A stretch of DNA of 64,000 bases from Bacilli bacterium. Lineage in GTDB: Bacteria > Bacillota_I > Bacilli_A > RF39 > UBA660. The notes under the pieces are model-generated. The model saw only the letters and a program-made list of their open reading frames with translations, had not been told where the DNA came from and ran no database searches. The position numbers and the translations under genes were made by a program. Below, one piece after another: positions 1 to 64,000 of the stretch; within the stretch, counting starts at the first letter, position 1; each line of letters opens with the position of its first letter. The stretch spans positions 66,546-130,545 of the forward strand of contig CAADYO010000001.1 in the NCBI GenBank assembly GCA_900753325.1, read 5' to 3'.

Positions 1-168
<168 letters not shown>

Positions 169-180
169 TTATCTCTCCTT

Positions 181-828
181 TTATAATTGATTTATTTTTA
201 CTGAGGCAGGTCTTATGACTCTGTCTTTTAGTTTATAACCTTTTTGTAATACCTCAAGAACCTCTTCATCTTGGTAATTGCTAAGACTATCAGTTAATAA
301 GGCTTCTTCTTGAGCAGGATCAAATATTTCTCCAACTCTTGAAATTTCTTCTACGCCGAATTTTTGTAATGCTCCATTTAATGACGCATACATCATTTTA
401 AATCCAGCTAGAAACTTTGATAATTCATCAGTTAAGTCATTGTCATCTAAGCTGATGGCTCTTTCAAAATTATCAAGTATTGGTAGTATTTCTAAAATCA
501 AATTTTGATTTGAATACTTTAGCATATTAGCGGTTTCTTCATCTTTACGACGGCGATAATTTACTAATTCTGCTTGAGCAAGTTTTACCTTTTCTGTTAA
601 TGCTTTATTTAATTCTTCAAGTTCTTTTATTTTGCTTTTAAGTTCTTCTTTTTCTTTATCTTGCTTTTTTTTGTCACAATGACAATTTCCATGGTGATTA
701 TGGCCATGATCTTTATCGTTGTGATTGCAGCAAGGCTTAGTAGCTTCCTTTTCTTCTGAGGCTTTATTTTCTTCTGTTAATTCTTCTATTTTTTCATTTT
801 CTTTTTTCATACTTACCCTACCTTTCAA
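181..828 (-). CDS. grpE: Nucleotide exchange factor GrpE, with a Cys/His-rich insertion near the N-terminus
   Basis: The 215-aa ORF has a C-terminal GrpE core (LAQAELVNYRRR...; ...NFERAI...; EISRVGEIFDP...). It sits in an hrcA-grpE-dnaK arrangement. The first ATG (828) overlaps the hrcA stop. A second ATG at 810 (MKKENEK) follows a GGTAGGG/AAGG RBS-like stretch and may be the real start. Confidence 0.85.
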   Translation of the reverse strand: MKGRVSMKKENEKIEELTEENKASEEKEATKPCCNHNDKDHGHNHHGNCHCDKKKQDKEKEELKSKIKELEELNKALTEKVKLAQAELVNYRRRKDEETANMLKYSNQNLILEILPILDNFERAISLDDNDLTDELSKFLAGFKMMYASLNGALQKFGVEEISRVGEIFDPAQEEALLTDSLSNYQDEEVLEVLQKGYKLKDRVIRPASVKINQL

Positions 829-1807
829 TATTTTCTTTCATGTATTCCAGCATGGAAACAACCTGGTCATATTCCATTCTCTTTGGTCCGATGATAGCAA
901 TTGTACCTTCTTCAGTATCGGTTTTAAATTTAGTTTTAATAACCGTTACATCATCATCAATGTTACTTTCAGCACCAATATATACTTTAATATTATTATC
1001 ATCATCTTCTTCTATATTACGAAGTATTTCTTTATCTTCTAACTTATTATATATATTTTTTATTTTTTCAATATTGGTACTAAACTCAGGCTGTTCCAAA
1101 ATCTTGTGCCTTCCTACTACATTTACTTCTTGATTTGTAAAGTCATTAAATACATGATAAAAGGCATTGTATAGTTGCTCATGTTGTTTAACATATTTTC
1201 CAATAATAGGCTTTATTTCATACTCTAATTTTGCACTTACTTCATCAATTGGAGTACCTGATATTAGGTTGTTGATTAAGTTGACAGTTTTTTTAATTTC
1301 GTCTAGTGAAACATCTTTTAATTTAATATTTTTATGTTCAACATGACCTTTATCTGTAACAATAATAACAATCATACTAACATCATCAATAGGAACTACT
1401 TCTATTTGTTTAAGAAGATTCTCATGAGAAGTACTGCCAAGTACTACTGTTGTATAATTTGTAATATCTGATATAACTTGTAAACTTTTTGTGATTACAT
1501 CAGATAATGCAAGTTGTTGATTTCTAAAGACTATTTGTAATTTTAGCATGTCATCAGCATTCATTTTCTTTAATTCCATTAAGTTATCTACATAATAGCG
1601 ATAACCAGCTTCACTTGGAACTCTTCCTGATGAAGTATGGGTTTTTTCAAGAAAGCCTGCATTTTCTAGAGCTGCCATTTCATTACGAACGGTAGCACTT
1701 GAACATTTTAATTTTTTTGATATTACTTTAGAACCAATTGGCTTGGCTTCTTTAATATACTTTTCTACAATTAACTTTAGAACTTTATTTTGTCTTTCAG
1801 TCAACAC
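818..1807 (-). CDS. hrcA: Heat-inducible transcription repressor HrcA
   Basis: The 329-aa ORF has an N-terminal winged-helix (MLTERQNKVLKLIVEKYIKEAKPIGSKVISKK...ATVRNEMAALE). Its length and position upstream of grpE-dnaK fit HrcA. CIRCE operators lie immediately upstream. Confidence 0.9.
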   Translation of the reverse strand: MLTERQNKVLKLIVEKYIKEAKPIGSKVISKKLKCSSATVRNEMAALENAGFLEKTHTSSGRVPSEAGYRYYVDNLMELKKMNADDMLKLQIVFRNQQLALSDVITKSLQVISDITNYTTVVLGSTSHENLLKQIEVVPIDDVSMIVIIVTDKGHVEHKNIKLKDVSLDEIKKTVNLINNLISGTPIDEVSAKLEYEIKPIIGKYVKQHEQLYNAFYHVFNDFTNQEVNVVGRHKILEQPEFSTNIEKIKNIYNKLEDKEILRNIEEDDDNNIKVYIGAESNIDDDVTVIKTKFKTDTEEGTIAIIGPKRMEYDQVVSMLEYMKENIER

Positions 1808-1819
1808 TACATCAACCTC

Positions 1820-1846
1820 CTAGCACTATCATTTTATCAGTGCTAA
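1820..1846. promoter_or_regulatory. CIRCE-like inverted repeat (HrcA operator), promoter-proximal copy
   Basis: The sequence cTAGCACTatcattttatcAGTGCTAA is close to the CIRCE consensus TTAGCACTC-N9-GAGTGCTAA. It lies 13 nt upstream of the hrcA start. Confidence 0.7.
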
Positions 1847-1850
1847 TTGT

Positions 1851-1879
1851 ATTTTATGACTTTTTTTAGCACTTGTCAA
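1851..1879 (-). promoter_or_regulatory. Putative sigma-A promoter of the hrcA-grpE-dnaK operon
   Basis: On the minus strand: TTGACA (reverse complement of 1874-1879), a 17-nt spacer, then TAAAAT (reverse complement of 1851-1856). It is flanked by the two CIRCE repeats, as in classical HrcA regulons. Confidence 0.5.
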
Positions 1880-1892
1880 CACTTTGTGCTAA
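1866..1892. promoter_or_regulatory. Second CIRCE-like inverted repeat overlapping the -35 region
   Basis: The sequence TTAGCACttgtcaacactttGTGCTAA has TTAGCAC and GTGCTAA arms. The -35 hexamer of the putative hrcA promoter sits inside the spacer. Confidence 0.65.
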
Positions 1893-1934
1893 TTTTTTTT
1901 AAAAAGTAAAAGAGTAACTATCAATTACCCTTTT

Positions 1935-4010
1935 CTATAAGTTAACAGGCTTTAAAATCCAACGTTGTGATAATAAAAATCCACTTGTTCCTTTACTCAT
2001 TATTTTGACATCTGATGATGTATAGTAAGAATTTGTTCTAGCTGTTAAATAATTTGATCCTATTTTGGCTTGAATAATATATGTTCCATCTTTTTGAGAG
2101 ACTATTTGCCATTGTGTCCATTGATAGGCATCATTATAACCAGATGCAGTATTTACTTGAGTGTCTGATTGTCCTAGACTATCTTTTACTTGAAGAGCAG
2201 TATTTGAATTCGTTTCAACGATTTTATAGTATGCTGTATTTGGTATTTTACCAATTGCCCATTCTTGAATAGCAGTTGTTTGTTGAGGTTCAATTCTAAC
2301 ATACTGTTTAGAACGGTCCATGGCGTCTGTAACATCATTAGCGTTTTTGGCAGTTAATGCTTGATTGTATGGGGCTAAGGCTGAATAAATATAATATACA
2401 CCATCTGGTATTTCGTTATTACTAGTATTTAAATTACAGTTTGTATATCTAGTACCCGATGTCTTTTCAATAATATTTTCTTGTGTATTAGATTCACTGG
2501 CAATTAATGCTGTCCAGTTGGTATTATCACTAGATACTGAAAGACTATGTCCTATAAGTGGGTTATCGCTTTTCTCCCAATCATGAATAACACTTATTTC
2601 ATTTAGATTTGAAGTTTCTGATAATTCTACTTTTAGGCAAACTTCACTTGCTTCAGCTTTACTTACTTCTACATTAGTTTCTAAGTTTTTATCAGTTAAA
2701 CGGCTTATACTTCCTGTTAGTTTAGTTTGTCCAGTTATACTTGGCGTTTTAAAGCTAACTTTCTTACCATTTTCATCTATAGCACTTATTTCTGACCAGA
2801 TAACTTTTGTTTTGTCTTTAACAGTTCCGTAACTACAGTCTTTTATATAGCGAACATTTTTTAATTGCTCATTTTTAATTGGTTTATTATCTTTTGAATT
2901 ACTTGATATATATTCTATTCGAGCAGCTCCATTACCTTCATTGACACCAGCAGTCATTTGGCCATCAATAAAATATCTACCATCGTCAACAAATAAAGCT
3001 AATTCATCACGAGATGAAAATTTAGTTATATAATTCATATTAGAATAGCCAGCTATAAATGATGAGCCACCTGCTCCAGAACCGGCAATATCATTATATT
3101 GGTTGCCGGCTCCGCCACCGACGTAGCCAGCTCCACCGCCACCGCCGGAATCATATGGAACACCGCCACCTTCACCTAAGGAACCACATGTTTTATTATC
3201 ACTTTTTTCATCTTTATGAAAAATATTGCCATCAATCTTAATAACAGCTCCATTACAATTTTCAGAATATGTTTTTATATTGATAAATGACCATCTTTTA
3301 CTTCCTGTTTGACCGCCATACTTAGCATTTGTGTATTCTGCTGAGCCTGATTTTATTTTATTTGCACTACCGGATGCTCCAAAAGTCTCTCCACCTTCAC
3401 CTCCTGGTGATCCATCTCCAAGGCCATCGGCTCCACCACCTCCGGCTGCAATCATTATTCTTGACTGGAGTGATTCTACTAAATCCCAGTTTCCAGATTT
3501 TGTTCTTACGTCAGTTGAACCGCCGCCACCTTTACCAGTTTTGGTGCCACCGTTTCCACCACCATTTGTTCCTCCTGTTGCTGTTGTTGTTGTGCCGCCT
3601 ATATAAAAATATAATAATGTACCCTTGTCAAAATAGATAACACCAGAGGTATAGGCTCCTTTACCACCAGCTTGCTCTTTACCAGTTTCTGATGTTGTAC
3701 TACCGCCTGATGCTCCCCATAGTTCAATCCTATACCAACCAGAGTTTGGAACTTGATACTCCTTTGGATTACCATCACTAACATCGCTAAACTCAAACTT
3801 GGTGTTTGATACACTATATCTATTTAAATCATCTTCTACTGTTTCAACTAAATCATGTGTGCTTTTTCTATTTGAGGCCATTATACTCATGATTAAAATT
3901 ACGATTAAAAATACCATTATTAATAGTGAATATAATACTGTAGATATAGCAAAACCTTTATTATTTAATTTTTTAATTTTCTTATTTTTATTCATTAGCA
4001 TCACCAGCAC
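1935..4010 (-). CDS. Membrane-anchored secreted protein with a glycine-rich (ALK-type Gly_rich) domain, a possible discoidin-like middle region and a C-terminal ricin-B (QxW) lectin domain
   Basis: The 691-aa ORF has an N-terminal basic stretch plus one hydrophobic helix (signal anchor). Long poly-Gly blocks follow (WGASGG..., AAGGGGADGLGDGSPGGEGG, SGGGGGAGYVGGGAG). The C-terminus carries QxW repeats (YQWTQWQI, SQRWIL, IQEWAIG). Confidence 0.6.
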   Translation of the reverse strand: MLVMLMNKNKKIKKLNNKGFAISTVLYSLLIMVFLIVILIMSIMASNRKSTHDLVETVEDDLNRYSVSNTKFEFSDVSDGNPKEYQVPNSGWYRIELWGASGGSTTSETGKEQAGGKGAYTSGVIYFDKGTLLYFYIGGTTTTATGGTNGGGNGGTKTGKGGGGSTDVRTKSGNWDLVESLQSRIMIAAGGGGADGLGDGSPGGEGGETFGASGSANKIKSGSAEYTNAKYGGQTGSKRWSFINIKTYSENCNGAVIKIDGNIFHKDEKSDNKTCGSLGEGGGVPYDSGGGGGAGYVGGGAGNQYNDIAGSGAGGSSFIAGYSNMNYITKFSSRDELALFVDDGRYFIDGQMTAGVNEGNGAARIEYISSNSKDNKPIKNEQLKNVRYIKDCSYGTVKDKTKVIWSEISAIDENGKKVSFKTPSITGQTKLTGSISRLTDKNLETNVEVSKAEASEVCLKVELSETSNLNEISVIHDWEKSDNPLIGHSLSVSSDNTNWTALIASESNTQENIIEKTSGTRYTNCNLNTSNNEIPDGVYYIYSALAPYNQALTAKNANDVTDAMDRSKQYVRIEPQQTTAIQEWAIGKIPNTAYYKIVETNSNTALQVKDSLGQSDTQVNTASGYNDAYQWTQWQIVSQKDGTYIIQAKIGSNYLTARTNSYYTSSDVKIMSKGTSGFLLSQRWILKPVNL

Positions 4011-4039
4011 TTCTACCTTTTATTTTACTCTCTTATATT

Positions 4040-4597
4040 TTAACATATATTTCTTAGGATAACTACCCATTTATCACCATATTTTTTTTCTTTTATTTTA
4101 GTAAATGAATCATCATATATAATTTTATCTAAACTATTACTTTCACAAATAATTAGGCCAGAGCTGTTTAGAAGTTTTAAATTACTTATTAACTTAAGGC
4201 TTTCTTCTATATAATTTGTCGCATATGGTGGATCTAAAAAAATTAAATCAAATTTTATTTTTTTTGAAGAAAATTCTTTTAGGACTATTTTGTAATCTGA
4301 AAGGATAACTTTACAGTTTTTTACACCGATAGTTTTAATATTTTCATTTATTATTTTTATTGCTTGATGACTTTTATCTACGGCATAAGCAAAGGAAGCT
4401 CCTTCACTTAATGCTTCAATAGCAAGAGAGCCTGATCCAGAAAATAAATCAAGTACAATACTTTCTTGTATATTATCTTGAATACTAGCAAAAAGGCTTT
4501 CTTTTACTCTATCCATGGTAGGTCTAGTACCATCAAGATTATATCCAAGTAAATTTCTACCTTTATATATTCCGCTAATTACTTTCATAATCCACAC
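4040..4597 (-). CDS. rsmD: 16S rRNA (guanine966-N2)-methyltransferase RsmD
   Basis: The 185-aa ORF has DLFSGSGSLAIEALSEGA (the SAM-binding motif) and a DPPY motif. The size is typical of RsmD/YlbH. Confidence 0.85.
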   Translation of the reverse strand: MWIMKVISGIYKGRNLLGYNLDGTRPTMDRVKESLFASIQDNIQESIVLDLFSGSGSLAIEALSEGASFAYAVDKSHQAIKIINENIKTIGVKNCKVILSDYKIVLKEFSSKKIKFDLIFLDPPYATNYIEESLKLISNLKLLNSSGLIICESNSLDKIIYDDSFTKIKEKKYGDKWVVILRNIC

Positions 4598-4869
4598 TTT
4601 CCCTTACTGTTAATCTTTTTTAATTCTTTATTAATATGTAGTATTAAAATATTTAGTTCTGTTTCTGCTTGTTTATATTTCTTATATAAACTATTACTAT
4701 ATATCTCCTCTTTTAATTTCTCATCTTTAGTTTCTTGATATTTTTTTATTTTTTCTTGTAAACTTGTACATTTATTAATTTTCTTGTTTAAGTCTTTTAT
4801 GTTTTTAACTTCGCTAGTATTATTAAGACTTTCTTTTAACATAGCAACTTTTTCTAATAATTCTTCCAT
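4585..4869 (-). CDS. Small coiled-coil protein, hypothetical; possibly YlbF/YmcA-like by position
   Basis: The 94-aa ORF is K/E-rich and helical. It overlaps the rsmD start by 13 nt, which suggests operon coupling. Confidence 0.45.
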   Translation of the reverse strand: MEELLEKVAMLKESLNNTSEVKNIKDLNKKINKCTSLQEKIKKYQETKDEKLKEEIYSNSLYKKYKQAETELNILILHINKELKKINSKGKCGL

Positions 4870-4891
4870 ATTTTTATTTTATCACTAGTTT

Positions 4892-5152
4892 TTATTTAAG
4901 TACATCTAAAATATTAGAAACTAGACTAATTCCTTGGGAAATTTTAGCTATTCTGTCTTGTGTCGTTAATTTATATTTCTTCTTCATTTCTTCTTCAATT
5001 ACTTTTAGATATGAGCTATTTCTATTTAGATATTTATACCAGGATGATTCTTCTCTTAAATAGTTATATATTAAGGGATTTGTTTTAATATAGTTAATTG
5101 TATATAAATCCATATCAATCCTCAAAGTATTTATACATTGGTCTTGGCTCAT
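4892..5152 (-). CDS. Hypothetical small protein
   Basis: The 86-aa ORF lies in the same-strand run between rsmD and the parC-linked genes. It has no recognisable motif. Confidence 0.4.
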   Translation of the reverse strand: MSQDQCINTLRIDMDLYTINYIKTNPLIYNYLREESSWYKYLNRNSSYLKVIEEEMKKKYKLTTQDRIAKISQGISLVSNILDVLK

Positions 5153-5474
5153 AATTTGAAGCAGCAGGTTTTGTATTAGTTAGACCAATATCTTGTAAAA
5201 GTCCAATTGTTTTTTGTAGATTAGTAACACCTTTTTGAACTGAATCTAAGTCAATATTTTTAACGGCATTAAATAAATCTTTAAAAGATGAACTAGTACT
5301 TTCAACTTTATTTACAAAGTTCCTTGAAGATGTATAACTATCCCATATTTGACTATTCTCACCATATATTTCGTATAACTCATATAATTTTTGCCAACTT
5401 ACTTCATCTTTTAAAACTGATTGGGCAAGTTCTGGATGATTTCTTGCAAAAATTTTAAATGTTTCTTTTGACAT
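5115..5474 (-). CDS. Hypothetical protein
   Basis: The 119-aa ORF overlaps the downstream 86-aa ORF, which suggests an operon. It has no recognisable motif. Confidence 0.45.
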   Translation of the reverse strand: MSKETFKIFARNHPELAQSVLKDEVSWQKLYELYEIYGENSQIWDSYTSSRNFVNKVESTSSSFKDLFNAVKNIDLDSVQKGVTNLQKTIGLLQDIGLTNTKPAASNYEPRPMYKYFED

Positions 5475-5523
5475 AATATCACCTATATAATTTTATGTTC
5501 ATTCAAGAAAAAAAGAAGTTTTT

Positions 5524-6630
5524 TTACTTCTCTTTGCCTTTCTCATCTCTAGTTATACCATAGTCTTTTATCTCTTGAACCTTTTTTTCAAGTGCTGGTA
5601 GAAGAGTACGTTTTAGTTTTCCGGCTGTTCCTACATCAATACCAATTGTGGACATGAGTTCATCAAAATCTTTCTTATTTGCTAAAGTATTTAAATTAAT
5701 CATCGCTTGATGCATATCTTCATTATTATTTTCAATAGCATAATATGCGGAAAGAGTCCCTATAATATAACCAAATGGTATTAATGGATCGAATTGAGCT
5801 GGTTGGTCTATTTTTGTTTTTAGAGCTTCGGCTTGTTTTTTTTCTTCAGCTAATTCTTTTTCATATCTTTCAACAATATGATAGAATTCCTCTTTTGTTT
5901 TCGGCCTTGGAAAAATATTTAAATCTCTCATATCTTGATAACTGGTGTTGCTAATTGGGCCAGTTGTACAGAAACATGTTAATACAGAAAATTTAGGTAT
6001 TAAATTACAAACACAATAATATAAGTCCTTAAAGCGAAAAATAGTATGTGCCATAATCTCGGATGAAGAAAAGCCTTTTTTCTTTAAAAAATTACACATA
6101 TCAATTTCAAAGTATATTGATATTGCCTCTGTAATATAATCTCTTGATATTCTGTTTTCTTCTTCATTATTTAAACTATGCACAAACTCATGTATTAAGG
6201 TGGCAGGGTCTTCAGTATTGTGTCTTAAGACTGTATTTATGTAGTTGTGTTTATTTTGATCTTTTCCGGATTCATTTTCTAGATTATCAGCATTTTCAGT
6301 ACTTGGATCAACGACAATATTAATAGTTCCATCTGCCAAATCTCTCAAGAAGTCATTTTTATACTCCGGCATTCTTTCTTCTATGTATTCTATTGAAAAA
6401 TCAAGTATTTCGGTTAAAGAAAGCTTTCTGACGTCTTCTTGAGATTTTTTTTCTAACTCTTTAAGTTGCTGAAATGTAAAGTTGTTTTGCAGATATTTTT
6501 TTAACATAGCTGTCAGATTATAAAAATACAGTGAATTATTTAGAAAGGAAGTATTTTCCATCCAAAGGCAATATTCATTTAGCATTGAATTTAGATTTGG
6601 ATATTCGTTTTTTATTTCTTGTTTCTCCAT
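5524..6630 (-). CDS. Putative zinc metallopeptidase-like protein (HEXXH motif)
   Basis: The 368-aa ORF contains LIHEFVHSL (HEXXH) with a downstream Glu (EAISIYFE), consistent with a gluzincin. Its ATG lies 1 nt after the parC stop (TAAcATG), so it is translationally coupled to parC. Confidence 0.5.
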   Translation of the reverse strand: MEKQEIKNEYPNLNSMLNEYCLWMENTSFLNNSLYFYNLTAMLKKYLQNNFTFQQLKELEKKSQEDVRKLSLTEILDFSIEYIEERMPEYKNDFLRDLADGTINIVVDPSTENADNLENESGKDQNKHNYINTVLRHNTEDPATLIHEFVHSLNNEEENRISRDYITEAISIYFEIDMCNFLKKKGFSSSEIMAHTIFRFKDLYYCVCNLIPKFSVLTCFCTTGPISNTSYQDMRDLNIFPRPKTKEEFYHIVERYEKELAEEKKQAEALKTKIDQPAQFDPLIPFGYIIGTLSAYYAIENNNEDMHQAMINLNTLANKKDFDELMSTIGIDVGTAGKLKRTLLPALEKKVQEIKDYGITRDEKGKEK

Positions 6631-6631
6631 G

Positions 6632-9187
6632 TTACTTTAAGAAGTCATCTATAGTCATTAGACGATCATCTATCTCCTTTAAGGATATTCGTTCTTTTCT
6701 TGGTTTTTCTTCTTTTGATTCTTCCATTTTAGGATTATCAGTTTCCATTAAATTAATTTGTTCTTTAACGTTTCTTTCTAATGATGCTTCTATAAAGGCA
6801 TCTATTATATTGTGTTTAGTTATTTGACTACCAGTTGAATGACGATCACTTATTGGTAGTTCTGTTAATTTTATCATATTAATGTCATTATTCTTTATAC
6901 CAATATAGTTTTTGGAATCAGTTATAAATGTTTTTAAAACTTTATACGGATTAGTTTTTACTTCTCTAATTACCAATAGGCCTCGTCTAGTTCTTGTTGA
7001 TAATTCAAATTCACTTAGTCTAATACGTTTTCCTGTTCCTTTGTCTGTAATAATGGAGATAAATTCATCTTGTTGTGGATTGTATTGATTAGCTGATACT
7101 AAATAATCATCTTTTAATTTAATGGCTTTTACACCTGATGCTTTCACTCCAACAACTGGAACTTCATCCATTTTAAAGCTTAGTCCATAACCTGTATCTG
7201 TTGTTAGGAAAAGGCACGGTTTTTCTTCTAGAAAGCTTGCTATTACGTAATCATTTTCTTTTAATTTCATACAGTTAGTAGCTTTAGAGTAACGAAGAAG
7301 TTTAAAGTCTTTTAACTTAGACCTTTTAATCATACCATCATGGGTTGCAATAACGACATTTTTATCATTTTCAAAACTGTAGGCAGGTATGGCTGAAACA
7401 ATATTTTCTTCAGATGACATTTCAATAATATTACTTACATGTTTAGGCATATCTTTCCATTTTAAATCTGGAATTATATGAACTGGTATGTGTAGATAAT
7501 TACCAGCTGTTGTAAATACTAGAAGAGTGTCTGTCGTATTCATTTCATAGATACCAATAATATAGTCATTTTCTTTTATGGTTATATCTTCTGGATTTGA
7601 TGCTGTATAACTACGGAAAGATGTTCTTTTTATGTAGCCATCTTTTGTTACTAAGACAACAACATCTTCTTTTGGTATCATAGCTGTTGTATCAATTTTG
7701 ATTTCAGTTATCTCAGCTTTAATCTCGGTTATTCTAGGACATGGGTAATTTTCTTTAACGTCACGCAAATCTTTTTTCATAACGGATTTTAAAACAGCTT
7801 CGCTACCTAGAATAGCACTTAAGCCATTAATTATCTTCTCTAGAGAAGCTTTTTCATTTTCTAGGGCGACAACATCTGTATTAGTTAAGCGATATAGTTG
7901 CAATACAACGATTGCTTCTGCTTGATCCTCAGTAAACTCAAACTCTTTTACTAAATTCATTTTAGCGTCTTGCTTATTTTTAGATGCTCTAATTACTTTT
8001 ATAACCTCATCTAAAATAGAAATACATTTTATTAATCCTTCGACAATATGATATCTAGCTTTAGCGTGAGCTAGGTCAAACTCGGTTCTTCTTTTTACAA
8101 CGTCTTTTTGATGTCTAATAAAGGCATCAAGAGAACCGGTTAGTCCTAATAGTTTTGGTCTTCTATTTACAATTGAAACCATGTTAAAATTGTAACTTAT
8201 TTGCATATCTGTATTTTTTAATAAGTAATTTACAATTAAATCTTTGTTAGCATTTTTCTTCAAGTCAATTACTATTCTAATATCAGCGGCTGACTCATCA
8301 CGGACTTCAACAATTCCTTCTATTTTTTTATCAATTCTAATATCATCTATTTTTTTTACTAAAAGGGCTTTATTAGTTTCAAATGGTATCTCAGTTATGA
8401 CAAGAGATGTTTTACTTTTATCTTCTTCAAATGTATATTTACTTCTAATATTAATTTTACCGCGTCCTGTTGTATAGGCATCTTTTATGCCTTCAATGCC
8501 TTCTACTATTGCTCCGGTTGGAAAATCTGGTCCTTTAACAAATTGCATTAAATCTTCTAGACTACATTCTGGGTGATCGATACGATAAATAGTGGCATCA
8601 ATTACTTCACCTAAGTTGTGTGGTGGAATATTAGTAGCGTAACCAGCTGATATTCCTTGAGCTCCATAAACTAATAGGGCTGGAAATCTAGCAGGAAGAA
8701 CAGTTGGCTCAACAGTTGTATCATCAAAGTTTGGAGCAAATTCAATTGTATTTTTGTCGATGTCTCTTAGCATTTCATTACTTATTTTAGAAAGCCTTGC
8801 TTCAGTATAACGATAAGCTGCTGGAGAGTCACCATCAATTGAACCGTTGTTACCATGCATATCAATGTATGGTAATCTAGTTTTCCATGGTTGAGACATA
8901 CGTACCATAGCGTCATAAATTGAACTGTCACCGTGAGGATGATAATTACCAATTACGTCTCCTACTGTTTTGGCACTTTTTCGATAGCCATGATCATAAG
9001 TATTTTTTTCTTTATACATTGAGTATAATATACGACGTTGAACTGGTTTTAATCCATCTCTAGCATCAGGTATTGCACGATCTTGAATTATATATTTTGA
9101 GTAACTTCCAAATCTCTCACCCATTATATCTTCAAGGGTATAATCGAATATCTTCTCAATTATTTCTTCTGTTTTTGTTTTTGACAT
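6632..9187 (-). CDS. parC: DNA topoisomerase IV subunit A (ParC)
   Basis: The 851-aa type IIA topoisomerase A subunit has the active-site region (AAYRYTEARL), a winged helix and a beta-pinwheel C-terminal domain. No GyrA box (QRRGGKG) is seen. It lies directly downstream of a ParE/GyrB-like gene, away from the dnaA/gyrB origin context. Confidence 0.75.
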   Translation of the reverse strand: MSKTKTEEIIEKIFDYTLEDIMGERFGSYSKYIIQDRAIPDARDGLKPVQRRILYSMYKEKNTYDHGYRKSAKTVGDVIGNYHPHGDSSIYDAMVRMSQPWKTRLPYIDMHGNNGSIDGDSPAAYRYTEARLSKISNEMLRDIDKNTIEFAPNFDDTTVEPTVLPARFPALLVYGAQGISAGYATNIPPHNLGEVIDATIYRIDHPECSLEDLMQFVKGPDFPTGAIVEGIEGIKDAYTTGRGKINIRSKYTFEEDKSKTSLVITEIPFETNKALLVKKIDDIRIDKKIEGIVEVRDESAADIRIVIDLKKNANKDLIVNYLLKNTDMQISYNFNMVSIVNRRPKLLGLTGSLDAFIRHQKDVVKRRTEFDLAHAKARYHIVEGLIKCISILDEVIKVIRASKNKQDAKMNLVKEFEFTEDQAEAIVVLQLYRLTNTDVVALENEKASLEKIINGLSAILGSEAVLKSVMKKDLRDVKENYPCPRITEIKAEITEIKIDTTAMIPKEDVVVLVTKDGYIKRTSFRSYTASNPEDITIKENDYIIGIYEMNTTDTLLVFTTAGNYLHIPVHIIPDLKWKDMPKHVSNIIEMSSEENIVSAIPAYSFENDKNVVIATHDGMIKRSKLKDFKLLRYSKATNCMKLKENDYVIASFLEEKPCLFLTTDTGYGLSFKMDEVPVVGVKASGVKAIKLKDDYLVSANQYNPQQDEFISIITDKGTGKRIRLSEFELSTRTRRGLLVIREVKTNPYKVLKTFITDSKNYIGIKNNDINMIKLTELPISDRHSTGSQITKHNIIDAFIEASLERNVKEQINLMETDNPKMEESKEEKPRKERISLKEIDDRLMTIDDFLK

Positions 9188-9204
9188 ATCTACACCTACT
9201 CTTT

Positions 9205-11109
9205 TTAGTTAATTGCATAATCATCTTCTAGAGAGAATTCTACATTTTCTTCAATCCATTCTTTTCTTGGTGGTACATCATCACCCATTAGGATGGATAC
9301 ACGTTTTTCTGCCAACTGAGCATCTTCTATATTTACTCTAATTAGTGTTCTGGTTCCTGGCTTCATGGTTGTTTCACATAACTGATCGGCGTTCATTTCA
9401 CCAAGTCCTTTATATCTTTGAATTTCACATTTTTTGCCTTTACTTTTTTCTTTCATTTCATCAATGGTGTATGCATATTCAATATTTTTACCGGATTGAA
9501 TTTTAAATAATGGTGGCAAGGCAACAAATAATCTTCCATCTTCAATCAATGGTTTCATATAACGATAGAAAAATGTTAATAATAAACATTGAATATGTCC
9601 ACCATCTTCATCGGCATCGGACATGATAATAACTTTTGAGTACTCACAGTCTTTTATATCAAAGTTAGAGCCATATCCAGCGCCAATTGTATATATCATG
9701 GTATTTATTTCTTCATTTTTTAAAATATCTTCTTCTTTAGTTTTTTCAGTATTTAAGACTTTACCTCTTAAAGGAAGAATTGCTTGGTAGCGTCTATCTC
9801 TTCCTTGTTTAGCAGAACCTCCTGCTGAATCTCCTTCGACTAAGAATAATTCTTTTTTGGCCTTATCTTTACTTTGAGCTGGAGCAAGTTTTCCGGAAAG
9901 GGAACGTTCTTTATTATTTTTTTTAGTTCCTTTACGGGCTTCTTCCCTAGCCTTTCTAGCTGCTTCACGAGCTATTTTGCTACGTAAACTTTTATTAATT
10001 ATTTCAGTTGCTATTGATTTATTTTCTTCTAAAAATGTTCTAATTTGCTCAGTTACAATATTTTCAACGGCAACTCTAGCTTGCGGTGTTCCTAACTTTC
10101 CTTTAGTTTGCCCTTCAAATTGAAGAATTGCTTCTGGTATTTTTAAACTGATAACAGCGGTTAGACCTTCTCTAACGTCACTACCTTCAAAAGCCTTATC
10201 TTTTCCTTTTACAAAACCATTAGTTTTGGCGTAATCATTAAAGGCTTTTGTTAGTGCTGTTTTAAAGCCAACTTCATGTGAACCACCATCAATAGTTTTA
10301 ACGTTATTGACAAAACTTACAATATTTTCATTGTATGAATCAGTATACTGAAGGGCTATGTCTACATCCATTTTATCTCTGGTTCCAGTTAGTGATAAAA
10401 CCTTATGAAGTGGAGTTTTACCTTTATTTAATTCTTCAACAAATTCTTCGATACCTCTTTCGTAGTGAAACTTAGCTTCTCTTTCATCTTCTTCGTCTAT
10501 TACTTCTAAAGTTATGCCTTTTAAAAGAAAAGCACTTTCTTGCATTCTTTCGCATATTGTCGTATATGAAAAATTTGTTGTTGTGAAGATTTCATCATCT
10601 GGTAAAAACCTAACTGTAGTACCAGTTTTATTAGTTGTGCCTATTTCTTTTAAAGGTACGGCTACATGGCCACCATTTTCAAAACGAATATAATATTCTT
10701 TTTTATCTCTTTTAATAGTTACTTCCATCCATTTTGATAAAGCGTTAACGACACTACTACCAACACCATGTAATCCACCTGAAACTTTGTAGCCATCACT
10801 TTCGAACTTACCACCGGCATGTAGAACGGTAAAGATTACTTCTGGTGTTGATTTACCTGATTCATGCATACCAGTTGGAACTCCACGGCCGTGATCTTCA
10901 ACGCTTACTGATTTATCTTTGTGAATGGTTACTTTTATATAATCTCCATAACCATTAATAGCTTCATCTATAGCATTATCTACAATTTCCCATACTAAGT
11001 GATGTAGTCCTCTTTTATCTGTTGAACCTATATACATACCTGGTCTTTTTCTTACAGCCTCTAATCCTTCTAGTATTTTTATTGATGACTCATTGTATTT
11101 TAATGCCAT
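9205..11109 (-). CDS. parE: DNA topoisomerase IV subunit B (ParE)
   Basis: The 634-aa ORF has a GHKL ATPase N-terminus (HLVWEIVDNAIDEA), a TOPRIM domain (EGDSAGGSAKQGRDR) and a PLRGK motif. It is short relative to GyrB and is paired with parC. Confidence 0.75.
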   Translation of the reverse strand: MALKYNESSIKILEGLEAVRKRPGMYIGSTDKRGLHHLVWEIVDNAIDEAINGYGDYIKVTIHKDKSVSVEDHGRGVPTGMHESGKSTPEVIFTVLHAGGKFESDGYKVSGGLHGVGSSVVNALSKWMEVTIKRDKKEYYIRFENGGHVAVPLKEIGTTNKTGTTVRFLPDDEIFTTTNFSYTTICERMQESAFLLKGITLEVIDEEDEREAKFHYERGIEEFVEELNKGKTPLHKVLSLTGTRDKMDVDIALQYTDSYNENIVSFVNNVKTIDGGSHEVGFKTALTKAFNDYAKTNGFVKGKDKAFEGSDVREGLTAVISLKIPEAILQFEGQTKGKLGTPQARVAVENIVTEQIRTFLEENKSIATEIINKSLRSKIAREAARKAREEARKGTKKNNKERSLSGKLAPAQSKDKAKKELFLVEGDSAGGSAKQGRDRRYQAILPLRGKVLNTEKTKEEDILKNEEINTMIYTIGAGYGSNFDIKDCEYSKVIIMSDADEDGGHIQCLLLTFFYRYMKPLIEDGRLFVALPPLFKIQSGKNIEYAYTIDEMKEKSKGKKCEIQRYKGLGEMNADQLCETTMKPGTRTLIRVNIEDAQLAEKRVSILMGDDVPPRKEWIEENVEFSLEDDYAIN

Positions 11110-11155
11110 TTTATCACTCCTATAATTTCAATCATTTATTATTATAACTAAATAA

Positions 11156-11173
11156 AGCGTTTTTTTCAACGCT
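11156..11173. terminator. Intrinsic terminator hairpin between the lipoprotein gene and parE
   Basis: The hairpin AGCGTT-tttttc-AACGCT has a 6-bp stem and U-rich flanks on both strands. Confidence 0.4.
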
Positions 11174-11270
11174 CTTTTACTTTATTTTACAAAGGTGGAA
11201 GGACTATATTTCCAATCAAGAAGAAAAAGAAGATACTTCATTTATATAAATTTATATCTTCCTTTTAATA

Positions 11271-12065
11271 TTATTTATTAGAACCTGTATATTCTGTTTC
11301 ATTACCCTTTCGGTCATAAACATACACTTTTTGTTTTCCATCTTCTGTTTCTTTTGTTACTTTGTTATTAACTAATACTACCACATCAGTCGAAACATCA
11401 ACACCATATGGTTCATCCTCACCGTTTTGAATTAACAGTCCGTAGACAGACGCTATTTTATTGGCATATACGCCTTTTTTAAGGTATTCACGTTCTGTAT
11501 GTCTGCGTTCTTCAATACTTCCGGATGCATAACCGTTGAAACCAATGGAAGATCCAGATATAAAAGTATCATTTTGACCTTCTATTTCATTAACGGCATA
11601 AAAGCAAGTGGTATCAGATATAGGGAAGCCATACATTAAACTATTATGAATCCTATCATCCATACTGTCTTGAGTTATACCATTCATTTCTGGATATGTT
11701 GATATTATAGTTGTATCAGTGTGAACGTTATCAATATATACTTTTTTTCCGTCTGGTAAACCTTCTGTATAAACTTTTGTATATATTTTTTTATCAGATG
11801 TTATATGCCATTCTTTAGAGACATCACCCTCCAAAGCATATTCAATTACTAGCTTAAAATCTTCACCAGGCACATCAATTATTTGGGGCTTAAAAGCTTC
11901 CTCTGGACTAGTACTATCTATAGTATCATATTGTTCTGTTGCATCTGGCACAATAGTTACCTCATGTTCAATACAGCCAGTTTGAGTTGACCAGGTTATA
12001 GTAGCAGCCAATAAAACAGTAGCTAATTTCTTTTTATTTCCTATTTTGACTTTCATCACAAACAT
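11271..12065 (-). CDS. Putative lipoprotein, hypothetical
   Basis: The 264-aa ORF has an N-terminal signal peptide ending in a lipobox-like QTGC. The mature part is D/E/T-rich. Confidence 0.55.
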   Translation of the reverse strand: MFVMKVKIGNKKKLATVLLAATITWSTQTGCIEHEVTIVPDATEQYDTIDSTSPEEAFKPQIIDVPGEDFKLVIEYALEGDVSKEWHITSDKKIYTKVYTEGLPDGKKVYIDNVHTDTTIISTYPEMNGITQDSMDDRIHNSLMYGFPISDTTCFYAVNEIEGQNDTFISGSSIGFNGYASGSIEERRHTEREYLKKGVYANKIASVYGLLIQNGEDEPYGVDVSTDVVVLVNNKVTKETEDGKQKVYVYDRKGNETEYTGSNK

Positions 12066-12174
12066 CCTACATTTAGTTCTTGATTTATTATTCTATATGT
12101 AAACCAAATACATGTCAAGCATATAAAAATAGCTCTAAATATAGGACAAAAGAAAAATTGACCAGGTCAGTCAA

Positions 12175-12342
12175 TTAGTCTAAATCATCTAATTTGTCAT
12201 ATGTTTTTTTAGCCATATCTTTAGCCATTGTTTTCATATTACATACAACATCAGGATTATTTTTTAAATACATGTAAGCAACAGCTGCCATTACACCAAC
12301 AATTGCTGTTATTACCATGCCTTTTTTACTACCATTTTCCAT
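12175..12342 (-). CDS. Unannotated small (55-aa) membrane peptide ORF
   Basis: Minus-strand ORF MENGSKKGMVITAIVGVMAAVAYMYLKNNPDVVCNMKTMAKDMAKKTYDKLDDLD with a GAGGTG RBS 7 nt upstream. It has one predicted TM helix. It is below the 60-aa cutoff of the ORF track. Confidence 0.3.
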   Translation of the reverse strand: MENGSKKGMVITAIVGVMAAVAYMYLKNNPDVVCNMKTMAKDMAKKTYDKLDDLD

Positions 12343-12377
12343 ATTTTCACCTCAGTTTTAGTATGGAAAATATTTAT

Positions 12378-14567
12378 CTATTTTATTCCATTTTGAAGAA
12401 AATCTTTTATACTAGTACGTCGAACGTCTGCAGAAGTGTTGTTTACAGCTGTTTTTAAAGCTTCTATGTCACCAATTAAATACAATTTTTTCTTACTCCT
12501 TGTTACTCCAGTGTAGATTAATTTGCGATATAGCATCTTATTAAAATTTTTAACAATTGGAATAATTACTACTTCAAATTCACTACCTTGAGCTTTATGA
12601 ATAGAAATAGCATAAGCTAGACGAAAGTTTGCAAAGTTAGACGGTGTATATTTAACAATATTTCCATCAAAATCAATAATTATTTCTTTTTTGGGAGAGG
12701 TTTTTATTTCCTTAATTATACCAATATCACCATTATAGACATTCTCATCTGGCATATTTGTAAGTTGAATTACTTTATCGCCTTCTCTAAAGATAACTTC
12801 TGAGGTGGCAATTTCTTTCTTGTCTTTGGCTTTTTTATTAAATTTTTTTTGAATATGATTGTTTATTTCATCAATACCGGCAATTGTTTTATACATTGGA
12901 CAAAGTATTTGAAAATCTTTATATGACAAGTCTTTATATGTATCAGTTATTTCTAATATATTATTAATTACTTGATTTGGTGATGATTTTATAAAGGTTA
13001 AATCGTCACCTACATTAAATATTTTTTCATTAATTGTTCCTTGTCTAATATCATAAGCAAGGGATAAAATATTAGAATCTTTTCCTTGACGATATAATTC
13101 AGTTAATTTAATAACCGGTAGTTTTTCACTTTGAATTAAATCGTGAAGGACTTGACCTGGACCAACTGATGGCAATTGATGATCATCACCTACCATAACA
13201 ATTTTACAATTAGCTGAAATTCCTTTTAAAAGACTAGCCATTAAATAGGTATCAATCATACTTGCCTCATCTATTATTACAAATTCTACTTTACTCTTAT
13301 TGTACTCATTTACTTGAAATTTATTAGTTTCTTTTTGCCATTTTAGGAAGCGATGAATTGTTGATGCTCTAAGTAGCGTTGTTTCGGTCATTCTTTTAGC
13401 AGCTCTTCCTGTAGGTGCTAAAAGAGCAATTTTTTCTTGAAGAGAAGAATAGTCTAGTTTGTTCATTTGACGATATAGTTCGGTTATGGCTTTCATAATT
13501 GTAGTTTTTCCTGTACCTGGACCACCTGTAATAATTAAAAACTTCTTTTGATAACTTTCTTTTATTGCTTCTAATTGTTCTTCATTGTAAACTATGCCAA
13601 AAAACTCTCCTATTTCTTTTATCTTGTTATCAATATCTTTTGTAATAAGATCTTTTTCATGAGAAAGCAGGCGAAATCTTTTTACAATTAAGGATTCTGA
13701 TTCATACATTTCTTTTAAGTAATATTTTTCTTCTTTTACTATTATTAAAAGATTTTTTTCAAGATTTTTTAAAGCTTCTTCTATTTTTTCATCAGAAATA
13801 TTTACTCCTATAACTCTAGGTAATAGTGATGATAATTCTTCCTTATAATAATAGCTATGTCCATAAGCATCACTTACTTCATTCATAATATAAATAATAC
13901 TTGCTTCTACTCTAATCATAGAGTCTTTTTCAATACCATTTTTTAAAGCTATAAAATCTATTTTTTTGAAATTTAAATTATAAATATCTTGAACTAGTTT
14001 ATAGATATTTTCTTCAATTACTTGTTTAGTTTTATTTTTATAAAAATTGTAAACAATCATAGCATCTTTTGTCGAAAAGCCTAATTCTCCTAGGTAGAGG
14101 ATTGTTTCATAACTTGCTTCATATTCTTGCAATTTGTTATGAAGTGTTTCAATATTTTTTTTGGTTACACCTGGTATTAAAATTAAATTATCCGGATTTT
14201 CTAAGATTACTTTCAAAGTATCCTTACCAAGGACATCTACTATAGCTTTGGCTTTTTTCTCACCTATTCCTTTAAATAGACCTGATGTTAAAAATTCAAT
14301 GATAGAATTTTTTTCTTCTGGTTTACATCTTTCGTAACTATCTACTTGAAATTGTTCTCCATACTTTTGATGATTAACTAATTTACCATAAAAAAGATAT
14401 GTATCCATATCATTAAGTTCATGAAAATATCCAGTAAAGGTAATTACTCTATCAATATAATCAGCAAGTTTCTCATCATCAGTATCTATTACTTTAAATA
14501 GACCAATATGATAACCTTGTGGTGATGAATAAATACTTCTGCGATAATTTCCCTTAATGTATGACAT
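12378..14567 (-). CDS. recD2: ATP-dependent RecD-like DNA helicase (RecD2)
   Basis: The 729-aa ORF has Walker A (ITGGPGTGKTT) and a Walker B region (VIIDEASMID). It has an N-terminal HhH-like region and an SH3-like C-terminus typical of Firmicutes RecD2/YrrC. Confidence 0.75.
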   Translation of the reverse strand: MSYIKGNYRRSIYSSPQGYHIGLFKVIDTDDEKLADYIDRVITFTGYFHELNDMDTYLFYGKLVNHQKYGEQFQVDSYERCKPEEKNSIIEFLTSGLFKGIGEKKAKAIVDVLGKDTLKVILENPDNLILIPGVTKKNIETLHNKLQEYEASYETILYLGELGFSTKDAMIVYNFYKNKTKQVIEENIYKLVQDIYNLNFKKIDFIALKNGIEKDSMIRVEASIIYIMNEVSDAYGHSYYYKEELSSLLPRVIGVNISDEKIEEALKNLEKNLLIIVKEEKYYLKEMYESESLIVKRFRLLSHEKDLITKDIDNKIKEIGEFFGIVYNEEQLEAIKESYQKKFLIITGGPGTGKTTIMKAITELYRQMNKLDYSSLQEKIALLAPTGRAAKRMTETTLLRASTIHRFLKWQKETNKFQVNEYNKSKVEFVIIDEASMIDTYLMASLLKGISANCKIVMVGDDHQLPSVGPGQVLHDLIQSEKLPVIKLTELYRQGKDSNILSLAYDIRQGTINEKIFNVGDDLTFIKSSPNQVINNILEITDTYKDLSYKDFQILCPMYKTIAGIDEINNHIQKKFNKKAKDKKEIATSEVIFREGDKVIQLTNMPDENVYNGDIGIIKEIKTSPKKEIIIDFDGNIVKYTPSNFANFRLAYAISIHKAQGSEFEVVIIPIVKNFNKMLYRKLIYTGVTRSKKKLYLIGDIEALKTAVNNTSADVRRTSIKDFLQNGIK

Positions 14568-14579
14568 ATCTTTCTCCTT

Positions 14580-15860
14580 CTATTCTCCTAGGCAATATGG
14601 ATATTCTACTTCTTTTATTGTTACTGATACAAAAGTATTTGGTTTTATTGTTCTAGGTATTTTAACGTGTAAATAATTGCTTGTATGACCAAGACTGTAA
14701 TCATCTTTATTTTCTTCTATTAAGACTTCTTCGGTTTTGCCAATGAATTTTTCGGCATAAGCTATTTCTAATTCTTTTGAAACGAGTAATAATTCTCTAG
14801 CACGACTCTTTTTTTCACTTGGATCAACATGATTAGGTAATTCAATAGCTTTTGTACCTTTTCTTTCGCTATACGGAAAAACATGAATTTTAGCAAATTC
14901 TAATTCACGGCAAGTTTTGATAGTCTTTTCAAATAACTCTCTAGTTTCTCCTGGAAAGCCAACAATTACATCTGTAGTAATTGAAATATTTGGACGGATC
15001 TTTCTTATCTCTTCAACTTTTTTAAAGAAGTAAGCTAAATCATATTTACGATTCATAGCCTTTAATATTTCATCAGAGCCAGCTTGTAGAGGAATATGTA
15101 AATGGTCAACTATTACATTACTTTTCTTGATAACTTCTAGTACTTCATCAGTTAATTCTGTTGCTTCAATTGAGGAAATACGTAGTCTTTTTAGACCTTT
15201 AATTTTGATAAGTCCTTTTAAAAGATGAGCAAAATTAGTGTCTAGGTCTACTCCATAATTTCCGGTATGAATACCAGTTAAAACTACCTCTTGATAGCCA
15301 TTATTAACTAGAGCTTTTATTTCAGAAATTACTTTATCTTCATCTTTACTGCGACATTTTCCACGAACATATGGAATTATGCAATAACTGCAGAAGTTTT
15401 CACAACCATCCTGAATTTTAACAAAAGCTCTTGTACGGCCTGGAAAGTTTGTTATATACATATCTTCAAATTGACTTTTTGGATCATTATAAAGTTTAAT
15501 AATAGTTTCCTTTTTAGCGAAATATTCATCTAATAGTTCAACAATTTTTGATTTATCTTTATTGCCTATAACTATGTCTAATCCTTCAATATTGTAGTCT
15601 TTATTAGCCTCTATAAAGCAACCCATTGCAACGACACAAGCATCTTTATTTTTTCTAATGGCATTTCTAATCATTTTTCTCGATTTAATATCACTAGTAT
15701 TTGTTACTGTACAAGTATTAATTATGTAGACATCGCAAACATCATCAAAACTTTTAATTTCATAATTGTGTTCTTTTAGAATGTTCATGATATATTCACT
15801 TTCATAAGTATTTACTTTACAGCCTAAAGTTAATATCCCAACACTACGCATTTTACTCAC
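14580..15860 (-). CDS. mtaB: MiaB-like radical-SAM tRNA methylthiotransferase, probably MtaB/YqeV family
   Basis: The 426-aa ORF has an N-terminal MTTase domain with three Cys (GCKVN...C...C). It also has a radical-SAM CxxxCxxC motif (CENFCSYCIIP). Confidence 0.7.
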   Translation of the reverse strand: MSKMRSVGILTLGCKVNTYESEYIMNILKEHNYEIKSFDDVCDVYIINTCTVTNTSDIKSRKMIRNAIRKNKDACVVAMGCFIEANKDYNIEGLDIVIGNKDKSKIVELLDEYFAKKETIIKLYNDPKSQFEDMYITNFPGRTRAFVKIQDGCENFCSYCIIPYVRGKCRSKDEDKVISEIKALVNNGYQEVVLTGIHTGNYGVDLDTNFAHLLKGLIKIKGLKRLRISSIEATELTDEVLEVIKKSNVIVDHLHIPLQAGSDEILKAMNRKYDLAYFFKKVEEIRKIRPNISITTDVIVGFPGETRELFEKTIKTCRELEFAKIHVFPYSERKGTKAIELPNHVDPSEKKSRARELLLVSKELEIAYAEKFIGKTEEVLIEENKDDYSLGHTSNYLHVKIPRTIKPNTFVSVTIKEVEYPYCLGE

Positions 15861-16563
15861 TACTTTCTTTTATTCCTTGATACCAAGTATTTAATTTATC
15901 TTTTGTATTTTCATATACCTCTTTTGTTTTTTCCTTAGCTGATGATATTACAGGAGAAGCTTTTTCTTTTACTTCACTTGATTTTTCTTTAATAATATCC
16001 ATCTCTTTTTGATATACATCTTCACCAACCATATCAATATAGTTTTGTTTTAGAGTCTCTTTTAAGGAAATAGTCATCTCTTTGGCCTTACTATATACTT
16101 TAGTTGAAGTATCCTTTATTTCTTCTTTATAACCTGGATAAACACTTTCTATTTTACTATCTATTTTTTCATATAATTCTATAATCTTTTCTTTTGCTTC
16201 AGTACTTAGATCGTTGAAAGTTTTACCTTTTATGGTGCCATTATAAAATATAAAGTCTGTTAAAATAATAAAGTTTTCTTTTAAACTCTCTTTTACATTT
16301 TTATTAGATGATTGTTCTTTGCTAATATTTTCTATTTGCGTATCAATAGTTGACACGTAGTTAACAACATCTTCATCTGTTACTTCGTTTTCAACCGACT
16401 CGTTAGTAGTTTTAATAACTGGTACTTTTTCTTCTTTAACAGGAGCTTTTTTTGCTTCTTTTTTTGTTGCACTACATCCGGTTACTAATAATAAAAGACA
16501 TAGTATTAATATAGTATATTTTTTCAATCGAATCACCCATTTCTTGCTATAAAAGTATAGCAT
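15853..16563 (-). CDS. Putative lipoprotein, hypothetical
   Basis: The 236-aa ORF has a signal peptide with the lipobox LLVTGCS. The mature part is K/E-rich. Confidence 0.5.
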   Translation of the reverse strand: MLYFYSKKWVIRLKKYTILILCLLLLVTGCSATKKEAKKAPVKEEKVPVIKTTNESVENEVTDEDVVNYVSTIDTQIENISKEQSSNKNVKESLKENFIILTDFIFYNGTIKGKTFNDLSTEAKEKIIELYEKIDSKIESVYPGYKEEIKDTSTKVYSKAKEMTISLKETLKQNYIDMVGEDVYQKEMDIIKEKSSEVKEKASPVISSAKEKTKEVYENTKDKLNTWYQGIKESSE

Positions 16564-16645
16564 ATTTCAACATTTTTTTCAATCTCTATATATATGATAC
16601 GCAATGTTTTAATTATTCCAAAAGAAAAGCTCGAAAATATTCGAG

Positions 16646-17701
16646 CTAATCTAAGTGTTTTTGTAATTCTTTTAATGTCATTAAAAATTCATTAGTCTTT
16701 TTAATTTCTTCATCTAACTTTTCATAGGTTGCGGTATTTTCTAGTTCAATATCTGACTGACTTGGTGTTTTTTCAATACCGAAAATTGGTGAAATGATTG
16801 GGCTTGGTTTATATTTAACATTTTCTTGATAAACTGGTTTTTTAACTGGTTCTGCTTTTACATTTACAAAGTCATCTAAAACCATTTGTTCTGGGACTTG
16901 TTCTTCTTCTAAAGACTCAACTGTAATTGGTTCTAGAACTGGTTCTTCATAGACTTCATTCGGAGTAATTTCTTCAACTACAGAATTTTCTTTAATTCTC
17001 TTTTCAAGATCTGCTAAACTAATCGGTTCATTTCCCTCATCTTCATATTGCGTTATCTCATTAGACTCATACATTTCTTTACTCTTTTTTATTAACTCAT
17101 CTAGACTAATGATTGCATCACGTTCTTGAGCTTCTTCATAACTTGTTAAATCAATATTCTTTGGCTCTTCTTCTGCTTTTTCCAATTCTTCAGTTAAACG
17201 TTTTAGTTCTTCTTGAGCTTCTTTTGGATTAGGTTCTATCGCTGTATATGTTATTTCCTCACTTGGAATAGATTCCATAGTATCTAAGACTAAATCTTCT
17301 ACTTGTTCTTCTTTTATTTCAGTATTTTCAACAATGTTTTTTTCTTCAACTATTGGCTCTATTTTTTGTACTTCTTCAACTTTTTCTACTTCTTTAATTG
17401 CTTCTTCTTTTTTATTAAGTTGTTCAACCGGAGTTTCATTTAACACGGGTTCTATATAACTAATTGGTTCAGTATTTTCTACTGGTTCTAAAACCTCTGG
17501 TTTTTCTTTTTCTAATTCAACATTTATATCTTCAACTAAACGATTTAACTCTTTAGTATTTTGCTTTTGCTTTCTTTTATAATAACTTTTGTCAATTAAA
17601 TAAATAATGAAGTATAAAAAACAGGCAACGCCAACAACAATATAGACAATTATTATTTCTTGTGAAGTTAATATATCAATTAAATCAGTCATTACGTCCA
17701 C
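16646..17701 (-). CDS. Membrane-anchored, highly acidic repeat-rich protein, hypothetical
   Basis: The 351-aa ORF has one N-terminal TM helix. A long E/P/V-rich low-complexity region follows (EEPV, VLEP repeats). Confidence 0.45.
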   Translation of the reverse strand: MDVMTDLIDILTSQEIIIVYIVVGVACFLYFIIYLIDKSYYKRKQKQNTKELNRLVEDINVELEKEKPEVLEPVENTEPISYIEPVLNETPVEQLNKKEEAIKEVEKVEEVQKIEPIVEEKNIVENTEIKEEQVEDLVLDTMESIPSEEITYTAIEPNPKEAQEELKRLTEELEKAEEEPKNIDLTSYEEAQERDAIISLDELIKKSKEMYESNEITQYEDEGNEPISLADLEKRIKENSVVEEITPNEVYEEPVLEPITVESLEEEQVPEQMVLDDFVNVKAEPVKKPVYQENVKYKPSPIISPIFGIEKTPSQSDIELENTATYEKLDEEIKKTNEFLMTLKELQKHLD

Positions 17702-17907
17702 CTCTTATATTAAGAATATCATATGTCATATTTTATGGAAAGATAAGTTTGTTTTTTTAGGTAAATTTTACAATAGTTTTTACGTTTTTCTACGTTTGTT
17801 CGATTTACATATTTTTTACATTATATTTGGCATACTGTGCAACTACATTTTAACATATTTTAAATGAGATTTGTTATTATATTTTAAAAAAAGTCATATA
17901 ACTTACT

Positions 17908-19206
17908 ATGAAGGAAAAATTTATTAAGTCAACTATAGTATTATTAATTGGTGGTTTATTTACTAAAATACTTGGTATGGTCATTAAAATTGTTATGAGT
18001 AGACTTATTGGTACTGAGGGTTTGGGATTATATATGCTAATACTTCCTACTTTCTCTCTTTTTATCGGTATAAGTCAACTTGGTATGCCTGTTGCTTTAG
18101 CTAAACTTATTGCAGAAGATACTAAAGATAATAGAAAATTATTTTTTTCGGTAGTACCTGTTATTTTACTGGGTAATATATTTTTAATTTTTTTAATTAT
18201 TATTTTAGCACCAGTTCTTGCAAATAATTTGTTACATAATAGTGAGACCTATTATGGAATTTTAGCAATTAGTTTAGTTATACCTTTTACAAGTATTTCT
18301 AGTATTTGTCGAAGCTATTTTTTTGGAAAAGAAAGAATGGTGCCACACGTTGTTTCTAATTTGGTTGAAGATGTTGTTAGGCTTTTATTAATGATTGTAG
18401 GTATACCTTTTGTTATAGATAAGGGTTTAAATATTGCTGTTTGTTATATAATTCTTTCTAATATTATTAGTGAGACAGCTTCTATTATTGTATTGTTTTT
18501 GTTTTTGCCAAAGAAACTTGTTATTAAAAGAGGTGATTTGAAGCCAGATAAAAGTTATGTTTCGGAATGTTTATCTATTGGCATTCCTAATACAACTGGT
18601 AGACTAATCGGAAGTATTGGCTATTTTTTAGAGCCTATTATTCTAAGCTTAGTACTATTAAGTGTTGGCTATAATAATACTTTTATTACGCAGGAATATG
18701 GCATTTTGTCTGGTTATGTTATGCCTTTAATATTATTGCCTTCATTCTTTACTTTGGCAATCTCACAGGCCTTACTACCTGTTGTTTCTAAGGAATTTGC
18801 AAGAGGAAAAACTAAGAGTGTTAGGAAAAAAATTAGAATGGCAATTTTTTTCTCTTTAGTTATTGGAGTCCCCGCTACAATTTTCTTTGTCCTTAAACCT
18901 GAATTTTTCTTAAGAATAGTCTATCATACTAATGAAGGTGTTAATTATATGAAGTTTTTAGCTCCTGTTTGCTTGCTTCAATATATTCAAGCTCCTTTAG
19001 CAACTTCACTTGATGCTATGGGGAAAAGTCGAGATGCAATGATTGGAACAACTATAGGTATGGTTATTAGAACCAGTTTATTATTTGTACTTTCATATTT
19101 AAAAATAGGTCTCTTTGGATTAATAATTGCAATAAGTATTAATGTAGTTGCAGTTACTTTATATGATCTTTTGAGAGTTAGATTTCATTTAAAAAAGGCT
19201 TGTTAG
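17908..19206 (+). CDS. MOP-superfamily polysaccharide biosynthesis/flippase protein (Wzx/SpoVB-like)
   Basis: The 432-aa ORF is polytopic with about 12 predicted TM helices. Its N-terminal pattern (LIGGLFTKILGMVIKIVMSRLIGTEGLGLY) is typical of Polysacc_synt family flippases. It is the only long plus-strand gene. Confidence 0.6.
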   Translation: MKEKFIKSTIVLLIGGLFTKILGMVIKIVMSRLIGTEGLGLYMLILPTFSLFIGISQLGMPVALAKLIAEDTKDNRKLFFSVVPVILLGNIFLIFLIIILAPVLANNLLHNSETYYGILAISLVIPFTSISSICRSYFFGKERMVPHVVSNLVEDVVRLLLMIVGIPFVIDKGLNIAVCYIILSNIISETASIIVLFLFLPKKLVIKRGDLKPDKSYVSECLSIGIPNTTGRLIGSIGYFLEPIILSLVLLSVGYNNTFITQEYGILSGYVMPLILLPSFFTLAISQALLPVVSKEFARGKTKSVRKKIRMAIFFSLVIGVPATIFFVLKPEFFLRIVYHTNEGVNYMKFLAPVCLLQYIQAPLATSLDAMGKSRDAMIGTTIGMVIRTSLLFVLSYLKIGLFGLIIAISINVVAVTLYDLLRVRFHLKKAC

Positions 19207-19209
19207 CCT

Positions 19210-21240
19210 TTAATTGTAGATATATAGTTCATGTTGACATCTTGTACAAGCAACATATAAAAGATTTCTTTCATTTTTACGATAAGAATTATTACGATCA
19301 TTATAAATAATTACACTGTCAAACTCTAAACCTTTTGCGATATAAGCCGGTATTATAATTAAGTTCTTTTGAAACTTCTTAGTATTAGCATCTACTAAAG
19401 AAATATTAATATGATCCTTTAATTTGTCATATAAATCTTCAGCTTCTTTATAATCTTTTGTAATAATTGCAGTACTTTTATATTCTTTTTGTAAAGTTTC
19501 TATATCTTCTAATAAACTTTCTGTTAAATCTTTTATATCTTTTCTGAATACTACTGGTTTATTATTATCTTTACGAATAGCATTAACATGTTTTAAATTA
19601 AGAATTTTATTGGTATATTCTATTATTTCAGGGGAAGAACGATATGTTTTTAATAATTCTAAATATTTAGTATCTCCTTTAAATAATGGGCTTAGTTCTT
19701 CTAATGTTTTATAACTATAGTATGGATTTATATTTTGATTAATGTCTCCTAGAATTGTAAAGTCTGCTTTTTGAAATATTTTACTTATTATAACGTATTG
19801 AAGCATATTATAGTCTTGAGCTTCATCGATAACTACTTGTTTAATATTTGCCTCATATGGAAAGCCTTGAAGTGTACCTTTGATATAGGAAAACAATAAG
19901 GCATCTTCATAATTGATAATATTTTTCTTAACAAATTCATTTATTTCTCTATCTGTTAATGTTACTTGGCAAAAAGGACTGATCCAAAAATCATAATATA
20001 TTTTTTTATAGTCTTTTTCAAAATTTGAACTTTCTTTTAGAAGTTTACCAAATGTTTTAGCTTTTTTATTACTGCCTTTGTAAAACTGTTGTGATAGTTT
20101 TTTGGACATTTCATCTAGTCGTTCAAATAAAGGAAAGCGATCATATTTGTAAGTTAACATTTCGTTTAATTCTTCTTTCAAAACAACATTAAATTCATTT
20201 TCAATAATATCTCCTGTGAAGTGGCACTTTGCTATATAGTCTTTTAAGTATGCATCTAAATCGGCTATTATTTCATTACTTTGTTTATATTTTACTAAGT
20301 CTGGGTTAGTCTCACTGTATGTATAATATCTTGAGACAAAGTCAGAAAATGTTTCAACGTTTTTATATTCAGTTATGAAATATGATAGATAATCATTAAA
20401 AGTTGTTTGTAGTGTATTATTTTCTCCTAGAGATGGTAAAACATCAGAAATATATTCAGTAAAGACATTATTTGGAGAAAAAATTAGAATATTATTACTG
20501 TTTAAATCTTTTAAACGATATAGTAAGAAGGCAATACGGTGAAGAGCAACCGTTGTTTTTCCTGATCCTGCTATTCCTTGAACTATTAGGTTATTGTCTT
20601 CTAAGTTTCTGATTACTCTATTTTGTTCTTGTTGGATAGTGTTAACAACGTTTTTCATCTTATCACTAGACTCTGTTGCTAAAACTTCTTGTAAAACTTC
20701 GTCATCAATATTTAGGGAATTATCAAATACTCCTACTAATTTATTATGTTCAATTTTGTATTGCCTTTTTCTTTTTAGTTCTCCTTCATATATACCACCT
20801 GGTGCTTTGTAACTACATGGTCCTATTTCGTAGTCATAGAATAAGCTACAAACCGGACTACGCCAGTCGTATAAGATATTGTTTAGGTCGTCATCTTTTA
20901 AGTATGTTAGAGAAATGTAAATATTATGAATTTTATTTTCATCATCTTTAAATATAATTGACGCAAAATATGGTTTGTTTTTAATTTGACAAAGTTTTTT
21001 GAAATAAGCTTGTTTTTGCAAAGCTTTTTCTGCTTCGTGAGAAGTTGCGGCCATTACTTGTTGTATCTCTGCTTCATCAAAACTTGTTGAGTCTTCCCAC
21101 ATCATTTTTTTAAATTCTTTCAAATTTTCTTCATCATCATATACATCTTGTCCTAATGAAGATAGTCTATCACCTAGTAATTTTTGGACCTTTTTTAAGA
21201 TTTTTTGTTCCGTTTTAAACTCTTGCTCGCTAATTGCCAT
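19210..21240 (-). CDS. UvrD/Rep-type superfamily 1 helicase, HelD (helicase IV)-like
   Basis: The 676-aa ORF has Walker A (GIAGSGKTTVALHRIAFLLY) and a downstream VIDEAQD motif. The N-terminal coiled-coil-like domain resembles HelD. Confidence 0.65.
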   Translation of the reverse strand: MAISEQEFKTEQKILKKVQKLLGDRLSSLGQDVYDDEENLKEFKKMMWEDSTSFDEAEIQQVMAATSHEAEKALQKQAYFKKLCQIKNKPYFASIIFKDDENKIHNIYISLTYLKDDDLNNILYDWRSPVCSLFYDYEIGPCSYKAPGGIYEGELKRKRQYKIEHNKLVGVFDNSLNIDDEVLQEVLATESSDKMKNVVNTIQQEQNRVIRNLEDNNLIVQGIAGSGKTTVALHRIAFLLYRLKDLNSNNILIFSPNNVFTEYISDVLPSLGENNTLQTTFNDYLSYFITEYKNVETFSDFVSRYYTYSETNPDLVKYKQSNEIIADLDAYLKDYIAKCHFTGDIIENEFNVVLKEELNEMLTYKYDRFPLFERLDEMSKKLSQQFYKGSNKKAKTFGKLLKESSNFEKDYKKIYYDFWISPFCQVTLTDREINEFVKKNIINYEDALLFSYIKGTLQGFPYEANIKQVVIDEAQDYNMLQYVIISKIFQKADFTILGDINQNINPYYSYKTLEELSPLFKGDTKYLELLKTYRSSPEIIEYTNKILNLKHVNAIRKDNNKPVVFRKDIKDLTESLLEDIETLQKEYKSTAIITKDYKEAEDLYDKLKDHINISLVDANTKKFQKNLIIIPAYIAKGLEFDSVIIYNDRNNSYRKNERNLLYVACTRCQHELYIYN

Positions 21241-21417
21241 TTAGTACCTCCTTCTTAATTTATTCTTTAAAAACTAAAATACCACATTTATTCATGTAGT
21301 CACAATTATAAATATAATATTTTCGCCAAACGTCTCTATCAATATATCATAAGTTTATTTTCAAAGCAAGAAAAAAAGAGAAATATTTCTCTTACAAAAT
21401 TATTTAGCCTCTTCGAT

Positions 21418-22035
21418 TTATTTCCACGTTATATTATTTCTGATTATTTTTGCGGGATTTCCTGCGACAAGGCAATTATCTGGTATGTTCTTTGTAACTA
21501 CAGAGCCTGCACCAATCACTACATTATTTCCTATCGTCACGCCTTTTAAAATAGTACATCTCATTCCTATCCAAACGCTATTTCCTATTGTAATTGGGAT
21601 AGAACTAGTTTTATTATCAATGCAATGTTCATCTGTGTCTCGGATTATTACATTTTCTCCTATAAAAACATTATTACCTATTGTAATGCTTTTTTTACAA
21701 TATATTTTAGAATCTACATTCACGAAGCTTCCATCGCCAATATTTAATGTTGCATTTTCATGTACTACTATTTTTGAACCTGTATATAAATAGAACTTTC
21801 CATCTATATTTAGTTTAGAGTTTTTTTGCATTATGAAAATTGTATTTAATTTGCCTGTATATCCAATATTGCGTCCAATTCCAAATTTGTTTTTAATCTT
21901 CATTTTTGCCGTTTTATCAACTGTATACTGAGTATTTTTATATACATAAATAATGCATTTTCTCCTATAGCTTTCTAATATACTTAGAGTAACTTTGCAT
22001 TTTTTAAATAACTCTTTTGTATATAATTTATCCAT
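21418..22035 (-). CDS. Left-handed beta-helix (hexapeptide repeat) O-acetyltransferase
   Basis: The 205-aa ORF has [LIV]GxxxxIG hexapeptide repeats (IGNNVFIGENVII...IGNSVWIGMRCTI...IGNNVVIGAGSVV), as in the LacA/NodL/WbbJ family. Confidence 0.7.
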   Translation of the reverse strand: MDKLYTKELFKKCKVTLSILESYRRKCIIYVYKNTQYTVDKTAKMKIKNKFGIGRNIGYTGKLNTIFIMQKNSKLNIDGKFYLYTGSKIVVHENATLNIGDGSFVNVDSKIYCKKSITIGNNVFIGENVIIRDTDEHCIDNKTSSIPITIGNSVWIGMRCTILKGVTIGNNVVIGAGSVVTKNIPDNCLVAGNPAKIIRNNITWK

Positions 22036-22534
22036 TATGTCGTATTTTCTCTAAAATTTTTACTTTATATGTTGCTTCTTTGACACTGAATGGAGATTCT
22101 TCACCAATTTTTCTTTGAAAAATGGCCTTTCCTATTGGAGAATTTATTGATATTTCATTTATTTGTGAGTTTCCATCAGTTCCAACCAACTTATACTCAC
22201 CTTCTTCTATATCATCAGCAGCATACGTCATTCTCAATAGAATTGTATCATTAATGTTTACTTGTTCGTCACTTAATGTTGGAATATCAATAATATTTGC
22301 CATTTCCATTCTTCTTGATAATTGATTCATTTGTGCTACTAACAATTTTTCCTCTTTTTGTAAGGCTTCAAATTCTCCGTTGTCGTGAGCACCATCTCCT
22401 GCTGCATTTTGAAAAGATTGACTCATTGCGAGTTCGTTTTCATCATATCTTTTTTTTAGTTCTAGTAACTCTTCTTTTAACTTCTCATATCCTTCTCTTG
22501 TGAGTCTTACTTTTTCACCATTAATATTTTTCAT
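22028..22534 (-). CDS. GreA/GreB-family transcription elongation factor, paralog 1
   Basis: The 168-aa ORF has an N-terminal coiled coil and a C-terminal FKBP-like motif (SINSPIGKAIFQRKIGE). Confidence 0.65.
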   Translation of the reverse strand: MKNINGEKVRLTREGYEKLKEELLELKKRYDENELAMSQSFQNAAGDGAHDNGEFEALQKEEKLLVAQMNQLSRRMEMANIIDIPTLSDEQVNINDTILLRMTYAADDIEEGEYKLVGTDGNSQINEISINSPIGKAIFQRKIGEESPFSVKEATYKVKILEKIRHNG

Positions 22535-22536
22535 AT

Positions 22537-23112
22537 TTATATTTCTCCTTCCTTGTTAGTAAGATATTTTGCCACTTCATCATATATTTTTAGTTGTTCC
22601 TGAAAATGTTTAAAGTTTTCTTCTTCACTGTTCATTGCTTTTGGAAGTGTTTGACCTTTAAATATAACGATTTTATCAAAAGTACTTCCTTTACCTTTTG
22701 GTTCAGTGCTAATTGTTGCTTCTTCTATACTCAAAAATTGTTTTACCTCTCCTTCTGGAGTTGCATATGTTAAACATTCCTTTAATTTGATTGCTCTATT
22801 ATGTTTGTTTACCATCAATTTTATAATGTCTTCACTTGTCAACATGCTATTAATATATTTTAGGAATGGTCCTGGAAATCCGTTTAATTCTTCTATATAA
22901 TAACCTACATCTGATTTAATTACTGGCGTGTTTAACTTTTTTGCTGCATACAATGCCGAATACTTTGACACCTCTTCTACACTCCGAGACTGTATTTCTG
23001 GTGTATCCATTTTTTCATGCAATAAATTAATTTTGTATTTACTAAATATTTCAGATGCTATTTTCCACTTTCCTAAATTACCTGTTACCATAGTTATACT
23101 AATACTTTTCAT
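22537..23112 (-). CDS. Non-canonical purine NTP pyrophosphatase (Ham1/RdgB family)
   Basis: The 191-aa ORF has TGNLGKWKE-like, SDVGYYIEELNGFPGPF and GKGSTFDKI motifs that match the ITPase family. Confidence 0.65.
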   Translation of the reverse strand: MKSISITMVTGNLGKWKIASEIFSKYKINLLHEKMDTPEIQSRSVEEVSKYSALYAAKKLNTPVIKSDVGYYIEELNGFPGPFLKYINSMLTSEDIIKLMVNKHNRAIKLKECLTYATPEGEVKQFLSIEEATISTEPKGKGSTFDKIVIFKGQTLPKAMNSEEENFKHFQEQLKIYDEVAKYLTNKEGEI

Positions 23113-23138
23113 TCTTTTCTCCTTATAATTAATATTTT

Positions 23139-23795
23139 TTATAGTTGTATCCTATCAATTAAACTTTTGGTTAATACTTTTACATTTTGTGTTCCATCCA
23201 ATCTTTCAATATCATATTTATCTACATATTTGTTCCATATTAAAGCGGCTTGTTTCAACATTTCTAAGTTTTCCTTTTCTTCCGGTATATCCTTTCTATT
23301 CTGAATACGTTGAAATGCTACTTCAGGTGGAACATCTAGATAGAATGGAAAGGTCGGTTCAATGATTTTGCCCTCATATAAAGCACTTTCTAAAACCTTT
23401 AGGGATGAAGGTGCTGATGTTTCACTGTATAGTTCTGACAAAACCATTTTGCCATATATATACCAATCAGTTACTAAAAAATCATTGTTGTTTAGAATTT
23501 CTGGAAATATCGTTCTTAAGTATGTCAAAAAGGAAACATTATGAAAGATTTGATTTTCATCTCGAGTAATAATTTTTTTTCTTACGCAACCATTTACCAC
23601 ATCCCAAAATACATTGAAACTAGATGATGTGTTGAAGATACAGGCTTTATACCCGGCAAAATTAATTTCATTTACAACATTTTGTGCTAATGCTGTCTTT
23701 CCCGAGCCATCAATTCCTTCTATTGTAATTATTCTTCCTTTTTTATCAGCTATAATCGAATCATTTTCTATACTTTTGTTAAATATACTTTCCAT
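23139..23795 (-). CDS. P-loop nucleoside/nucleotide kinase, thymidylate-kinase-like
   Basis: The 218-aa ORF has IEGIDGSGKT, a Walker A typical of Tmk/dNK-family kinases. The lid region diverges from canonical Tmk. Confidence 0.5.
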   Translation of the reverse strand: MESIFNKSIENDSIIADKKGRIITIEGIDGSGKTALAQNVVNEINFAGYKACIFNTSSSFNVFWDVVNGCVRKKIITRDENQIFHNVSFLTYLRTIFPEILNNNDFLVTDWYIYGKMVLSELYSETSAPSSLKVLESALYEGKIIEPTFPFYLDVPPEVAFQRIQNRKDIPEEKENLEMLKQAALIWNKYVDKYDIERLDGTQNVKVLTKSLIDRIQL

Positions 23796-26154
23796 CTTTT
23801 TTTTGCTTCCTATAATTCTTAATACATACTTGCCATCCTTTTATATTTCCTTTTAAACTGTGAACTGTATAGCTAATTGGCAAATTATATTTTTTGAAGA
23901 TTCTTCTTAATATCTTGTTTATAGTATACAACTCATGTCCAACCAATGCCCACCATAAATAACGATAATCCTTATACTTTAAAAAAATAAACATACTAAC
24001 ACCTGTATCTTGCATTCCATAACGGTATAATTTTTGTTTTATTTCTTCCTCTGTTGTTGGATGCTGATGATATATTTGTATTTCTGGGTTGTACAATAAC
24101 TCATATCCTTTTTTTGCTATTTTGTATCCTATTTCTAATGTTAAGCCATCAACATTGTTGTTTGTTCCTAAAAATTCTTCATAGCCACCGACTTCAAGTA
24201 AAACTTTCTTAGGAATCATTTGATTTGCTCCTGCACACATCTTATGTAATTTCCAGGGAATAAATTTATGCTTGAATTTTTTTAGGTATCTTCTAGACCA
24301 ATATTTAATTTTATTTCCTTTACTCAAACCGCCCTTTTGTTCCCATACCTTAGAATAAGCATTTGATGTCTTACTATACATGCTTACTTTTCCGGAGCAA
24401 TACCCAAGATTTGAATTCTTTTTAAATTCTTCCACAAATTTGTACAACCATTTTTCATCACTTATAATTGTGTCATCATCTGTACTTACTATATACTTTC
24501 CATTTGCCTTTTTTATTCCATAATTTAGGGCAAATGATTTTCCTTGTCTTGGTTCATGAAATACACTAACATTATATTGTTCCTCAAATTTTTTTGTTTT
24601 GATGTATGTTTTATCTGAATAATGATTTTGAATTATTATTACCTCTATATTTCTATCTTCAAGTATTTTCGTTTCTTTCAAACTGTTTAATAACAGCTTT
24701 AGCTTGTGATCATTTTTGTATGTCGGTATGATCAATGATATTAATTTTTCGTTTTTATACTCTGTACCATTAATATACAATGTATCCGCCTTACTTTTCA
24801 AAAATGTTTCAATAGCGTCGTCAACGCTATCACATATTGGATCTCCCATTACATTTAGTGATGTATTCATTAGTATTGGGGCTAACCCTTTATCTTTTAA
24901 CTTATATAATATATCATATAAGATCGGATTATCATTTTTCATTAAGGTTTGAACTCTTGTAGTTCCATCGACGTGAACAATTGCTGGAGCCAATTCTTTT
25001 GTTATACTCTTTGCATTTGCACAAAACGTCATGTATGGAGAATCATAATCTTGATAAAAGTACTCACTCACAAGTTCCCTAGGAATGACAGCTGCGACAG
25101 GTCTATATGGTTCTCTACCTTTGATTTCCTCACTTATTCTTTGTTTCATTTTCATTGTATTTGGTAACCCTATAAAACTTCTATGTCCTAATGCTCTGGC
25201 CCCTATCTCACTTCTTCCTTGATACCACGCTATAATTTTTCCCTCAAGTAAATCATCAATAACTTTTTCATCATACAATGAATTAGACTCTATTCCATTG
25301 CCTAAATATGGATAATCACATTTTATTCTTGGATGGTTGTATAGAATTGCCCCTAGGGATTGTCCTGAATCTGTTGAAATGGGACTAACATAAACGTTAT
25401 CATAGATTTTTTCATCTATTAGTTTTGAATTAAGCGTAATATTTAATGCACACCCACCAACAAGACATATATTTCTTGAAAATTCGTTATGCTTTTTTAA
25501 ATGCTCTGCACAACTATCAACCCAGAATTTATGTGCATTAAATGCAATATCTTGTTTATATGGATCTTTCCATACTTCTGTATATATTGGTCTTAATTTA
25601 AAAGTCTTCAGAAGACCGTCAACATTATCGAAATATAACTGGTTTATATCTTGAACATTTGTCTTTATTAGCTGCATTATTTTTTCGTTATATTTTCCAT
25701 ATGAACTTAGTCCCATTAGCTTTCCTACTCCACTTGTATGTGCTTTGCTTCCTTTTGGCTCTATTATCATTTGGGCGATAGTTCCATAGAATTTACCTGT
25801 AAAAGGCCTATCATCTAGTTCTTCAACTAACCATACTTTATTACCTTTTTTATAGTATAGCTTAGTATATCCGTCTTCTGAACCACCATCGGAACATAAA
25901 ATGACACATTTTTTAAAATTAGAAGGATATGACGTTCCAATGTGGTTATTATGATGTCCAGTTAACTTTGCTTTAAACTTTCTTCCTAAAATAGTTACTT
26001 CATCTGAACCATATAGATTATTCCATTTAGTTATTAATAACTCCGATATATCATCTATACTTATTTTTAAACTTTGTAAAGCTTGCAATATTAATTTTTC
26101 TACTTCATCTGTATTTTTAAATCTTGCGTGTTTTTTTTCTACATATTCTTTCAT
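23779..26154 (-). CDS. Carbamoyltransferase (NodU/CmcH family) fused to a C-terminal GT2 glycosyltransferase domain; its N-terminus sits in a separate frame (see 26117..26320)
   Basis: The 791-aa ORF has a Carbam_trans core (LVGGCALNITLNS...YVSPISTDSGQSLGAI). The C-terminus has a GT2 signature (LISLIIPTYKNDHKL...STDDDTI). Confidence 0.7.
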   Translation of the reverse strand: MKEYVEKKHARFKNTDEVEKLILQALQSLKISIDDISELLITKWNNLYGSDEVTILGRKFKAKLTGHHNNHIGTSYPSNFKKCVILCSDGGSEDGYTKLYYKKGNKVWLVEELDDRPFTGKFYGTIAQMIIEPKGSKAHTSGVGKLMGLSSYGKYNEKIMQLIKTNVQDINQLYFDNVDGLLKTFKLRPIYTEVWKDPYKQDIAFNAHKFWVDSCAEHLKKHNEFSRNICLVGGCALNITLNSKLIDEKIYDNVYVSPISTDSGQSLGAILYNHPRIKCDYPYLGNGIESNSLYDEKVIDDLLEGKIIAWYQGRSEIGARALGHRSFIGLPNTMKMKQRISEEIKGREPYRPVAAVIPRELVSEYFYQDYDSPYMTFCANAKSITKELAPAIVHVDGTTRVQTLMKNDNPILYDILYKLKDKGLAPILMNTSLNVMGDPICDSVDDAIETFLKSKADTLYINGTEYKNEKLISLIIPTYKNDHKLKLLLNSLKETKILEDRNIEVIIIQNHYSDKTYIKTKKFEEQYNVSVFHEPRQGKSFALNYGIKKANGKYIVSTDDDTIISDEKWLYKFVEEFKKNSNLGYCSGKVSMYSKTSNAYSKVWEQKGGLSKGNKIKYWSRRYLKKFKHKFIPWKLHKMCAGANQMIPKKVLLEVGGYEEFLGTNNNVDGLTLEIGYKIAKKGYELLYNPEIQIYHQHPTTEEEIKQKLYRYGMQDTGVSMFIFLKYKDYRYLWWALVGHELYTINKILRRIFKKYNLPISYTVHSLKGNIKGWQVCIKNYRKQKKDGKYI

Positions 26155-26320
26155 ATTCCAAATGCAAAAGAATTTTTTTGTTATCTGCTATAGTTATAGA
26201 AGAATCATGGTAGCAAAAAGATATTGACAATATGTATTTTTTCATTAATTCTTTTCTCCATTTCTTTTTGTTTACTATGTTATCATCTTTTAAAAATTTG
26301 TCAATATATGGTTGTATCAT
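26117..26320 (-). pseudogene. Out-of-frame N-terminal fragment of the carbamoyltransferase gene (frameshift at an A8 tract)
   Basis: The 67-aa ORF ...KYILSISFCYHDSSITIADNKKILLHLEYERICRKK matches the conserved NodU N-terminus (ILGIS..YHDSAAAL...EERFTRKKH). It joins the 791-aa frame if one A is removed from the A8 run at 26131-26138 on the coding strand. Confidence 0.6.
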
Positions 26321-26409
26321 TCATTCGAATAAAATAACTTTTTTATAGAAAGCAATACTTTTGTATCAATATGCAAAAAACATTCTATAAAAAGAATATT
26401 TTCATCATC

Positions 26410-26904
26410 TTATTTTATATATAGTTTGTTTCTTTCTCCTACAGAACTATGACTTCCAGTTTCTTTTGCGTTTGACAATCCTAAAAAAGTAGTAACAAAC
26501 GCATCTACACCTTTTTTTAAGTCTTCTTCTGTGTCAAAGGCTCTAGTGCAATCAGTCTTTGGTATAATATAAGACTTTCCATTAGGGGATGTATAATTAA
26601 TCACTTTACTTTCTGGGTACTTTTCTAAAAACTCTTCTGTTTCATAATCGAAATTGAAATTAAGTGTCATATCGGCAGGTTCAACTTTACCTACTATATA
26701 TCTTATTGTTTTTATTGTAGTCCTTTCTTCTAAATCAGCACCTAAATATGGTATTTCTTGATTTAGACTTACTATAACTGGTGACTCTTTTACAGGATAT
26801 TTATAATCTTCTAATGAATCTACTATATCACAATAAGTTACTAATTGTGGACAACTGGCATGACAGTGATAGTAGATTGTTAGGGCTTTTTGTCTTCCTT
26901 CCAT
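26410..26904 (-). CDS. Hypothetical protein, paralog A of a duplicated pair flanking the CYTH gene
   Basis: The 164-aa ORF shares blocks with ORF 27670..28173: L-T-[IV]-YYHC, PVIVSL, YTSPNGKSYIIPKTDCTRAFDTEEDL / YKTPSGKVYTTPKSNCTKAFETKEKL, and GVDAFVTTFLGL / GVDAFITRFLNL. Confidence 0.5.
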   Translation of the reverse strand: MEGRQKALTIYYHCHASCPQLVTYCDIVDSLEDYKYPVKESPVIVSLNQEIPYLGADLEERTTIKTIRYIVGKVEPADMTLNFNFDYETEEFLEKYPESKVINYTSPNGKSYIIPKTDCTRAFDTEEDLKKGVDAFVTTFLGLSNAKETGSHSSVGERNKLYIK

Positions 26905-27007
26905 GTTAATTTTTCCTCCTATTAATAATTATATTCATTGTTATGACGATAAATTTCTTATACCATAAGTTTTTGTTTTTAGCAAGAAAAAAGGGAAATG
27001 TTTCCCT

Positions 27008-27646
27008 TTAAAATTCAGTTTTAATACTAGGCATGTCTTTATCAAAAGTAACGATATTATAAACTTCTTTTCCCTGTTCTTTACATATTTCACTATATTT
27101 ATCGTCCCAGGATAATTGATAAGCATCATTTATATTTAAATTCAGTTTTTCTAGCCAGTAATTAATTATTTCTTTGGCTTTGTCTGTATGAGTTTTATCT
27201 TCTATTTCTAGAGCTATTCCAAATGGATATTCATCTACTACAATTTCTATTTCTTTATTTGAATATACATTTCGATATCTTTCATAACTTTCTACTAAAT
27301 CTAGATGAATTACATTTTGTAGTAAATGTATTAGATTATCATATTCACTTGGGTCTATACTTATCTCTACTTCTTCTTCAGTATGAATTAGTTCTTTTGT
27401 TGTACTTGGTAATCTTCTTTTCCAAGTAATCATACATTTAGAAATTTCAGAGGAAGATGTTTTTCTTACTCTAAATCTACCGTCTATTTCCTTACTATAG
27501 AAGTTGTATTCTTTCATTGGATGATTATATTGATCTGTTTTTTCATAAAATGTGCCTTGATAATTTAATTCAGTAAAAGTATTTAGTTTGTTTAGAATTT
27601 TGTCTTTACTATTTTTAGAAAAATAATATCTAATCTCTATTTCCAT
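27008..27646 (-). CDS. CYTH-domain protein (triphosphate tunnel metalloenzyme; CyaB/ThTPase-like)
   Basis: The 212-aa ORF starts MEIEIRYYF (ExExK-type motif). It has RFRVRK and acidic C-terminal strands (EIVVDEYPFGIALEIEDK) typical of the CYTH fold. Confidence 0.6.
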   Translation of the reverse strand: MEIEIRYYFSKNSKDKILNKLNTFTELNYQGTFYEKTDQYNHPMKEYNFYSKEIDGRFRVRKTSSSEISKCMITWKRRLPSTTKELIHTEEEVEISIDPSEYDNLIHLLQNVIHLDLVESYERYRNVYSNKEIEIVVDEYPFGIALEIEDKTHTDKAKEIINYWLEKLNLNINDAYQLSWDDKYSEICKEQGKEVYNIVTFDKDMPSIKTEF

Positions 27647-27669
27647 TTTTACCTCGTTTTGTTGTTATA

Positions 27670-28173
27670 TTATTTTGTATATACCTTTGGCGAATCTATT
27701 GAACTTTTTGATATACTGACGTTTTCTTTTTTGTCTTTTAAATTTAAGAATCTAGTAATAAATGCATCTACTCCGGCTTGTAATTTCTCTTTTGTTTCGA
27801 AAGCTTTAGTACAATTACTTTTAGGAGTTGTATAAACTTTACCGGATGGAGTTTTATAAGTAATCATTTTACCTTCATAACAGCTTTCATAAAAATCAAT
27901 CGGATTTAAAACTTTGTAAATACTTGCATGGGTAATAACACGTTCTGCATCTTCTTCTTGTCCTAATACATATCTGACAGTTTTTGTAGCAGTATGTTCT
28001 TTTAACTCAGCATCTAAATATGAGACTTTTTGACGAAGGCTTACAATAACTGGTGATGTTGTGGGATATTCATAATCTTTTTTCGAACCTATTTGATTAT
28101 ATGATGAAACTATTTGTGGATATTCTTCATTACAATGATAGTAAACCGTTAAGATTTCATTTGTTCTTTTCAT
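27670..28173 (-). CDS. Hypothetical protein, paralog B of the duplicated pair
   Basis: The 167-aa ORF is collinear with ORF 26410..26904 (see that entry). Confidence 0.5.
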   Translation of the reverse strand: MKRTNEILTVYYHCNEEYPQIVSSYNQIGSKKDYEYPTTSPVIVSLRQKVSYLDAELKEHTATKTVRYVLGQEEDAERVITHASIYKVLNPIDFYESCYEGKMITYKTPSGKVYTTPKSNCTKAFETKEKLQAGVDAFITRFLNLKDKKENVSISKSSIDSPKVYTK

Positions 28174-28190
28174 AAATACGTCTTCCTTTT

Positions 28191-29564
28191 TTATTTATTA
28201 TATTCTTCTATTAGACCAATGAATTCCTTTTGTAGTTCTTCAAGTCTTTCTTCCGTTTTCGCTTCAAATCTAGCAGTTATATTAGGGCCCGTGTTAGAAG
28301 CTCTAACTAGTGCCCAACCATCATCAAATAAAACTTTTACACCATCAATATCTAGGAATTTATAATCTTTACTTTTGGCATATTCTGCTACTTTATCAAT
28401 AATGGCAAACTTTTTATCATCCGAACTTTTAAATTTTAATTCTTCTGTTGAATAGTAGTTATTAATTCCAGAAAGTAATTCTGTTACTGTTTTATCGGTA
28501 TGAGACAATATTTCTAATAAACGAAGTCCGGCATATAGTCCTGAATCAAATCCCGGCCAGCGATCTCTAAAGTATACATGTCCAGATAGCTCTCCACCAA
28601 ATGGTAAATCTTCATCTCTTACTTTAGCTTTTGTATATGAGTTTCCAGTACGATAACATAGACCTTTTCCGCCTAGTCGCTCTATTTCATCACTAAGCGA
28701 CTTAGAACATTTTACATCATATAAGAATTCTTTTTTAGCAACTTTATTTATAATGTCTCTAACTATGATAATCATATATTGATCAGTTGGTATAAAGGTT
28801 GACTTTTCTGATACTACACCTAGTCTATCACCATCACCATCAAAACCTAAGCCAACGTCAGCTCCTAGTTCTTTTACTTTTTCTTTTAGTTGAGTAAGAT
28901 TATCTTCAACACAAGGATCTGGATGATGATTTGGGAATCTGCCATCACTTTCACCATTGATTACATGTAATTCCATTGGGAACATTTCATATAATTCTTT
29001 TGCGATAATACTTGTTGTTCCATTACCTGGATCAATTACGACTTTTAAGTTTCTATTTCCAAAGTGTAAATTAGTTTTGAATAGTTCTAAATATTCATCA
29101 CGGATACTGTAGTCAGTTACAGTACCTGTTCCTTTTTTAAAGTTGCCAGCTTTTATATAAGCTAAGAAGTCTTGAATTTCTTGCCCTTTACAGTTTCCAG
29201 ACTCATCAAAAGCAAATTTTAAGCCATTATCATCTTTAGGATTATGTGAAGCTGTTACCATAACACCTGATGGTATTCCTAATTTTATACAAGCATAATA
29301 ATACATTGGTGTTGTACATAAACCTAGAGAAATTATATTAACACCAGTTTCTGTTATACCTTTAATCAAAGCATTATATAAACTTTCTCCTGATAAGCGA
29401 TTATCGTGACCAATGACGCAAGTTGTTTTACCTATTGTTTGAATATAACTACCAAAACCTAATCCGATAGTATATACTGTATCTTCATCTAATTCAGTAG
29501 GATAAATTCCTCTAATATCATATCCTCTAAATATATTTTCATTTATATTTTCTTTTATCTTCAT
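28191..29564 (-). CDS. Phosphomannomutase/phosphoglucomutase (alpha-D-phosphohexomutase family)
   Basis: The 457-aa ORF has FRGYDIRG near the N-terminus, a TASHNP active-site Ser loop, GFDGDGDR (the Mg-binding loop) and a sugar-binding GEL/E-SGH region. Confidence 0.8.
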   Translation of the reverse strand: MKIKENINENIFRGYDIRGIYPTELDEDTVYTIGLGFGSYIQTIGKTTCVIGHDNRLSGESLYNALIKGITETGVNIISLGLCTTPMYYYACIKLGIPSGVMVTASHNPKDDNGLKFAFDESGNCKGQEIQDFLAYIKAGNFKKGTGTVTDYSIRDEYLELFKTNLHFGNRNLKVVIDPGNGTTSIIAKELYEMFPMELHVINGESDGRFPNHHPDPCVEDNLTQLKEKVKELGADVGLGFDGDGDRLGVVSEKSTFIPTDQYMIIIVRDIINKVAKKEFLYDVKCSKSLSDEIERLGGKGLCYRTGNSYTKAKVRDEDLPFGGELSGHVYFRDRWPGFDSGLYAGLRLLEILSHTDKTVTELLSGINNYYSTEELKFKSSDDKKFAIIDKVAEYAKSKDYKFLDIDGVKVLFDDGWALVRASNTGPNITARFEAKTEERLEELQKEFIGLIEEYNK

Positions 29565-29633
29565 ATTATTCCTCCTATCATCAATTATATCACATTAATT
29601 TTTTTTATGTTGAGATGGACATTTTTTTACAGA

Positions 29634-29660
29634 AAAGAACTGTATTTTATTACAGTTCTT
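29634..29660. terminator. Intrinsic terminator hairpin abutting the histidine kinase stop
   Basis: The hairpin AGAACTGTA-ttttat-TACAGTTCT has a 9-bp perfect stem and T/A-rich flanks on both sides. Confidence 0.5.
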
Positions 29661-31625
29661 TTAAATATTTCCTGTTTCTACTTTTATATCATTTTCTTCG
29701 CCTATTACAATTCCTTCTACATCCTTAAATCTATCGACTGTTGGATCATAAACTGGAACTTCATCTTTTATTTCTGGTGATGTTGCTAGAAATTTATCTA
29801 ATTTTAATTTAATCTGATCTTTACTAAAAGGTTTGGCAATATAATCGGCGAATCCTTCATCAAGATATTTTTGTTCACATCCTGATATAGCGTCTGCTGT
29901 TAAAGCAATTACTGGTGTTTTAAACAATGGATTCTTCTTTAATTCTTTTAAAGCTGTTTCACCTGACATAATTGGCATCATAATATCCATAAGAATTAAG
30001 TCATACTTTCTTCCTAAATTGATTTTATTAAGACATTCTTGACCATTTTCGCATTCATCTATTTGAAGATTGAATGAAGCTAGGGCACGTTTCGCAACTT
30101 TAATGTTTAGTTTGTTATCATCAACTATTAAGATTTTTTTATCACTGTAGTTGACTTCTTTTAGTCTAAGTGCTATTTCTGTTGTATTGATTAGTTGTGT
30201 ATCAGTTAATGGCTTGGTTTCAAAAGATATTTTTTGTGGAAGTTGGACCATAAAGATAGAACCTTTTCCATAACTACTTTGAACATTTATTTTTCCGCCC
30301 ATCATTTCAACTAGCTTCTTGGTAATAGCAAGTCCTAAGCCAGTTCCTTCAGCTGTGGAGCTTTTTTCAATGTCTAAACGTTCAAATTTGGTGAATAATT
30401 TATTAATATCTTCGGCTTTTATTCCACGCCCAGTATCTTTTACAGTTATTATTAATAAACAGTCACTACCCTGATTAATACATTTAGTAGTAAATTCAAC
30501 TGTACCAGAATCTGTATATTTAATAGCATTTGATAATAAATTATTAATTACTTGCTTTACATGAATTCTGTCTCCAATTAATTGATATGGGATATCTTCA
30601 GCAATATTAGTTTTTAGTTCTAATTGCTTATCACAAATTCTAGTAGCATTTACTTTAGCTAAAGTTTCAGCCTCTTTACGATAATTATAGGTTGTGTCAA
30701 TTATTTCTAATTTGTCACTTTCTATTTTATTAATATCCATGATGTTTCCAACTATTTCTAGTAAAGTACGAGAAGCAGCTACTACATCGTCTAAATCTTC
30801 TTTCATATTACTTGGAATATCTTCTCTTTCGGCCATATCTTCAGATAAGCCAACAATGGCATTTAGAGGTGTTCTAATTTCATGAGACATACTTGATAAG
30901 AAATCACTTTTAGCATGATTGGCTTTTTCAGCTTGTTCTTTTGCAATATTTAATTCCGCTATCATTTTTAAATCCGGATTTTCAATAGTAAAGAACATAA
31001 TTAGATTAACATAGGCCATTACAAATGGTTCAAATATAATACTTGGAAACATAGTTCTTATAAATACACCACATACAAGTAGGAAAAGCATTGTATATAT
31101 TGGTATATATTTTTTATTAGTAATTTCTATTTTTCTGGTTGCTATAGAAATCAGTGCTATTGTTATAATTCCAATTATTAAAATAATAGTATTGATAAAG
31201 GCAATTGAATAGGAAACACCAGATGAATCAAGAATTTCATTTGTATTTATAACATCAATTTTGGAAAAAACAATTAATAATGCAAAAACTGTATTTATTA
31301 TTATAACACTTTTCGCAAAAATTGAATCTTTCACTTCTCGCCCTATAGATATTGTATATACATATAATAATAAATACATTATCCAATAAGTAATAAATAA
31401 ATAGTCAAACTTTAGTAAAGTACCTACTAAATCAACACTTACGCTTGGAACTTTTTTTGCTATAACAATGACTACTAAATCATATACAGCTTGACATATA
31501 TTAATGGCTAGTAATTTATGATATAATCTTGTTTCTTCATTATTGGCATTCCTTTTTGTTCTAAAAATTACATTAACTAATAATGTAATTAAAAATGTTG
31601 CAATAGGAAAATATATACAACTCAT
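29661..31625 (-). CDS. Hybrid sensor histidine kinase with a polytopic (about 6-7 TM) N-terminal sensor, HisKA, HATPase_c and a C-terminal receiver domain
   Basis: The 654-aa ORF has an H-box ([11 protein letters not shown]). It has N/G boxes (NAIKYT, DTGRGI, GTGLGL). The receiver has LIVDDN, LMDIMMP and the conserved Lys in AKP. Confidence 0.8.
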
Positions 31626-31675
31626 TTGCTACACCTCTTATTTTGTTACTATTTGTATTTAGTATAGCAGAACAA

Positions 31676-31804
31676 ACGACAAATTTCAATTTATAAATTT
31701 CAATTTGTCGTTTAATCGTCACCAATCAAATTTCCTACTTTACAAAATAGAATAACCTATATTCTCCATAGACTTAAATTTGCAACAGTCGCTGTCGTAC
31801 TAAT
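31676..31804. repeat. IS200/IS605-family right-end (RE) region downstream of the tnpB remnant; copy 1 of a 2-copy repeat
   Basis: This stretch shares about 85% identity over about 90 nt with 49133..49222. It contains a subterminal palindrome GACAAATT...AATTTGTC and lies immediately 3' of the tnpB zinc-ribbon coding end. Confidence 0.55.
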
Positions 31805-31822
31805 TATTTTATTTATATTTCT

Positions 31823-32465
31823 TTAACTATTTTGACAATGTATTCTTAATTCTTCAAACATAATATTTATACTGGCATTTATATCTCTATCATTTTCGCA
31901 TCCACAATTTAAACATGTCCAGTTTCTAACTTCCAAATTATTTGTTTCTTGTGTTATTTCATCACAATGACTACATTTTTTACTGCTTGGAAAGCATGTA
32001 TCTACTTGATAATAATATTTTCCAAGTAAATTACTTTGCCATTGAAGCATTTGATATATTTTATTAAAAATGACATCTAGTATATTTTTAGCTAAATTGT
32101 GATTACTACTCATTTCTTTAACATTTAATTTTCACTTACAATGATGTCATGTTATTTTACTTAACACAGGTCCTACTTTGTCAAATATAACGCTTACATA
32201 ATATTTATTTTTTGTCTCTTTTTCTACAGTCGCATTTATTATTCTACCATTAATTTTTTCTAATTTTCTATAACCTCTAACATCTACAAATTCAAGTTTT
32301 GGTAATTTTATCTTTTTATTTTTTAAATCTTGGATAATTCGTTCTTTTAGAAAAATAATTTTTAAAACTATCTTCTAAATTGAAAACAACACATCTCAAA
32401 CTACAAGAGTCTACTTCCTTTAAGAATGAATATTCGATATATAAACTTTTTATTTCGCTACACAT
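31823..32465 (-). pseudogene. Degraded IS200/IS605-family tnpB (OrfB) remnant
   Basis: The 96-aa ORF ends with the TnpB zinc ribbon (CSHCDEITQETNNLEVRNWTCLNCGCENDRDINASINI). Upstream, in two other frames, are ...FLKEVDSCSLRCVVFNLEDSFKNYFSKRTNYPRFKK and IKLPKLEFVDVRGYRKLEKINGRIINATVEKETKNKYYVSVIFD, which match the TnpB middle region. It is interrupted by stops and frameshifts, and the N-terminal and RuvC parts are missing. Confidence 0.65.
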
Positions 32466-32487
32466 AATAAATAAAAAAATGCATTTT

Positions 32488-33441
32488 TTAATCTTTTCTT
32501 ATTAAAAATGCATTTTCTTTTTTAGGTATTAGCTTTTTTGTAAACTGGTATACTTCATTTGCAGAAGTTACACCTTTTTCTCTATATGTTCTTGCCTCAA
32601 TTATGTCACGATTATATACTGGCCATTCGCTTAGTTTTTGATCAACAAATCTTTCATAATAATTCGAATCAAAGTCTCTACGGTCACCTTTGCCTGTACT
32701 TTCCCATACTTCGTATTTAAGAGTTGCCATCTCATCTCTTAAAGCATCCTTGGCTTCGCTTTCATTTTCTTTTGTATAATCACCTTCTGGAATATAGTCT
32801 GACACTTCAAAGTTTTTTCCTATATTGACAATAAATTCATCGCCATATTGTTCCATACCTATTGGGATTATTGTGGCGTTTGTTCTATAAGCCATTTCTA
32901 TTATTCCAGGATATAATGGAAGTATTGGTCTACATGGGTCCAAATTCCAAATTCCTTCAGGATACATTAATATATTGCCACCTTGTTCAAGAACTCTTAC
33001 GGCAGTTTCTTTAGCTACGTGCCTATCGCTTTTTGAATTTGTATCGACATAGACAGTACCATTTAAATCGGCAGCAAATCCATCAAAATTTCTGTACATT
33101 GTTTCCGGATCACCGCAAAGTATGTGGGCTTGTTTGGGCGTTGCCTCACAAACAATTTCCAAGTCATATCTTCCTATATGACTAACAGCATAGATAATTG
33201 GTCTTTTATTTTCGGTGTGTGATTTATCATCAAGCAGTTCTAGTTTTCTACCGGTGAAAATTCTTTGCAAACGCAGTGCTTTTACTAATAATGGTTTTAT
33301 AGTTTGTCTAAATTTAATACCTTTTATTTTTTCACCTTTTAGGTATACATATTCTCTTAAATCTCGATAATAATCTATCATTTCTTCATTTGACATTCTC
33401 ATTATTTCAAATTCTGATACAGGTTTAAAACCGTCTTTCAT
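32488..33441 (-). CDS. Acyltransferase of the LPLAT (PlsC-like) family
   Basis: The 317-aa ORF has an HX4D motif (SHIGRYD) and a YPEG motif (ILMYPEGIWN). Confidence 0.55.
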   Translation of the reverse strand: MKDGFKPVSEFEIMRMSNEEMIDYYRDLREYVYLKGEKIKGIKFRQTIKPLLVKALRLQRIFTGRKLELLDDKSHTENKRPIIYAVSHIGRYDLEIVCEATPKQAHILCGDPETMYRNFDGFAADLNGTVYVDTNSKSDRHVAKETAVRVLEQGGNILMYPEGIWNLDPCRPILPLYPGIIEMAYRTNATIIPIGMEQYGDEFIVNIGKNFEVSDYIPEGDYTKENESEAKDALRDEMATLKYEVWESTGKGDRRDFDSNYYERFVDQKLSEWPVYNRDIIEARTYREKGVTSANEVYQFTKKLIPKKENAFLIRKD

Positions 33442-33718
33442 AATAAGTCCTCTTCCTTCTCGAATGGCTGTATTATAGCATATTTTTTTCTACTGGTCAA
33501 TTATAATGTAGCTTCTTGAGTTACATTATTTATGGTTTCTTAGTGTTTGTTAATGGCTAGATAATATAATACAACAGCATTATAAGTTGATGGCATAATA
33601 CTTTTTTTCTAGTATAGCTTATTTTTCAAAAATTATCTTCCTTTTTATGTATAAGTTATTTTCTTATATATTTTTATTTAGATTTTGTCTTCTTAATAGA
33701 AAAAACAGTTACAGAGAA

Positions 33719-34450
33719 TTATAACTGCTTTTGCCTTTGTTCTTTTTTCATTTGTCTTGCTTCCTTTGCTTTATTAATAAGTTCTCTCATTATATCTCTA
33801 AATTTATGTGATTTATCTTTAGCGTGTGGGAAGGCATTTATTAAACGTTTTGTTAAGAAGTTGTTGTGTAACTCTTCAACTATTTTATTTTTTACCTCAC
33901 CTGTATTATCTTCACCATACCTTTTGAAACTTTTATTGAATTTTATAACTGTACCTCCTGATATTATGGTATCTGTATAAAATATTATTGAAAGAATGAT
34001 ACTTATAGTCATTAAGACATTGTTTGGTAAAAGTAAGATTAAACTTTCCAGCCATGGATTTATGTATCTAACTACTAATACACCAGCCAAGCCAAATAAA
34101 ACTCCATTTTGTAGACAGATTCTGCCATTAATGTTAAATTTTTTATTTGAGTAGTCCCACCAACGTAGGTGAAATATTTTTTCAGCTATTAAACTACATA
34201 AATATTCTATAGTTAGGCAAACAATCATACTCATTATAAATAAAGCGATTATATCATTTTTATATTTTTGAAGAGCGAGAATCATAGCAATACTACTATA
34301 TCCAAATATAGGAATATATGGTCCTATTAAAAAGCCTCTATTTAAAACTATTTTCTTTTCTATTAAACTTACTGATGTTGATTCAACAATATAGCCAATA
34401 ATTGAATAAATAAAGAATAATAAAAACAAATTATAATAATTATACTCCAT
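33719..34450 (-). CDS. Polytopic membrane protein, possibly putative ABC-transporter type IV (CmpB/DUF1113-like)
   Basis: The 243-aa ORF has 5-6 TM helices. It has a conserved-looking HLRWWDYS...NINGRI motif and a basic C-terminal tail. Confidence 0.4.
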   Translation of the reverse strand: MEYNYYNLFLLFFIYSIIGYIVESTSVSLIEKKIVLNRGFLIGPYIPIFGYSSIAMILALQKYKNDIIALFIMSMIVCLTIEYLCSLIAEKIFHLRWWDYSNKKFNINGRICLQNGVLFGLAGVLVVRYINPWLESLILLLPNNVLMTISIILSIIFYTDTIISGGTVIKFNKSFKRYGEDNTGEVKNKIVEELHNNFLTKRLINAFPHAKDKSHKFRDIMRELINKAKEARQMKKEQRQKQL

Positions 34451-34463
34451 AATGAATTCCCCT

Positions 34464-35216
34464 TTATATTAATTGTGATAATAGTAGTAAAACAACTCCT
34501 ATAGTTATACCAACATAGCTTGTTTTCTTATCTGATGATGCTTTCACTCTTGGTATTAATTCACTTGTAACAATGAATAATAACATACCTAATGTTAGTG
34601 ACAGAAGTACTCCTAAAAGTATGGAACTTATGGTTGTTAGATTTAGGAAGAACATTATTAATCCTCCTAGGAAAGTTGACAACGATACAAAGCCTATAAT
34701 ACTTAAAGTTTTCCAAATATTATCATTACTTTGATAGAATGTGGCAGCTATTACCATACCTAATGGTATATTATGAAAGCCTACTCCCAAGGTTACAGCT
34801 AAACCTAACTTGCTATCAGTAAGGAATGTTGAATAAACAGCCATTCCTTCAATAATATTATGAAGTACTAATGCACAGGATGTAATCACACCAATATGAA
34901 TTAGATTTTCTTTATAATCTTTTTTTGTCATGGAACTTTCTTCATGATCAGGAATAAAATGATCGAGAAGTTTTAATATTCCATAACCTATAACGGTACA
35001 TATTATAAAAATAAAGATGTGCTTAATGCCTAAATTTTCAATTATTTCTGGTAAAAGGTCTGTTATTAATAACATGCCAATGACACCTAGAGCTAGACCG
35101 ATTGAAAAGTCTACTACTTTATCTTTTTTCTTTACTAGGAAAGCAAGAAGTGAACCGATTATTATAAACACTCCTAGTAATAAGGTGGTTAGTAATCCTA
35201 TTTTTGCATTATTCAT
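34464..35216 (-). CDS. ZIP-family divalent metal transporter (ZupT-like)
   Basis: The 250-aa ORF has HNIIEGMA and GFHNIPLGMVIA motifs (the HNxPEG-type signature of ZIP transporters) and about 8 TM helices. Confidence 0.7.
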   Translation of the reverse strand: MNNAKIGLLTTLLLGVFIIIGSLLAFLVKKKDKVVDFSIGLALGVIGMLLITDLLPEIIENLGIKHIFIFIICTVIGYGILKLLDHFIPDHEESSMTKKDYKENLIHIGVITSCALVLHNIIEGMAVYSTFLTDSKLGLAVTLGVGFHNIPLGMVIAATFYQSNDNIWKTLSIIGFVSLSTFLGGLIMFFLNLTTISSILLGVLLSLTLGMLLFIVTSELIPRVKASSDKKTSYVGITIGVVLLLLSQLI

Positions 35217-35217
35217 A

Positions 35218-36030
35218 TTATACTCCTATCATTATTAAAACTATTATAGCTAATATTAGACGATAAATCATGAATATTTTAAAATCATGTTTGTGTAAGT
35301 ATTTTAATAAGTATTTTATACATAGCAAACCGACGCCAAATGATATTAATACACCTAGGACAAAGGTTAAAAGATTAGCTCCGATAACAGTCCAAGTAGC
35401 TTTTTTAAATAGTTGAAGGACTAGGGCTCCACAAACTACTGGTGCACTTAAATAAAATGAAAACTTAGCAGCATCTTCACGATTAATTCCTAATGTTCTA
35501 CCTGCTGCGATGGTTGTACCAGATCTTGAAAAACCGGGAATTAGTGCTAATACTTGGCTACAACCAATTATAATAGCATCTTTTACGGTCATCTTTTTAA
35601 TACTTTTGTCTGATTTGCTATATTTATCTGCTAGATAGATAATTATACCCATTATAGCTAAAGCTAAAGCTATTATAACGTAATTATTTCTAATAGTATT
35701 TTCAATAACATCTTCAAATAATACTCCAGTAATTGCTGCTGGTATAGTTGCAACTATTAAATACCAAAAAATTTTACCTTCATCATCTTTTACACCTTTC
35801 GTAATGCCTTTACTTATCATATTGATGAAGTCTTTAAAAAAGTATATTCCAATTGCTAACAGAGTCCCAAAATGAAGGGCTAAGTCAAAAGTTAGAGCCA
35901 AATGGGCGTCCATTCCTTTGCCAATTCCAAATAAATCTCTAAATATTATTAAATGAGCTGATGAGGAAATTGGTAAAAATTCAGCAATCCCCTGAATAAG
36001 ACCTAAAATTATAATTGATATAAAATCCAT
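35218..36030 (-). CDS. uppP: Undecaprenyl-diphosphatase (UppP/BacA)
   Basis: The 270-aa ORF has the N-terminal motif GLIQGIAEFLPISSSAHLII and a C-terminal PGFSRSG motif. Confidence 0.85.
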   Translation of the reverse strand: MDFISIIILGLIQGIAEFLPISSSAHLIIFRDLFGIGKGMDAHLALTFDLALHFGTLLAIGIYFFKDFINMISKGITKGVKDDEGKIFWYLIVATIPAAITGVLFEDVIENTIRNNYVIIALALAIMGIIIYLADKYSKSDKSIKKMTVKDAIIIGCSQVLALIPGFSRSGTTIAAGRTLGINREDAAKFSFYLSAPVVCGALVLQLFKKATWTVIGANLLTFVLGVLISFGVGLLCIKYLLKYLHKHDFKIFMIYRLILAIIVLIMIGV

Positions 36031-36041
36031 GTATTCATCTC

Positions 36042-37667
36042 CTAATTTTCAAATATTGGCATTATGATTGGTACAACGTGTTTTTTACGTGAAACACATT
36101 TTGGTATGAAGTATCCTTCAGTTATGTCTTCTTTATTATGAGCTAATGTTAAAATATCTTTACCTTTAGTGTTAAATATTACATAACTACCATTTTTAAT
36201 AATATCGGTAACGTATAGAGCAACTAATCCATAATTATTAGCTTCACTTACTTTATCTAGAACATGAACGTATTCATTCATATCTTTTTCTATCTCCTCA
36301 AAGTTCATAGTGAAGAATTGACCAATAGCAAATTTCTTGTCATTAACCGTATAAATTTTAAAGTCATTATATAAAACGTCTTCTTTACTCATTCCTTCTA
36401 GTGAAGTACCTGCTTTTAATAAATCCATTCCATATTTTTGATAGTCAACACCAGCTATTTTTGATAAATAGTTAACTGCTTCTACGTCCATTGGTGTTGC
36501 TGTTGGACTTTTCAATATTAAAGTATCAGATAATATTCCTGATAAAAGTGCCCCAGCTATTTCTCTTGGCATTTCAATACTTTTTTCTTTAAACAAAGAG
36601 TAAACAATTGTACAAGTTGAGCCAACAGCCATATTTCTGAAATTAATTGGACTATTCGTTGTGATACTACCTAGGTTGTGATGGTCTATTATTTCTACTA
36701 TGTCTGATTCTTCTAAACCTTCTACGCTTTGTAACTTTTCATTATGATCAACTAAAATTACACGCTTTGGATGTTTTTCAGATAAGTCTGTTATTCTTAG
36801 TAGTCCTAGACATTTATTACGGGTATCAACAATTGGATAATTAGTATGTTTTAGTTTATTATTAACATCAACAACGTTATCAACAAATTCTGTTACTTCA
36901 AACTTAGTAGGATTATTACATCTTAGCATAGTTTTAATGTAGTTTGCTAAAGTTATTAATCTAGTTATGTGATATGTTGGATATGGAGTTCTTATAACAT
37001 TAACTTTATTTTTACGGGCGATTTCTAAATGTTCTTCCTTTATTTCAGAATCTCCTGATAGTATTAATAGTTTTACTCCAGAATTAACGGCATATTCAAT
37101 GACACTGTGGCGATCTCCAACAATTAAGACCATATCTCTTTCTAATTTAACATTCTCAATGATTGTTGTACTACGATATGCAGCTACTAAGATACGACCT
37201 ATTATTTCATCATCAAATTTTAATAGTTCTTCTCCTTTTAACACATGGATTATATTTTTGTATGATGTATATAAGTCTTCTGTGTTTTCATTTACAATAG
37301 TATGTGATAAGTCTTTTAAAGTAATTAATCCTGTAAAATAATTTTTATCATTGATAACTGGAAGTCCTGTTAAATTTTCAGCAATCATTTTTTGATATCC
37401 ATTATAAATAGAATCATTTTCTTTAATAAAAAAGCCTTTGTGATAATCAATATCTTTTAATTGCAATTTTACATCATTTAAATACTCTGGTGCTGGTAAA
37501 TTAAAGTATTTTAAGGCATAAGCAGTTTCTTTATTTACATCTCCTAATATTCTTGGTTCAGTATTCTCACCTAATTTATTTTTTAAATAAGATAATCCTA
37601 TGGCAGACATTACTGAATCACTATCTGGTTTTTTATGACCGAAAATATATGTCTTTTGCATATTCAT
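36042..37667 (-). CDS. CBS-domain-containing family II (DHH/DHHA2) inorganic pyrophosphatase
   Basis: The 541-aa ORF starts with N-terminal YIFGHKKPDSDSVMSAIGLSYL (DHH). It has an internal CBS pair, a DHH core (DHHN) and a DHHA2 C-terminus. Confidence 0.7.
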   Translation of the reverse strand: MNMQKTYIFGHKKPDSDSVMSAIGLSYLKNKLGENTEPRILGDVNKETAYALKYFNLPAPEYLNDVKLQLKDIDYHKGFFIKENDSIYNGYQKMIAENLTGLPVINDKNYFTGLITLKDLSHTIVNENTEDLYTSYKNIIHVLKGEELLKFDDEIIGRILVAAYRSTTIIENVKLERDMVLIVGDRHSVIEYAVNSGVKLLILSGDSEIKEEHLEIARKNKVNVIRTPYPTYHITRLITLANYIKTMLRCNNPTKFEVTEFVDNVVDVNNKLKHTNYPIVDTRNKCLGLLRITDLSEKHPKRVILVDHNEKLQSVEGLEESDIVEIIDHHNLGSITTNSPINFRNMAVGSTCTIVYSLFKEKSIEMPREIAGALLSGILSDTLILKSPTATPMDVEAVNYLSKIAGVDYQKYGMDLLKAGTSLEGMSKEDVLYNDFKIYTVNDKKFAIGQFFTMNFEEIEKDMNEYVHVLDKVSEANNYGLVALYVTDIIKNGSYVIFNTKGKDILTLAHNKEDITEGYFIPKCVSRKKHVVPIIMPIFEN

Positions 37668-37718
37668 TCCTTCTTTCTTTTTTATCTAAAAAAGGGAAGA
37701 TTCCCTTTATTACTATAT

Positions 37719-38207
37719 TTAATGTCGAAGTAATAAAATTAGTAAAAACGTTCCAACTATTTTTACATGTTGTTTTATAACTCTCCCTTGCTCAAATATT
37801 GCAGAGGCATCATCAACAAAATCAACAATCCAACCTTCCATGTATTTAGGTGGTGTGAATGTTATTGGAAACATATGTGTTTTTATAATATCTATTTGTT
37901 TCTCATTTAGTTTAAAGTATTGGGTAGCATTTTTAACAGCAATACCAGGGTGTTTACGAAGTCTTACTACGAAGTTCTTATCACTGACTTCTTCTTGGAA
38001 AAAATCATGTAATAAGGCTGCTATAGTTGACTCTTTATAATCTAGGTGTAATATTTTGGTAATTTTATATGTATAGTAGGCAACCCGAACGGAATGCTCA
38101 TATCTATTAATTCCGTGATGTTTCACCTTTTTTAACTTTTGAAACTCTTTGTTATTACTAACTTCACAAATAATTTTGTTAAATTCATTGTCTTGATATA
38201 TCTTCAT
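37719..38207 (-). CDS. HD-domain phosphohydrolase
   Basis: The 162-aa ORF has H...HSVRVAYYTYKI...LLHD metal-binding residues. Confidence 0.6.
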   Translation of the reverse strand: MKIYQDNEFNKIICEVSNNKEFQKLKKVKHHGINRYEHSVRVAYYTYKITKILHLDYKESTIAALLHDFFQEEVSDKNFVVRLRKHPGIAVKNATQYFKLNEKQIDIIKTHMFPITFTPPKYMEGWIVDFVDDASAIFEQGRVIKQHVKIVGTFLLILLLRH

Positions 38208-38360
38208 TATCTAGCCTCTATTTATTCTATTCAAACCTTTTCTATATAATAATAACATAATCCCTTATTTTGTTAAAACGATAACTACTGTTAGGCCTTT
38301 CTCTTGACAATATTTGACATTTAATAGGAACGATGAAATATTATATCATTATTTGTTTTA

Positions 38361-39671
38361 TTAGACAAGACCGGCTAGGATTTCATCCATTTCTTTAACA
38401 TCTTCTTCTGTTGCCTCAGTTTTATCTAATTCTTTATTGAACCAAATTGGTAAGTCATCTTTGTTCTTATCTGATACCTTTGGCTTTGAGGTCTTAGAAT
38501 CTTTCTCCATTAACTTCTTTAATTTTTTATGCTCTTTTTCAGTTATTTTCATGGCCTCTTCTACTGTTTCTATATTTAGACGCTTCCATTGTCCCGCTAT
38601 TGTTTCAACATAGCTTTTCTTTAACTGTTGATTATTTGTTTTTAAAACATAAGATATTAAAACATTTACAACACCAGGATTTAATTTTTGATCTATTAAT
38701 AAGCTTTCTATTAGTCTTTTATCTCGTTCTGTTGGTTCTGCTCCTTTATATTTAGCTTTTAATAATTGATATGGATTTATATTTTCAAAAGTATAGACCA
38801 TTTTAGCCCATTTTGAATTGTCTCCTCTGGGCTTTTTTAAGTATTCTGGCTGTTTATTATAAATTAGTGTTGGCAAGCTACCAGCTGTTTCAAATTGATA
38901 ATATTCACGGCAACTTTTACGAAGTCTTATTTTATCAATTTGTCCCTTTTCGTTAATGGAGTCAACTACTAACCCTTTCAGATCTAAAGTGTTAAGATTG
39001 TAGGTAAAACTTAAGGCATTTATTAGTTCTTTGACATCCTTAGTAAAGGTCTTATCAGTAATTAATTCTTTTGGAATGCTTGAAATTAATAGATTAAAGT
39101 CAATTCCTTTATTAATTAATATATTATTAGAGTCTCTCTTAGTAATATCATCTTCTATTTCTAAAATAGAGCCTTTTACAGAAGTGAAAATATCGTCGAA
39201 ACTACTAGTAACATCTTCATATTCTTTTAGATTGATGCGAGGTATTTTATAATAATTTAAAAGCTTTTCATATTCTTTTTTACCAAGATTATTATAAAGT
39301 ACGACGTTTAAGATGGGATGAGTAAAGAAATCGTGGGCTGATACTGGTGAATATATTAAATATACGTAATGATTAATGCTGTCTTTTTTTAAGTAGCATT
39401 TTAGGAGACCTGCAGCTTCTAATTTCTCACGGGCTATAACTATATCTTCTAATTTCAATTGCATAGTTGCCATTAGATGATGATGAGTTAGGTCATCACT
39501 CATTACTTCTAGTTTGTCTAGGTCATCTACTAATGTAAAATAAAGAGCAACTGCTGTATGACCTATAATTGGTTGATATAACATTGTAATTAGTTTTCGA
39601 TCACTTTCATTTAAAACTGTTTTATTTACAACTGTATAAGTATCAGCTGGTAGTATTGTTATGGTATGCAT
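38361..39671 (-). CDS. Replication initiation/membrane attachment protein of the DnaB(Bsu)/DnaD family
   Basis: The 436-aa ORF has an N-terminal DDBH1-like region (ITMLYQPIIGHTAVALYFTL). Its C-terminal DDBH2-like region has a YxxxIxxxW-type motif (SYVETIAGQWKR). Confidence 0.5.
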   Translation of the reverse strand: MHTITILPADTYTVVNKTVLNESDRKLITMLYQPIIGHTAVALYFTLVDDLDKLEVMSDDLTHHHLMATMQLKLEDIVIAREKLEAAGLLKCYLKKDSINHYVYLIYSPVSAHDFFTHPILNVVLYNNLGKKEYEKLLNYYKIPRINLKEYEDVTSSFDDIFTSVKGSILEIEDDITKRDSNNILINKGIDFNLLISSIPKELITDKTFTKDVKELINALSFTYNLNTLDLKGLVVDSINEKGQIDKIRLRKSCREYYQFETAGSLPTLIYNKQPEYLKKPRGDNSKWAKMVYTFENINPYQLLKAKYKGAEPTERDKRLIESLLIDQKLNPGVVNVLISYVLKTNNQQLKKSYVETIAGQWKRLNIETVEEAMKITEKEHKKLKKLMEKDSKTSKPKVSDKNKDDLPIWFNKELDKTEATEEDVKEMDEILAGLV

Positions 39672-39729
39672 AGTTAATCACCTAGATATATAGTACAATA
39701 AATATTAAAAAAAAGAAAGTTTAACTTTC

Positions 39730-40494
39730 TTAAAAACCAAGCCAAGATATAAGAGAGGCAGGAGTTATTTTAGTGAAATAAATAAAGACAAAGGCTATTA
39801 ATAGAAATGGGCCGAAGGGAATAACCTTTTCATTATTTTTTTTCATAAGATAAATTGACATTGGTAAGGCAAATAAGCTTCCTAAAAAAACGGCTAATGT
39901 TCCTAATAGTGGATCTAACACTAGGCCAAATAAGAACATCATTTTAATGTCTCCTCCACCGAGGCTTTCTTTTTTTAATGTTTTATTACCAATAATCATA
40001 ACTAAATACATTAAAGAGAAAAGTAAAATACCTGTTCCAATATGAGTTATAGTTGATTTAATACCTACATTTAATAATTGAATTATAATGAAATAGATAC
40101 TAAAAAATATGAGAACTTCATCTGGTATTATCAAATATGTTATATCACTAACTACAACTATCATTAATAATGTTACCATACCTAGAGCAATTAATAATTC
40201 ATAGCTAAAGCCAAAACTATAATAAGCAACAGCAAAAAGTAGACCTGTAAAAAACTCCATATATGGATATAATATATCTATTTTAGAATGACAGTAACGG
40301 CAACGACCTTGTTGAATAATATAGGATATTAAAGGAATAGTCTCTTTTTTTGATAGTTCATGACTACAGCTATCACAATGAGGTTTGTTTCCAAATATTT
40401 TCTCATTTTTGGGAAGACGTAGTCCAATAATGGTAGATGATGTGCCAATTGTACTTCCTAAAATAAAAAAGATAATTAAATATAGTATTTCCAT
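39730..40494 (-). CDS. pilD: Prepilin peptidase (type IV; PilD/ComC, A24 family)
   Basis: The 254-aa ORF has an N-terminal tetra-Cys zinc motif (CDSCSHEL...CRYCHSKI), about 8 TM helices and the conserved Asp residues of the A24 family. Confidence 0.8.
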   Translation of the reverse strand: MEILYLIIFFILGSTIGTSSTIIGLRLPKNEKIFGNKPHCDSCSHELSKKETIPLISYIIQQGRCRYCHSKIDILYPYMEFFTGLLFAVAYYSFGFSYELLIALGMVTLLMIVVVSDITYLIIPDEVLIFFSIYFIIIQLLNVGIKSTITHIGTGILLFSLMYLVMIIGNKTLKKESLGGGDIKMMFLFGLVLDPLLGTLAVFLGSLFALPMSIYLMKKNNEKVIPFGPFLLIAFVFIYFTKITPASLISWLGF

Positions 40495-40514
40495 ATAATT
40501 ATCCTCCTTATTAT

Positions 40515-42059
40515 TTATTCTACTTGTGAGTAAATACTGAACATTGGTGTAACTATTGATAATAATATTATACCAACTATACCAGCCAAGAAAACAATCA
40601 TTAAAGGTTCCATTAAGCTCTTCATTTGATCGATTATAGTTTTATGCATGGCTTGGAAATGGGCTGAAACCTTTTCCATCATTAGACCTAATTGACCAGT
40701 GTTTTCACCAGTGACAATCATCTCATATGCTACTACTGGTATTGCCCATTCACCACGGAAAGCAGATGAAACTGGTTCACCTTTTGATAGGTTTTCAAGG
40801 GTTTTATCAATTATTCTTTTAAATACTTCATTGTCAGTTATTTTGGATAAGATTTCCATACTATCTGTTATGAAGACACCATGATTTAATAGTGAGGCAA
40901 ATGTTTTAGTAAAGTTAGCTATTTCATTGTAAATGATGATTTTACCAACGACTGGTATATGCATAAGAATTGTTTGAATAGCTACTTTAAAAGACTTAAC
41001 GTGTTTAAATAAATATCTAAAGACAAATATTAGAACAACTATTCCTCCTATTAAATAGATATAATAGTTCTGAATAAAACTACTGACACCTAAAACAGCT
41101 AATGTTATGGCTGGTAGTTTAGCATCATTTGATTCAAACATACTAGCAAATTGTGGTACTAAATATACTAACATGAAAACTAAAACGCCTAATGCTATAG
41201 TTAAAACAACAATTGGGTATGTCATGGCTGACTTCATTTGTTTCCTTGTTTGATTCATAGATGTATAATATTCTGACATATCATCAAGGATTGATGGCAA
41301 GTCACCTGTCATTTCAGATGTTTTTACCATGTTTATTAATAATGGTGGAAAGACTTTGCCTTGTCTTGCTAAGGCTGTTGAAAAACTTTCTCCTTTTAAT
41401 AGTTCATAAACAACTTGACCATATATTTTTTTATGAGCTGGCTTTCTAGCTTGTTTAGCTAAGATTCTTACAGAGTCAACTAATGGTATACCAGATTTAA
41501 TATATGTTGATAGCTGTGTTAAGGCAAATGATAAGTCTTCTGGTTTTAATTTTGGAGGCCCGGAAATATCAATATCCATAGCTGACTTTGGTTTTACTTC
41601 TAGGACTTTATAATCTTGGCCTTCTAGGAAATGTCTTACTTCATCTTCTGTTTCTGCATCAAAGAAACCTTTTTCTTTTTTATTCATAGAGTTTATAACT
41701 ACATAGCTATAACCTTTTAATTTATTTGTTCTTTTATCATCTTCTGTAGTTACTGGCTTTTTATTGGAATTTTCTTGATTAATTTGAGTGTTTTTGACTG
41801 GTTGTTTTTTTTCCGAATTAAGATTACTAGGTGCTTTAGTATTATTTGACACCGTAGGAACTACATTGGGATTGTTTTGACTAATAGGAGTGTTAATATT
41901 AGGATTAGCACCAGTAGCTATAGAAACATTTTGAACATTTTGAGCAATTGGAGATGCTGGTTGCTGTGGTGTTTGTACAACATTTTCTGATACCTGTTGT
42001 TGTCCATTGTTTGCAACTTCTATATTTGGATTTTTTTCCTTCTTATTAAATAATTTCAT
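40515..42059 (-). CDS. pilC: Type IV pilus/T2SS platform protein PilC (GspF family) with a Q/N/P-rich N-terminal extension
   Basis: The 514-aa ORF has two T2SSF domains and a cytoplasmic N-terminus (GYSYVVINSMNKKEKGFFDAETEDEVRHFLEGQDYKVLEV). About 110 N-terminal residues are low-complexity (QQPASPIAQNVQNVS...). Confidence 0.75.
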   Translation of the reverse strand: MKLFNKKEKNPNIEVANNGQQQVSENVVQTPQQPASPIAQNVQNVSIATGANPNINTPISQNNPNVVPTVSNNTKAPSNLNSEKKQPVKNTQINQENSNKKPVTTEDDKRTNKLKGYSYVVINSMNKKEKGFFDAETEDEVRHFLEGQDYKVLEVKPKSAMDIDISGPPKLKPEDLSFALTQLSTYIKSGIPLVDSVRILAKQARKPAHKKIYGQVVYELLKGESFSTALARQGKVFPPLLINMVKTSEMTGDLPSILDDMSEYYTSMNQTRKQMKSAMTYPIVVLTIALGVLVFMLVYLVPQFASMFESNDAKLPAITLAVLGVSSFIQNYYIYLIGGIVVLIFVFRYLFKHVKSFKVAIQTILMHIPVVGKIIIYNEIANFTKTFASLLNHGVFITDSMEILSKITDNEVFKRIIDKTLENLSKGEPVSSAFRGEWAIPVVAYEMIVTGENTGQLGLMMEKVSAHFQAMHKTIIDQMKSLMEPLMIVFLAGIVGIILLSIVTPMFSIYSQVE

Positions 42060-42201
42060 CTAATATCACCAGTTACCTTTCCATTTGATTTATCTTTTTA
42101 CTCTTATACTATTGTAATTGTAACATAGTATTTCTTTTTTGAAAATAAATTATTTAACTTTTTAGTACTTTTGACATATATTATTTGTGAAGAGGTGAAC
42201 T

Positions 42202-42489
42202 ATGTATAACTATCCTTATCCAAGACCTGGTTTATTTAGTAGGTTCTCAAGTATGGCTAAAGGATTTAGCTTTAGTTCCTTTCTGGACGGAACACAAAAA
42301 ACTCTTGGTGTAATTAATCAAGCTATACCGCTTGTATATCAAGTCAGGCCAATATTTAGAAATGCTAAAACAATGTTTAGAATAGCCGATGAACTTAAAA
42401 ATGGTGACACGGCAGAAAAAGTTGAGGCAAATAATAATGCTCAATCAAATAATTTAAGTAATACTAATAAACCAATATTTTATATATAA
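42202..42489 (+). CDS. Hypothetical small protein
   Basis: The 95-aa ORF has a GAGGTGA RBS 5 nt upstream and is followed by a strong hairpin terminator. It is convergent with tgt. Confidence 0.4.
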   Translation: MYNYPYPRPGLFSRFSSMAKGFSFSSFLDGTQKTLGVINQAIPLVYQVRPIFRNAKTMFRIADELKNGDTAEKVEANNNAQSNNLSNTNKPIFYI

Positions 42490-42490
42490 A

Positions 42491-43630
<1,140 letters not shown>

Positions 43631-43710
43631 TTACCCTCCTACTTGCTTGCTCTTATAATTATAAGTTATGTCAATATTTTTTTCAAGAAAAAGAAAATAA
43701 GGATTATTCC

Positions 43711-44211
43711 CTATTTTATGTTAGCTTTGCTGTCTTTTTCTCTGCCAATACTAGTGATTCTTCCAGATATTTCCTGGCTATTATTAGTTGAAGTTTTGAC
43801 AGTGTATGAAAATTTTTCTCCAACTTTTTTTCCATAAATACTTTTGCCAAACGGACTGTTTGAACTAATAAAATCAGATGAATTTAGGCCAACTAAATCT
43901 TCTACTAGAGTGAATTCATCTGGCTCATCATCAAAAAATGATGCTTTAAAGTAAGTGCCAATACCAATAGAGTCTGTGCTTGGAGTATCAACTATTTCAG
44001 CTTTTTCAATTATTTTTTTTAAATCATCTAGTTGTTTTCTTTCACTCTGTAAACCAAACTCAGTGATGGTATCTCCCACTCTGTAACCTAATTGGTCTTG
44101 AATAGATTCAGAGTTTCTTTCTGTAATATAAGATTCATAAGTTTGCAACGATTTATTTAATTCAACAATTTTTTCTTCAATTTTAGTTAATTGTTCTGGA
44201 ATTAGTTTCAT
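43711..44211 (-). CDS. greA: GreA/GreB-family transcription elongation factor, paralog 2
   Basis: The C-terminal FKBP-like motif is SSNSPFGKSIYGKKVGE. The start is reassigned to MKLIPEQ (ATG at 44211), 7 nt after an AAGGAGG RBS. The listed ORF began at 44241. Confidence 0.65.
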   Translation of the reverse strand: MKLIPEQLTKIEEKIVELNKSLQTYESYITERNSESIQDQLGYRVGDTITEFGLQSERKQLDDLKKIIEKAEIVDTPSTDSIGIGTYFKASFFDDEPDEFTLVEDLVGLNSSDFISSNSPFGKSIYGKKVGEKFSYTVKTSTNNSQEISGRITSIGREKDSKANIK

Positions 44212-44273
44212 TTTCATTCCTCCTTTAAGGACAAGTGCCACATATTATAACACATTTGAAAAGGGAGTTCAAG

Positions 44274-45299
44274 TTATTTAATAAACATAGCATCTCCAAA
44301 GGAGAAAAAACGATATTTCTCATTAACAGCATGAGTGTAAGCCTTTAAGATTGCCTCACGTCCGGCTAAAGCTGAGACTAGCATTATTAAGGTTGACTTT
44401 GGTAGATGGAAATTAGTAATTAAAGCATCAATTCCTTTAAATTCATAACCAGGATAGATAAATATGTCAGTCCATCCAGAACACTCTTTAAATTCACCAT
44501 ATTTTGTCATTATAGTTTCTAATGTTCTAGTACTAGTAGTGCCAACGGCTATAATACTTTTTTTAGATTTCTTGGTTTTATTTAATAAATCGGCGACATC
44601 TTTAGACATATGATAATACTCACTATGCATTTTATGCTCTTCTATTTTTTCTACATTAACTGGTCTAAATGTACCTAGTCCAACATGAAGAGTAATGTAG
44701 GCAATATTTATACCTTTGGCAGAAATTTTATCTAACAATTCTTTAGTAAAATGAAGTCCGGCTGTTGGAGCAGCGGCACTACCTACTTCTTTAGCGTAAA
44801 CTGTTTGATAACGTGATTGATCCTTTAATTTTTCATGTATGTATGGTGGTAAAGGCATTGTTCCAAGTTCTTCTAGTACTTCTAAAAAGATGCCAGAATA
44901 TGAAAATTCAAAATAACGAATTCCTTCATCTGCTTCTTTTATACATTTGGCTTTTAGTTTTCCATTACCAAATATAACAGTAGTTCCTACTTTAATACGA
45001 CGAGCTGGTTTAACAAGACATTCCCAAGTATCTTTTTCAGTATTTTTTAATAATAGTACTTCAATCACGGCTTTTGTATCTTCTTTTTCGCCAATTAAGC
45101 GTGCAGGAAGAACCTTTGTATCATTTAAAACCAAAGTGTCTCCTTCTTCTAAATAGTCAATAATATCATAAAAATGTTTATCTTCATACTCTTTTGTTTT
45201 TTTATCTAATACTAATAGTCTAGATGAATCTCTCTTTTCAAGAGGTGTTTGAGCAATTAATTCTTCTGGTAAATAATAGTCAAATTCTTCTAGTTTCAT
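44274..45299 (-). CDS. queA: S-adenosylmethionine:tRNA ribosyltransferase-isomerase
   Basis: The 341-aa ORF has an N-terminal [26 protein letters not shown], typical of QueA. Confidence 0.9.
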
Positions 45300-45313
45300 T
45301 TTATCACTCCTTG

Positions 45314-46315
45314 TTAATTATTTTTTGAAATGCCTAATACTTCATAGGCTTTATCTGTTACCATACGACCGCGTGCGGTTCTTTTTAATAGACCTGTTTG
45401 TAGTAAGTATGGTTCATATACATCTTCTATTGTTGTTACTTCTTCACCAATAGAACTACTTAGTGCTTCAATTCCTACTGGCCCACCATTAAATTTATTA
45501 ATTATTGCGAGTAGAAGTTCATGATCTGTTCGATCAAGACCTAATTTATCAATCTGTAAACGTTCTAGCGCTTCATTTGTAATGGCTAAATCTATTTTAC
45601 CTGTTCCTTTTACTAAAGCAAAATCTCTTACTCTTTTAAATAACCGGTTAGCAATTCTTGGTGTTCCTCTACTTCTTTTTGCAAGTTCATAGGCGGCATC
45701 ATCATCTATTTCCATACTTAAAACCCGTGATGTTCTTTTAACGATGGCACATAATTCATCTGTTGTATAGAATTGTAATTTAGAAATTATTCCAAAACGG
45801 TCTCGTAATGGTGATGATAAGTCTCCTGCTCTAGTTGTCGCTCCTACAAGGGTAAATGGTGGCAAATCTATTTTTATGTTTCTAGAGTTACCTTCACTAC
45901 CAACTATTATATCTAGTGAGAAATCCTCCATTGCAGGATATAAGACTTCTTCAATATATCTTGGCATACGATGAATTTCATCTATAAATAAGACGTCTCC
46001 TGGCTCAAGAGATGAAAGAATGGCGGCTAAATCACCAGTTTTTTCAATACTTGGTCCAGAAGCAGTTTTAATTTTGGTACCCAACTCATGAGCAATTATA
46101 AAAGCAAGAGTTGTTTTTCCAAGCCCAGGAGGTCCATATAATAATACATGATCTAGGGCTTCATTACGCATTTTAGCAGCTTCTACAAAAACTTTGATAT
46201 TTTCCTTTACTTCTGTTTGACCAATATATTCATCAATTGTTTCAGGTCTAATTGTATTATCTATAATTTGGTCATCTACAAGTGAATATTTTTTTATAAC
46301 ACTTTCGTTTTTCAT
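45314..46315 (-). CDS. ruvB: Holliday junction branch migration helicase RuvB
   Basis: The 333-aa ORF has Walker A ([13 protein letters not shown]), AAA+ sensor motifs and a winged-helix C-terminus. Confidence 0.9.
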
Positions 46316-46329
46316 AATTTCTCCTTAAC

Positions 46330-46893
46330 TTAACGTAATAATAATTTTAGGGCTTCCTTTACTTGCTCTTCTATTGTTAGATCTTTGTTTACTTTAGGAA
46401 GAATGGCTTTTATTTCTTTATCTTTGTAACCTAAACCAAGCAATACTTCTTTTAACTCTTCAGATGTATTTAATTCATCATCTGAAATGCCAACACCAAT
46501 AAACTCTAATTTTCCTTTTAAATCTAGAATTATTTGACGAGCTAGTTTTTCTCCTATTTTAGGGAATTTTTTTAAATATAAAATATTTTCTCTTTCGATG
46601 GCATCCATAATTCCTTCAACATTTCCAACAGCCAGAATTGGTAGAGCCATTTTGCATCCTAGACCTTTGACACTAATTAGTTTTAAGAATAGTTCTTTTT
46701 CAGCTATGTTTTTAAAACCAAATAAACTATTTTCATCTTCTTTTACTTGTTGGTATACATAAACTTTATACTCTCTATTTTCTTCAAATGAATAAGGATT
46801 AGATACATAAATAAGATATCCAATACCATTATTTTCTAAAACAATAGCATTATTTTTAATGGCTGCTACTGTTCCAATTATATAATCATACAT
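46330..46893 (-). CDS. ruvA: Holliday junction DNA-binding protein RuvA
   Basis: The 187-aa ORF has an N-terminal MYDYIIGTV, HhH motifs (LISVKGLGCKMALPIL) and a position upstream of ruvB. Confidence 0.85.
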   Translation of the reverse strand: MYDYIIGTVAAIKNNAIVLENNGIGYLIYVSNPYSFEENREYKVYVYQQVKEDENSLFGFKNIAEKELFLKLISVKGLGCKMALPILAVGNVEGIMDAIERENILYLKKFPKIGEKLARQIILDLKGKLEFIGVGISDDELNTSEELKEVLLGLGYKDKEIKAILPKVNKDLTIEEQVKEALKLLLR

Positions 46894-46966
46894 AAAATCA
46901 ACTCCACACTTATTATATACTAATTTTAGAAAAGAAAAAAGAGCCTTTGAGCTCTAACTTTCAGAC

Positions 46967-47689
46967 TTAATCTTCTTTTAAATTGTAATATACATCTTGA
47001 ACGTCATCTAAATCTTCTAAGGTGTCAACTAGTCTCATAACTTTTTCTTTTCCTTCAGCATCTAGCTCTACTTCCATATTTGGAATATATGTTAATTCAC
47101 ATTCTAAAAATTCTTTTACTCCAGCTTGTTCTAAAGCTTCTTTTACAGGAACAAAATTAGTAGTATCAGTACTAATGATATATGTATTTTCAATATGTTC
47201 AAAGTCAAGAGCTCCAGCATCAAGTGAAGTCATCATCATAGTGTCTTCATCGTAATCGGCTGGTATAACAATTGATCCTCGTCTTTCAAACATATAACTT
47301 ACTGAACCATCCGTTCCAAGATTTCCTCCAGCTTTAGTAAAGGCACTACGTACTTGTGATGCTGTTCTATTTCTATTATCGGTTAAGCAATCAACCATAA
47401 AAGCTACACCGCCATGACCATAACCTTCATAGCGAACACTTTCATAATTAGCTCCATCTGTTCCACCGGCTGCTTTTTCAATAGCTTTTTGTATATTTTC
47501 TTTTGGCATATTTTGAGCTTTAGCTTTATCAACGGCTAACCTCAATGATGAATTTTGACTAGGATCCGGGCTACCTGATTTAGCAGCTACCATAATCTCT
47601 TTCGCTAATTTTTGAAAAGTTTTACCTCTAGCGGCATCTAATAGTCCTTTTTTACGATGAATTGTTGCCCATTTTGAATGTCCACTCAT
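46967..47689 (-). CDS. YebC/PmpR-family transcriptional regulator
   Basis: The 240-aa ORF starts with MSGHSKWATIHRKKG, the hallmark N-terminus of the family. Confidence 0.85.
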   Translation of the reverse strand: MSGHSKWATIHRKKGLLDAARGKTFQKLAKEIMVAAKSGSPDPSQNSSLRLAVDKAKAQNMPKENIQKAIEKAAGGTDGANYESVRYEGYGHGGVAFMVDCLTDNRNRTASQVRSAFTKAGGNLGTDGSVSYMFERRGSIVIPADYDEDTMMMTSLDAGALDFEHIENTYIISTDTTNFVPVKEALEQAGVKEFLECELTYIPNMEVELDAEGKEKVMRLVDTLEDLDDVQDVYYNLKED

Positions 47690-47797
47690 TTTTATACCTC
47701 CTCATTTCTTTTATATAATATCATAATTTTTATAATAGATAAAGCTTTTATGAATTATTTTTATATGTTATAATTTGATTGTTAGTTGGTGAAGTTT

Positions 47798-48124
47798 ATG
47801 TATATTAAAATTAATAATGTTAAATATGAAATTGTAGAATTTAGTTCAGGATGGGAAAAATTCAAAAGTTTGAAATTTGTATTAGAACCTCTTGATAAGA
47901 TAATTAAAATGAAGAAAAAGAGTTTGTCTACATATTTTTTCTGTCAACGAGTTGATGTTATTATGACCGATGCTGACAATAAAATTCTTTATATATATAA
48001 TTCTTTTAGATCAGAAAAATTTATTTTTTGGAAGAGAAAAGTCAGTTATACTTATTTGTTGCCAAATGGAGTAGCAAGTAATTTTAAAGTTAATGATAAA
48101 TTTGAAGTAAAGAAAAGAAAGTGA
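47798..48124 (+). CDS. Hypothetical protein (108 aa from the first ATG)
   Basis: The listed ORF starts at a TTG. The first ATG (MYIKINN...) is at 47798, with a TATAAT-like box at 47768-47773. It is weakly DUF192-like. Confidence 0.3.
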   Translation: MYIKINNVKYEIVEFSSGWEKFKSLKFVLEPLDKIIKMKKKSLSTYFFCQRVDVIMTDADNKILYIYNSFRSEKFIFWKRKVSYTYLLPNGVASNFKVNDKFEVKKRK

Positions 48125-48144
48125 TTTAATTTCACTTTCTTTTT

Positions 48145-49023
48145 TTATTGCATTTCTTTGAAACATAATGTTTTTTCAATTACATTTCTAACATCAGTTT
48201 CTGTAAATGGTTTACCTAACATATCAATAATTGGATATTTAAAAGCTTTTTCAATTGTTTCCTTTGTTGAGTCTCCAGAAATAATTGATACAGGCATTTC
48301 TGCAAATAATTGTTGCTCGTTCATATAATTTAAAACGGCAAATCCATCTACTTTTGGCATGTTTAAGTCGAGTAATATAGCCACTATTTGTTGATTAGAG
48401 GTATTAGCTTTAATAATGTTTAAAGCTTCTTCTCCGTCTCTTGCAAAACCTACATTATATTTTTCACTAAAGATTCTTTTTACAAAGTTGCGAATTATTG
48501 TTGAATCATCAGCTACTAGTATGGTCTTTTTTGTGTATACTTCTGCTGGTGGAAGATTTGATTGGACTGGAGCTGGTGTTGGAGCTGGTTGTGGAGCTGC
48601 TGGAGTTGGTGTTGAAGCTTCTGGTGTAGGCACAGGTGTTGTTCCTTCTCCTTCTGCATTTGACTCTGGCGAAATGTATTTTTTGACAATATTAATAGTT
48701 CTTTCAACCTCATCTATCAAAGATTGATAGTTTTCGTATACATAAAAAACGTCGCCTTCTTTACTTTTCATTTCGTGATTATAAGCAAGTTCTGCGAGCT
48801 TTGTAAAGCCAAAATATTTAGCATCACTTTTTAATGAATGAACATAAATTGCATAGTTTGGCATATCTTTTTCATCTTTATACTTTTGCAATTTAGCTAA
48901 TTTTTCTTTAGCGCTTACTAAAAACTCCCCAACAGTTTCATTGTATGTATCAATATCTCCAAATAATTCCAGACTCTTATTTACGTCTACTCCGTTTGAT
49001 ATTAAATAATTTACATCGTACAT
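48145..49023 (-). CDS. Hpt-domain / response-regulator receiver fusion protein (phosphorelay intermediate)
   Basis: The 292-aa ORF has an N-terminal Hpt motif (HSLKSDAKYFG). A P/T/A-rich linker follows. The C-terminal REC domain has DD (ADDS), a phosphoacceptor Asp (LLDLNMP) and a conserved Lys (GKP). Confidence 0.7.
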   Translation of the reverse strand: MYDVNYLISNGVDVNKSLELFGDIDTYNETVGEFLVSAKEKLAKLQKYKDEKDMPNYAIYVHSLKSDAKYFGFTKLAELAYNHEMKSKEGDVFYVYENYQSLIDEVERTINIVKKYISPESNAEGEGTTPVPTPEASTPTPAAPQPAPTPAPVQSNLPPAEVYTKKTILVADDSTIIRNFVKRIFSEKYNVGFARDGEEALNIIKANTSNQQIVAILLDLNMPKVDGFAVLNYMNEQQLFAEMPVSIISGDSTKETIEKAFKYPIIDMLGKPFTETDVRNVIEKTLCFKEMQ

Positions 49024-49132
49024 AGTATATTGTCACCTTCACATTCTTAATCTACACTATGATTATACCATATATTTGTCGTTTATCAATCGTTTTTTTC
49101 AATATAAGTATAAAATTTACACTAGAATAAAA

Positions 49133-49222
49133 GACAAATTTCAATTTGTCGTTTGGTCGTCACCAATCAAATTCCCTACTTCACAAAAATAGCGTAACCT
49201 CTATTTCCCATAGGCTCGCTGC
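49133..49222. repeat. Orphan copy of the IS200/IS605-family RE repeat (no adjacent tnpB)
   Basis: GACAAATTTCAATTTGTCgtttggtcgtcaccaatcaaattccctacttcacaaaaatagcgtaacctctatttcccataggctcgctgccgtactaatc aligns with 31678..31804 in the same orientation. It carries a perfect 8-bp stem and 2-nt loop hairpin at its outer end. Confidence 0.5.
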
Positions 49223-49354
49223 CGTACTAATCATTTTTATGATTTTTTTTAATTATTTTGATAACATATTAAACATAACATTTATTTGTTTGCTTTTTTC
49301 GACGGTTGTATTTATTATTCTACATTAAAATTAAAAAAATAATTAATTTCTTAA

Positions 49355-50053
49355 TTATTTTCGATGATTATATATTATTGGGTATGGATTATCATATTTA
49401 TCTAGAGTTGCTGTTTTTAGTGTTCCTAAACCTGCTGTTTCTACACTTGCTGCAGCATCATATATTATATTGCATTGCCAATCTGTCCAAATCTCATCTA
49501 ATTCATATTCATCTTTTTCAGATAGCATATCAGACAAAGCTATGACAAAATCTGTTTTAGTCTCACAAGCTCTTTGAATCATATCTGATGTAGCTTCCTC
49601 TGGCATATATCCAATTATTAAATCCGTATTTTCTAAGCTTACACTGCAATCAAAGCGTTGCTTTCGAAGAATTAAATTTGGATATGGTATTCTTGATGGA
49701 ATTATTAGTCTTGGGTCATATACTGTAATGGTTCCGGTCTGTTGTCTCATGGCAATATATTTTGCTAAACTGGGTATTCTTCCGCCTCCAACTTCCAAAA
49801 TACGTTTATTAATTCCATGAACTTGTTCAATTAAATTAAGAAATCCTAAATACAAATTATGCTCTGGTTCCATCAAGTCTAGTTCAGCATATAACTGACG
49901 AACTAACTCTGGTGAAAAGTCTGTTACCATACCAGAAGAATACCAGCTTAAAATTTGTTTTATTTCTTCTTCTGTATAATCATTTTCATGTAGGACTAAG
50001 TATTCAGTTATTTTCTTTTTTAATTCTTCTTCTGTTATATTTTTTTTCAGCAT
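49355..50053 (-). CDS. Hypothetical protein, possibly a SAM-dependent methyltransferase-like fold
   Basis: The 232-aa ORF has a glycine-rich ILEVGGGRIPSLAKY segment. There is no firm motif assignment. Confidence 0.4.
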   Translation of the reverse strand: MLKKNITEEELKKKITEYLVLHENDYTEEEIKQILSWYSSGMVTDFSPELVRQLYAELDLMEPEHNLYLGFLNLIEQVHGINKRILEVGGGRIPSLAKYIAMRQQTGTITVYDPRLIIPSRIPYPNLILRKQRFDCSVSLENTDLIIGYMPEEATSDMIQRACETKTDFVIALSDMLSEKDEYELDEIWTDWQCNIIYDAAASVETAGLGTLKTATLDKYDNPYPIIYNHRK

Positions 50054-50069
50054 TATTATGTCCTTTCTC

Positions 50070-50744
50070 TTATTTAAATAATACTTCTACTAAAACTGGA
50101 TAATGATCAGAAGTATTAATGTCTTTCACTACTCTTTTATTTAATAATTTAAATTCTTTTGACAAAAATATATGATCTATTGCTCTTTTATACTTTGATG
50201 GTTTAAATGTTTTCTCGGCTATTGGAACTCTATATATATTTAACTTTTCCATTTTGGCAACAAAATCATTAAAGGCTTTCTTGTTATTTTTTAAATTAAA
50301 ATCTCCAGTTAAAATAATGGGATTTTTTTCTTTTTCCACAAGCCTTAAAATAAAGTTTAACTGTCTTATTTTAACACTTTCATACTTATAATCTAAATGA
50401 GTATTAAAAACTGTTACATTTTTATCAGCAATATTTATAACAGTTTTAGTTATAATTCTATTGAGCAATGCTGGAAAATGCGGAAGACGATATGTTTTGG
50501 TACTTATAATATTTTTATTTGTTATGATGGGATTTGATTCATTTATATGTGGGATAGCAAGATAACGATAATCTCCAGTCATTTTATATCCTACTAAATT
50601 TTTTTCTAATTTTTTAGCACATAATGGATATACTTCTTGTAAATTTAAGATATCTATTTTGTTGTCTAAAAGATACTTTTTAATATATGTATGTTTGTTA
50701 GGACTTTGATCATTTTTAATATTAAAAGTACTTATTGTTAACAT
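50070..50744 (-). CDS. Endonuclease/exonuclease/phosphatase (EEP) family protein
   Basis: The 224-aa ORF has an N-terminal LTISTFNIKN...DILNLQEV and a C-terminal SDHYPV motif, characteristic of the EEP fold. Confidence 0.7.
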   Translation of the reverse strand: MLTISTFNIKNDQSPNKHTYIKKYLLDNKIDILNLQEVYPLCAKKLEKNLVGYKMTGDYRYLAIPHINESNPIITNKNIISTKTYRLPHFPALLNRIITKTVINIADKNVTVFNTHLDYKYESVKIRQLNFILRLVEKEKNPIILTGDFNLKNNKKAFNDFVAKMEKLNIYRVPIAEKTFKPSKYKRAIDHIFLSKEFKLLNKRVVKDINTSDHYPVLVEVLFK

Positions 50745-50757
50745 ATTTGCCTCCGGT

Positions 50758-52035
50758 TTAATCTTTATAGTCGAAATAGAAATCTAGAATACGTACACTA
50801 TCTCCAGATACTGCGCCTAGACTTTCTAACTTGTCATCTATTCCCATACGACGTAATTTTTTAGCGAAACGATAAATTGCTTCCTCACTATTAAATTTAG
50901 TCATCTTGAAAATTCTTTCTACTTCTTTTCCAGATATTACCCAAGTTCCATCTGGATCTTTTGTAATAGTATATGGTTCTTCTTTCTTAAATTTGTATAA
51001 AAAATGACTTTCTATTTGGGAATCATCATATAGTGGATTAGTTGGTATGGTATCAAGTTGATCAGCTAAGTAGTCAACAACTTTTTGAAGACCGGTGTTT
51101 GTAGCGGCACTTATTTTGAAAATTTTAACATCGCCTACTTTTTGTTTGAACTCTTCTAAATTTTCTTTAGCATTTGGTAAATCCATTTTATTAGCTATAA
51201 TAACCTGAGGTTTTAATAATAGTTTTGGGTTGAATTCTTCTAATTCTTTATTTATCAATAAATAATCTTCGTATGGATTTCGCATTTCACTGCCGGACAT
51301 ATCAATAACGTGGGCAATTACCCTCGTTCTTTCAATATGACGTAAGAATTTATCTCCTAACCCTTCCCCGTGAGATGCTCCTTCTATTAATCCTGGTAAG
51401 TCAGCAACAACAAAGCTTCTACCATCTGATGCTTTTACAACTCCTAGGTTTGGTGAAAGTGTTGTAAAGTGGTAAGCAGCTATTTTAGGTTTAGATTTTG
51501 ATATTACAGATATAATAGTACTTTTACCGACACTTGGTAGGCCTACTAATCCGACATCAGCAAGGAGCTTTACTTCTACCTTTAGGGTCTTTTTTTCTCC
51601 TTCTTCACCATTTTCTGAATAGTCCGGTGCGGTATTAGTTTGAGTTTTGAAAGCGGTATTTCCTCTACCACCTCTTCCGCCTTTAGCAATTACTTCTTCT
51701 TGATCTTTTTTAGAAAGGTCAGCAATAATTAAGCCTGTTTCTAAATCGGTAACTACTGTTCCTTGAGGAACCTTAACTATTAATGGTTCGGCACCTTTTC
51801 CGTTTTGATTCTTGCCACGACCATTTTCACCTTTTTTAGCTTTTAATATTTTTTGATAGCGGAGGTCAAGAAGTGTATGTAGTCCTTGATCAACTTTAAA
51901 GATTATATCGCCACCATGGCCTCCATTACCACCAAATGGTCCACCCATTTCAATATATTTTTCACGACGAAAAGCAGTACAACCATCGCCACCATTGCCA
52001 GCTTCCACTTTTATTTCGACTTCATCTACAAACAT
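50758..52035 (-). CDS. obg: GTPase Obg (ObgE/CgtA)
   Basis: The 425-aa ORF has a glycine-rich Obg fold (FVDEVEIKVEAGNGGDGC...GGNGGHGGD). It has a G domain (GLPSVGKST) and a TGS-like C-terminus. It lies downstream of rpmA. Confidence 0.9.
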   Translation of the reverse strand: MFVDEVEIKVEAGNGGDGCTAFRREKYIEMGGPFGGNGGHGGDIIFKVDQGLHTLLDLRYQKILKAKKGENGRGKNQNGKGAEPLIVKVPQGTVVTDLETGLIIADLSKKDQEEVIAKGGRGGRGNTAFKTQTNTAPDYSENGEEGEKKTLKVEVKLLADVGLVGLPSVGKSTIISVISKSKPKIAAYHFTTLSPNLGVVKASDGRSFVVADLPGLIEGASHGEGLGDKFLRHIERTRVIAHVIDMSGSEMRNPYEDYLLINKELEEFNPKLLLKPQVIIANKMDLPNAKENLEEFKQKVGDVKIFKISAATNTGLQKVVDYLADQLDTIPTNPLYDDSQIESHFLYKFKKEEPYTITKDPDGTWVISGKEVERIFKMTKFNSEEAIYRFAKKLRRMGIDDKLESLGAVSGDSVRILDFYFDYKD

Positions 52036-52123
52036 GTTATGTGCCTCCCTTTTTTATTTTAGTATAACAAATTTACACAAAAATAGCTAGGTCAAAAAAA
52101 GAGCCTAAAATGGCTCGTCTTTT

Positions 52124-52414
52124 TTATGCTTCTTTAGGATATACTGAAGCTTGTTTCTTATCTCTTCCTAAGCGTTCAAACTTAACAATTCCGTCAATTG
52201 TAGAATATAAAGTATCATCGCTTCCACGACGAACGTTAGTTCCTGGAAATACTTTAGTTCCACGTTGACGATATATAATACTACCAGCTGTAATGAATTC
52301 ACCATCAGCAGCTTTAGCTCCTAATCTACGTCCTGCAGAATCACGACCATTAGATGTTGATCCTTGCCCTTTATGATGAGCAAATAATTGAATATCTAAT
52401 TTTAAAAATCTCAT
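52124..52414 (-). CDS. rpmA: 50S ribosomal protein L27 with an N-terminal propeptide
   Basis: The 96-aa ORF starts [26 protein letters not shown]; the propeptide is cleaved by Prp after the Phe of FAHHKG. Confidence 0.9.
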
Positions 52415-52425
52415 AATTCTCCTCC

Positions 52426-52728
52426 TTATTTTACTTCTACATTAGTTGGATAATCATCTTCCAACTCTTTCAAAAGACTAATCATATTGTTTAGTAAACA
52501 TTGGGTAACAAAATCAGTTTTAATATTACTAATAGTTAGACCATCTTTACTAGTTTTATAACTTAGACCTTCCTTATCTATTGATAAAATTCCATTTATT
52601 GTGGTAGTTACTATACTACTTGCAGCACTACAAACAATATCTTTTCCAAAATCAGCATACATAGCATGACCTAATATAGAAACTGATTTTATTTTATCAT
52701 TTTCTTTTGTTATTTTTACTCTAATCAT
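52426..52728 (-). CDS. prp: Ribosomal-processing cysteine protease Prp (YsxB)
   Basis: The 100-aa ORF has [18 protein letters not shown] (catalytic His/Cys). It lies between rplU and rpmA. Confidence 0.8.
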
Positions 52729-52730
52729 GA

Positions 52731-53033
52731 TTAACCATTAATTTTAGTAATTTTTACTTTAGTATAAGGTTGTCTATGTCCTTGAGTCTTACGATTAGAT
52801 CTGTCTTTACTCTTGTACTTGAAAACTTTAATTTTCTTTTGTTTACCGTTTTTTACTACTTCACCTTCAACGGTAACATTAGTAAGATAAGGACTACCAA
52901 TTTTACTATCAAGCATTAATACTTGATCAAATTTAACTGTGTCTCCTACTTCAGCATCAAGCTTTTCTACGTAAATTTCAGAATTTTCTTGTACGTAATA
53001 TTGCTTTCCACCAACTTTAATAACAGCGTTCAT
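52731..53033 (-). CDS. rplU: 50S ribosomal protein L21
   Basis: The 100-aa ORF starts [16 protein letters not shown]... and has an L21 C-terminus ([11 protein letters not shown]). Confidence 0.9.
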
Positions 53034-53171
53034 TAATATATACCTCCTTTTATTAATAACTTAAGACTCGCTCTCAAGGTACAAATAAATTGTTTAAAAC
53101 CTTTTCAATGCGGTTTGAGCATGAGGCGTCAAACATCTAGATTATAGCATAACTATTTTAACCTGTCAACT

Positions 53172-54896
53172 TTACTTAGTACTTGGTTTAGAAATTTCAG
53201 GTAGTGTTTGGATATAACTATCTATTTTACTATCAGGTATAAAGAAATCATCTCTGTCTAAAAATGCTGGTAAATCTTCTTTAGACACTGGCATATCAAT
53301 AGACTCCATAACAATTGCTCTTTTCCATTTTACATTACTTGCATTTAATAAAGAAATATCCTCCCTAACATCTGACATATACTTACTTTTTCCTATTAAA
53401 GCAAGTCTTTCGGCTAACTCTTCACGGGCAAAAAAGGAAATATCAGAGTCCTTTTTTATACTTCCTAATAAATTTTCTTCTCTAAGCAAATCAATTCTTT
53501 TTTTAAAAGCTATAGAATCGACTAATAAAATAGAAGTATTGGAATATAAATATTTTGGATTAATATTATTTGTAGTAAAAGTATTTATATTTTCTAAGAC
53601 AGTTGAATAGACATTACTATCAGTAGAAAATATACTCATATGACTTTTATAAAATTCGCTCGGTATTATTTCTTTTTCTGTAAATGAACTTAAAAGAGAT
53701 ATTGTTGTACTATTACTTACTGACAATATTTTATATATATCGTCTGGGTTAGTTATTTTTATTTTCTTTAGTCCATCTAAGGCTTCCTGTAATTCTTCTT
53801 TTGTGTATCTTGATGTAACACATTCTAGAAATTCTTTATTATTAGGCATAGAAAAACTAGAAAGTATTTGGGCATATGCAGATACTTCTGTTGAAAATGT
53901 TTTATTATATTTTTCTTGAACTTGTTCTGCTATTGCTAGGTTATTTCTATAGACATAATTTAAAAAAAGCAATTGTAAATCTTGATCTGGAATGGAAGCT
54001 AATAAAGTGCGATAATTAGTTATTTCACCTGGTGTTTCCACTTGCTTTTGAAAAAGTGCTAAAAATTCTCGATATTTTAGAGATTTTTTATTTTTTACTC
54101 TTACTCTCTTATTTATTACTGTTTGTTTTGCATTATAATAAGCTGCTATTTTTTTGTATTCTGATATAAAATCCTTAAATTCATCTGTTTTCATTATTTT
54201 ACGAAAAAGATTGTTCCTATCTTTCTTTGAAAATGATTTGTCATTTATATCCACTGGGTTATTATCACAATTCAAAATTATTGTCTCACCAGTATTAGAA
54301 CAAATTCCTTGCGCTGTTTTTATAATATTGATAGCGTGAATTCCTTCTGCTAGTTTTTCTGTACTTTCTAAAACTTTTCTTTTTTCATCTTCATCTAATG
54401 AACATTCTTCATCTGAATTAATAACCTCGTCTATCATCAAATCCAACAATTCCATAAAAGCATTTGCTGAATCTAAGTATGTTTCATCTAATCCATGCTT
54501 CTTTAATGATTTTATTAGTTTTTGATTTATGGAAAACTTTTTTATACCTTTTGTAATAGAGTTACTTTCATCGTTCTTTACTAAATCATTGTGTGATGAT
54601 ACAATTTTTTTTAAAACGCTTGATAAATCCTTTCTTGTTAATTCTGGATTTTCTAGTAATGGTTTTAATCTATTAAAAATGATATCTATTTTTTCAAAGT
54701 CAGCATTAAGCCATGTTAGGGTATGTGCCATAAACATTTGTGTTATATTTATTTTGGCAATACTATCTAAACAAAGCTCCGAATTGTTTTCCAAAAAGTT
54801 TTTTAGGAATAAAGTCTCTTCATCCGGCTCTATTACCTCATTTTCTATAAGAAAAAGCCTTTTATTAAATTCTTCTATTAATTCTTCTGCTGTCAT
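53172..54896 (-). CDS. Large hypothetical protein (574 aa), no recognisable domain
   Basis: The ORF is soluble (no TM) and N/K/S/E-rich. It overlaps the upstream gene by 4 nt (ATGA) and ends 138 nt before rplU. Confidence 0.5.
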   Translation of the reverse strand: MTAEELIEEFNKRLFLIENEVIEPDEETLFLKNFLENNSELCLDSIAKINITQMFMAHTLTWLNADFEKIDIIFNRLKPLLENPELTRKDLSSVLKKIVSSHNDLVKNDESNSITKGIKKFSINQKLIKSLKKHGLDETYLDSANAFMELLDLMIDEVINSDEECSLDEDEKRKVLESTEKLAEGIHAINIIKTAQGICSNTGETIILNCDNNPVDINDKSFSKKDRNNLFRKIMKTDEFKDFISEYKKIAAYYNAKQTVINKRVRVKNKKSLKYREFLALFQKQVETPGEITNYRTLLASIPDQDLQLLFLNYVYRNNLAIAEQVQEKYNKTFSTEVSAYAQILSSFSMPNNKEFLECVTSRYTKEELQEALDGLKKIKITNPDDIYKILSVSNSTTISLLSSFTEKEIIPSEFYKSHMSIFSTDSNVYSTVLENINTFTTNNINPKYLYSNTSILLVDSIAFKKRIDLLREENLLGSIKKDSDISFFAREELAERLALIGKSKYMSDVREDISLLNASNVKWKRAIVMESIDMPVSKEDLPAFLDRDDFFIPDSKIDSYIQTLPEISKPSTK

Positions 54897-55864
54897 TTTT
54901 CTTCACCTGTCTTTACTTTTTGAAAAGGCTTTTCATTATTCTTTCCTAATAAATTATACAATTCTTCTTGATAAGTTGCTTGAAGCTGCATAAAATCTTC
55001 ATTTTGAATATTTTCCTTTAGAACACTTTCCATTTTCTTAAAACTTGCTGCTCTCAGATTTAGTTGTTCTTGATAATCCTTATTATTATCTGTTTTTTTA
55101 GTAAAGGCTGTAATTACACAATACTCTTTTGGCCCTAGTCTAGAAAATACAACACGTATTTTAAAATCTTTTACTTCAAGTAAACCAGAGGCAGTACTGT
55201 TAGATGTAAGTCTTTTACGATTTTTAAATTTTCCAGAAATAATAGAATCGAATAAGCCAATAAAGCCTTCATAATATTCTGGATCTATATGTTTTAATTC
55301 ACTTATAACGCAAGGATTTCCGGATTGTGTAGGCATAAACACTAATTTATTTTCTTCGCTTATTTGTGCTTCTTCTTCTTTTTCTCTTTCTAAAAATAAC
55401 TCTTTTAAAATCGTTTGTCTTCTAGCATTTTCTTTTATTTCATTATTCAATTCTTCTTTATCTTCTGCGGACATTTCTTCTTCATTGATAATTGTTTCTA
55501 TTTGCCTATTTTCTTTTACTAATTCAGCCATTAATCTTAAGAGAACGTTTTCATAATCATAGTCTTCTTTATTTGGTAAAATCTCTTTTATTTCATCCTT
55601 TGTACACTCGCTTGGTAAAGAAAATAATTCACCTAAATAGTATAAAATATCATCTTCAAAAGACTCATCATCATAAATATCTGGTTCGAGATTTGGATTT
55701 TCTGTTATAGTAGGCTGTTTATCTTCAATACCTTCGATAACGTTGGTGCTAGAATGGTGTTTTTCTATTTCTTTTCTCATGATGCTTGAAGTTCTTATAT
55801 TTTGTTCTATTGCTACTAATAAACTGTTAATATCTTCATTATCATTAATTCTTATAAGTTCCAT
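54893..55864 (-). CDS. Acidic protein with a C-terminal Gp49/HigB-like (RelE-fold toxin-like) domain
   Basis: In the 323-aa ORF, the C-terminal GLLEVKDFKIRVVFSRLGPKEYCVITAFTKKTDNNKDY resembles the HigB/Gp49 signature (ELR...RxxY...xxLLhaFxKKTqKTP). The N-terminal half is acidic and coiled-coil. Its start lies 4 nt after the helicase stop. Confidence 0.45.
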   Translation of the reverse strand: MELIRINDNEDINSLLVAIEQNIRTSSIMRKEIEKHHSSTNVIEGIEDKQPTITENPNLEPDIYDDESFEDDILYYLGELFSLPSECTKDEIKEILPNKEDYDYENVLLRLMAELVKENRQIETIINEEEMSAEDKEELNNEIKENARRQTILKELFLEREKEEEAQISEENKLVFMPTQSGNPCVISELKHIDPEYYEGFIGLFDSIISGKFKNRKRLTSNSTASGLLEVKDFKIRVVFSRLGPKEYCVITAFTKKTDNNKDYQEQLNLRAASFKKMESVLKENIQNEDFMQLQATYQEELYNLLGKNNEKPFQKVKTGEEK

Positions 55865-55867
55865 ATT

Positions 55868-57970
55868 TTACTCCTTTTGTGTTTTGGCATTTTGATAAGT
55901 CTTTGTTTTTTTTGTTTGTCCGGGAGGCTGTTGAAGGCATCTATCGGCAAATTCTTTTACATCAGCAAGGTCTGCAGTTGCATTGGTAAATGGCAATGTT
56001 TCTAGGACTGCTGCTCCATAGTCTTTTATTCTAGAGTCTAGGATTGATACTATTCCTTTATCTGTTTCACTTCTAATTAAACGTCCTGCTCCTTGTTTTA
56101 ATTTTATAAGCATATCTTGTAAGTAGACAGCATTTGAACCACCAGCATAGTATTCTGCTTTGGCATCCATTACAGGATCTACCACGTGAAACGGTAATTT
56201 AGGTATGATAACATTTTCTAGTGACTCACCTTTGATATCTATTCCTTCCCAAAATGAACCAGTTGCAAAAAGACAAGAAGTAGTATCTTCTTTAAAGCTT
56301 TGTTTTAAAGTTTCAGCATCTTTTCCGTCTTCTTGTATGTAGATGTTATAAGGTTTACCTTTTTCTACAATTCTCTTATATACTTCTCGCATATCACTTT
56401 TAGAAGTAAATAATACTAGTGCCCTTCCTTTGGTAACATCTAATAGTTCACTAACCCTTGTAGAGATAGATGATAAATAGGCATCACGATCAGGACTTTT
56501 TGGTGATACTAAGTCTAAAGGGCAATATAACATGGCATTTTCGTCATAATTAAATGGGGATTTTTGTGGGTCTTCTGAAATGATACGGCTACCTATTTTA
56601 TTATCTATTCCTAATCCTTTAGCAAAATACTCATAATCTCCTTCAGTTGTTAAAGTAGCTGATGTGAATACTTTACCATAGTTGGGATTTTTTAATAAAT
56701 TTCTGGCAAGTACTGGGATATTTTTTGGTACATATTGTATCTCAATATGTTCTTTTGTTCCTGGTAAAAATGATGCCCAGTAGACATTTTTTTGTCTTTC
56801 ACTTAATGATATTAGGTCCTGAAAAGCTAATATTGTATCTTGTAGTGTACTAACCTGTTCTAGAAAATCTTTATTTCTATTATAACGACTAGTAAATACA
56901 GCTTCTTCTTCTAGTTCTTTTAATTGTTTTATTAATGTTTCGACTGACTCTTTTATGGCCGGTGTACATTTAAAACTTGAGCTTTCAGAATCAAAGACAT
57001 CAATATTATCAATAGCATGTTTGTTATATTCTCTTTTGGCACTACTGCTTACTTTTCTAAATAAATTATTGATGGTGCCAATCGCCGGTATATCTTCTCT
57101 GACATTCTTATTTAACCCACGATATAATCCATAAATTAATGATTCGAGTTCGTGTTTATTTAAACTTTTTTTATAAGAGTCTCTTATTTTTTCTTCTAAA
57201 GTATGAGCCTCATCTACAATTAGAATAGATGGTTCTCCCAGTAAAGGACTTTCACTGTCCCTTTTTAGTGATTCTACCAATAAGTTATGATTACAAATAA
57301 TAGCATGGGATTCTGGCCAACGTTTTCTTTTTACTCGGTAAGTACAATCTGATTCATATACACAACTACTGCATCTAACTTTATCAACATTCATCTTTTT
57401 CCAATCTGCTTGACTGATATCATTAAAATCTGCACGTTCAACCTTGCCTTCTTTTATTCTTTCTTTAATACTTTCTACTTTTTTTGTCTGACCGGTATTT
57501 CTTTCAAAGTATTCAAAACGTCTTTTACATAAATAATTGCTTCTTCCTTTAGCAATTGTAACATTTATCTTTGGTAGACCTAGCATTTCTGATAGAGTTT
57601 CTATTTCTTTTTTTAATTGGTCTTGTAGGGCCTTTGAAGATGTTGAAATGATAAATCCTTTAAATTTATCACTACCAGAACTTGCGTATATTAAAGGCAC
57701 TAAATAGGCCCAAGATTTACCTGAACCTACTCCTGATTCAATTAAAAGAATACTACGATCTTTTATAGCATCGGCTATATCTAGTGCCATAGTATGTTGA
57801 CCTTCACGATATTCTAAGGTCTTACTTTCAGCTAAATTTGCGAAGAAACTATCAATTTGTTCTTCTTGATCACGACTTAATATTTGATTTTCTTTTTCCC
57901 AAACATATCTCATATCACACCAGCCCTTTTCTTGAGTGCATATTATACTATAAATCCGTTTAAAAGTCAA
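55868..57970 (-). CDS. DinG/Rad3(XPD)-family Fe-S DNA helicase
   Basis: The 700-aa ORF has Walker A (ESGVGSGKSWAYLVP) and a DEAH box (LIVDEAHTLEE). A four-Cys cluster (C...CSSCVYESDC...C) lies between the motifs. The likely true start is MRYVWEK at 57913. Confidence 0.7.
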   Translation of the reverse strand: MTFKRIYSIICTQEKGWCDMRYVWEKENQILSRDQEEQIDSFFANLAESKTLEYREGQHTMALDIADAIKDRSILLIESGVGSGKSWAYLVPLIYASSGSDKFKGFIISTSSKALQDQLKKEIETLSEMLGLPKINVTIAKGRSNYLCKRRFEYFERNTGQTKKVESIKERIKEGKVERADFNDISQADWKKMNVDKVRCSSCVYESDCTYRVKRKRWPESHAIICNHNLLVESLKRDSESPLLGEPSILIVDEAHTLEEKIRDSYKKSLNKHELESLIYGLYRGLNKNVREDIPAIGTINNLFRKVSSSAKREYNKHAIDNIDVFDSESSSFKCTPAIKESVETLIKQLKELEEEAVFTSRYNRNKDFLEQVSTLQDTILAFQDLISLSERQKNVYWASFLPGTKEHIEIQYVPKNIPVLARNLLKNPNYGKVFTSATLTTEGDYEYFAKGLGIDNKIGSRIISEDPQKSPFNYDENAMLYCPLDLVSPKSPDRDAYLSSISTRVSELLDVTKGRALVLFTSKSDMREVYKRIVEKGKPYNIYIQEDGKDAETLKQSFKEDTTSCLFATGSFWEGIDIKGESLENVIIPKLPFHVVDPVMDAKAEYYAGGSNAVYLQDMLIKLKQGAGRLIRSETDKGIVSILDSRIKDYGAAVLETLPFTNATADLADVKEFADRCLQQPPGQTKKTKTYQNAKTQKE

Positions 57971-58074
57971 TAAAAGTAAAGAAAACAGTATAGGTAGGCT
58001 ATACTGTTTTTAGCTATTCGTACTAATTTTAATCTCTTCTCTTATATGACCTACATTTCCTTCTCCAGCATATT

Positions 58075-58683
58075 TTAATTTTCTTTCCCATTCTTAATAC
58101 TATTTAGTTTTTCTAGATGTTTAAAAAGATGAGAAAAGTCAACGTTATTAAACTCTTCTACTTTGCCAGTTTTAAGATGAGGAGTTTTTATATTTAAAAT
58201 TCTTTTCATATATGAAGTAACTGAACCATGTGAAATTATTAGTATTGTATCTTTTGAGGAATTATTAGTGTATACATCTTTTAAGAATTCTGATAGTCTA
58301 GACTCTATTTCAAATCTATTTTCGCCAGTTGAACCTAGTCTTATGAAGTAGTCTCCTTCTACTTGTTTTATTCTAGTGTTATCAAGATTTTTATTATTTC
58401 TTTGACCTGAATATTTTCCATAATTTAGTTCACGAATTCTATTTTCAATTACTATTTTACTTTCTTTATATTTCTTATAAACTAAGTGTGCTGTTTCAAT
58501 AGTTCTAGGTAAAGGAGAGACGTAGATTTTATCTATTACGTCTGGTAAATCTTTAATAGATTCTTCTACTGTTTTAATACCAGAATCAGTTAAGATAGAC
58601 CAGTATATTTCTTTATCTGAAATTAGTCCTTTAACGTTATCAGTAGCTTCACCATGTCTCATAAAAATTATATTCATATGCAT
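58075..58683 (-). CDS. Histidine phosphatase family protein (phosphoglycerate mutase-like)
   Basis: The 202-aa ORF has an IIFMRHGEATDN (RHG catalytic motif) and ISHGS downstream. The start is probably the second ATG (58677), 9 nt after AGGAG. Confidence 0.7.
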   Translation of the reverse strand: MHMNIIFMRHGEATDNVKGLISDKEIYWSILTDSGIKTVEESIKDLPDVIDKIYVSPLPRTIETAHLVYKKYKESKIVIENRIRELNYGKYSGQRNNKNLDNTRIKQVEGDYFIRLGSTGENRFEIESRLSEFLKDVYTNNSSKDTILIISHGSVTSYMKRILNIKTPHLKTGKVEEFNNVDFSHLFKHLEKLNSIKNGKEN

Positions 58684-58704
58684 TTCTCCTATATCTTAGT
58701 TATT

Positions 58705-61700
58705 TTATACTTTTCTATAGACTTCATCTAATATTGAATATAAGTAACATTCTACTAATTTATTAGTTTTTTCTTCTATTACTTTACGATAACCTGATAA
58801 CTGTTTGTCATAGTTTTCATCATTAATATTTTTTAATTTATAGTCAATAATAATCATCTTGTCTTCTCTTTCTATTAATAAGTCAATTATTCCATGAGCA
58901 ATATTATTATTTTCTTCATAGATGAATTCATATTCTTTATACATTGGACAAGTAATATTTTCTTTTATTAAGTCAGAGTTTATAAATGAGGAGATTTTTT
59001 TCTTAATTGTTTCATCTTCTATTGAGTCAATATCTTTGAAGTTAGAAGTTTCTAATATTTCATGTACTTTGGTACCGAAAGCCATTAATTTGTTTTCTTC
59101 TTCTGTAAAGATATGAAGTGACTCTTTTGAAAAATGACTTTCTTCGACTGTTTCAGTTTTTAAATCCAACTCTTCTACTTTTATGGTGTCATTTGGCTCT
59201 AAAAGTTCTTTTTCATTACTTAGTGATGATACTTTTTGATAGTCTTTAGTACACTCTACCGTGCTTTTTATTATATATGGAAGTAGTACGGTATAAATAC
59301 TTTTCATAATTGATAGAAAACTATTATATTTATTTCTTTCATATATTGGGACTATGTCTTTTACTTCACTTGCCTCTTCTTGTTCTGGCATTACAATAAT
59401 CATTTTTTCTTTAGCTCTAGTTACCGCTACATATAATAGTCTTATTTTTTCAGAGATTTCTTCTTGTTTGACAGATCTTTTTAGGAGTGCTTTTACTATT
59501 GTTTCTTTATAATATTCATCTACTTTAGGAATAACAATACCGTATTTATTATCATAGACTATCTTTTCTTTTAACTCACTTATGTTAAAACTACCAGAGA
59601 AGCCAGCAAAATAACATATTGGAAATTCTAGTCCTTTTGATTTATGAATAGTCATGATCTTGCAACTATTAGAACCTGAGGTATTGACTTTAAACTTTAA
59701 GTCATAATCATTGTTATAGATTTCATCTAAATAAGTAATAAAGTCATAAATAGTATTTCCAGTTGATACATAGTCTTCTACTAAATTGTAGATATATTCT
59801 CTTCTAGTACGATATGATGAAACATCACCTAATGTTAGAAGCTTTTTGTCATAATCTAGTTCATCTAAGATATAGTTTATATACTCTCCGGCTGGTGTTA
59901 CATCTATATTTTTTACTAGTTCTAAGCATTTTAAGTAAAGAGAACTTTCTTTGATGGTATTTGTTACATAGTAATGATATAGTTCTTCATCAGATAAGTT
60001 AAAGAGAAAACTTCTTCCTAGGGAGAAAAAACTATATTTGAAGTCTTGTTCATAATTGTTTTCTTTAATGCAAATTAGGAATTTTAAAAGGCTTTTTATT
60101 ACTAAAATATCTTGATCTTTACGAAGGGATGAGTCTTTTTCTATAGATAAAGGAATATGTAAGTATTCAAATATTTTTTTGTATAAATCAAAGTTTTTAC
60201 TTTTATCTAGAAGTATGACAATATCTGAATAATTTATTGTTCTAAGAATCCCTGTGTCTTTATCAAAAATTTGATAATTTGAAGATACTTTGTCGATTAT
60301 ATCTTTACCAATGATAAATATTTCTTGTTCATCTTTTGTGATAGATGTATTTTTATCCATTTCATAAGTTAAGACATCTAAATCATAATTCTGGTCAGTC
60401 TTACCTTCTTCATTGTAAGTTTTGTTACCGAAGACCATACGATGGGATTCTTTATAATTAGCGCCACCAATGGTATCATCCATAAATAAATCAAATAATA
60501 AATTGATATTTGATAGAACTTCTTCTCTTGATCTAAAGTTTTTATTTAGGTCTATTTTTATACCTTTATCAGTATCACGATATGTGTCATATTTATTTTT
60601 AAAGATATATGGATTAGCATTTCTAAAACGATAAATAGACTGTTTAATATCACCTACCATGTAGACATTATTATTTGAAATTAAGGAAATAAATAATTCT
60701 TGAGTATCAGAAGTATCTTGATATTCATCAACTAATATTTCATTAAAACTTTCTACTAGTTCTTTTCTGATGTCTTCATTTTCTTTAACTACTTTGATAG
60801 CTAAAAGAGCTATATCTGTAAAGTTAAATATTTCATTTTCATTTTTATAATTAGAAAGACGTTTATCTAGTTCTTTTAAAATGGAAATAATTACTTCAGC
60901 ATTTGACTTAGTTGATAAAATTTCTTCTTTCATTTGTTCTGTTGTTTCATATATTAATAATTCTTTTACTTCTTTTAATAATGAAGAAATAGTTGCTTTA
61001 ACATTTTTACCTTCTTCTTCACTATTTCTTGGTACAGCAGGAAGTTTAAAGTCAAGGGATGTGCATATTTCTTCATAAGTAGTAGCGTTTAAAAATTTGC
61101 TTAAGGTATCTTCTACTTTAGTTACATAGGTGCCATCAAAATAGTCATTTAAAGATATTAATAATTCTTTTATATTTTCACGATAAGAATCAATATATTT
61201 TAAATACTCATTTAGATAGTTATCAATATTTTCTTTAGAGTAAGTCTTTTCAATATAAGTATTTAGATATTCTTTTCTATCGTATTTTAATTCTATTTTT
61301 TTATAGATATTTTGAATGTAATTTTTTAATTCTTTATCATCTTTTAAACAAAAGTCTTTTATTAAATTAGTAAAGTTCTTAGTTGGTGATAAGTAATTTT
61401 CTTCAAATATTTCGTCTAATATTCTATTCTTTTCAATATTTATAATGACATCGTCTGTTATTTTGATATTATTACTTACGTTTAGTTTAGTATGATATTT
61501 TTTTACCATGGATAAGGAAAAGGAATCAAAGGTTGTGATATAGGCACCATCTATTAGGTTAGCTTCATTTTCAAGGCCTTCAGTTTTATTAATGGCTTTT
61601 CTAATACGTTCTTTCATTTCTGCTGCTGCGGCATTAGTAAAGGTTAGGACTAATAACTCATTAATATGAATGCCAGATTTTAGTTTTCTAATTACTCTTT

Positions 61701-61812
61701 CAGTTAAAACTGCAGTCTTACCTGAGCCAGCTCCGGCTGAGACAATGATGTTTTTACCCTCTTCATTTATTGCTTGTAATTGTTCGGGAGTCCAGGCCAT
61801 ATTATTCTTCAC
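58705..61812 (-). CDS. addA: ATP-dependent helicase/nuclease subunit A (AddA/RexA)
   Basis: The 1035-aa ORF has a UvrD-like N-terminus (AWTPEQLQAINEEGKNIIVSAGAGSGKTAVLTER). The C-terminal RecB-type nuclease motif is GIIDLLIEREDKMIIIDYK. Its start overlaps the addB end. Confidence 0.8.
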   Translation of the reverse strand: MKNNMAWTPEQLQAINEEGKNIIVSAGAGSGKTAVLTERVIRKLKSGIHINELLVLTFTNAAAAEMKERIRKAINKTEGLENEANLIDGAYITTFDSFSLSMVKKYHTKLNVSNNIKITDDVIINIEKNRILDEIFEENYLSPTKNFTNLIKDFCLKDDKELKNYIQNIYKKIELKYDRKEYLNTYIEKTYSKENIDNYLNEYLKYIDSYRENIKELLISLNDYFDGTYVTKVEDTLSKFLNATTYEEICTSLDFKLPAVPRNSEEEGKNVKATISSLLKEVKELLIYETTEQMKEEILSTKSNAEVIISILKELDKRLSNYKNENEIFNFTDIALLAIKVVKENEDIRKELVESFNEILVDEYQDTSDTQELFISLISNNNVYMVGDIKQSIYRFRNANPYIFKNKYDTYRDTDKGIKIDLNKNFRSREEVLSNINLLFDLFMDDTIGGANYKESHRMVFGNKTYNEEGKTDQNYDLDVLTYEMDKNTSITKDEQEIFIIGKDIIDKVSSNYQIFDKDTGILRTINYSDIVILLDKSKNFDLYKKIFEYLHIPLSIEKDSSLRKDQDILVIKSLLKFLICIKENNYEQDFKYSFFSLGRSFLFNLSDEELYHYYVTNTIKESSLYLKCLELVKNIDVTPAGEYINYILDELDYDKKLLTLGDVSSYRTRREYIYNLVEDYVSTGNTIYDFITYLDEIYNNDYDLKFKVNTSGSNSCKIMTIHKSKGLEFPICYFAGFSGSFNISELKEKIVYDNKYGIVIPKVDEYYKETIVKALLKRSVKQEEISEKIRLLYVAVTRAKEKMIIVMPEQEEASEVKDIVPIYERNKYNSFLSIMKSIYTVLLPYIIKSTVECTKDYQKVSSLSNEKELLEPNDTIKVEELDLKTETVEESHFSKESLHIFTEEENKLMAFGTKVHEILETSNFKDIDSIEDETIKKKISSFINSDLIKENITCPMYKEYEFIYEENNNIAHGIIDLLIEREDKMIIIDYKLKNINDENYDKQLSGYRKVIEEKTNKLVECYLYSILDEVYRKV

Positions 61813-64000
61813 CTCCTAAAAAAGATAAATCATTTTGTTTTTCTAAGTAGACTAAATCTTTTTCCTTCATGTAACAGATATCTTTAAAGGAACAGAAGAC
61901 ACAAGATATATTAACATTAGAATATACTTTTGGATTAATAGTAAAGTCTGCCGATAAGATATTATCAGTTTCTGTGGAAATATAGTTTTTAGTATAATCT
62001 AGTAAATCGTATAACGTATCATTTGATAAGACTTTTTTGGCGGCATAGGTTCCAAAACCTTTTTCTTCGTTATAGGACATACTTTTAATATATTCACTTT
62101 TTTCATATGTTGAATCAAATCTACTTAATATGGAAATATCATCTGTTGAATATCCTTGTAAAAGATATTGATCTTTTTTAACTTTTTCAATGTCTTTACT
62201 CCAAGTAGGATAATTAAATAAAATGTTTTGATAATATATTCCTGTAAATATTGGACTTTTAATAGCTTTGGAATAATGAATTAGATATAGGTATACTGGT
62301 AGTTGCATATGTAAGCCATATTTCATAGGTTCTATATGGGTATCAATACTACCAGTTTTATAGTCAATTATAGAAAAGTATGTATCTTCAATATTTTGAT
62401 AGTACATTATTTTATCGATACTACCAGTAAAAATTACAGATACTTTTTTCTTTAAGTCTATATCTATTTTCTTTTCATAATAGGCATCATTGTAGCCTGT
62501 TATTAGGTCTTGTTTATTTAAGATATCTATTAGTTTTAAAAGATCTTTTTTGATACGAATTAAAAGTAGTTTTTCTTTTAGGGAAAGTTCTCTTTTTTCT
62601 AGATATTTTTGATATTCTTCTTCAAAGTTAAAGTTTGTTTTCTTATATACTGATAATATGTAATGATACATTGAACCAATGTATGTTTGGAAAGTATTAG
62701 TATATGGTTCTAATTTTAAGACATGTCTTATATAGTATTTAAATTTACATTCACTATAGGCGTTAAGAGATGTATATGATAGTTTTAATGGGTATGGTAA
62801 GTTAGTTAGATACTCATCATTATTGATACCTGTAAAGACGCTAGAATATGTTTTATAAGGTATTTGATAGTGAGTATATAGTTTTTTTAGGTCTTTATTC
62901 TTTTCACCGTATAAATGATATAAATCTAGGTATGATGCTAGTCGTAGTTCATTATATATATTTGAACTGTTATATGAGTCTAATTTAGGTTTTACAATAT
63001 TTAGAGAAAGATCAGTAATTAGACTTGATTTGTAGTAACTTTTAAATGGCGAAGTTAGTTTATATGATAAGTATAGATTTTTAATATTTGATAAGATATA
63101 AACTAAGTTATTTTTATTACGTTTATTTAAGTAATCTGTTTTATATAGTGACACTTCATCTTTTTCTTTATCAGTAATATAGGAAATATCTTTTTCCATT
63201 TTAGGTAATTCATCTTGATTAAATCCTAGTACAAAAACGTATTCATCATCATTAAATGATTCTTTATATAAGTCTTTTATCGTAACAGCATTTTTTAAGT
63301 TAACGGGTGAAGCGTAAGTATTTTTTAGTTTGTCAGTTAAAAGTATTTTATATTCTTTTGAGGTCTCATCTAGAAAACTTAAGTCTGATAAGATATTGAT
63401 AAGTTTTTTATTAATACTTTTTTTATCTTTATTTTCTAAGTCTAATTCCTTTGTATTTAGGTAATCTTTTACTACCTTAGTACTATAAATTGAATAGTTA
63501 AAATTTATATTTATAGGTATATGATAGAATGAAAAAAGACTTTTTATGGTATATAGGTAATCACTAGAGATATTTGCTAGATATATTTTATTTATGTCAA
63601 CACCCGTTTTTAGAAGGTTTATTATTTCTAGACAAACTTGATTAACTTCTTCTTCTAAGGTATTACATTCCATTACTGGTGCAGTTATAGTTTTTTCTGG
63701 TACATGTTCTTCTTTTATACCTAACATTTCTTCTTCATATTTTTCTAGGTTATATTCATTTTTTACAATGATATTTTTATTTTTAAGATATTCTTTATAA
63801 GTATTATTGTAGATTAATAGTCCTTCTTTTATTAATTCTTTTTTTAAGTCTTTTAAGAAGTTTAGTTTAGGACTTTTATATGTTTTATTTTCATCTATTA
63901 CATATAAATTGTTTATATATACTCTTGCGACATCTATATTGTAGTTATATTTTTTTATTAGATAAGCAAGTAATTTATCATCATATGAAAAATAGTATAT
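61802..64000 (-). CDS. addB: ATP-dependent helicase/nuclease subunit B (AddB/RexB), 3' portion; the reading frame remains open to the window edge
   Basis: The C-terminal Fe-S nuclease region is ...NISCVFCSFKDICY. Manual translation of 63728..64000 on the minus strand shows no stop codon, so the gene extends beyond the window. It is in an addB-addA operon arrangement. Confidence 0.7.
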   Translation of the reverse strand: MYYFSYDDKLLAYLIKKYNYNIDVARVYINNLYVIDENKTYKSPKLNFLKDLKKELIKEGLLIYNNTYKEYLKNKNIIVKNEYNLEKYEEEMLGIKEEHVPEKTITAPVMECNTLEEEVNQVCLEIINLLKTGVDINKIYLANISSDYLYTIKSLFSFYHIPININFNYSIYSTKVVKDYLNTKELDLENKDKKSINKKLINILSDLSFLDETSKEYKILLTDKLKNTYASPVNLKNAVTIKDLYKESFNDDEYVFVLGFNQDELPKMEKDISYITDKEKDEVSLYKTDYLNKRNKNNLVYILSNIKNLYLSYKLTSPFKSYYKSSLITDLSLNIVKPKLDSYNSSNIYNELRLASYLDLYHLYGEKNKDLKKLYTHYQIPYKTYSSVFTGINNDEYLTNLPYPLKLSYTSLNAYSECKFKYYIRHVLKLEPYTNTFQTYIGSMYHYILSVYKKTNFNFEEEYQKYLEKRELSLKEKLLLIRIKKDLLKLIDILNKQDLITGYNDAYYEKKIDIDLKKKVSVIFTGSIDKIMYYQNIEDTYFSIIDYKTGSIDTHIEPMKYGLHMQLPVYLYLIHYSKAIKSPIFTGIYYQNILFNYPTWSKDIEKVKKDQYLLQGYSTDDISILSRFDSTYEKSEYIKSMSYNEEKGFGTYAAKKVLSNDTLYDLLDYTKNYISTETDNILSADFTINPKVYSNVNISCVFCSFKDICYMKEKDLVYLEKQNDLSFLGGEE

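Follow-up and report, generated by a model that had tools for sequence, protein, structure and literature searches.

The putative carbamoyltransferase-GT2 gene on the minus strand of the window (the whole stretch of 64,000 nucleotides analyzed here) is interrupted by one additional A in a homopolymer of its 5' region, and this A8 allele has probably arisen by a real and recent strand slippage that inactivated a conditionally dispensable surface-glycan gene. Real loss of function was ranked as the most likely explanation and assembly error as less likely, and dedicated phase variation is rather unlikely.

Results

Organization of the disrupted gene

The junction on the minus strand reads TGTAGAAAAAAAACACGCAAGA, in which the A-run is exactly 8 nt long (26131..26138, minus strand; referred to as tract 2). 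The upstream ORF (26117..26320, minus strand) encodes 67 aa with the C-terminal end ...EYERICRKKTRKI followed by a stop codon, and the downstream ORF (23779..26154, minus strand) encodes 791 aa and is shifted into the +1 frame with respect to the first; 26117..26154 is shared by both. When one A was removed from the A8 run, the sequence became ...EYERICRKKHARFKN... and an uninterrupted protein was obtained. The sequence-only reading had described a carbamoyltransferase-GT2 fusion gene that is split at this junction and can be repaired by deletion of one A; the gene identity, the junction, the frame relation, and the repair were all corroborated by the ORFs, Pfam searches, and orthologues. The entire gene, consisting of 821 codons after the removal of one A, occupies 23779..26245 on the minus strand. 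The 791-aa ORF corresponds to residues 39-821 preceded by 8 out-of-frame codons, and no Shine-Dalgarno sequence was seen ahead of its ATG. The A7 form of tract 2 codes for Arg36-Lys37-Lys38 (AGA AAA AAA), a part of the conserved RKKH motif. A second A7 homopolymer (tract 1; 26173..26179, minus strand), which covers codons 22-25 (AAC AAA AAA ATT), is in frame in the window.

A 67-aa N-terminal ORF ending at 26117 had also been proposed. This ORF is indeed present, but the true start of the gene is the MKKYILS ATG at 26245 (821 aa) rather than the ATG at 26320, and the 5' fragment from MKKYILS to the TAA (26117..26245, minus strand) has a 42-aa product. A GGAG ribosome-binding site was read from the sequence 10 nt 5' of the MKKYILS ATG (26256..26259, minus strand). 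The start at 26320, which is chosen by some gene callers and would give 846 aa, was rejected because the resulting 25-codon extension has a TAA in three related loci (L001, L002, and L019) and holds a promoter-like site. This site (26277..26304, minus strand) consists of TTGACA and TAACAT separated by 16 nt and is preceded by a TG; it was recognized by its consensus match only. At the other end, the thymidylate kinase gene, tmk (23139..23795, minus strand), begins within the broken gene and overlaps its final 17 nt. Like the tmk of the window, the copies in all related loci for which a comparison or an annotation was available are intact.

The carbamoyltransferase-GT2 gene showed 99.88% identity to intact alleles; the single indel is its sole lesion, and it contains no stops. 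With one disabling lesion in an otherwise undecayed sequence, the gene fits a recent pseudogene. In annotation, both ORFs should be merged into a single gene with a frameshift, labeled as a pseudogene or a disrupted allele, and not listed as a small protein and a 791-aa enzyme.

Domains and fold of the repaired protein

Membership in the NodU/CmcH/TobZ-type carbamoyltransferases was assigned on the basis of PF02543 and PF16861 scoring over their gathering thresholds in one chain. In the repaired protein, Carbam_trans_N (90.8 bits; cut-off, 24) and Carbam_trans_C (181.6 bits; cut-off, 27) were found in the same chain, and Glycos_transf_2 (PF00535) was found with 77.5 bits (cut-off, 23.3). The Carbam_trans_C domain (residues 331-494; 24763..25254, minus strand) is the region closest to TobZ. 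The GT2 glycosyltransferase domain (residues 503-745; 24010..24738, minus strand) contains D589, D590, and D591, which are invariant among orthologues and represent the acidic DxD-type motif of GT2 enzymes, and its structural matches were hyaluronan and cellulose synthases, GtrB, and other GT2 folds.

The AF2 model (pLDDT, 88.7) has the Kae1-like plus YrdC-like fold of solved family members, with b1-b3 and a1 within residues 4-35, and the top Foldseek matches in the PDB were TobZ, GdmN, NovN, and VtdB (E = 3e-32 to 6e-28). No variation was seen among 28 fusion orthologues at residues H13, D14, H97, H98, and H101. The YHDSS motif aligned with FHDAS of TobZ, the H14N variant of which is available as PDB 3vex; in the window, H13 and D14 sit on the detached 42-aa fragment. 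Based on the Pfam domains, the predicted fold, and the HD and HHxxH motifs, the repaired protein is a NodU/CmcH/TobZ-type carbamoyltransferase, with a putative activity. It is a family relative of NodU and not NodU proper, for which it scored 140.2 bits against an equivalog cut-off of 1000 (NCBIfam NF041651). A phage or mobile origin of the gene was also considered and rejected; the nearest phage matches were cyanophage carbamoyltransferases with only 30% identity.

The ORF layout in the window is all that speaks for regarding the 791-aa ORF as the native enzyme and the N-terminal 42- to 67-aa ORF as a small gene that normally stands apart from it. This arrangement has next to no probability and was ruled out by orthologue comparison: the N-terminal segment is in the same chain in about 27 orthologues of 815-833 aa (P0001-P0005 and P0007-P0027) and in the 818-aa P0030, as well as in archaeal and CPR homologues and TobZ. 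In addition, strands b1-b3 of the fold are built from this segment in the AF2 model, which is of high confidence. The claim of a single gene thus withstood the search for a stand-alone N-terminal gene.

Tract 2 in related loci

A comparison with orthologous loci of related strains had been suggested as one check. At tract 2, 39 near-identical loci were compared; every one of them had A7 and was in frame there, and the window was one base longer than each of them. The closest locus, L007, differed from the window over 22.5 kb by 33 substitutions and this single indel, and three further loci (L013, L015, and L018) showed no mismatches over 3.5 kb other than A8 versus A7. The RKKH motif encoded by tract 2 is conserved as far as TobZ, and A7 is also found at tract 2 in orthologues of Nanoarchaeia, Shapirobacteria, and Pirellulales. 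The identity among about 27 full-length orthologues was 64-73%. As judged from the sequences, intact alleles (dN/dS of about 0.2) are under purifying selection.

The exact 791-aa product was listed from only three contigs (NCBI and ENA), which probably belong to a single deposited MAG. Neither this product nor the tmk product of the window had an entry in the contig index, the 67-aa and 42-aa peptides were absent from the protein collection searched, and scans of JGI metagenomes for the junction with a variable A-run gave no matches with either the two-tract or the short patterns. The A8 allele consequently stands without an independent replicate, since the three contigs are probably one MAG and the product was not located in the contig index, and it was not traced to other samples because neither the products in the contig index nor the peptides in the protein collection were found.

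Homopolymers are a classic place for indel errors. It is quite unlikely that the organism has A7 and an intact gene and that the consensus miscounted the homopolymer, although such an error would accord with an allele apparently derived from a single deposited assembly and with near-identical contigs that all carry A7, three of them otherwise without mismatch over 3.5 kb. Against this, no other homopolymer indel was present in the 22.5 kb compared with the closest relative, despite about 20 further A/T runs of at least 7 nt. Furthermore, the coding strands of the window contain 19 A8 and 54 A7 runs (73 A7/A8 runs in 58 kb), and the frame is kept at each of the remaining 18 A8 runs. Coding sequence makes up 90% of the window under table 11, TGA is rarely used as a stop, and all other ORFs of at least 100 aa are in frame. 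We infer that the change is biological and not an artefact.

An A8 run as such is ordinary in the window; what is notable is that this one is a base longer than in related loci. In the short Logan contigs, just 2 of the 6 breakpoints lay at A6/A7 runs, too few to hint at heterogeneity within a sample.

Compensation of the frameshift during expression, by RNA polymerase slippage or a +1 tRNA-Lys ribosomal slip on the A-run that yields some full-length enzyme, is very improbable. As read from the sequence, the exact wild-type RKKH would result if tRNA-Lys slipped by +1 from one AAA to the AAA overlapping it and CAC was decoded next. Correction by transcriptional slippage has been proposed for poly(A)-tract frameshifts of endosymbionts (PMC3017870), and ribosomes are reported to be able to slide on iterated AAA codons (PMC4363877). 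However, the frameshifted state is not conserved, the orthologues all being in frame at the tract (A7 in 39 of 39 relatives). Rescue would also require a 1-nt deletion in the RNA, whereas insertions prevail in A/T runs and deletions are rare; in the same transcriptome-wide data, error rates climbed exponentially with run length and no restored reading frames were detected (PMC5574713). With 8 nt, the run is at the lower end of the length range, and runs of 9 or more occur nowhere in the window.

Recurrent disruption in the clade and in sister species

In the species-level clade, the carbamoyltransferase-GT2 gene has undergone at least 8 other independent disruptions besides the window allele. 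All told, at least 9 knock-outs were found in the clade, consisting of six homopolymer indels and three nonsense alleles. Tract 1 has changed from A7 to A8 in L019 and from A7 to A6 in L043, either of which disrupts the gene. An A7 run at nt 1245 is A6 in L031/L032 (5 contigs), and a C4 run is C3 in L033 and C5 in L034. The nonsense alleles are Gln191 to stop in L017/L045, Trp649 to stop in L041, and a pair of stops, Trp340 and Gln814, in L042. In sister species, L035 carries a frameshift (5 contigs) and L038 carries TGG to TGA at a conserved Trp. An alternative code with TGA as Trp is unlikely for L038, since table 11 gives a coding density of 90% in the window, with TGA rarely used as a stop, and the remaining L038 genes have normal length. 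Because nonsense codons cannot be homopolymer errors, these alleles support real loss of function.

The disruption rate was estimated from contigs picked via an identical neighboring tmk gene. Broken copies were present in 4 of the 23 contigs in this sample, compared with one disruption in 162 neighboring genes (18 genes in 9 strains; Fisher p = 9e-4, and p = 0.02 once gene length was normalized); these frequencies are rough, as contigs do not represent independent strains just because they come from different samples. In a second lineage (tmk P0126), all 17 complete copies were intact, and gene loss is not uniformly frequent across lineages. The protein cluster of the broken gene holds pieces of 791, 433, 404, 377, 363, and 295 aa. 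On the other hand, the commonest members listed for 7 other long genes of the window were full length, except for 531-aa members of a large, multi-species ParE cluster. Real knock-outs, nonsense alleles included, accounted for about 10-17% of contigs sampled regardless of gene state, versus less than 1% for neighboring genes; therefore, the prior for a real lesion is several times above that for an error.

Surface-glycan genes are typical phase-variable loci. That the two 5' A7 tracts are evolved, high-rate, and reversible ON/OFF switches for surface-glycan modification by slipped-strand phase variation is rather unlikely, and we also consider it unlikely that this is a true contingency gene, in which pressure by phages or antibodies within hosts is answered by switching a carbamoylated surface glycan ON and OFF through the A7 tracts and other short runs. 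If it were, the knock-out alleles across metagenomes would be snapshots of an arms race. Two A7 tracts lie within the first 40 codons, and just one other of 52 genes in the window has two within its first 150 nt. Both tracts vary among strains (A6/A7/A8 at tract 1 and A7/A8 at tract 2), giving in-frame and out-of-frame alleles, and one sub-lineage has the C4 run as both C3 and C5. Moreover, short 5' A7/A8 tracts serve as reversible switches in Bacilli, as in swrA of B. subtilis and flgG of Paenibacillus (PMC9941203). Several observations weigh against such a dedicated switch. The tracts are just 7 nt long and no commoner than elsewhere in the window: the gene has 7 A/T runs of at least 7 nt (6 A and 1 T) in 2.47 kb versus 1.4 per kb window-wide, which is not a significant enrichment. 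Tract 2 is simply AGA AAA AAA for the conserved RKK, with the same A7 in distant orthologues. OFF states do not arise via the repeat alone, since nonsense alleles make up 3 of the 9 clade knock-outs and 1 of the 2 in sister species and are beyond repair by a repeat switch. The allele with two stops points to decay, and one frameshift allele has been stably inherited (5 contigs).

Discussion

A probable course of inactivation

Loss of function by a recent slip at tract 2 probably proceeded as follows. In an uncultured, small-genome Bacilli lineage of the gut with 29% GC, replication slippage added one A to the A7 run of codons 36-38 in the gene for a bifunctional surface-glycan enzyme that joins an O-carbamoyltransferase of the TobZ/NodU type to a GT2 glycosyltransferase. 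Translation that begins at the true start codon now halts after 42 residues, and the remaining 783 codons would be untranslated or read from an ATG without a ribosome-binding site. Since the product of the downstream ATG would be without the first three core strands and His13/Asp14, carbamoyltransferase activity would be lost; the GT2 part is probably not made. Homopolymer slippage is the easiest mutational path to losing the gene, and a slip from A8 to A7 could restore it.

The recurrent knock-outs, together with purifying selection on intact alleles, suggest that the gene is useful but conditionally dispensable. We infer that its product acts on a cell-surface glycan, and one may speculate that loss is favored by phage or host pressure. 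The single frameshift is itself ordinary, and the population pattern behind the allele is mildly informative: one envelope-glycan enzyme has been repeatedly lost while its neighbors were kept, and it is a likely target of fluctuating selection through phage receptors or host immunity. The gene would also be a handy marker for studies of within-host evolution in metagenomes.

Comparison with known systems

The fusion protein shares with TobZ, NodU, CmcH, NovN, and GdmN (PDB 3ven, 9s2t, 7vx0, and 7xb6) both Pfam domains, the fold (Foldseek E = 1e-30 to 3e-32; target TM of about 0.7), and the HD(S/A)S, RKKH, and HHxxH motifs. In contrast, its identity to these proteins is just 20-24%, it has a C-terminal GT2 domain and three long C-terminal helices, and its gene is surrounded by envelope and housekeeping genes, not by an antibiotic or Nod-factor cluster.

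The poly(A) frameshifts of Buchnera and Blochmannia likewise involve a single indel in an otherwise intact gene of an AT-rich reduced genome (PMC3017870). In those endosymbionts, the frameshifts are shared among populations or species and lie in runs of about 10 or more (PMC3017870), whereas the A8 frameshift of the window is unique to one assembly and lies in a run of 8.

In Campylobacter, Haemophilus, Neisseria, and Helicobacter, contingency loci are known in which homopolymers drive phase variation of surface-glycan genes. The likeness lies in an enzyme modifying a surface polysaccharide and in a homopolymer within the gene as the site of the frameshift. The tracts of classical contingency loci are longer (usually at least 8 G/C), are over-represented in the affected genes, and do not merely mirror a conserved peptide motif. 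The tracts of the window gene, on the other hand, are A7 tracts as common as in other genes and are set by RKK and NKK codons.

The closest parallel in mechanism among Bacilli is with swrA of Bacillus subtilis and flgG of Paenibacillus glucanolyticus, for which reversion and mixed populations were shown experimentally (PMC9941203). In these genes, as in the window, an A7/A8 run close to the 5' end becomes one A longer or shorter, an early stop results, and the opposite slip could in principle reverse the change. However, the tract is the sole recurrent lesion in swrA and flgG, whereas the carbamoyltransferase-GT2 gene also has nonsense alleles, which represent plain gene loss. Furthermore, swrA and flgG are motility genes, whereas the target in the window is a glycan enzyme, whose inactivation would be reversible in principle only.

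Gene disruption at an A8 run

The sequence-only reading had described a carbamoyltransferase-GT2 fusion gene split at an A8 run and had claimed that deletion of one A restores its reading; the junction, the ORF frames, and the Pfam matches of the repaired protein confirmed both. The minus-strand junction reads ...GAA TAT GAA AGA ATA TGT AGA AAA AAA ACA CGC AAG ATT TAA, with the eight-base A-run at 26131..26138 (-). The upstream ORF of 67 aa (26117..26320 (-)) ends in ...EYERICRKKTRKI*, and the downstream ORF of 791 aa (23779..26154 (-)) is in the +1 frame, one base further 3'. Deletion of one A gave ...EYERICRKKHARFKN... and a single continuous protein, which exceeded the gathering scores for Pfam Carbam_trans_N, Carbam_trans_C, and Glycos_transf_2. 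The gene has its true start at 26245 (MKKYILS), preceded 10 nt upstream by GGAG (-), and encodes 821 aa. The 25 codons that would extend it to 26320 contain a TAA in three related loci (L001, L002, and L019) and, by consensus match, a promoter-like TTGACA-16-TAACAT with an upstream TG (26304..26277 (-)). The most suitable annotation of the locus is a disrupted allele of a carbamoyltransferase-GT2 fusion gene of the TobZ/NodU family.

Intact orthologs and the N-terminal segment

A search of 5.8 billion proteins yielded an intact 821-aa protein with 98% identity. About 27 full-length fusion orthologs (815-833 aa, 64-73% identity) and many carbamoyltransferases of ~500 aa without the GT2 domain were also obtained. 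The fusion architecture occurs as well in MAGs of Nanoarchaeia, Woesearchaeota, Shapirobacteria, Vogelbacteria, and Micromonosporaceae. The nearest relatives are labeled 'uncultured Bacilli bacterium', and the sample labels of their contigs, one of which is 1.13 Mb long, point to gut metagenomes of humans, pigs, and chickens.

L6, S7, F10, C11, H13, D14, S15, E30, K38, R41, and F42 are invariant in 28 fusion proteins, and the alignment with TobZ, a solved O-carbamoyltransferase, spans the junction (FHDAS...EERLTRKKHG). A confident AlphaFold model of the enzyme (pLDDT 88.7, pTM 0.85), whose best PDB matches were TobZ, GdmN, NovN, and VtdB, places strands b1 (4-10), b2 (15-20), and b3 (24-30) and helix a1 (31-35) 5' of the frameshift. 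These results indicate that the N-terminal piece is an integral part of the enzyme, and they rule out the possibility, raised earlier, that it is normally a separate small gene. This piece carries a His whose aligned counterpart in TobZ, His14, is replaced in PDB entry 3vex.

Evaluation of the A8 run as an assembly artifact

Over 22.5 kb, 33 substitutions and a single indel, the A8, separated the window from the related contig L007, and over 3.5 kb the window differed from L013, L015, and L018 only by A8 versus A7, with 0 mismatches. No other intragenic homopolymer length change was found across ten near-identical strains over the 22.5 kb. Coding-strand runs in the window comprise 54 A7 and 19 A8, with no A run of at least 9, and the remaining 18 A8 runs leave the reading frame intact. 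Because of the single indel, the constancy of the other in-gene runs, and the in-frame A8 runs, the window's assembly is not prone to homopolymer errors. These observations make it quite unlikely that the A8 is a sequencing or assembly error in an organism that really has A7, although the exact 791-aa product was listed from only three contigs (NCBI, ENA), as is usual for a single deposited MAG, and contig index look-ups and two JGI metagenome pattern scans yielded no second, independent A8 contig.

Recurrent independent knock-outs

All fetched loci were compared with an intact reference allele, to which those of the same species-level clade had a gene identity of 97.6-100%. In this clade, tract 2 (nt 108) changed from A7 to A8 in the window, whereas tract 1 (nt 67; A7 at 26173..26179 (-)) changed from A7 to A8 in L019, a locus from a one-genome-per-species GTDB collection, and to A6 in L043. 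L031/L032 and three more contigs showed A7 to A6 at nt 1245, and the C4 at nt 1364 became C3 in L033 and C5 in L034. Nonsense codons were present at Gln191 in L017 (= L045; CAG to TAG), at Trp649 in L041 (TGG to TAG), and at both Trp340 (TGG to TAG) and Gln814 (CAA to TAA) in L042. The gene is also interrupted in sister species, where protein identity is about 70%: L035/L036, seen in five contigs, carried a 1-nt deletion at GAAAAAAAAGG, an A8GG junction, and L038 had TGG to TGA at a conserved Trp. Since nonsense codons cannot be homopolymer miscounts and two frameshift alleles were each found in several samples, the lesions are real.

L033 and L034, which belong to one sub-lineage, share an A-to-G change adjacent to their C run (about 24877..24880 of the window); this run is C4 in every other allele, and a change in both directions in so short a run was unexpected. 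Two of six truncated contigs, the Logan contigs L053 and L054, start exactly at the last bases of an A7 and an A6 run of the gene (nt 1251 and 751), the A7 being the run shortened to A6 in L031. Such start points might stem from differing tract lengths within a sample or simply from breaks in coverage.

Frequency of gene loss

Contigs were sampled through the identical protein of the downstream thymidylate kinase gene, tmk (23139..23795 (-)), so that the choice was blind to the state of the broken gene. Among 23 such contigs, 19 were intact and 4 disrupted, each by a different lesion; Ham1, GreA, and an acetyltransferase gene were intact everywhere shown. Of the contigs obtained through the 164-aa protein encoded upstream, also identical, 20 had an intact copy and 1 a disrupted one, and in a second lineage (tmk protein P0126) 17 of 17 complete copies were intact. 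In the neighboring genes, 1 of 162 (18 genes, 9 strains) was disrupted, by a nonsense codon in L006, in the gene for a 212-aa protein. The difference between 4/23 and 1/162 was significant (Fisher p = 9e-4; p = 0.02 once normalized for gene length). The cluster of the carbamoyltransferase-GT2 gene holds pieces of 791, 433, 404, 377, 363, and 295 aa, whereas for seven other long window genes the most common of the cluster members listed are full length, barring the 531-aa members of the large, multi-species ParE cluster. The dN/dS of intact alleles was about 0.2, like that of neighboring genes. The gene is functional when intact, yet lost unusually often. The single frameshift is ordinary; the modest interest lies in the population-genetic pattern, of a known kind, in which this one gene of a gut Bacilli lineage is inactivated repeatedly and independently.

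Other features of the window

The window has a GC content of 29%, and the minus strand carries 50 of the 52 gene-sized ORFs kept (from 58 listed of at least 100 aa). Small paralogous proteins of 164 aa (26410..26904 (-)) and 167 aa (27670..28173 (-)), 44% identical with a common YYHC motif, flank a 212-aa protein (27008..27646 (-)), in whose gene the L006 stop falls at position 75; all three lack Pfam and NCBIfam matches. Between histidine kinase and acyltransferase genes, a TnpB/IS605 OrfB gene has decayed to a zinc-ribbon end of 96 aa and a fragment of 49 aa (31823..32465 (-); around locus positions 3900-4500 in L003-L012). A 206-bp segment at about 32154 is missing from the window, L007, and L009 and present in the other strains. 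Homopolymers end sharply at 8, with 25 A/T runs of 7-8 and none of at least 9 between genes, as is consistent with selection against runs prone to slippage in a genome of 29% GC. Rfam gave a single match in the window, a ribosomal protein L21 leader (53054..53125 (-); 37.6 bits versus a gathering score of 36), and the 64 kb contain no tRNA genes.

Consequences of the frameshift and possible reversibility

Replication slippage most likely lengthened the A7 coding Arg36-Lys37-Lys38. Ribosomes from 26245 would halt at the TAA at 26117..26119 after 42 residues. Because a product from the ATG at 26154, which has no Shine-Dalgarno sequence, would be without b1-b3 and His13/Asp14, the carbamoyltransferase is dead in the A8 allele and its GT2 part is probably not produced. 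The first 17 nt of the essential tmk overlap the 3' end of the broken gene (23779..23795), and tmk is intact in all strains; the early stop 2.3 kb upstream might alter its expression via lost translational coupling or polarity.

The neighborhood encodes a WbbJ-like O-acetyltransferase, a SpoVB/MurJ-type flippase, a phosphomannomutase/phosphoglucomutase, and BacA, and the GT2 part resembles exopolysaccharide glycosyltransferases; on this basis, the enzyme would make or decorate a cell-envelope glycan. Loss of such a decoration is a common means of escape from phages or antibodies, which may apply to this gene.

A reverse slip, from A8 to A7, would make the gene intact again. The first 40 codons hold two A7 tracts, both variable among strains, in a gene of the surface-glycan class, and 5'-proximal A7/A8 tracts are reversible switches in swrA and flgG of Bacilli (PMC9941203). 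However, the tracts are neither longer nor denser than elsewhere in the window, and tract 2 is the AGA AAA AAA of the conserved RKK motif, also with A7 in Nanoarchaeia, Shapirobacteria, and Pirellulales orthologs. Furthermore, nonsense alleles make up a third of the clade's knock-outs, one with two stops, and one frameshift allele is stably inherited. A dedicated phase-variable switch is therefore doubtful, and the A runs are regarded here as hot spots of ordinary mutation in a gene on which selection is fluctuating or relaxed.

Rescue by slippage on the A-run during expression is highly improbable. As read from the sequence, a +1 slip of tRNA-Lys would yield the exact wild-type protein, but rescue at the transcript level would require loss of a base, and transcriptome-wide the errors in A/T runs are mostly insertions, with no restored frames seen (PMC5574713). 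In endosymbionts, the poly(A) frameshifts for which rescue is proposed are conserved and lie in longer runs (PMC3017870), whereas the run in the window is only 8 nt long and its out-of-frame state is not conserved.

Follow-up and report, generated by a model that had tools for sequence, protein, structure and literature searches.

The window, which is the whole 64,000-nucleotide stretch of Bacilli bacterium DNA analysed here, has a G+C content of 29% and contains a short repeat between two host genes of the minus strand. One of these is an ORF of 232 aa (49355-50053), for which no Pfam or NCBIfam match was found; it has a Rossmann/SAM-methyltransferase-like G-loop (ILEVGGGRIP), and one of its distant homologues carries the annotation NAD(P)-dependent oxidoreductase. 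The other encodes Hpt and receiver domains (48145-49023). The intergenic region between them, given in the preliminary description as about 330 bp, measures 331 bp (49024-49354). The repeat within it is termed copy B here, and its counterpart beside a tnpB remnant near 31.7 kb is termed copy A. The biologically meaningful strand of the repeat is the minus strand, which is the sense strand of tnpB, and on this strand copy B spans about 200 bp, from 49328 to 49125. The features of the locus, read along the minus strand, are as follows.

49326..49360, minus strand: host terminator of the 232-aa gene, with hairpin AAATAATTAA-GAAA-TTAATTATTT (49337-49360) and T-run (49326-49336)
49273..49328, minus strand: internal tnpB fragment of 56 nt, codons ..NGRIINATVEKETKNKYYV (Smith-Waterman alignment against copy A)
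49273-49285, minus strand: junction, carrying the 13-nt repeat ATAAATGTTATGT (comparison with the intact elements L079 and L048)
49249..49273, minus strand: decayed last codons of tnpB, TTTAATATGTTATCAAAATAATTAA (..MFE..HCQNS* in copy A), with an extra deletion of about 12 nt
49229-49249, minus strand: A/T-rich spacer between the last codons of tnpB and the right end
49125..49228, minus strand: right end (RE), what remains of an omega-RNA-type scaffold, AGTACGG to terminal TTTTATTC (nhmmer E=1.3e-16; covariance model R1, 63.4 bits)
49216..49224, minus strand: remnant of helix S1, CGGCAG-CGA (alignment, pair count)
49187..49206, minus strand: helix S2, hairpin AAATAGAG-GTTA-CGCTATTT with one A/G mismatch
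49152..49171, minus strand: helix S3, TTTGAT-TGGTGACG-ACCAAA, around the conserved GGTGACGA loop
49133..49150, minus strand: terminal (subterminal) hairpin, helix S4, GACAAATT-GA-AATTTGTC, a perfect 8-bp stem
49125..49132, minus strand: conserved terminal motif TTTTATTC, family consensus TTTTGTTC (alignments)
49108..49124, minus strand: right flank TAGTGTAAATTTTATAC, the guide position of any omega-RNA from copy B, as follows from the RE boundary
49062..49089, minus strand: host promoter of the Hpt-receiver gene, TTGATA-16-TATAAT with TG, outside the element and 35 nt past the end of the RE

The repeat is real and far above chance. Alignment of 49133-49222 with the tnpB-adjacent copy gives 77 identical positions in 89 ungapped columns (86.5%). 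When copy B was searched against the window by blastn, it matched 31695..31834 with E=4e-25, and no third copy was found in the 64 kb. A nhmmer profile of 20 full-length elements, prepared without window sequences, matched only A and B (E=1.3e-16 for B), as did covariance model R1, also built without window sequence, with scores of 80 bits for A (E=1e-22) and 63.4 bits for B (E=3e-17). A chance or low-complexity match between AT-rich stretches, which the low G+C content of the window might suggest, can be dismissed on the blastn value and on the independent profiles (E=1e-16 to 3e-17). The shared core carries G/C-rich conserved blocks, for example GGTGACGA, AGTACGGCAGCGA and GCCTATGG, so that the match is not one of low complexity. 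The perfect hairpin reported in the preliminary description, GACAAATT-tc-AATTTGTC, is present at 49133-49150 with its 8-bp stem. The homology length of about 90 nt given there is too short, since homology extends from 49125 to about 49273 and a second block follows at 49273-49328.

The tnpB pieces that lie 5' of copy A on the minus strand identify this copy as the right end of a tnpB pseudogene. Its features are the following.

31823..32466, minus strand: tnpB pseudogene of copy A (Pfam, translation, nhmmer segments)
32176-32329 and 32322-32466, minus strand: upstream tnpB fragments (translation, nhmmer)
31823-32113, minus strand: 96-aa TNB-domain ORF, Cas12f1-like/TnpB (PF07282, E=6e-17)
31670..31801, minus strand: RE/omega-RNA scaffold, with an extended terminal hairpin at 31677-31710 (R1, 80 bits, E=1e-22)

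The region from RuvC-I to RuvC-II has been deleted from this tnpB, and a frameshift is present in an A-run. Profile search and alignment revealed no left end (LE) in copy A. At the same locus in other strains, one contig (L147) is longer than L145 and L146 by 27 nt in the stretch from the acyltransferase gene to the TNB ORF, an indel polymorphism inside the pseudogene.

A genome scan was employed in which a pattern made from the conserved blocks was run over 185,579 species-representative genomes. The scan returned at least 118 stretches. Nearly all of the matches listed come from gut MAGs labelled Bacilli, Mollicutes, Tenericutes or Candidatus Onthousia, with several copies per genome among them, and the family numbers about 100 or more copies, chiefly in gut Bacilli/Mollicutes-like genomes. 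The preliminary description had considered that a wide search might reveal a generic low-complexity motif with no IS association; the motif was instead found tied to tnpB elements. Classifiable copies were assigned by tblastn with a reconstructed TnpB and by nhmmer with the full-element profile, and among the matches listed they fall into four classes.

full-length LE+tnpB+RE: 26 copies
LE+RE with internal deletions, some MITE-like: 17 copies
5'-truncated: 10 copies
classed as solo RE: 18 copies, several of which are the B locus in other strains or have short LEs missed by the profile

Two of the copies, L079 and L048, share 90-92% nucleotide identity with copy A and carry intact tnpB genes of 375 aa with D-E-D RuvC motifs and the same RE downstream. 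The TnpB scores 299.6 bits against the NCBIfam model guided_TnpB (cutoff 100). The left end is well defined in 22 full copies, begins with TAAGGAA.. or ATAGGAA.., and holds the tnpB promoter TTGACR-17-TACACT/TATAAT. No tnpA was found between LE and tnpB in the aligned full-length copies. Past the tnpB stop codon, the DNA is conserved in L006, L001 and copy A, and ends in a hairpin followed by TTTTGTTC(T), where homology to A and B stops. In copy B, homology to all the other copies ends at 49125..49132, which places the RE boundary there. The match to the RE of intact tnpB elements bears out the description of copy B as an orphan IS605-family right end.

A protein search with the 96-aa ORF of copy A recovered 68 clusters of homologues, almost all of about 95 aa. 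A conserved mini-protein consisting of TNB alone, or a programmed frameshift, was considered for these ORFs and rejected: the lesions differ, copy A having a frameshift in an A-run, L006 having lost 2 nt and L001 being truncated on its 5' side, and the 26 full-length copies among the scan matches listed also rule it out. In L006, a near-full tnpB is split by its deletion into 277 aa and 95 aa. L006, L001 and copy A are, by their sequences, independent pseudogenes whose short ORFs all start at one conserved Met.

The A/B subfamily also includes MITE/PATE-like mini-elements of about 390 nt, found at L049, L074, L080, L105 and L127. In each, the LE with its tnpB promoter is followed by some 12 codons from the start of the gene, some 8 from its end, and the RE. 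The five share one common deletion junction and lie in five different genomic contexts. Judged from this arrangement, they are in effect promoter-driven elements that encode an omega-RNA only.

The family comparison also changes how the differences between copies A and B are read. The 16 nt taken for an insertion in A correspond to a deletion of 15 nt from B, because the segment is present in all of the other roughly 105 distinct copies among the matches listed (variant in a few). The supposed 14-nt duplication in A is an extended-hairpin variant common to L074, L080, L083, L105, L127 and others, and it does not represent private decay.

To obtain the structure encoded by the RE, 50 distinct copies were aligned and folded by RNAalifold. 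The predicted fold comprises four hairpins and a long-range helix. Across the alignment, 97.6% of cells are paired (87.4% in shuffles), and 14 of the 27 pairs show double, compensatory changes. The covariation score is 0.361, against 0.164 +/- 0.008 in shuffled alignments, none of 500 shuffles attaining 0.361, and it falls to 0.02-0.10 when the partners are slid by 1-3 columns. Three of the four pairs of helix S3 covary across the family. Helix S4 shows compensatory changes such as GACAAAAT/ATTTTGTC and GAATAAAA../..TTTTATTC. G-U pairs, some invariant and some frequent, assign the structure to the sense strand of tnpB. On this comparative evidence, the RE of the family encodes a structured RNA of about 105-130 nt with a hairpin and TTTTGTTC at its end, a scaffold of the omega-RNA/reRNA type. 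By analogy with known systems, its guide would be the DNA directly past the RE. The fold came from the family alignment only, single-sequence folding giving z scores of -1.4 for B and -2.3 for A. Rfam gave no relevant match for B, A, the window or the RE of intact L079. A simple terminator scan did not call the AT-rich RE hairpin in either A or B.

Within this scaffold, copy B retains intact helices S2, S3 and S4 and the long-range helix. The 3' arm of S1 and the following linker, 15 nt in all (CTGTTGCAAATTTAA in copy A), are deleted in B alone, and with them all six S1 pairs are gone. S1 is intact in nearly all of the other 49 aligned copies (96.6% of cells paired). In total, 8 of 27 scaffold pairs are broken in B and 4 of 27 in A. 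These are the two worst of the 50 aligned copies, B being the most degraded, a pattern of breakage that fits relics not under selection.

Outside the scaffold, copy B preserves traces of how it was reduced. The stretch 49273-49328 aligns with the tnpB of copy A at a Smith-Waterman score of 65 (500 shuffles: 26.2 +/- 3.3, maximum 39). By eye, the stretch upstream of B had resembled the LE promoter of L079, which pointed to a decayed LE+RE mini-element; alignment and profile show it to be an internal fragment of tnpB. No LE was found in B by alignment or by nhmmer at the LE positions of the full-element profile. The 13-nt string ATAAAT(A/G)TTATGT (ATAAATATTATGT) occurs twice in the intact tnpB of L079 and L048, 596 nt apart, once as codons KYYV.. 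and once as ..NIMFE.., and on each side of the junction the flank of B matches the respective copy of the repeat. Copy B has thus lost 596 bp between direct repeats. The direct repeat is a built-in deletion hotspot in the tnpB of the subfamily, and its counterparts in the window lie in the region of 32196-32208 and 31858-31870.

That no transposase lies nearby, as the preliminary description stated, does not hold in the strict sense, since scraps of tnpB adjoin copy B; the gene itself has been destroyed. Its proposal of a solo RE left by deletion is upheld by these scraps, by the 13-nt-repeat junction, by the lack of an LE and by the empty syntenic loci described below, yet the relic is not a clean solo RE.

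Comparison with related genomes provides the history of the site. Copy B is present in all contigs that encode an identical 232-aa protein (L014-L020), at 99.7-100% identity, and is therefore fixed in the species; copy A is likewise fixed across strains. Orthologues of the 232-aa protein with 53-61% identity keep the gene order, Exo_endo_phos gene, 232-aa gene and Hpt-receiver gene, with much shorter gaps before the last of these.

window: 331 bp
L141-143: 96 bp
L144: 110 bp
L139/140: about 70 bp on either side of an extra gene

Copy B is absent from the syntenic sites of L141-143, L144, L139/140 and L083, the last of which also has no 232-aa gene. The promoter of the Hpt-receiver gene is conserved in the empty sites L141, L144, L139 and L083. 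In the syntenic loci of relatives, a terminator likewise stands at the insertion point, and nothing separates it from the promoter. The empty gap of L144 thus consists of a terminator hairpin and TTTTTTTT and then the conserved promoter; the corresponding order in the window is hairpin and T-run, relic, flank, and promoter TTGATA-16-TATAAT. The terminator at 49326..49360 is the left flank of the old insertion, and the left edge of the relic abuts its T-run. Another IS copy, of the extended-hairpin variant, lies in L083 (3246-3391, minus strand) near obg/rpmA, about 2 kb from the empty B site. In the window, an ordinary ribosomal protein L21 leader (RF00559; 53054-53125, minus strand; 37.6 bits, gathering score 36) precedes rplU, a Prp-peptidase gene and rpmA.

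The position of copy B is typical for the element, as the family usually lies behind terminator-like hairpins. When the 44 nt preceding the LE were folded, 17 of the 25 distinct flanks gave structures of far higher stability than shuffled sequence (mean z = -2.7). In these flanks, a hairpin is followed by a T-run and AT(C/T/A)TA and then by the LE, TAAGGAA; examples within L021-L138 are L026, L033, L046, L048, L071 and L122. The family thus shows an apparent preference for sites behind terminators, either as a T-rich TAM or as real targeting of terminators. Such siting is not known to have been described as a preference of the IS200/IS605 family.

Taken together, copy B (minus strand, 49328 to 49125) very probably goes back to a single insertion of a tnpB-only IS200/IS605-family element, of which it is a decaying remnant that can no longer move. 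The element would have come in by single-strand transposition carried out by a TnpA acting in trans, as the absence of tnpA between LE and tnpB in aligned full-length copies suggests, and it would have landed past the terminator of the 232-aa gene and ahead of the Hpt-receiver promoter. As long as the element was intact, TnpB guided by the RE transcript would have cut sites lacking the element, which would have favoured retention. The background for insertion with TnpA in trans and for omega-RNA-guided cutting of empty sites by TnpB has been set out for the IS200/IS605 family (Meers et al., 2023, bioRxiv 10.1101/2023.03.14.532601). Later, copy B would have lost the LE and the first ~540 nt, the 596 bp by slippage or recombination between the two 13-nt direct repeats in tnpB, and also about 12 nt near the stop codon and the 15 nt that include the 3' arm of helix 1.

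Having no LE, copy B can neither be excised nor copied. Its broken scaffold and the lack of a cognate TnpB in the window make it most likely that the relic has no activity; its only effect would be to lengthen the gap between two host genes by about 200 bp and to place a second weak hairpin-plus-T-run there. A guide function at present is probably lacking for the same reasons, helix 1 being broken and the 64-kb window containing no cognate TnpB. In ISDra2, some parts of the scaffold can be removed without loss of activity, and stem 1, pseudoknot and triplex are conserved elements (review PMC13639567). Since scaffold parts are dispensable there, the loss of S1 is no proof of a dead RNA; as a sign of one it is suggestive, short of decisive.

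The principal alternative is that copy B is a working stand-alone omega-RNA gene on the minus strand, which would use a TnpB in trans and the guide TAGTGTAAATTTTATAC to cut chromosomes free of the relic and so secure its own retention. Three of the four hairpins and the long-range helix are intact, the covariance model still scores B at 63 bits, the locus is fixed in the species, and intact TnpBs, in elements 90-92% identical to the remnant of A, exist in related genomes. Moreover, gene-less PATEs often encode omega-RNAs that need to be used in trans (Meers et al., 2023). Against this stand the half-deleted helix 1, a lesion found in B alone, and the decay of the scaffold, which is worse in B and A than in any other of the 50 copies and suggests that the structure is not under selection. 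B lacks the LE promoter from which the MITE-like copies are driven, and promoter-like matches just upstream are weak, none being convincing. The sole tnpB of the 64-kb window is a pseudogene, and the putative guides of A and B have no targets in the window beyond chance. A working guide gene is accordingly unlikely. A wider form of the proposal, in which A and B are both kept as gene-less guide-RNA loci whose scaffolds, transcribed from the minus strand, are loaded by a TnpB elsewhere in this small genome and police their own loci against loss, carries the same small probability. More widely still, the family may be specialised for insertion directly behind intrinsic terminators, and mini-elements made of a promoter and an omega-RNA may arise from it as parasites of TnpB in trans.

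A MITE- or PATE-like non-autonomous element that TnpA could mobilise, which the preliminary description also offered for copy B, is very improbable. Genuine mini-elements of about 390 nt do exist in the subfamily, in their five contexts with one junction, and elements of this kind have been described for IS200/IS605 (Meers et al., 2023); copy B, however, has no match to the LE positions of the full-element profile and no alignable LE, its internal junction is unlike that of the mini-elements, and its structure occurs at one locus alone among the copies compared (the orthologous L014-L020). The proximity of both relics to two-component genes on the same strand, the Hpt-receiver gene for B and a hybrid histidine kinase gene with a receiver domain (29661-31625, minus strand) for A, raises the further idea of a shared cis-regulatory element, whether an operator palindrome, part of a promoter or an insulating terminator. 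In copy A, the RE hairpin provides a -35-like TTGAAA, and the host flank a TG-extended TATACT at 17-nt spacing (31661-31689, minus strand), 36 nt before the start of the kinase gene; a T-run comes after the terminal hairpin on the minus strand. The same sequence, however, is found behind tnpB in more than 60 unrelated contexts among the matches listed, and relatives without B have the conserved promoter of the Hpt-receiver gene all the same. This promoter lies downstream of B, so that B is outside the 5' UTR; the 232-aa gene retains its own terminator, and the RE hairpin was not called by the terminator scan. A shared regulatory role is thus held to be improbable, and the two-component neighbours are judged a coincidence because the family occurs in many other contexts. 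The RE of copy A may nevertheless add a -35 to a hybrid IS-host promoter ahead of the kinase gene, as its boxes suggest; a TATAAT/TATACT box also directly follows the RE in L048, L042, L006 and L117.

The family resembles known tnpB-only IS200/IS605 elements in several respects. The protein has the HTH, OrfB_IS605 and TNB layout with a D-E-D triad, no tnpA lies between the promoter-bearing LE and tnpB, and the RE has a subterminal hairpin and a conserved terminal motif. As with IS605 omega-RNA (reRNA), the DNA between the tnpB stop codon and the RE boundary encodes a structured RNA in the same sense as tnpB, and as in IS200/IS605, insertion occurs beside a conserved flank motif, relatives having an empty site without extra bases. 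The tnpB-only form is the non-autonomous form of most IS605-family elements (Meers et al., 2023). The family RNA differs from known omega-RNAs in that it has no Rfam match and its scaffold begins after the stop codon, not overlapping much of the ORF. Flanks of the LE that mostly carry a terminator-like hairpin and T-run are a further difference from tnpB-only IS200/IS605.

PATEs and MITE-like IS605 derivatives, which need TnpA and TnpB in trans (Meers et al., 2023), have their equivalents in the subfamily, where gene-less forms that keep the ends and the omega-RNA region also exist. Copy B differs from a PATE in having one end only, as a solo RE, and from an intact IS200/IS605 element in being a fragment that lacks both LE and ORF and whose helix 1 is broken. 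It is like solo ends and pseudogenised IS remnants: one-ended, fixed in the species, absent from sister taxa and shaped by deletions at short direct repeats. Nothing notable separates it from IS remnants in general, the fragment happening to be the end that encodes the guide RNA. Copy B is thus probably an ordinary IS relic of a known kind, immobile and inert.

The B locus itself is of little consequence, a 200-bp repeat that is explained as transposon debris, with its annotation corrected to a minus-strand relic that reaches 49328 and includes tnpB scraps. As by-products, the analysis gives a TnpB/omega-RNA family that is well sampled in uncultured gut Bacilli and has a scaffold supported by covariation and not represented in Rfam, together with intact predicted nucleases of 375 aa, natural mini-elements and an apparent preference for sites behind terminators. 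These by-products are of modest use, and the family could be a possible starting point for studies of TnpB and TAM.

Follow-up and report, generated by a model that had tools for sequence, protein, structure and literature searches.

Two adjacent genes on the minus strand of the window (the whole stretch of DNA analysed, 64,000 nt), designated P2 and P3, may form a chromosomally fixed, atypical HigB-type pair of an RNase and its regulator that is toxin-antitoxin (TA)-like and carries the toxin gene first, as in higBA. This reading draws on sequence and structure models and is tentatively preferred here; it is likewise plausible, if far from certain, that P2-P3 represent a lineage-specific two-gene cassette of uncultured gut Bacilli that is vertically inherited. 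What the data show is how the genes are built and arranged, how their products fold and how well they are conserved, that they keep their synteny and that they are under purifying selection. Together the two proteins constitute an undescribed protein-pair family in which a HigB-type nuclease fold is joined with an unprecedented large helical partner, and literature searches on DinG+HigB systems and on fused RelE toxins yielded nothing relevant. The pair is syntenic and seemingly fixed within the species, which sets it apart from mobile TA and defence loci, and it belongs to gut bacteria that are abundant and poorly known.

Three ORFs are present on the minus strand at 55868-57970, 54893-55864 and 53172-54896, the first of which encodes a helicase. 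The TAA codon of the helicase gene (55868-55870) is separated by 3 nt from the ATG of P2 (55864), for which a Shine-Dalgarno sequence, AAAGGAG, is found within the 3' end of the helicase gene, and the window sequence shows no promoter-like site between the two genes. Further downstream, the TGA of P2 and the ATG of P3 overlap in the sequence ATGA (54896-54893). Upstream, a sigma-70-type promoter (TTGACT-17-TATAAT, 11/12 matches; 57942-57970, minus strand) that serves the helicase-P2-P3 operon is located directly after a terminator-like hairpin with a 12-bp stem and a T-rich tail (58010-57982, minus strand) which closes the upstream His-phosphatase gene. At the other end, a perfect extended -10 promoter of the rplU operon (TTGACA-17-TGcTATAAT; 53141-53169, minus strand) begins 2 nt past the P3 stop and bounds the module, whose downstream boundary is also marked by a ribosomal protein L21 leader located outside it, upstream of rplU (RF00559; 53054-53125, minus strand; 37.6 bits for a gathering score of 36). 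Because of this promoter and leader, rplU is not obligatorily co-expressed with P2-P3. The tight coupling of the three ORFs and their organization as a single operon, both put forward in the preliminary description, are thus confirmed in the source genome by the 3-nt gap, the ATGA overlap, the upstream terminator and promoter and the next promoter downstream. In the window, P2 is not preceded by its own promoter, so that autoregulation of the classical kind, through a TA operator, is not evident; in loci devoid of the helicase, the spacing upstream of P2 ranges from 35 to 690 nt.

The helicase ORF had initially been given a start at position 57970. The TTG found there opens the TTGACT -35 box and is not a start codon; the true start is the ATG at 57913, resulting in a product of 681 aa (55868-57913, minus strand), which is also the gene-caller length on the 10 strain contigs listed. 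Based on its sequence, this product is an Fe-S helicase of the DinG family, in agreement with the DEAH helicase with a four-Cys Fe-S domain recognized earlier. It displays the SF2 motifs (DEAH box, Walker A GVGSGKS) and the Pfam domains Helicase_C_2 (1e-37) and DEAD_2, and Cys129, Cys181, Cys184 and Cys190 (681-aa numbering), which are located between Walker A and Walker B and are invariant across 7 orthologues, match in a phmmer alignment the cysteines of E. coli DinG (6fwr; C-x73-C-x4-C-x5-C), whose Fe-S ligands are C120, C194, C199 and C205. Walker A, the DEAH box, the four aligned Cys and Helicase_C_2 are thus shared with E. coli DinG and YoaA (XPD-like Fe-S SF2 helicases), from which the window helicase differs in that it reaches none of the NCBIfam equivalog cutoffs (369.5 bits versus 680 for YoaA, 307 versus 789 and 285 versus 598 for DinG models) and in that it shares an operon with P2-P3 in one sub-clade. 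The DnaQ exonuclease domain that the long Firmicute DinG carries is missing from it as well. In PADLOC, only generic type-IV DinG models were matched; a type IV CRISPR helicase was considered and rejected, no repeat array or cas genes occurring in the window and no csf among the neighbours.

P2 (323 aa; 54893-55864, minus strand) comprises an acidic helical N-terminal domain (residues 1-165) and a HigB-like domain (residues 166-306; 54947-55369, minus strand). In the structure model, the latter adopts a RelE-like alpha/beta fold, with helices followed by an antiparallel sheet, and its best fold matches together with its conserved residue pattern correspond to a HigB-type RNase and not to ParE. 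In S. pneumoniae HigB, the active-site residues are E66, R68, R73, F90 and K92 (PMC7984235). Residues E230, K232, R237, F254 and K256 of P2 occur with identical spacing, at a uniform offset of 164, and each is invariant or at least 90% conserved across the family. The same E, R/K, R, F, K spacing and a C-terminal helix beyond the sheet are found in HigB of the Gp49/PF05973 type (S. pneumoniae 6af3; M. tuberculosis HigB1 7nbu), which is devoid of the added 165-aa acidic N-terminal domain. The P2 of the window further differs from this type by a PF05973 score below threshold (16.2 bits for a gathering cutoff of 23.9, E 0.011), and 7 of 50 family members match this model at E<=0.01 (best 1.2e-5). 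Overall, P2 had no match reaching threshold when searched against Pfam, NCBIfam, PADLOC and PHROGs, and PDB sequence searches with P2 and P2 C-domain profiles returned nothing meaningful. The N-domain has a net charge of -27 and a pI of about 4.2, that of the HigB domain being 9.2, and this charge split has the polarity typical of antitoxin and toxin. The HigB-like C-terminal domain claimed in the preliminary description is thus upheld by the fold and the active-site pattern, as is the lack of an HTH antitoxin partner, no HTH being detected in P3. When compared to ParE/RelE superfamily toxins in general, P2-P3 differ in domain architecture, partner protein and genomic behaviour.

P3 (574 aa; 53172-54896, minus strand) was modelled as an all-alpha protein in which an N-terminal bundle is followed by a coiled-coil hairpin of basic character (residues 223-347) and by an acidic solenoid that is weakly mTERF-like. 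The solenoid corresponds to a C-terminal helical-repeat region (residues ca. 348-560; 53217-53855, minus strand) with a weak mTERF-like resemblance, in which repeat units of ca. 33 aa each open with xP; MTERF4 is among its best fold matches, with Foldseek E-values that are not significant. As stated earlier from the sequence, P3 has no recognizable motif: searches of Pfam, NCBIfam, PADLOC, PHROG and PDB sequences yielded zero matches, neither an HTH nor any other Pfam domain was detected, and Pfam mTERF (PF02536) was matched neither by P3 nor by 43 relatives. Self-comparison with hhalign gave a negligible signal of internal repeats, and a profile search for distant relatives retrieved fewer matches than a single-sequence search. 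The P3 family comprises 316 clusters at 50% identity. Its longer members carry a C-terminal extension of ca. 70 aa (RTYxIxGxxISKNKVxRN) that is absent from the P3 of the window and in which an HTH was suspected, but for which the Pfam search was empty.

The resemblance to mTERF (human MTERF1, MTERF3 and MTERF4) and to pTERF, the prokaryotic mTERF-like DNA binders (PMC11417379), is limited by the missing Pfam match and the non-significant Foldseek values. While nucleic acid-binding mTERFs and pTERFs are basic, the corresponding region of P3 is acidic; its pI is about 5 in the P3 of the window, the median across the family being 4.8-5.3, and these values are a proxy for net charge only. Near-identical tandem repeats such as those of pTERF are missing from P3, which has an additional N-terminal helical part of 345 aa. 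It would add a second, non-tandem kind of bacterial mTERF-like solenoid. P3 also differs from the partner protein of higBA: P3 proteins are all-helical products of 574-650 aa without HTH, 5-6 times the size of the HigA antitoxin, an XRE-type protein of roughly 100 aa. In one clade, P2-P3 occupy what is presumably the recN position upstream of spoIVB; P3 was nevertheless rejected as a RecN analogue, being all-alpha and devoid of ATPase motifs.

Comparison of 42 related loci revealed that P2 is followed by P3 on the same strand, abutting or overlapping, in every case, while the helicase adjoins the pair in only 11 (10 upstream, 1 downstream). The three-gene module initially proposed is thus reduced to an invariant P2-P3 pair to which a helicase is sometimes adjacent. 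Within the sub-clade that has the operon, its spacing is conserved (gaps of 3-18 nt), and all helicase relatives with at least 49% identity found in metagenomes on a contig reaching past the gene adjoin P2/P3, either as helicase-P2-P3 or as P2-P3-helicase. Five genomes carry ancient tandem paralogous P2-P3 pairs (34-45% and 26-40% identity), duplicated always as pairs. In about 26 of the 42 loci, the pair is located directly upstream of rplU-prp-rpmA-obg, often after addAB; neighbours overall include addAB, xseAB, rplU-rpmA-obg, mraY/PBP, aspS and similar genes, with other clades having the pair beside xseAB/spoIVB, mraY or aspS and cell-wall, tRNA-synthetase and sugar-metabolism genes. The module is present, and the locus invariant, in 10/10 of the conspecific strain-level contigs listed. 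In genomes whose Obg and AddA are 91% and 78% identical, P2 and P3 share 42-45% and 30-33% identity, respectively, a fast divergence that fits co-evolving partner proteins. Their dN/dS values (0.11-0.18 for P2 and 0.20-0.25 for P3) are well below 1, and both are therefore functional genes. Searches of GenBank phage records, IMG/VR and PLSDB revealed no relatives, and no defence-island, integrase, restriction-modification or mobile-element context was found around the loci.

In the TA-like model, P2 would be an endoribonuclease of the HigB type, its predicted nuclease activity residing in a RelE-fold domain whose surface is basic, whose active-site pattern is intact and which is fused to the strongly acidic helical N-terminal domain. 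P3 (roughly 600 aa) would serve as a translationally coupled, all-helical scaffold which, possibly together with the acidic N-domain of P2, may bind the nuclease and restrain or direct it; both the binding and the neutralization are predicted, as is a contact between this acidic N-domain and the basic hairpin of P3. In the sub-clade of the window, capture would have placed the pair in an operon with a DinG-family Fe-S repair helicase beside addAB, so that it would be transcribed here from the helicase promoter. The TA-like reading is favoured by the 42/42 pairing, the duplication of paralogues as pairs, the ATGA coupling, the HigB active-site pattern, the charge polarity within P2, the low dN/dS and the fast divergence of both proteins, while the synteny kept across deep divergence, the occurrence in all 10 conspecific contigs listed and the lack of phage, plasmid or viral copies go against it, higBA loci being mobile or patchy. 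As in type II higBA operons, P2-P3 are bicistronic and translationally coupled, with the nuclease gene first and an overlapping partner gene; the small HTH antitoxin and, in the window, an own autoregulated promoter are both missing. If P2 is active, the pair would offer a test case for the fixation or domestication of toxin folds.

An unlikely, though not negligible, alternative is that P2 and P3 are neither toxin nor antitoxin but a domesticated housekeeping complex, in which the HigB-fold domain and the mTERF-like scaffold function in routine RNA or ribosome metabolism, such as targeted mRNA/rRNA cleavage, ribosome quality control or assembly. This would be consistent with vertical inheritance, housekeeping neighbours (most often the rplU-prp-rpmA-obg genes), presence in the 10 strain contigs listed and purifying selection on both genes, as well as with MTERF4 being among the fold matches, since eukaryotic MTERF3 and MTERF4 have a role in ribosome biogenesis. 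That the two proteins are conserved in a core-genome context, the situation which the preliminary description had set against its own proposal, largely holds for P2/P3, yet they evolve much faster than their housekeeping neighbours and are not demonstrably housekeeping. Ancient tandem paralogous pairs have been kept, rplU has its own promoter and leader, neighbours in other clades (xseAB/spoIVB, mraY, aspS) are unrelated, and the acidic solenoid argues against RNA binding. Rather improbable, too, is a scenario in which a HigB-fold RNase has been domesticated lineage-wide as a core complex with an mTERF-like protein and wired in one sub-clade to DinG, the control of translation thereby responding to DNA-damage or replication stress; if true, a toxin fold would here have been put to housekeeping use and would not form an addiction or defence module.

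Two further hypotheses both appear very unlikely. The RelE/ParE-fold domain might affect DNA metabolism in the way that ParE acts on gyrase, or it might be a structural adaptor, with P2-P3 cooperating with DinG, AddAB or ExoVII, and repair genes (addAB, DinG, xseAB, mutS/mutL-miaA, nfo) are indeed found repeatedly upstream in independent contexts. Neighbourhood by itself is however weak evidence where genomes are small and strongly syntenic, in other clades the pair adjoins genes for the cell wall, tRNA synthetases or sugar metabolism, and the fold matches and residue pattern of P2 designate a HigB-type RNase instead of ParE. The anti-phage or DNA-surveillance architecture suggested in the preliminary description, in which the DinG helicase would sense foreign DNA and a HigB-like effector would abort infection, could account for the tight operon conserved in the sub-clade, for the constant association of the close helicase relatives with P2/P3 in two arrangements and for the rapid divergence of all three genes. 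It does not agree with the helicase missing from 31/42 P2-P3 loci, the locus invariant across the strain contigs listed, the low dN/dS, or the housekeeping surroundings free of defence islands, integrases and restriction-modification genes; moreover, P2/P3 are absent from phage and plasmid collections and have no match in PADLOC (2.0) or PHROG, the helicase itself being recognized by generic models only. A defence system is thus not supported for P2-P3, and helicase adjacency by itself appears to be a poor indicator of such systems.

The three minus-strand ORFs of the preliminary description are real, and their junctions can be read directly: the TAA stop of the DinG-family helicase gene (55868-55870) is followed, after 3 nt, by the ATG (55864) of the gene for a 323-aa protein (P2; 54893-55864), whose ribosome-binding site AAAGGAG sits within the helicase 3' end, and the P2 stop overlaps the ATG of the gene for a 574-aa protein (P3; 53172-54896) as ATGA at 54896-54893. 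Upstream, a terminator-like hairpin of 12 bp (58010-57982, minus strand) closes a histidine-phosphatase gene and is directly followed by a promoter, TTGACT-17-TATAAT (57970-57942, minus strand). Because the TTG at 57970, from which the longest helicase ORF had been read, begins at the first base of the -35 hexamer of this promoter, the helicase start is placed at the ATG at 57913, giving a product of 681 aa, as also assigned by gene callers on ten conspecific contigs. Two nt past the P3 stop lies a perfect (12/12 consensus) extended -10 promoter, TTGACA-17-TGnTATAAT (53169-53141, minus strand), separated from rplU-prp-rpmA-obg by an L21 leader (Rfam RF00559; 53054-53125, minus strand). No terminator is present between P3 and the rplU promoter, so that transcription could run on from the helicase operon. 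The junctions, promoters and hairpin thus define helicase, P2 and P3 as one transcription unit in this genome, in line with the operon first proposed. Two plus-strand ORFs, of 154 aa (54529-54993, antisense to P2 and P3) and 103 aa (48416-48727, antisense to an Hpt-REC gene), are probably spurious products of low-GC composition.

The conserved unit is P2 plus P3 and not the three-gene module initially described: HMM scans of 42 loci (38 from a scan limited to a single genome for each species, and four metagenomic) found P3 immediately after P2 in all 42, whereas the helicase adjoins the pair in only 11, upstream in 10 that are all close relatives (gaps of 10-18 nt) and downstream in one (L027). 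When metagenomes were scanned with a helicase alignment, all relatives with at least 49% identity and a contig extending past the gene were next to P2-P3, one of them in the order P3-helicase-rplU; relatives at 39% identity were located elsewhere, without the pair. By this adjacency pattern, the helicase subfamily is tied to P2-P3 within one sub-clade, but the pair can do without it. In one relative (L011:3801-5843), the place of the helicase between addA and P2 is taken by a 680-aa coiled-coil protein, unrelated and without a Pfam match, whose tail is Pro-rich. Two tandem P2-P3 pairs occur in five genomes (L017, L020, L023, L029 and L037), and the order P2-P3-P3 in another (L031). Between tandem copies, identity is 34-45% in P2 and 26-40% in P3, which marks them as old paralogues; since copies "a" and "b", including the rplU-proximal one, are each orthologous across genomes, duplication of the pair predates speciation.

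P2 has 66 relatives in a protein database clustered at 90%, and a P3 profile search returned 316 clusters at 50% identity, nearly all of 590-650 aa. Nearly all of the 38 species-scan loci belong to MAGs of uncultured organisms from the gut of humans, ruminants and rabbits, labelled "Bacilli bacterium", "Tenericutes" or "Mycoplasma sp. CAG:877". In ca. 26 loci the pair is directly upstream of rplU-prp-rpmA-obg, often following addB-addA, and in two (L016 and L038) it comes next after addA with no helicase in between. Another clade carries it between xseAB and a SpoIVB-type peptidase gene, and other loci beside PBP/mraY, aspS, LD-carboxypeptidase, nfo, miaA or ftsW. No integrase, restriction-modification or recognised defence genes were seen around the P2-P3 loci, and no P2 or P3 relatives were found in phage records, IMG/VR or PLSDB. 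At the strain level, the order addA-phosphatase-helicase-P2-P3-rplU occurs in 10 of the 10 contigs shown, which were retrieved via an identical L21 protein.

The domain content first assigned to the three products was borne out. The helicase carries Helicase_C_2 (1e-37) and DEAD_2 domains, a Walker A motif and a DEAH box. C129, C181, C184 and C190 of the 681-aa helicase, all four invariant in its orthologues, align with cysteines of E. coli DinG (PDB 6fwr); in E. coli DinG these are the Fe-S ligands C120, C194, C199 and C205. The protein is classed as DinG/YoaA-like, although it falls below every cutoff of the NCBIfam equivalog models and, unlike the long Firmicute DinG, is devoid of a DnaQ domain. 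In P2 (all P2 and P3 residue numbers count Met1), the HigB active-site pattern is intact: E230, K232, R237, F254 and K256 match E66, R68, R73, F90 and K92 of S. pneumoniae HigB with a uniform offset of +164, and each is invariant or at least 90% conserved family-wide. The HigB domain is basic (pI 9.2), and the first 165 residues are helical and very acidic (net charge -27). Sequence searches for relatives of P3 found none in Pfam, NCBIfam, PADLOC, PHROGs or PDB. The predicted P3 structure is wholly helical (pLDDT 80), with a C-terminal half built of ca. 33-aa units each opening with xP; both in the window protein and across the family this half is acidic, so that a classical nucleic-acid-binding mTERF or pTERF (PMC11417379) is unlikely. 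The mTERF resemblance, itself weakly supported, is taken to describe the fold and not to place P3 in the family. Most family members (homologues of at least ca. 600 aa, such as L001:8980-10845, P0089 and P0094) have an extra C-terminal module of ca. 70 aa with the motif RTYxIxGxxISKNKVxRN and no Pfam match, which is lost in the sub-clade of the window (P3 of 574-579 aa).

In compared genomes where Obg, AddA and L21 are 91%, 78% and 96% identical to the window, identity is 42-45% for P2, 30-33% for P3 and 50-53% for the helicase. Between near-identical strains, dN/dS is 0.11-0.18 for P2, 0.20-0.25 for P3 and 0.09-0.10 for the helicase, with 0.05 for Obg and 0.04 for AddA; by these measures, all three are functional, fast-evolving genes under purifying selection. 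Against the closest species-representative genome (L005), synonymous divergence over 50-62 kb varies from ca. 0.03 to 1.2 between adjacent genes (0.03 in the N-half of P3, 0.19 in AddA, 0.69 in the helicase and 1.18 in Obg), a mosaic that suggests frequent homologous recombination among strains.

We tentatively favour an atypical, chromosomally fixed toxin-antitoxin-like pair, in which a HigB-type nuclease, P2, would be held in check or directed by the large co-translated helical P3, and possibly also by its own acidic N-domain. The intact active-site pattern, the toxin-first and overlapping gene order, the strict pairing (duplications as pairs included), the acidic/basic charge polarity and the fast co-divergence of P2 and P3 point to this reading; against it stand the syntenic, non-mobile distribution, apparently fixed within the species, the very large partner without HTH, and the absence of a P2 promoter of its own in this window. 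Less probably, the same pair is a domesticated factor with a housekeeping role in RNA or ribosome function. The facultative helicase, the missing defence-island signal and the invariance of the locus across the strain contigs shown count against the anti-phage or DNA-surveillance system of the preliminary description, with all three genes taking part, which is now improbable; a DNA-repair accessory role for P2-P3 is hardly likely either. Whereas the folds are already known, the architecture joining an acidic domain to a HigB fold, the partner family P3 and the core-like genomic behaviour are new.

Finally, three genes downstream of obg, a 292-aa protein (48145-49023, minus strand) joins Hpt and receiver domains by a Pro/Thr/Ala-rich linker; it could be a phosphorelay component, given that spo0B adjoins obg in Bacillus. 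Two relatives (L001 and L004) carry SpoIVB, SpoIIM and Cse60 genes. Between this Hpt-REC gene and that of an EEP-family nuclease/phosphatase, a 232-aa protein with no Pfam match (49355-50053, minus strand) is conserved and syntenic in many relatives, with 35-58% identity.
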